Source: an uncultured bacterium (GTDB taxonomy: Bacteria > Abyssobacteria > SURF-5). Taken from it: a stretch of DNA of 14,449 nt. The notes under the pieces were generated by a model. It ran no database searches. It worked only from the letters and a program-made list of their open reading frames with translations, and was not told the DNA's origin. Shown here piece by piece: positions 1 to 14,449 of this stretch. The stretch's first letter is position 1. The number at the start of each line of letters is the position of its first letter. The stretch spans positions 2,564 through 17,012 of the forward strand of contig CAZEBC010000079.1 in assembly GCA_964510165.1 (NCBI GenBank), written 5' to 3'. Position numbers and translations under genes: made by a program.

Positions 1-1646
1 AACACCTTGCCGTGCAATTGGCCCGCCTTGTACTCGCCCTTGTTCACGACCACGTGACCGTTGAGCACGACGTATTCGATGCCGACCGAATCCAATGTGG
101 GCCGCTTGATGGTTGCCCTGTCGATCACCGTGTCGGGATTGAAGACGACGATATCGGCAGCGTAACCCTTCTTTAAGAGGCCGCGCTCCTTGAGGCCCGC
201 GCGCGAGGCTGGCAGCGACGTCATCTTGCGCACGGCTTCTTCCAGCGGCATCAGCCCGAGTTCTCGCACATAGTGGCCGAGAATGCGGGGATAATTCCCC
301 CATGCATTCGGATACTGCCAGCCGCTCGGCGCGATGATGCAGTCGGTCTCGAACGAGTTGAGCGGATGCGCGAGCACGCGCCTCAGCACCGATTCATCCT
401 TCTCGTTTCCGCTGTATTGCGCCAGGAAGATGCGCGCGAGCACCTTGCTTTCGACCACCAGATAGCAGTAGGAATCGAACGGGTCTTCGCCGCGTGCCTC
501 GGCGATCTCGCGGATGCTCATGCCCTCGTACTGCGTGAGCTTGGGCGAGCCGCCCCACATGAGGATCAGGTCGTCATAGCCGAACTGGAGCATCCCTCTC
601 GCCATGTCGAGTTCGCCCCGGATGCGCTCGCGCGTTTCCGGATTCTGCAGATTATTGATCAGGTCGGGCAGCGCCCACGCGGGGAAAATGACCGCGATGG
701 TCGAGATGCCGATCGTGTAGGCGTAGGCGTCGAAGCCGACGTCCACGCCGCGCTTGACGGCGGCCTCGATCTCGCCCAGCACCGCGTCGGTCGTTTCGGC
801 CCAGGTTTTCTCGCCGACGAAGATGAGGTGCGAAATTTGCAGCGGCTGGCCGGTCTGCTCGCCGACCCTGATGAAATCCTTGACCGAGCGAATGTTGTGC
901 GGCTCGCCGCCGATCTCCTCGTACGCGGGCGAAACCCAGCTATAGGCCTGCAAGTGTGAGGGGAACATGGCGTTGTATTCCTTCGCCAACTTCGCGAACG
1001 CGATGATCTCCTCCTGTGGGCTGAAAATGCCGGGCGAATATCCAAGCCCGGTCGAGATGCCGATTGCGCCCTGCTCGAGACTTTGCCGCGCAAGACGCTT
1101 CATTTGCTCCAGCCCTTCGCGATTCGGGGGCGTCGTATCCTCTCCCTTGACGGCGACGTGGATTGCGCCGTGACCGACCAGTTCCGCGATATTGAACGCC
1201 AAACCCTGCCTCTCAATGTGGTCGAGAAACTGACCCATCGTTTCCCATGGGAATATCTCCTCCATGCTCGCTCCTTTGGAGAGCTGCTCCCCCATCAACA
1301 GCAAAGCCGCCCGCCGAAGCGCAATGTCGCTGTGCTGTCTGGAAAGCGGCGCGGGCGAGAAACCGCAGTTGCCGGTGACCATCGTGGTGATGCCTTGTTT
1401 GACCATCGGGCTGAGGCGGTCGCTGTGGTTCGGGTCAATGACGGGCCAGTCGAAATGCGAGTGGATGTCAATGAAGCCGGGCGTGACGGCGAGGCCCGAT
1501 GCGTCGATTTCGGTCTCCGCCCGCGCGCCGGACAGATCACCGAGGGCGGTGATCTTGTCGCCGCTTAGGCCGATGTCGGCCCGCTTCCCCTTCTTGCCGC
1601 TGCCGTCAATCACGGTCCCGTTTCGAATGATCACGTCAAGAGCCAT
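1..1646 (-). CDS. N-acyl-D-amino-acid deacylase (D-aminoacylase) family metal-dependent amidohydrolase; 3' end runs off the window (partial)
   Basis: Manually translated from the ATG at 1646 (SD GAAAGGA upstream): MALDVIIRNGTVIDGSG...PGFIDIHSHFD...QGITTMVTGNCGFSPAP...LVGHGAI...GISTGLGYSPG...SHLQ...QISHL...FETD...AWGNYPRILGHYVRE...EAVRKMTSLPA...GIEYVVLNG. The N-terminal, central and C-terminal segments I translated are all in one frame. Likely missing from the ORF track because there is no stop inside the window. Confidence 0.92.
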   Translation of the reverse strand, partial: MALDVIIRNGTVIDGSGKKGKRADIGLSGDKITALGDLSGARAETEIDASGLAVTPGFIDIHSHFDWPVIDPNHSDRLSPMVKQGITTMVTGNCGFSPAPLSRQHSDIALRRAALLLMGEQLSKGASMEEIFPWETMGQFLDHIERQGLAFNIAELVGHGAIHVAVKGEDTTPPNREGLEQMKRLARQSLEQGAIGISTGLGYSPGIFSPQEEIIAFAKLAKEYNAMFPSHLQAYSWVSPAYEEIGGEPHNIRSVKDFIRVGEQTGQPLQISHLIFVGEKTWAETTDAVLGEIEAAVKRGVDVGFDAYAYTIGISTIAVIFPAWALPDLINNLQNPETRERIRGELDMARGMLQFGYDDLILMWGGSPKLTQYEGMSIREIAEARGEDPFDSYCYLVVESKVLARIFLAQYSGNEKDESVLRRVLAHPLNSFETDCIIAPSGWQYPNAWGNYPRILGHYVRELGLMPLEEAVRKMTSLPASRAGLKERGLLKKGYAADIVVFNPDTVIDRATIKRPTLDSVGIEYVVLNGHVVVNKGEYKAGQLHGKV

Positions 1647-1699
1647 GATGGAGTCCTTTCATTGGTGTGAGCTTTGGGCGCAGAAGTTGTGCGAGTCCG

Positions 1700-1728
1700 A
1701 TTATAATTGAGGGGCGGCCAAAATGGAA
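1700..1728 (-). promoter_or_regulatory. Candidate sigma70 promoter for the deacylase gene
   Basis: Perfect TATAAT on the minus strand (1705-1700) with a weak -35 TTCCAT (1728-1723) at 17 bp spacing, about 55 nt upstream of the ATG. Confidence 0.4.
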
Positions 1729-1758
1729 GAGGCGCGGCGCTATTTTCATTCACATCTC

Positions 1759-1788
1759 TTGTCAATGGATGCAGTTTAAATGTACTAT
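1759..1788 (+). promoter_or_regulatory. Candidate sigma70 promoter for the PolB gene
   Basis: TTGTCA (1759-1764), 18 bp spacer, TACTAT (1783-1788), in an AT-rich patch ending 16 nt before the ATG at 1805. No obvious SD. Confidence 0.5.
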
Positions 1789-1804
1789 GAAAGCGTGATG
1801 CGGC

Positions 1805-3988
1805 ATGATCAAGGGATGGCTGTTCGACATATATCCCGATGAGCGCGGAATGGCGCTGTGGATAATTGATGCCGAGGGCCGGCGCGTGCGCCTCTCGGAC
1901 CCTTATCGGCCATCGTTCTTCGTCGCGGGCGCGCCGAACGCGCTCAGGCGCGTCAGGGAGAGCATCCTCACAAAGAAGCTTTCGGCCTCGTTCCGGATGA
2001 CCGAGCGGCGTGATTTCTGGATGGGCCGGGACAAGCCCGTGCTGGAGGTCAGCGCCGACTGCCCCGCCTTCGATCCCGCCGTGAAACATGCCGCTTCGGT
2101 CAGCGGCGTCGAACTGTTCAACTGCGACATTCCGCTGGCGCAGATGTATCTATATGAGAAGGGCCTGTTTCCGCTGGCGTCTTGCGAGGTCGAGCAGTCT
2201 GCCAACGGCAACGTTTCTTCCATCCACACATCGGACCCGCCGTCGGAGATTGACTACTCGCTGCCGCCGCTCGAGACGCTCAAGCTCTCGGTTGCCAGTG
2301 ACGGGATAAACCCCAACTACGGCGGCGAGCGCTGCAACCTGAGGATGGAGGTCGGCGGGCGCGAATATGTGCTCGAAGAGGACGAACTGCTGGATACAGT
2401 CGAGGACACGCTCGTCCGGCACGATCCCGACCTGATCCTCACCGAATGGGGCGACTCGTTCATACTTCCACGCCTGTTGCAGATGGCGCAGGCGCGCGGC
2501 CGCTCTCTTTCCCTCAATCGGGACGCCGGCCGGAAAATCGGCATCCGCAAGGAAGTCTCCTATTTTTCGTACGGTCAGATCGTCTATCGGGCGCCCGCGC
2601 GAACCCTGTTCGGGCGCTGGCACATAGACGTGAAGAACTCCTTTATCGCGTCGGAAACGGGACTGGAGGGCCTGTTCGAGATTGCGCGCCTCACCAGGAT
2701 TCCAATCCAGCGCCTTGCGCGCACCTCGCCCGGAACCGGCATTTCGTCCATGCAGCTCGATATGGCGATGCGCGACGGAATCCTCATCCCCTGGCACAAG
2801 CGGATGCCGGAAGATTTCAAGAGCGGCCTCGACCTGCTCACCGCCGACAAGGGCGGCCTTGTGTACCTGCCGAGGCCGGGCCTGTACGAGGACGTGATGG
2901 AGATAGACTTCGCCTCGATGTATCCGGCGATCATGGTGAACCATAATATCTCCCCCGAGACCATAAACTGCTCATGTTGCGAGGGCGAGCCGGTTCCCGA
3001 GATAGGCTATCATTCCTGCCGAAAGCGGCGAGGGCTTGTGCCGCGCGTGCTCGAGCCGATCTTGTGGAAGCGCCGCACCTATAAGGAACTGTCCAGACGC
3101 GCGGACGATCCAGACCTCAGAGCCGTGTATGACCGGCGGCAGACCGCGCTCAAGTGGATGCTGGTGACATGCTTCGGATATCTGGGCTACAAGAACGCGC
3201 GGTTCGGCCGGATCGAGGCGCATGAGGCCGTCACCGCGCTGGGCCGCGAGAAGCTGCTTCAGGCAAAGGAGATAGCGGAGCGTCGCGGCTTCGAGCTGGT
3301 GCACGCCATTGTGGACTCGCTCTGGGTCCGAAAGCCCGGCATGACTCAGGCCGAGCAGGGCGGATTGCTTCGGGAGATCACTGAAGCGGTCGGCATTCCG
3401 ATCATGCTTGAGGGCAACTACAAATGGATCGCGTTTGTGCCCTCGAAAACCTCGCCCACGCTCGCCGTCGCCAACCGATATTTCGGCCTGTTCGACACGG
3501 GTCAGTTTAAAATGAGAGGCATCGAACTGCGCCGCTCCGACGTGCCGCCCATCGTTAATAGGATGCAAAAGGAGATGTTGCAAATACTCTCGTCCGTGGC
3601 GACTGCCGATGAATTCAGGCGGAAGGAGCCGGAGTTGCTCGGAGTCTTGAAGGAGTATCTCGCCCACCTCAAGAGCGGCGATGTTCCCGCGAGAGAGCTT
3701 GTCATCTCGCAGAAACTTTCCAAGAACCCCGCCGATTACAAGACCAACACCGCGATGGCGGCCGCCAGCAAGGCGCTGATCGCCTCGGGCAAAAGCCCAA
3801 AACCCGGCGAGCGGGTGAACCTCATCATCGTCGAGTCGGGCGCGCGCGGACAGGCCGTCAAGGCGATTCCCTATATCGCGGGCATGGAAAACGTTGACCG
3901 CTATGATGCCGACAAGTATGGCGAACTGCTCGTCAAGGCCGCCGAAACGATTCTCCTCCGGCGACTGAAGAAGGAGGATTATCTCTGA
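1805..3988 (+). CDS. Family-B DNA polymerase, archaeal PolB2/Dpo2-like clade, with degenerate 3'-5' exonuclease domain
   Basis: 727 aa. Motif A DFASMYP (D368), motif B KWMLVTCFGYLG, motif C HAIVDS (instead of YGDTDS), NRY (instead of KxY), RGIELRRSD, and a Cys cluster NCSCC...HSC. The ExoII-equivalent reads WGDSFIL rather than NxxxFD, and I find no ExoI DxE. Confidence 0.92.
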   Translation: MIKGWLFDIYPDERGMALWIIDAEGRRVRLSDPYRPSFFVAGAPNALRRVRESILTKKLSASFRMTERRDFWMGRDKPVLEVSADCPAFDPAVKHAASVSGVELFNCDIPLAQMYLYEKGLFPLASCEVEQSANGNVSSIHTSDPPSEIDYSLPPLETLKLSVASDGINPNYGGERCNLRMEVGGREYVLEEDELLDTVEDTLVRHDPDLILTEWGDSFILPRLLQMAQARGRSLSLNRDAGRKIGIRKEVSYFSYGQIVYRAPARTLFGRWHIDVKNSFIASETGLEGLFEIARLTRIPIQRLARTSPGTGISSMQLDMAMRDGILIPWHKRMPEDFKSGLDLLTADKGGLVYLPRPGLYEDVMEIDFASMYPAIMVNHNISPETINCSCCEGEPVPEIGYHSCRKRRGLVPRVLEPILWKRRTYKELSRRADDPDLRAVYDRRQTALKWMLVTCFGYLGYKNARFGRIEAHEAVTALGREKLLQAKEIAERRGFELVHAIVDSLWVRKPGMTQAEQGGLLREITEAVGIPIMLEGNYKWIAFVPSKTSPTLAVANRYFGLFDTGQFKMRGIELRRSDVPPIVNRMQKEMLQILSSVATADEFRRKEPELLGVLKEYLAHLKSGDVPARELVISQKLSKNPADYKTNTAMAAASKALIASGKSPKPGERVNLIIVESGARGQAVKAIPYIAGMENVDRYDADKYGELLVKAAETILLRRLKKEDYL

Positions 3989-4053
3989 ATTGATTCCGAC
4001 CCTGTCTTTGATTTGGCTGCAAAATCCGAGAATCCGCTCGTTTTCTCAGGAAA

Positions 4054-4167
4054 GTCATTGCGAGGAATCCCGCGAAGCGCGGGATGACGAAGCAATCTCG
4101 ATACAGCGCCGGGGGCCACCGACCGGGATTGCTTCGGTCGGAACTACGTTTCTCCCTCACAATGACG
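4054..4167. repeat. Nested palindromic REP/MITE-like element (GTCATTGCGAG...CTCnCAATGACG, CGTC-type)
   Basis: Outer arms GTCATTGCGAGG (4054-4065) / CCTCACAATGAC (4155-4166). Inner stems ATCCCGCG-AAG-CGCGGGAT (4067-4085) and CGAAGCAATCTCG (4088-4100) / CGGGATTGCTTCG (4124-4136). Confidence 0.8.
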
Positions 4168-4191
4168 AAGGCTCCGCAGCGGATTTTATCC

Positions 4192-4219
4192 TTGACATGC
4201 ACGGCTTCCGTGGCATAAT
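4192..4219 (+). promoter_or_regulatory. Sigma70 promoter for the PPIase gene
   Basis: TTGACA (4192-4197), 16 bp spacer, CATAAT (4214-4219), with extended -10 TG at 4211-4212. Confidence 0.72.
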
Positions 4220-4305
4220 CTGAAACGGATATTTTCCGGAGTTGCTTGCAGGCCGGCGGCGAGGGGCGTCGCCGGCTTTAGTCAACCTGAAGGGAGAAAA
4301 CCTGA

Positions 4306-5316
4306 ATGAAACCGAAAAAGTGGGTGTGCGCCTTGATTGCGGTGACCGTGGCATGCGCGACCGGTTTTGCGGTCGCAGAAGAGGAACAGAAAAGCGTCGA
4401 GGAACGAGCGGCAGTGGTCAACGGCGTTGTGATAACCAAGGCCGACTTTGAGCGCGAGGTGTCGCGCGTACAGCGCTCATTCATTGGGATGGGCGGCCCC
4501 CACGCCGACACAAAGATGTCTAAGCTCAGAGCGCAGGTTCTTGACAATCTCATCGAAATCGAATTGATTTACCGCGACGGCCTGGATTCGGGGATAGCCG
4601 TGGAGGGGCCGGCCGTCGAGGAGCAGGTCAACAGGCTTCGCGCGCGCTTCCCGAACCAGGACGAATTTGAGAAGGCATTGGGCCGCGCAGGGATGACTCC
4701 CGACACGCTCAAGGTGAACGTAGTCAGGGAGATGACTATTCAGCGATTCATCAACGAAAATTTCGCGGACGCGACAACCGTGTCGGATGAAGAGGCGAAG
4801 AAGTACTACGATGAAAACTCCCAAATGTTCATGCAGCCCGAGCAAATAAGCGCCAGCCATATCCTGATCAAGGTCGCGCCCGATGCCGACGAGGCGACGA
4901 AATCGGAGGCGCGGGCGAAGATGGAAGAATTGAAGAGCAGGCTTAAGGAGGGAGAAGACTTCGCCGCGCTCGCACAGGAGGTCTCAGAAGGCCCGAGCGG
5001 GGCGCAGGGCGGCGACCTCGGCTATTTCAGTCGGGGCCAGATGGTGAAGCCATTCGAGGATGCGGCCTTCGCATTGAACGTTGGCGAGGTGAGCGACATC
5101 GTCGAGACGCAATTCGGCTATCACATCATCAAGGTGGTTGACAAGAAGCCCGAATCGAAAGTCCCTCTCGAAGACATTCAGGATCGGGTCAAGGACTATC
5201 TGAAGCAGGAAAAAGTCAAGACCCAAGTGAGAGCGCACGTAGACGAGTTGAAGGCGAAAGCGGATATACAGAGATTCGTGACGGAATCCGAGGAGAAAAA
5301 AGAGGAGAAAAAATAG
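4306..5316 (+). CDS. Exported parvulin (PpiC-type) peptidyl-prolyl cis-trans isomerase / PrsA-SurA-like foldase
   Basis: 336 aa. Signal peptide (MKPKK plus hydrophobic stretch, AVA|EE); SurA-N-like [10 protein letters not shown]; parvulin motifs [47 protein letters not shown]. Confidence 0.93.
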
Positions 5317-5360
5317 GTGAGTCGCTTCGGAACCCCGTCGCGCAAGGCTGTTCCCTCATT

Positions 5361-5386
5361 GTAGGGGCGCCCCTGTTTGGGCGCCC
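5361..5386 (+). repeat. GTAG-tagged REP-like palindrome
   Basis: GTAG-GGGCGCCC-CTGTTT-GGGCGCCC: a GTAG tetranucleotide followed by a perfect 8-bp stem, lying intergenic. Confidence 0.72.
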
Positions 5387-5459
5387 GCCCTGCGACCGAA
5401 AACCGAATTGCAGAACAGACTCACGCGTGTGAATTGGACTCGAATAAAGGAGGCGTCCG

Positions 5460-6500
5460 GTGTATCGCCTGAAGTTCGATGAGCGGCTGTGCGTGTCATG
5501 TGAGAGATGCGACTGCCTCACGCGATGCCAATACATCAAGCTCGACCCTGAATCGGCCCGGAAGGAACGGCTGAAAATCGCGCGCGGCGAGGACTCGTTC
5601 GTGCTCCGCCGGTGTGTGACTTGCTATGCGTGCGAGGAGTATTGCCCGCACGGCAATCATCCATTCTATCAGATTGTGGAAGTCCAGGAAAAGCTGGGCA
5701 TCCACCCCGTGCCCAAGCCCATCGAGAAGCAGCAAGTCAGGATGATGGCGCCGGACGGGAAAATACAGCGCCGCGAACTCCAAGGCCCGATACTTGACAT
5801 GTGCGCATTCGGGATGTTCGAGAAATTCTCGATCCAAGGCAGCCTCTTTGAGGGCGTCTCGACAATTTCCGGCAACGATATCTTCTGCAACCTCATGTTC
5901 CTGCACTTCGCGCGCAACTCCGTCATCAGGGAAAGGCTGCCCAAGACCATCGCGAACATTCAGGAGTATTACCTGAATCCCAATCGGGCCGCCGAGATAA
6001 TCTGCTTCCATGATGAATGCTACGGCACGTTCACCTCGTGGGCGCCCGCTTTCGGCATCGAGGTCCCCTTCAAGCCCGTTCACTTTTTCGAGTTCCTGCT
6101 TGCGGAAATGAAGGAGCGCGCCAGCGACATCACGAAGATTCCGATGAAAGTAGCCTATCAGCGCCCGTGCTCGAACCGCCTGGTTCCCGAAACGCAAGGC
6201 CTCGTTGACGAAATCATTCAGCTCGTCGGCGCCGAGCGCGTCCGGCGGACGTATGACGGCGAGAACGCGCTCTGCTGCGGAGCGGCCATTTTGGGGTTGG
6301 GCGAGGACCGCCTGGCCGATGAAATCCAGAAGAAGAACATCCAGGACATGCTCGACGCGGGCGCGACGGCCTGCGTGTTCAATTGTCCGTTCTGCCTGAT
6401 CGCCCTCGGTGAGAGAGTCGCGCAGAACGGGTTGATGCCGATGCTCTTGAGCGACCTCTGCCGCCTGGCGCTCGGCGAGCAATTGAAAGGATGGGGTTAA
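5460..6500 (+). CDS. Fe-S oxidoreductase subunit (ferredoxin-like plus CCG domains; GlcF/HdrD-like)
   Basis: 346 aa, GTG start with strong SD AAGGAGG. Motifs CVSCERCDC...C and CVTCYACEEYCP; C-terminal CCG domain QRPC...CCG...CPFC; degenerate first CCG domain (FC...CFHDEC). Confidence 0.88.
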   Translation: MYRLKFDERLCVSCERCDCLTRCQYIKLDPESARKERLKIARGEDSFVLRRCVTCYACEEYCPHGNHPFYQIVEVQEKLGIHPVPKPIEKQQVRMMAPDGKIQRRELQGPILDMCAFGMFEKFSIQGSLFEGVSTISGNDIFCNLMFLHFARNSVIRERLPKTIANIQEYYLNPNRAAEIICFHDECYGTFTSWAPAFGIEVPFKPVHFFEFLLAEMKERASDITKIPMKVAYQRPCSNRLVPETQGLVDEIIQLVGAERVRRTYDGENALCCGAAILGLGEDRLADEIQKKNIQDMLDAGATACVFNCPFCLIALGERVAQNGLMPMLLSDLCRLALGEQLKGWG

Positions 6501-6503
6501 GCC

Positions 6504-7880
6504 ATGCCGCAGATATATGAGGCGCTGGCAGAGATAGTGGGGAGGCAATACGTCTCGGACCGCCCCGAGGAGCTTTTCATTTATTCGCGCGATTCGGGAA
6601 CGATGGACCCCAGGCAACCGGATTACGTGGTCGTTCCCAACACGCCGGAGGAAATCCAGGCCATCGTGCAGCTTGCGAACCGCGAAAAAGTCCCCGTGGT
6701 TCCCCTCGGCGGGGGACTTGTGCTCTCAGGCCTCTCACGACCGCTCAAGCGGGGCATCGTCATCGACATGAAACGCATGAACCGCATCCTGGAGGTGAAC
6801 GAGACCAGCCGGTATGCCGTCGTCGAGGCGGGCGTCTCACAGGGAATGCTGCAGGCATACCTCAGGAAGCATCACCCGAAACTGAAACATTCGATGCCCG
6901 ATTCGCCTCCTGCCGCCACGATTGCCGGCAATGTGCTCATCCACGGCTCCGGCCATCTCTCGCAGGCCACGGGTTTCCATTCCGAGATGCTCAACGCGCT
7001 TGAAGTCGTGCTGCCCACCGGCGAGATATGCAGGCTCGGCTCGTGCTCTACCACTCCCTACTGGTTCTCACGCGCCCCGTTGCCCGACCTTGCCGGACTG
7101 TTCCTCGGCTGGCACGGCACAACGGGCATTGTCACCAAGCTCGCCATCAAACTCTACCCGAATCCCGCCAAGAAAGATGTGATGATGTTTCTCACGGAGA
7201 ACCCCGAACATATGCCGGACGTGCTCCACAGGATAAGCGGGACCGAGATGGCCGAAGACCTCAATGTGTCGGCCTCGCAACAGCCGCATTACGTGGAAGG
7301 TCTTCAGGTTTCGCTCATCTACGTTACCGCCGATACCGACGGAGAAATGGAATTCAAGAAGCAGACTATCCGCGATGCGCTCCGAAGTTACGTGGATGAG
7401 AAAGAGGGCGGATTCCCGTTCGTGCCCACTTTTGCGAAGGGGCGCTTCCTCGAAACACCGCTCAAAGAGATGACCAAGTTCGCCGACACGAAGAAGGGCG
7501 GCGGCTTCGAGTACGTGGGCGCGATCATGCCCATCGAGCTGTTCCCGAAAGCCTACTGGAAAGGAATCGAGATCGCCGAGAAATACGACACACCCTACTC
7601 AATGGCGGTCCGCACCATCGGGCGCGGCCATTGCATGATGTTCGCCTACGCATACGCCTTCAATCGGGCCGATGACAATGACCGCCTCAAGGCGCAGAAG
7701 GCGCTCCATGAGAGCAATGCGGCGGCGCTTGAGCTGGGCGGAATCCCCTGGAAGGCCGAAGAGCCGGCCCAGAAGCTCATCCTACGTAAGATGGACCCCG
7801 AGACCGTCAAGCTCATGAAGAAGATTCGGGCCGTCCTCGACCCAAACGGCATCATGAATCCCGGCAACTGGGAGGTATGA
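6504..7880 (+). CDS. FAD-binding oxidoreductase, VAO/PCMH fold (GlcD / D-2-hydroxyacid dehydrogenase-like), substrate unknown
   Basis: 458 aa. PDYVVVP...PLGGG...IDMKRMNRILE...VEAGV...ATIAGN...LEVVLPTG...GTTGIVTK...LDPNGIMNPG. Confidence 0.9.
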   Translation: MPQIYEALAEIVGRQYVSDRPEELFIYSRDSGTMDPRQPDYVVVPNTPEEIQAIVQLANREKVPVVPLGGGLVLSGLSRPLKRGIVIDMKRMNRILEVNETSRYAVVEAGVSQGMLQAYLRKHHPKLKHSMPDSPPAATIAGNVLIHGSGHLSQATGFHSEMLNALEVVLPTGEICRLGSCSTTPYWFSRAPLPDLAGLFLGWHGTTGIVTKLAIKLYPNPAKKDVMMFLTENPEHMPDVLHRISGTEMAEDLNVSASQQPHYVEGLQVSLIYVTADTDGEMEFKKQTIRDALRSYVDEKEGGFPFVPTFAKGRFLETPLKEMTKFADTKKGGGFEYVGAIMPIELFPKAYWKGIEIAEKYDTPYSMAVRTIGRGHCMMFAYAYAFNRADDNDRLKAQKALHESNAAALELGGIPWKAEEPAQKLILRKMDPETVKLMKKIRAVLDPNGIMNPGNWEV

Positions 7881-7881
7881 T

Positions 7882-9045
7882 ATGGAATATCAAGACCTCA
7901 TCCATAGATGCTTCCGCTGCGGCTATTGCAAGTTCACGCGCGACTACCGCGATTTCAATTGCCCCACCTACAGGAAGTTCTGGTTTGAAACGTATTCGCC
8001 CGGCGGCAGAATGTGGCTGCTTAGAGGTATGCTCAACGGCGATGTCAAACCCTCCCAGCGACTCGCCGAGATATTCTATTCCTGCGTCACCTGCGGCAAT
8101 TGCGCTGAGCACTGCGTCTTCGAGTTCGGGCCTGACCTCGTCAACATCTTTGTCGAGGCCCGGCGGGAACTGGTCGAACGCGGGATGACGCCGCCCGCAG
8201 TCCGGGACTATCTCAAGGGTATCCACGTCCATGGCAACCCCTACAAACAGACTGATGGCCGAGGCGAGTGGGCACAGGGCCTCAACATCGCGCCGTACCA
8301 CGGGCAGGAATACCTTTTCTACGTCGGCTGCGTCGGCTCGTATGACGACAGGGGCAAACAGATGGCGCGCGCTGCGGCGAGTCTTCTGAGCGAAGCCGGG
8401 ATCTCCTTCGGCGTGCTCGGCGACAAGGAGCCTTGCGACGGGAACGAGGTCAGGCTGCTCGGCGAGTCGGGTCTGTTCCAGGAACTGGCGGAAAACAACA
8501 TAAAGATGTTCAAGAGCCTGGGCGTGAGGAAGATCATCGCGCTCTCGCCCCATGGATACAATGCGTTCAAGAAGAAATATCCCGCATACGGCGGAGATTT
8601 CGAGGTCGTGCACTACAGCCACGCGCTGGCCCAATTAGTCGCCGCCGGCACGCTCGCGCTCTCGGGACTCAAGGCCAAGGTCACGTACCACGACCCCTGT
8701 TACCTCGGCAGGCACAATGACGAGTTTGACGCCCCGCGCGAGATCCTCCGGGCCGTCCCCGGTCTTTCCCTCGTGGAGATGGAGAAAAACAAGAAAGACG
8801 CACTCTGCTGCGGCGGAGGCGGCGGCAATTTCTTTACCGAGATCATCGGCGGCGGCGAGGGAAGTCCGGCGCGCGTTCGACTGCGCGAGGCCGCCGAAAC
8901 CGGCGCGAACATGCTGGCGGTGGCCTGCCCGTACTGCGCCCGCATGTTCGAGGACGCGCTCAAAAGCGAATCGCTGGAGGGCGTCATCGAGGTGAAGGAC
9001 GTGGCTGAAATCGCTGTCATGGCCGGGCCTCGCCGGCCTGGCTGA
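7882..9045 (+). CDS. Fe-S oxidoreductase subunit (4Fe-4S dicluster plus two CCG domains; GlcF/HdrD-like)
   Basis: 387 aa. CFRCGYC...CP, SPGGR, CVTCGNCAEHC, YVGC, HDPCYLGR, CCGGGGG, CPYC. SD GGAGGT lies in the end of the previous gene (1-nt gap). Confidence 0.9.
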   Translation: MEYQDLIHRCFRCGYCKFTRDYRDFNCPTYRKFWFETYSPGGRMWLLRGMLNGDVKPSQRLAEIFYSCVTCGNCAEHCVFEFGPDLVNIFVEARRELVERGMTPPAVRDYLKGIHVHGNPYKQTDGRGEWAQGLNIAPYHGQEYLFYVGCVGSYDDRGKQMARAAASLLSEAGISFGVLGDKEPCDGNEVRLLGESGLFQELAENNIKMFKSLGVRKIIALSPHGYNAFKKKYPAYGGDFEVVHYSHALAQLVAAGTLALSGLKAKVTYHDPCYLGRHNDEFDAPREILRAVPGLSLVEMEKNKKDALCCGGGGGNFFTEIIGGGEGSPARVRLREAAETGANMLAVACPYCARMFEDALKSESLEGVIEVKDVAEIAVMAGPRRPG

Positions 9046-9069
9046 ATCGCATCAACGAAAGGAAAGAAT

Positions 9070-9834
9070 ATGGAGTTAATCCGGATCATGCCCTGTCTGG
9101 ACATGAAGGACGGTCGGGTTGTCAAAGGCGTTCATTTCGTTGACCTCAAAGACGCGGGCGACCCCGTCCAGAACGCGAGCTTCTACCAGAAAGAGGGTGC
9201 CGATGAACTCGCGATGCTCGACATCGCCGCCACCCTTGAGAATCGGAAGACGCGGCTGGAATGGGTCAAGGGCGTCTCTTCGGTCATCAGCATACCCCTG
9301 ACTGTCGGAGGCGGCATCTCCAGCCTTGATGATATCAAACTCGTTCTGAAAGCCGGAGCCGACAAGGTTTCCATGAACAGCGCCGCCGTCAAGGACCCCT
9401 CCCTCATAAAGCAGGCCGCGAAGAAATTCGGCCCGCAGCGGATCACCGTCGCTGTTGACGCGAGGCGCAACAAGCGGATGCCTTCAGGGTTCGAACTCGT
9501 GGTGTCGGGCGGCACAAAGCCCGTCGGCAAGGACGCTGTCGCCTGGGCGAAACAGTGCGAGGAACTGGGAGCGGGCGTGATTCTGCCGACCAGTATGGAC
9601 GCCGACGGCACCAAGGACGGTTACGATATCGAATTCACGAGGGCCATCTCCGACGCCGTTTCCCTGCCGGTCGTCGCGTCGGGCGGCGCGGGAACGCTTG
9701 AGCATTTCCTCGAGGCTGCCACGAAGGGTGGAGCGCAGGTATTGCTCGCCGCATCTGTCTTCCACTTCCGAATCCTGAGCATCAAACAGGTCAAAGAATA
9801 TCTTCGTGACAAGGGATTGAAGGTCAACTTGTAA
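9070..9834 (+). CDS. hisF: Imidazole glycerol phosphate synthase cyclase subunit HisF (orphan paralog)
   Basis: 254 aa. [78 protein letters not shown]. Confidence 0.93.
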
Positions 9835-9840
9835 CTTGAC

Positions 9841-10773
9841 ATGACAAAGCCCGGCATCCTGCTGCTTGTCGTTGCGGTGATGCTTTTCCTGCCGCTGTCC
9901 GAGGGTGTCGTATCGGACGAGCCGGGCCCGCCGCCGCTCCGCTATGGCAAGCCGAGGGCGATTGGCTCGCTGTCCGACCCGGAAATCAAGGAAAGCAGCG
10001 GATTGGCTCGCTCGCTCGTCAACCCCGGCGCGTTCTGGACGCACAACGACTCAGGCGACGTCCCGCGCGCATTTCTGATAGGTCCCACCGGAAAGACGCT
10101 CGCCACATTCTTGATAAGGGGCGCCGCTGCCGTGGATTGGGAGGATATCGCCTCGTTCAAATGCGACAACGGCGGCTGCATCCTGGTGGCCGACATAGGC
10201 GACAATAACGCGAAACGCGGATCGTGCACGCTCTACATTTTTCGCGAGCCGATTGTGGACCCGAAGCGCTCGCCGCGCGCTAAAAACCTGAACGTGTGGA
10301 AGACCATCTCGTTCACGTACGAGAACGGCCCCCAGGACTGTGAAGCGGTGGCGGTCGATCCTGTCAGCAACACCATATTCCTTACCGCAAAGGACGACGG
10401 CGCCACAGTATATCAATTGCCGTGGCCCAACCGCGAGAACCCCGGCCATATGACCGCCCGCGCGATTGCGCCGCTCGGCATTCCCGACGTTACCGCCATG
10501 GACATCTCCCCCGATGGAGCAAGAGCGATCGTGCTCACCTACATTGACGCCTACGAGTATGTCAGGGCAACAGACGAGACATGGGCCGAAGCGTTCTCCC
10601 GTGAGGGACGGCTGGTTTCGATGCCGCCCCGTATCCAGGGTGAATCCATCTGTTACGGCCCGGACGGAAAGACACTGTATCTCACGAGCGAAGGCGCGTC
10701 TCAGCCCCTCTGGGAGGTTCCCGCCGTCACCGGCGGCGATTTGGAAGTTCGCACGCCAAACATTTCGGAGTGA
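9841..10773 (+). CDS. Secreted beta-propeller-like protein (SdiA-regulated/phytase-like superfamily), function unknown
   Basis: 310 aa. N-terminal hydrophobic signal; repeated acidic blade motifs ESSGL, WTHNDSG, DWEDIA, ADIGDN, DCEAV, AMDISPDG, QGESIC, SEG. Confidence 0.7.
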   Translation: MTKPGILLLVVAVMLFLPLSEGVVSDEPGPPPLRYGKPRAIGSLSDPEIKESSGLARSLVNPGAFWTHNDSGDVPRAFLIGPTGKTLATFLIRGAAAVDWEDIASFKCDNGGCILVADIGDNNAKRGSCTLYIFREPIVDPKRSPRAKNLNVWKTISFTYENGPQDCEAVAVDPVSNTIFLTAKDDGATVYQLPWPNRENPGHMTARAIAPLGIPDVTAMDISPDGARAIVLTYIDAYEYVRATDETWAEAFSREGRLVSMPPRIQGESICYGPDGKTLYLTSEGASQPLWEVPAVTGGDLEVRTPNISE

Positions 10774-10776
10774 CCA

Positions 10777-12561
10777 ATGAAACGCAGATGGATACTCATT
10801 GTCGCAGTCTGTGTCATAATCCTGATTCTCCTCAATTACGAGAACCTGAAATGGAGACTCATCGCGGTTGCGCTGCACGTCCCGCAGCCGGCCTATTCCG
10901 TCACAGTCGACCGGGACGTGATGATCCCGATGAGCGACGGCGTCAGGCTTGCCGCCGATGTCTACCGCCCGGACTCTTCCGGCAGGTTCCCCGTCATCGT
11001 CACACGCACTCCCTACAACAAGTCGAATCCTCATCATAAATACGACTTTGCCGGCAATCTCTTCGCGGGACAGGGCTATGTCTTCGTTGTGCAGGACGTG
11101 CGCGGCAAATTCGGCTCCGAGGGCGACTTCTATCCGTACGTGCACGAAGGCCAGGATGGCCATGACACCTTCGAGTGGGCAGGCAAGCAGGACTGGTCCA
11201 CGGGCAAGGTCGGAACGTACGGCTTTTCTTACTGGGGCTCGACTCAATGGCTTTCGGCGCCATACGGCAGCGAGCATCTGAAGGCGATGGTTCCCATCGT
11301 CACCAGTCAGGACCTCTATCCGAGATGGATATATTACGGCATCTTCCGTTACAACGACATGCTGTTCTGGCATTATGGCAACGGTCTGAGGACCGAACGC
11401 AGCCTCGAGGGGATCGACATCAACAAGGCGGTCCGACATCTGCCGCTCAGCGAGGCCGACGACGCAATGGGCGTTGATATTCCGTCTTACAACGATTGGA
11501 TCGCTAACCCCGTCCCCGGCGAATACTGGGATGCCCTCAGAGTGGACAACAAGGTGGAGATGATCAAGGCGCCGGCGCTGCTCGTCGGCGGCTGGTACGA
11601 TTACTACCTCGAACTGATGTTCGACGATTTCAGCCGCATGATCGCGCACGGCGGCTCGGAAGATGCCCGCCAGAGCCAGATCATCATCGGGCCATGGACG
11701 CACGAGTCGGTCTCCAAATTCGATGACGTGGATTTCGGGAAACAGGCCGCCTTTACGAAACAGATTGGCTCTTTGCTGCGCTGGTACGATTACTGGCTGA
11801 AGGGCGCCGACAATGGCATCACCCGCGAAGGTCCCCTCAGGATATTCGTCATGGGCCGGAACGAATGGAGAACCGAACAAGAATGGCCGCTGAAAAGGGC
11901 CGTCTCCACAACGTATTATCTCCACAGCGGCGGCAAGGCCAATACGGCGGCGGGCGACGGTATCCTCAGCCCCCAATCGCCGACGCAGGAACCGCCCGAC
12001 CGCTTCACGTACGACCCCGCCGACCCGGTCCCGTCCGTCGGCGGCACCTCCATCTATGGCAATGCCACGCCCGGCCCTACGGACCAACGCGCGATCGAGA
12101 ATCGCAACGACGTGCTCGTCTACACAACCGCACCGCTAACCGAAGACGTCGAGGTTACGGGGCCGGTGACTTTGACGCTATATGCCTCCTCTTCCGCGAA
12201 AGACACCGATTTCTGCGCCAAGCTGGTGGACGTATATCCCGACGGCAAGGCCATAAACCTCAGGACCGGCATGGTCCGCGCGCGATACAGAAACTCGTTC
12301 ACCGAGCCTTCATTCCTTGAAGACGGCGTAATCTATGAGTTCCAGATACCGGTCGGCGCGACTAGCAACCTCTTCAAGAAAGGCCACAGGATACGCCTCG
12401 AAGTCAGCAGCAGTTATTTCCCCGAATTCAGCCGGAACCAGAACACCGACGCGCCCATCGGGATGACCGCCGAAATAATCACGGCCGACCAGACCATTTA
12501 TCACGACTTTGAGCACCCGTCTCACATCATTCTGCCGGTCATTCCATCCAAGTCCCTTTAG
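10777..12561 (+). CDS. CocE/NonD family serine hydrolase (peptidase S15 / cocaine esterase-like), with N-terminal membrane anchor or signal
   Basis: 594 aa. IPMSDGVRLAADVYRP, RTPY (oxyanion Tyr), QDVRG, nucleophile motif GFSYWG, GGWYD, IGPWTH, YDPADPVP, KKGHRIRLEVSSS. SD GGAG. Confidence 0.94.
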   Translation: MKRRWILIVAVCVIILILLNYENLKWRLIAVALHVPQPAYSVTVDRDVMIPMSDGVRLAADVYRPDSSGRFPVIVTRTPYNKSNPHHKYDFAGNLFAGQGYVFVVQDVRGKFGSEGDFYPYVHEGQDGHDTFEWAGKQDWSTGKVGTYGFSYWGSTQWLSAPYGSEHLKAMVPIVTSQDLYPRWIYYGIFRYNDMLFWHYGNGLRTERSLEGIDINKAVRHLPLSEADDAMGVDIPSYNDWIANPVPGEYWDALRVDNKVEMIKAPALLVGGWYDYYLELMFDDFSRMIAHGGSEDARQSQIIIGPWTHESVSKFDDVDFGKQAAFTKQIGSLLRWYDYWLKGADNGITREGPLRIFVMGRNEWRTEQEWPLKRAVSTTYYLHSGGKANTAAGDGILSPQSPTQEPPDRFTYDPADPVPSVGGTSIYGNATPGPTDQRAIENRNDVLVYTTAPLTEDVEVTGPVTLTLYASSSAKDTDFCAKLVDVYPDGKAINLRTGMVRARYRNSFTEPSFLEDGVIYEFQIPVGATSNLFKKGHRIRLEVSSSYFPEFSRNQNTDAPIGMTAEIITADQTIYHDFEHPSHIILPVIPSKSL

Positions 12562-12638
12562 CGATGACCATCCTCATGTGCTAAACTCGTTGGGAGGCAA
12601 GTTTCGCCGATCGCAGCGCGGCACAGCCGCAGCGAACT

Positions 12639-12780
12639 CCTTCACCCTCCCCCCGCCCGGCGGGAGGGGGTATATGAGTACGCCCTTTCCCAGCGAGAGT
12701 TGGGTTGTAGCGCAGGCTTCTCCCATGTGGGCGGGACAATTCTGTTGCCCTCTCCCGGCGGGAGAGGGTTGGGGTGAGGG
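12639..12780. repeat. Inverted pair of CCCTCTCCC-type palindromic repeats
   Basis: CCCTCTCCC-GGC-GGGAGAGGG-TTGGGGTGAGGG (12748-12780) and a degenerate, oppositely oriented copy CCTTCACCCTCCCCCCGCCCGGCGGGAGGGGG (12639-12670). Confidence 0.75.
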
Positions 12781-12816
12781 AAACAACACGAGCAGTGGTG
12801 CAGAGAAGGTCTTCCA

Positions 12817-13593
12817 ATGAAATCCGCGTTCAGGGTAATAACGGCGATAATCGCCGTAGTTGTCATACTCTTGGTTCTGGCTTCCATTTTCATAGACGCG
12901 CTGGCGAAAAGAGGCATAGAGCATGCGGCAAGCCGCTCGTTGCAGGTAAAGGTCGAACTCGGGCAGGCCGATCTATCCGTCCTTCGCGGAAATCTGGCGC
13001 TGACCAATTTCCGCATCTTCAACCCTGAAGGGTTCAGTACAGAGCGCCTGTTCGAATCCACGCGGGCGACGGCCACTGTCGCGCCGACGGACATCTTCAA
13101 GGACGAAATCATTATCGAGAGCGTCGTCATCGAGTCGCCTTCGCTCAGAATCGAACAATCCGCGCGCGGCGCCAATGTCAGATTGGTGCTCGAGAACCTG
13201 AAGGGCGAAAAGCCGGGCGAACCCGCCGCGGAGCCCGAGAAACAGAAGAAGTATCGCATAAAACTCCTCCGGATCACCGGCGCACAGGTGACCTTCGCAT
13301 CCTTCCTGCCCGGCCAGCAACCCATAACCGTCTCGCTTCCCGAGATTCAGATGGAGAACGTGACGAGCGACCAGGGAACCGGCCTGGTGCTTGGCCGCGT
13401 GATCGAGGTTGTCCTGGCCAAGATGATCCAGACCGCGCTCGTCGAACGAAGAAACCTTATCCCGGCCGAGATATCCAATATCGTCGCGGGAGAACTCCAG
13501 ACCGTCGTGCCCGGCCTTCCCGTGGACATCCTCGAAAAAGCGAGAGGAGTCCTCGAGCGAGGAACCGAAACGCTGAAGGGGTTGTTCGATTAG
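12817..13593 (+). CDS. AsmA-like / DUF748-like single-pass membrane protein
   Basis: 258 aa. N-terminal TM helix, then V.LG..DLS.L.G.L.L..F.I.NPEGF and beta-rich I.SV.I.SP...EQ...G.N segments typical of short AsmA-like proteins. Confidence 0.72.
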   Translation: MKSAFRVITAIIAVVVILLVLASIFIDALAKRGIEHAASRSLQVKVELGQADLSVLRGNLALTNFRIFNPEGFSTERLFESTRATATVAPTDIFKDEIIIESVVIESPSLRIEQSARGANVRLVLENLKGEKPGEPAAEPEKQKKYRIKLLRITGAQVTFASFLPGQQPITVSLPEIQMENVTSDQGTGLVLGRVIEVVLAKMIQTALVERRNLIPAEISNIVAGELQTVVPGLPVDILEKARGVLERGTETLKGLFD

Positions 13594-13604
13594 GCGCGTG
13601 AATA

Positions 13605-14101
13605 TCAAAGGCTGAATCTGAACTCTCTTTGGCATTCTCCTTTGGCATGCATCAAACGGCCTTTGAGCGGAGGCTCGATTTCATACGATATTCCCAAACC
13701 ATCCAGCCACCCCGCCATCCGCGCAAAAATGCCACAGTCGTAACCCTCGATGGCGCCCATCTTCTTGATGCCTTCGTACGCAAAGCATCGGTTTGCCCGT
13801 ATGCGAAGGATGTTCCTGGCGGAGGCATCGAGCTGAAATCCATGAAGCTGCCCCTGATTACGTCGAGTCCGTCGAGCACGAACTCCATGAGTTCTTCAAA
13901 CGTCTCGATCTTTTCCTTGCCGAGCACCCGCATGATTCTCTTCACCTCGACCGCGCCGATCGCCCTCGCCGCCGCCTGATTTACCTTGCTGGTCTTCTCC
14001 ATGCCGCATTCCTGCAAGCAGTGATAGAACCATAAGCCGTCATGAGTCATCCAGCATTTGACAATCAGTTCCTTCAATTCATTCTTGTCCAGCAATCTCA
14101 T
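13605..14101 (-). pseudogene. DUF6125-like Cys-containing protein, frameshifted
   Basis: ATG at 14101 (SD AAGGGA): MRLLDKNELKELIVKCWMTHDGLWF...FMDFS. The protein-like sequence continues in another frame: DASARNILRIRTNRCFAYEGIKKMGAIEGYDCGIFARMAGWLDGLGISYEIEPPLKGRLMHAKGECQREFRFSL, stop at 13607-13605. The 497-nt span is one base short of 166 codons. Confidence 0.8.
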
Positions 14102-14130
14102 AATCTGTGTCCCTTGGCGCCGCGAACGGG

Positions 14131-14179
14131 TTTCTGGTCTCTGGTCTCTCGTAGAAAGAAAATTCGTGTAATTCGCGGC
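14131..14179. repeat. Short tandem repeats: heptamer TCTGGTC x2 and nonamer-like AATTCGTGT-AATTCGCGG
   Basis: tttctggtctctggtctctc (14131-14150) and aattcgtgtaattcgcggc (14161-14179). Confidence 0.5.
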
Positions 14180-14449
14180 AACCGGGGCGCCGGTTGTGCG
14201 GCGGGAAACCGAGGGGAGGATTGGCAAATCAGAAGACGGTCTTGCTCGCAAGTGTGACGCGAAACTCGGAGCGATCTTCACTCAGGTCACGGTAGACAAG
14301 GATGGCAATCCAATCCGAAAACATCAATCCACCACTTATGTGGGCAGCGTTGAATCTGGGGAAAGCTTTGGGCCACGTCTGTATGCTGAAGCAGAGCGTC
14401 GAGGACTTCAAAAAGCAAGGCGAGTAGCTGTTATCGGCGACGGAGCCCC
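14178..14449 (+). mobile_element. ISKra4-family (UPF0236-like) DDE transposase remnant, 5'-truncated, continuing past the window edge
   Basis: Manual translation after the in-frame TAA (14169-14171): ATGAPVVRRETEGRIGKSEDGLARKCDAKLGAIFTQVTVDKDGNPIRKHQSTTYVGSVESGESFGPRLYAEAERRGLQKARRVAVIGDGAP. This matches the ISKra4 pattern I recall (DGTGVP...KLG..FTQ...STTY...F...LY.EA.RRG...V.GDGA). Visibly more AT-rich than the flanking genes. Confidence 0.82.

Follow-up and report, generated by a model that had tools for sequence, protein, structure and literature searches.

Family-B DNA polymerases of group G2, or PolB2, are distinguished by a motif C with a single Asp and a conserved His, a D(K/R) motif before motif A, and a dead exonuclease (PMC7544198; statements on published work here and below refer to the accessible portions of each source), a classification repeated in PMC12926913. 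That polB2 occurs in bacteria together with arCOG07300, an inactivated radA, and lexA has been known since PMC4104785. According to PMC11791011, PolB2 reached bacteria by a single ancient transfer from archaea, the bacterial operon has the order iRadA-PPB2-PolB2, and the modelled complex (PolB2-iRadA-PPB2x3) is a predicted mutasome. The table of that study has 3,007 rows, including 1,823 full operons and 625 entries labelled "only PolB2", many of which, among the rows listed, are fragments from draft assemblies. The table scores the neighbourhood within +/-5 genes only, and the accessible main text says nothing of partners encoded at a distance in the same genome. Among PolB2 enzymes, only the archaeal Dpo2 of Sulfolobus has known activity: it is a mismatch and lesion extender that has no exonuclease and is active without partners when purified (PMC8764526). 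We found no experiment on the roles of iRadA or PPB2 in the papers cited above, and no split polB2 operon in the full-text literature outside subscription papers.

We analysed a 14,449-nucleotide stretch of DNA (the window), which lies on contig C79 of a genome that is 97% complete in 325 contigs (G000). Positions 1805-3988 (+) are a single open reading frame of 727 aa with no internal stops, encoding an intact family-B polymerase (PF00136, DNA_pol_B, 1.5e-40). All of the following features are on the same strand. Motif A has the catalytic Asp368 (DFASMYP; 2906-2908), motif B retains its Lys (RQTALK, K450), and motif C reads HAIVDS (residues 500-505; 3302-3319), in which the first Asp of DxD is replaced by Ile and Asp504 is retained. 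NRY (residues 557-559; 3473-3481) replaces KxY, as it does in operon-linked relatives. The PolB2-specific DK motif (D348-K349; 2846-2851) is the proposed contact for the N-terminal arm of PPB2 (PMC11791011, PMC7544198), and the loop at residues 331-345 (EDFKSG; 2795-2839) contains a predicted iRadA-binding motif, the role of which was proposed in PMC11791011. The 3'-5' exonuclease domain (approximately residues 155-300; 2267-2704) is folded in the model, and its catalytic acidic residues are absent. Pfam gave no exonuclease match in this protein, and in an alignment with Salmonella Pol II and a Deinococcus plasmid PolB, the ExoI motif DIETT aligns with SVASD, the FD of ExoII is FI (I220), and nothing clearly corresponds to ExoIII; the exonuclease motifs thus appear inactivated. 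These motifs are a hallmark of the PolB2 family and nothing peculiar to this copy, as operon-linked relatives are identical there. The AlphaFold2 monomer (pLDDT 92.2, pTM 0.89; built on an alignment of 82 of the 120 matches listed) has its lowest-confidence block at loop 331-345, which is also the core of the predicted interface described below. The best solved-structure matches in Foldseek are the 9N and KOD polymerases (TM 0.74-0.76, 22% identity).

In a quick tree of 22 rows, whose branches are long and which lacks archaeal B1/B3 rows, the window protein falls into a clade of 18 rows that also holds two haloarchaeal plasmid homologues (SH-aLRT 99; we assigned the B2 label of these two rows from their motif C), and Pol II and three other PolBs fall outside it. 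The best NCBIfam model is NF004416, at 428 bits and under its cut-off of 516; the comparison with Pol II gave only 43 bits. Relatives that are 58-84% identical come from sources named Ca. Abyssubacteria, Hydrogenedentota, or Poribacteria. Three relatives classed as PolB2 in the accessible part of the PMC11791011 table are 64-70% identical to the window protein; the table has UCD58680.1 (70% identical), RJP21303.1, and MBI5116198.1 as LexA-iRadA-PPB2-PolB2 loci of group 1a, and a fourth close relative as "only PolB2". We assign the window protein on these grounds to bacterial PolB2, group G2. It has the motifs, dead exonuclease, DK motif, and iRadA-binding loop of the published bacterial system. 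Like the Dpo2 of Sulfolobales, it has a single-Asp motif C and no proofreading residues, but Dpo2 is from archaea, where its operon is induced by damage as a unit, whereas the window copy is known from sequence. E. coli-type Pol II (G1) and Thermococcales-type PolB3 share its family-B fold, yet they keep the DTD motif C and the exonuclease residues, neither of which it has.

The original prediction, made from the letters of the window, had placed Asp368, HAIVDS at residues 500-505, and NRY correctly, as the reading frame and the alignment confirm. It had also concluded that proofreading is lost, with which the replaced ExoI and ExoII residues and the missing ExoIII counterpart agree, and that the enzyme is a PolB2, on which motif C, the DK motif, the dead exonuclease, and a clade apart from Pol II converge. 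The phylogeny that it had proposed groups the protein with B2/G2 and away from Pol II, within the sampling given above. Its headline of an archaeal-type polymerase in a bacterium is true but not new, since the family and its occurrence in bacteria have been published as G2 (PMC7544198, PMC11791011).

Upstream of polB2, and divergent from it, lies a gene for an N-acyl-D-amino-acid deacylase-like amidohydrolase (3-1646, -; extending past the window edge), which takes the place that PPB2 has in relatives. Downstream, a multi-copy palindromic intergenic repeat (4008-4168) lies before a PpiC/PrsA-type PPIase (4306-5316, +), which has its own promoter-like site (4192-4219, 11/12) and lies outside the PolB2 system. 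No phage or integrase families were found by Pfam in the ten window proteins scanned (smaller open reading frames were left out), in line with the context first described for this locus: deacylase and PPIase flanks, no partner beside polB2, and no phage genes. Rfam gave no match within the window or in locus L018. The deacylase/polB2 junction is crossed by contigs from three of four sequencing runs, which come from three studies (window extents 600-3940 in X1, 1388-2077 in X2, and 600-1901 in X3; X1 may be the source data of the window), and a contig of the fourth run, X4, covers the spacer and scarcely enters the deacylase. Misassembly at the junction was therefore ruled out. A 1-base insertion at 3062 appears in a single X1 contig and a single X2 contig; at the threshold of 85%, these contigs may be from other organisms. 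Farther along the window are a GlcD/GlcF-like cluster of three genes (5460-9045, +) for a CCG-domain Fe-S protein, an FAD-linked oxidase, and a second CCG/4Fe-4S protein; hisF (9070-9834, +), isolated from other his genes; and a gene for a 310-aa protein (9841-10773, +), which begins like a signal peptide and matches no Pfam family. A CocE/S15-family hydrolase is encoded directly downstream of the latter.

Searching the contigs of the same genome with iRadA and PPB2 of a relative (G001) located both partners on contig C75. An intact iRadA (801-1493, -; 60% identical to the operon-linked copy of the relative, with a weak Rad51 Pfam match, E 1.2e-4) abuts an intact PPB2 (529-795, -; 72% identical, starting MGRT) and is overlapped by an intact lexA2 (1478-2080, -). 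LexA2 carries an Ala-Gly motif, which we take to be the cleavage site, and Ser/Lys motifs, presumably the dyad. The genome thus has the same partners as the published bacterial system, in the order iRadA-PPB2 behind lexA, but not the single operon iRadA-PPB2-PolB2, as polB2 is detached beside the divergent deacylase. The same genome has one dnaE and one dinB; no imuA was over the cut-off (recA was the sole match) and no SRAP was found in this 97%-complete assembly. The genome search that the original prediction had called for (partners, lexA, dinB, imuABC) therefore returned iRadA, PPB2, two lexA genes, and one dinB. A solitary polymerase working alone is contradicted by intact iRadA and PPB2 behind lexA, and the alternative offered alongside it, unlinked partners, is what we found, with polB2 on C79 and the partners on C75.

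Approximately 190 bp past PPB2, where polB2 normally follows, a transposase frame that we label IS3-like (after an HTH_Tnp_1 match) is cut by the end of C75. A second partial copy in the genome is 98.9% identical, a feature that would suit an operon broken by a recent rearrangement, a reading to which we return below. No rve (PF00665) or HTH_21 (PF13276) match was found in the assembly, no contig end continues the C75 element, and no IS trace was found before polB2. Positions 1798-1807, ten letters that run up to and include the polB2 start codon, equal the core of a palindromic repeat just after PPB2 (C75, approximately 408-437). The genome has 45 copies of this word, 23 of them within the repeat family; the match is probably due to chance and possibly a trace of a rearrangement.

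A putative promoter precedes polB2 (TTGTCA-18-TACTAT, 9/12; 1759-1788, +) and ends 16 nt before the ATG. When the 158-bp spacer was shuffled 5,000 times, a promoter-like site fell as close to the ATG in 4.0% of cases, and none of four operon-linked relatives has one before polB2. The site appears weak, and no Shine-Dalgarno-like GGAG/AGGA occurs within 20 nt upstream of the ATG. At least three of the four differences between the window and a 3,341-bp X1 contig cluster within the promoter-like spacer (1765, 1778, 1779), with one allele in X1 and X2, that of the window in X3 and X4, and both hexamers unchanged. The lexA2 promoter, on the other hand, is TTGACA-17-TATA(A/C)T in all eight genomes with lexA2, and its spacer holds a palindrome near GTATACAAATGTATAC in each (eight sites, after removal of a ninth row that duplicated G004). 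From its position and conservation, this palindrome would be the LexA2 operator. A matrix built on the eight sites scores them at 17.9-28.8 bits, as against -4.3 for the best site before polB2, a level attained at 5,365 of 4,166,280 positions in the genome.

The second paralogue, lexA1 (C102:3143-3840, locus L038), has a direct-repeat box, TTCGCC-N5-TTCGCC, in its promoter. The box is present in six loci (L034, L037, L038, L039, L040, and L041), and no other strong copy was found in the window's genome, including before recA and dinB; for LexA2, the six best non-self matches in this genome are all inside open frames and give no sign of a wider regulon. The two LexA paralogues have unrelated boxes, and each is apparently self-limited. 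The LexA1 matrix gives 24.9-34.7 at its own sites and -4.1 at best before polB2, so that a LexA box before polB2 was ruled out for both paralogues.

PolB2 might still be damage-inducible after a real split if an unrecognised regulator or operator were involved. The lexA2 palindrome does have a partial match (AAATGTAC) that overlaps the promoter-like site, but in one allele, and the allele of X1 and X2 lacks even this partial match. The presence of a second LexA with a different box would also leave room for such control, yet its matrix, like that of LexA2, scores the region far below the training sites. We consider hidden damage control very improbable. The locus apparently departs from the published mutasome, in which polB2 is under a LexA operator, in that polB2 lies apart from lexA-iRadA-PPB2 and no LexA operator is recognisable before it.

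We compared nine genomes of the same family. Five have polB2 orthologues, one of them a remnant. PPB2 is directly upstream in all four with a full-length polB2, and lexA-iRadA precede it as well in three of these; in the fourth (G009), lexA2 is cut and sits on a different contig, and no iRadA was found. The contiguous four-gene runs in relatives indicate that the four-gene operon is ancestral and the arrangement in the window derived; the system is easily lost. In two genomes (G002 and G007), lexA2-iRadA lie at contig ends and the rest of the system was not found. In G008, what comes after lexA2 is an in-frame fusion of the first 15 codons of iRadA with the end of polB2. The lexA2 promoter is intact there (C500:1-900, locus L029), and the fusion retains approximately the last 65 polB2 codons, as in a clean deletion of the mutasome that spared its regulator. 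No PolB2-system match was found in G003 (77% complete), and none to polB2, iRadA, PPB2, or lexA2 in G006 (97% complete), which has recA and, for either LexA paralogue, a weak S24 peptidase match only. With a deletion in G008 and no system found in G006, the PolB2 system appears to be dispensable in the family.

Family distribution also bears on the proposal that polB2 was horizontally acquired. An ancient transfer stands; a recent one was ruled out by the orthologues in five of nine family genomes together with composition, since the GC3 of polB2 (0.79) is like that of five neighbours (0.73-0.82) and thus argues against recent import. Gene order in the family is heavily shuffled. In G009, polB2 and the deacylase orthologue are on one contig, 15 kb apart, where an inversion would yield the head-to-head junction; the genes between them map to four other contigs of the window's genome, and the PPIase is elsewhere in G009. 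A single local inversion may or may not have been the origin of the junction.

A Ca. Abyssubacteria genome whose PolB2 is 84% identical to that of the window has polB2 (GAB4340245.1) on a contig of 87,791 bp, iRadA (GAB4341666.1) and PPB2 (GAB4341671.1) on a contig of 78,654 bp, and the deacylase (GAB4342807.1) on a third of 70,407 bp. The common name and the accession series suggest that these records belong to one genome. The FAD oxidase is on the polB2 contig, 15 accession units away; given a step of five, as from iRadA to PPB2, this gap would correspond to three genes, in the order of the window. We judge that the split is probably common to both genomes, although an assembly gap within an intact operon could look alike. 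Because the deacylase is on a third contig, the exact junction of the window is not demonstrably common to both.

These comparisons frame the chief alternative, in which a recent rearrangement broke the operon, polB2 is poorly expressed or silent, its genes are intact for lack of time, and loss is under way; the locus would then be a case of ordinary operon decay. The IS3-like fragment past PPB2 fits this account, as do the absence of both a LexA box and a Shine-Dalgarno-like sequence before polB2, the independent losses in the family (the fusion in G008 and the lack of matches in G006), and the shuffled gene order. The relative with 84% identity bears on it in both directions: its deacylase is on a different contig, but its polB2 and partners too are on separate large contigs. 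A split junction shared by strains of three studies, a promoter-like site that relatives lack, and a full 727 aa in each of the three sequence versions of the PolB2 cluster are harder to reconcile with a recent break. We regard this alternative as possible, if on the unlikely side.

The protein deviates from its relatives in none of 202 columns conserved in 24 homologues, which were picked by similarity to the query. Compared with its closest relative (P0003), only one of 117 differences falls in the 171 conserved columns, where 27.5 would be expected if differences were uniform; for iRadA, none of 36 differences falls in 35 conserved columns (the alignments hold 82 of 120 PolB2 matches and 43 of 76 iRadA matches listed). 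If the split is recent, this test mostly reflects the time before it. Divergence is similar among the three proteins, with identities to the closest relative of 83.9% (PolB2), 84.3% (iRadA), and 92.0% (PPB2). Among the within-species differences listed, both of those in polB2 change a residue, at variable columns (S126F and N134D), as do five of 14 in the PPIase and three of five in the deacylase, counts from which no ratio can be drawn.

The iRadA-binding loop and the DK motif are unchanged in the window protein. A predicted complex of PolB2 with the C75-encoded iRadA scored 0.76, as against 0.00 for the best of three controls, with contacts agreeing at 96% or more between runs and a partner pLDDT of at least 78; among solved complexes, 116 of 157 attain the mark for this score, as do 2 of 215 mismatched pairs. 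The predicted interface (F338-G341) matches the published model (PMC11791011). The score may stem from likeness to solved RadA/Rad51 filaments and from alignments of operon-linked relatives, and not from binding by the window copy.

Equally conserved, intact partners and an unchanged loop and DK motif at a predicted interface weigh against a PolB2 that acts by itself, as a constitutive polymerase for extension or repair, with iRadA-PPB2 retained for some other reason. Such an enzyme has a precedent in Sulfolobus Dpo2, which is active without partners when purified (PMC8764526), and polB2 is indeed not part of the lexA2 unit. The "only PolB2" class of PMC11791011, with its 625 rows, would add to this, but many of those listed are the draft-assembly fragments noted above. 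We think stand-alone action improbable.

We consider it somewhat probable that the intact PolB2 of this split operon continues to form a complex in trans with iRadA and PPB2 from C75 and acts as a lesion extender without proofreading. LexA2 would bind the palindrome in the lexA2 promoter, and its cleavage upon DNA damage would induce both partners, whereas polB2 would be expressed at a low level, independently of LexA, from its own weak promoter. If so, the supply of partners would gate the complex. PolB2 would dock on iRadA through loop 331-345, and the PolB2-iRadA-PPB2 complex would extend past lesions, with an extender chemistry assumed by analogy with Sulfolobus Dpo2 (PMC8764526). SOS control is likely left on the accessory subunits iRadA and PPB2. 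What is new is the split operon with its polymerase apparently outside LexA control, a modest departure in gene order from a known system. If this split system works, the predicted PolB2 mutasome does not depend on co-transcription, and damage control can rest on accessory subunits.

A more far-reaching reading, which we hold to be doubtful, is that the mutasome has been rewired, with PolB2 constitutive and escaped from LexA, the SOS switch acting only on iRadA and PPB2, and the arrangement kept across at least two species. Unstressed cells would then hold PolB2 alone, the damage-tolerant complex would form only once the partners were induced, and the genome would offer a natural experiment on the contribution of both partners. 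Many of the 625 "only PolB2" entries in the PMC11791011 table would in that case be split systems and not solitary enzymes. A PolB2 without neighbours needs a whole-genome check before it is labelled solitary.

Homologues of the polymerase vary in size and context. The PolB2 orthologues of G009 (L002:810-3788) and G004 (L003:3801-7055) are enlarged to approximately 990-1,040 aa by several in-frame insertions, which resemble translated intergenic repeats and keep the frame open. Two further homologues, P0084 and P0094 (921 and 1,215 aa), bear the additional Pfam families PF14890 and PF14528, presumably intein/homing-endonuclease domains. A homologue that is 37% identical lies beside a phage integrase in four Leptospira phage records, among them KF114878.1 (locus L103).
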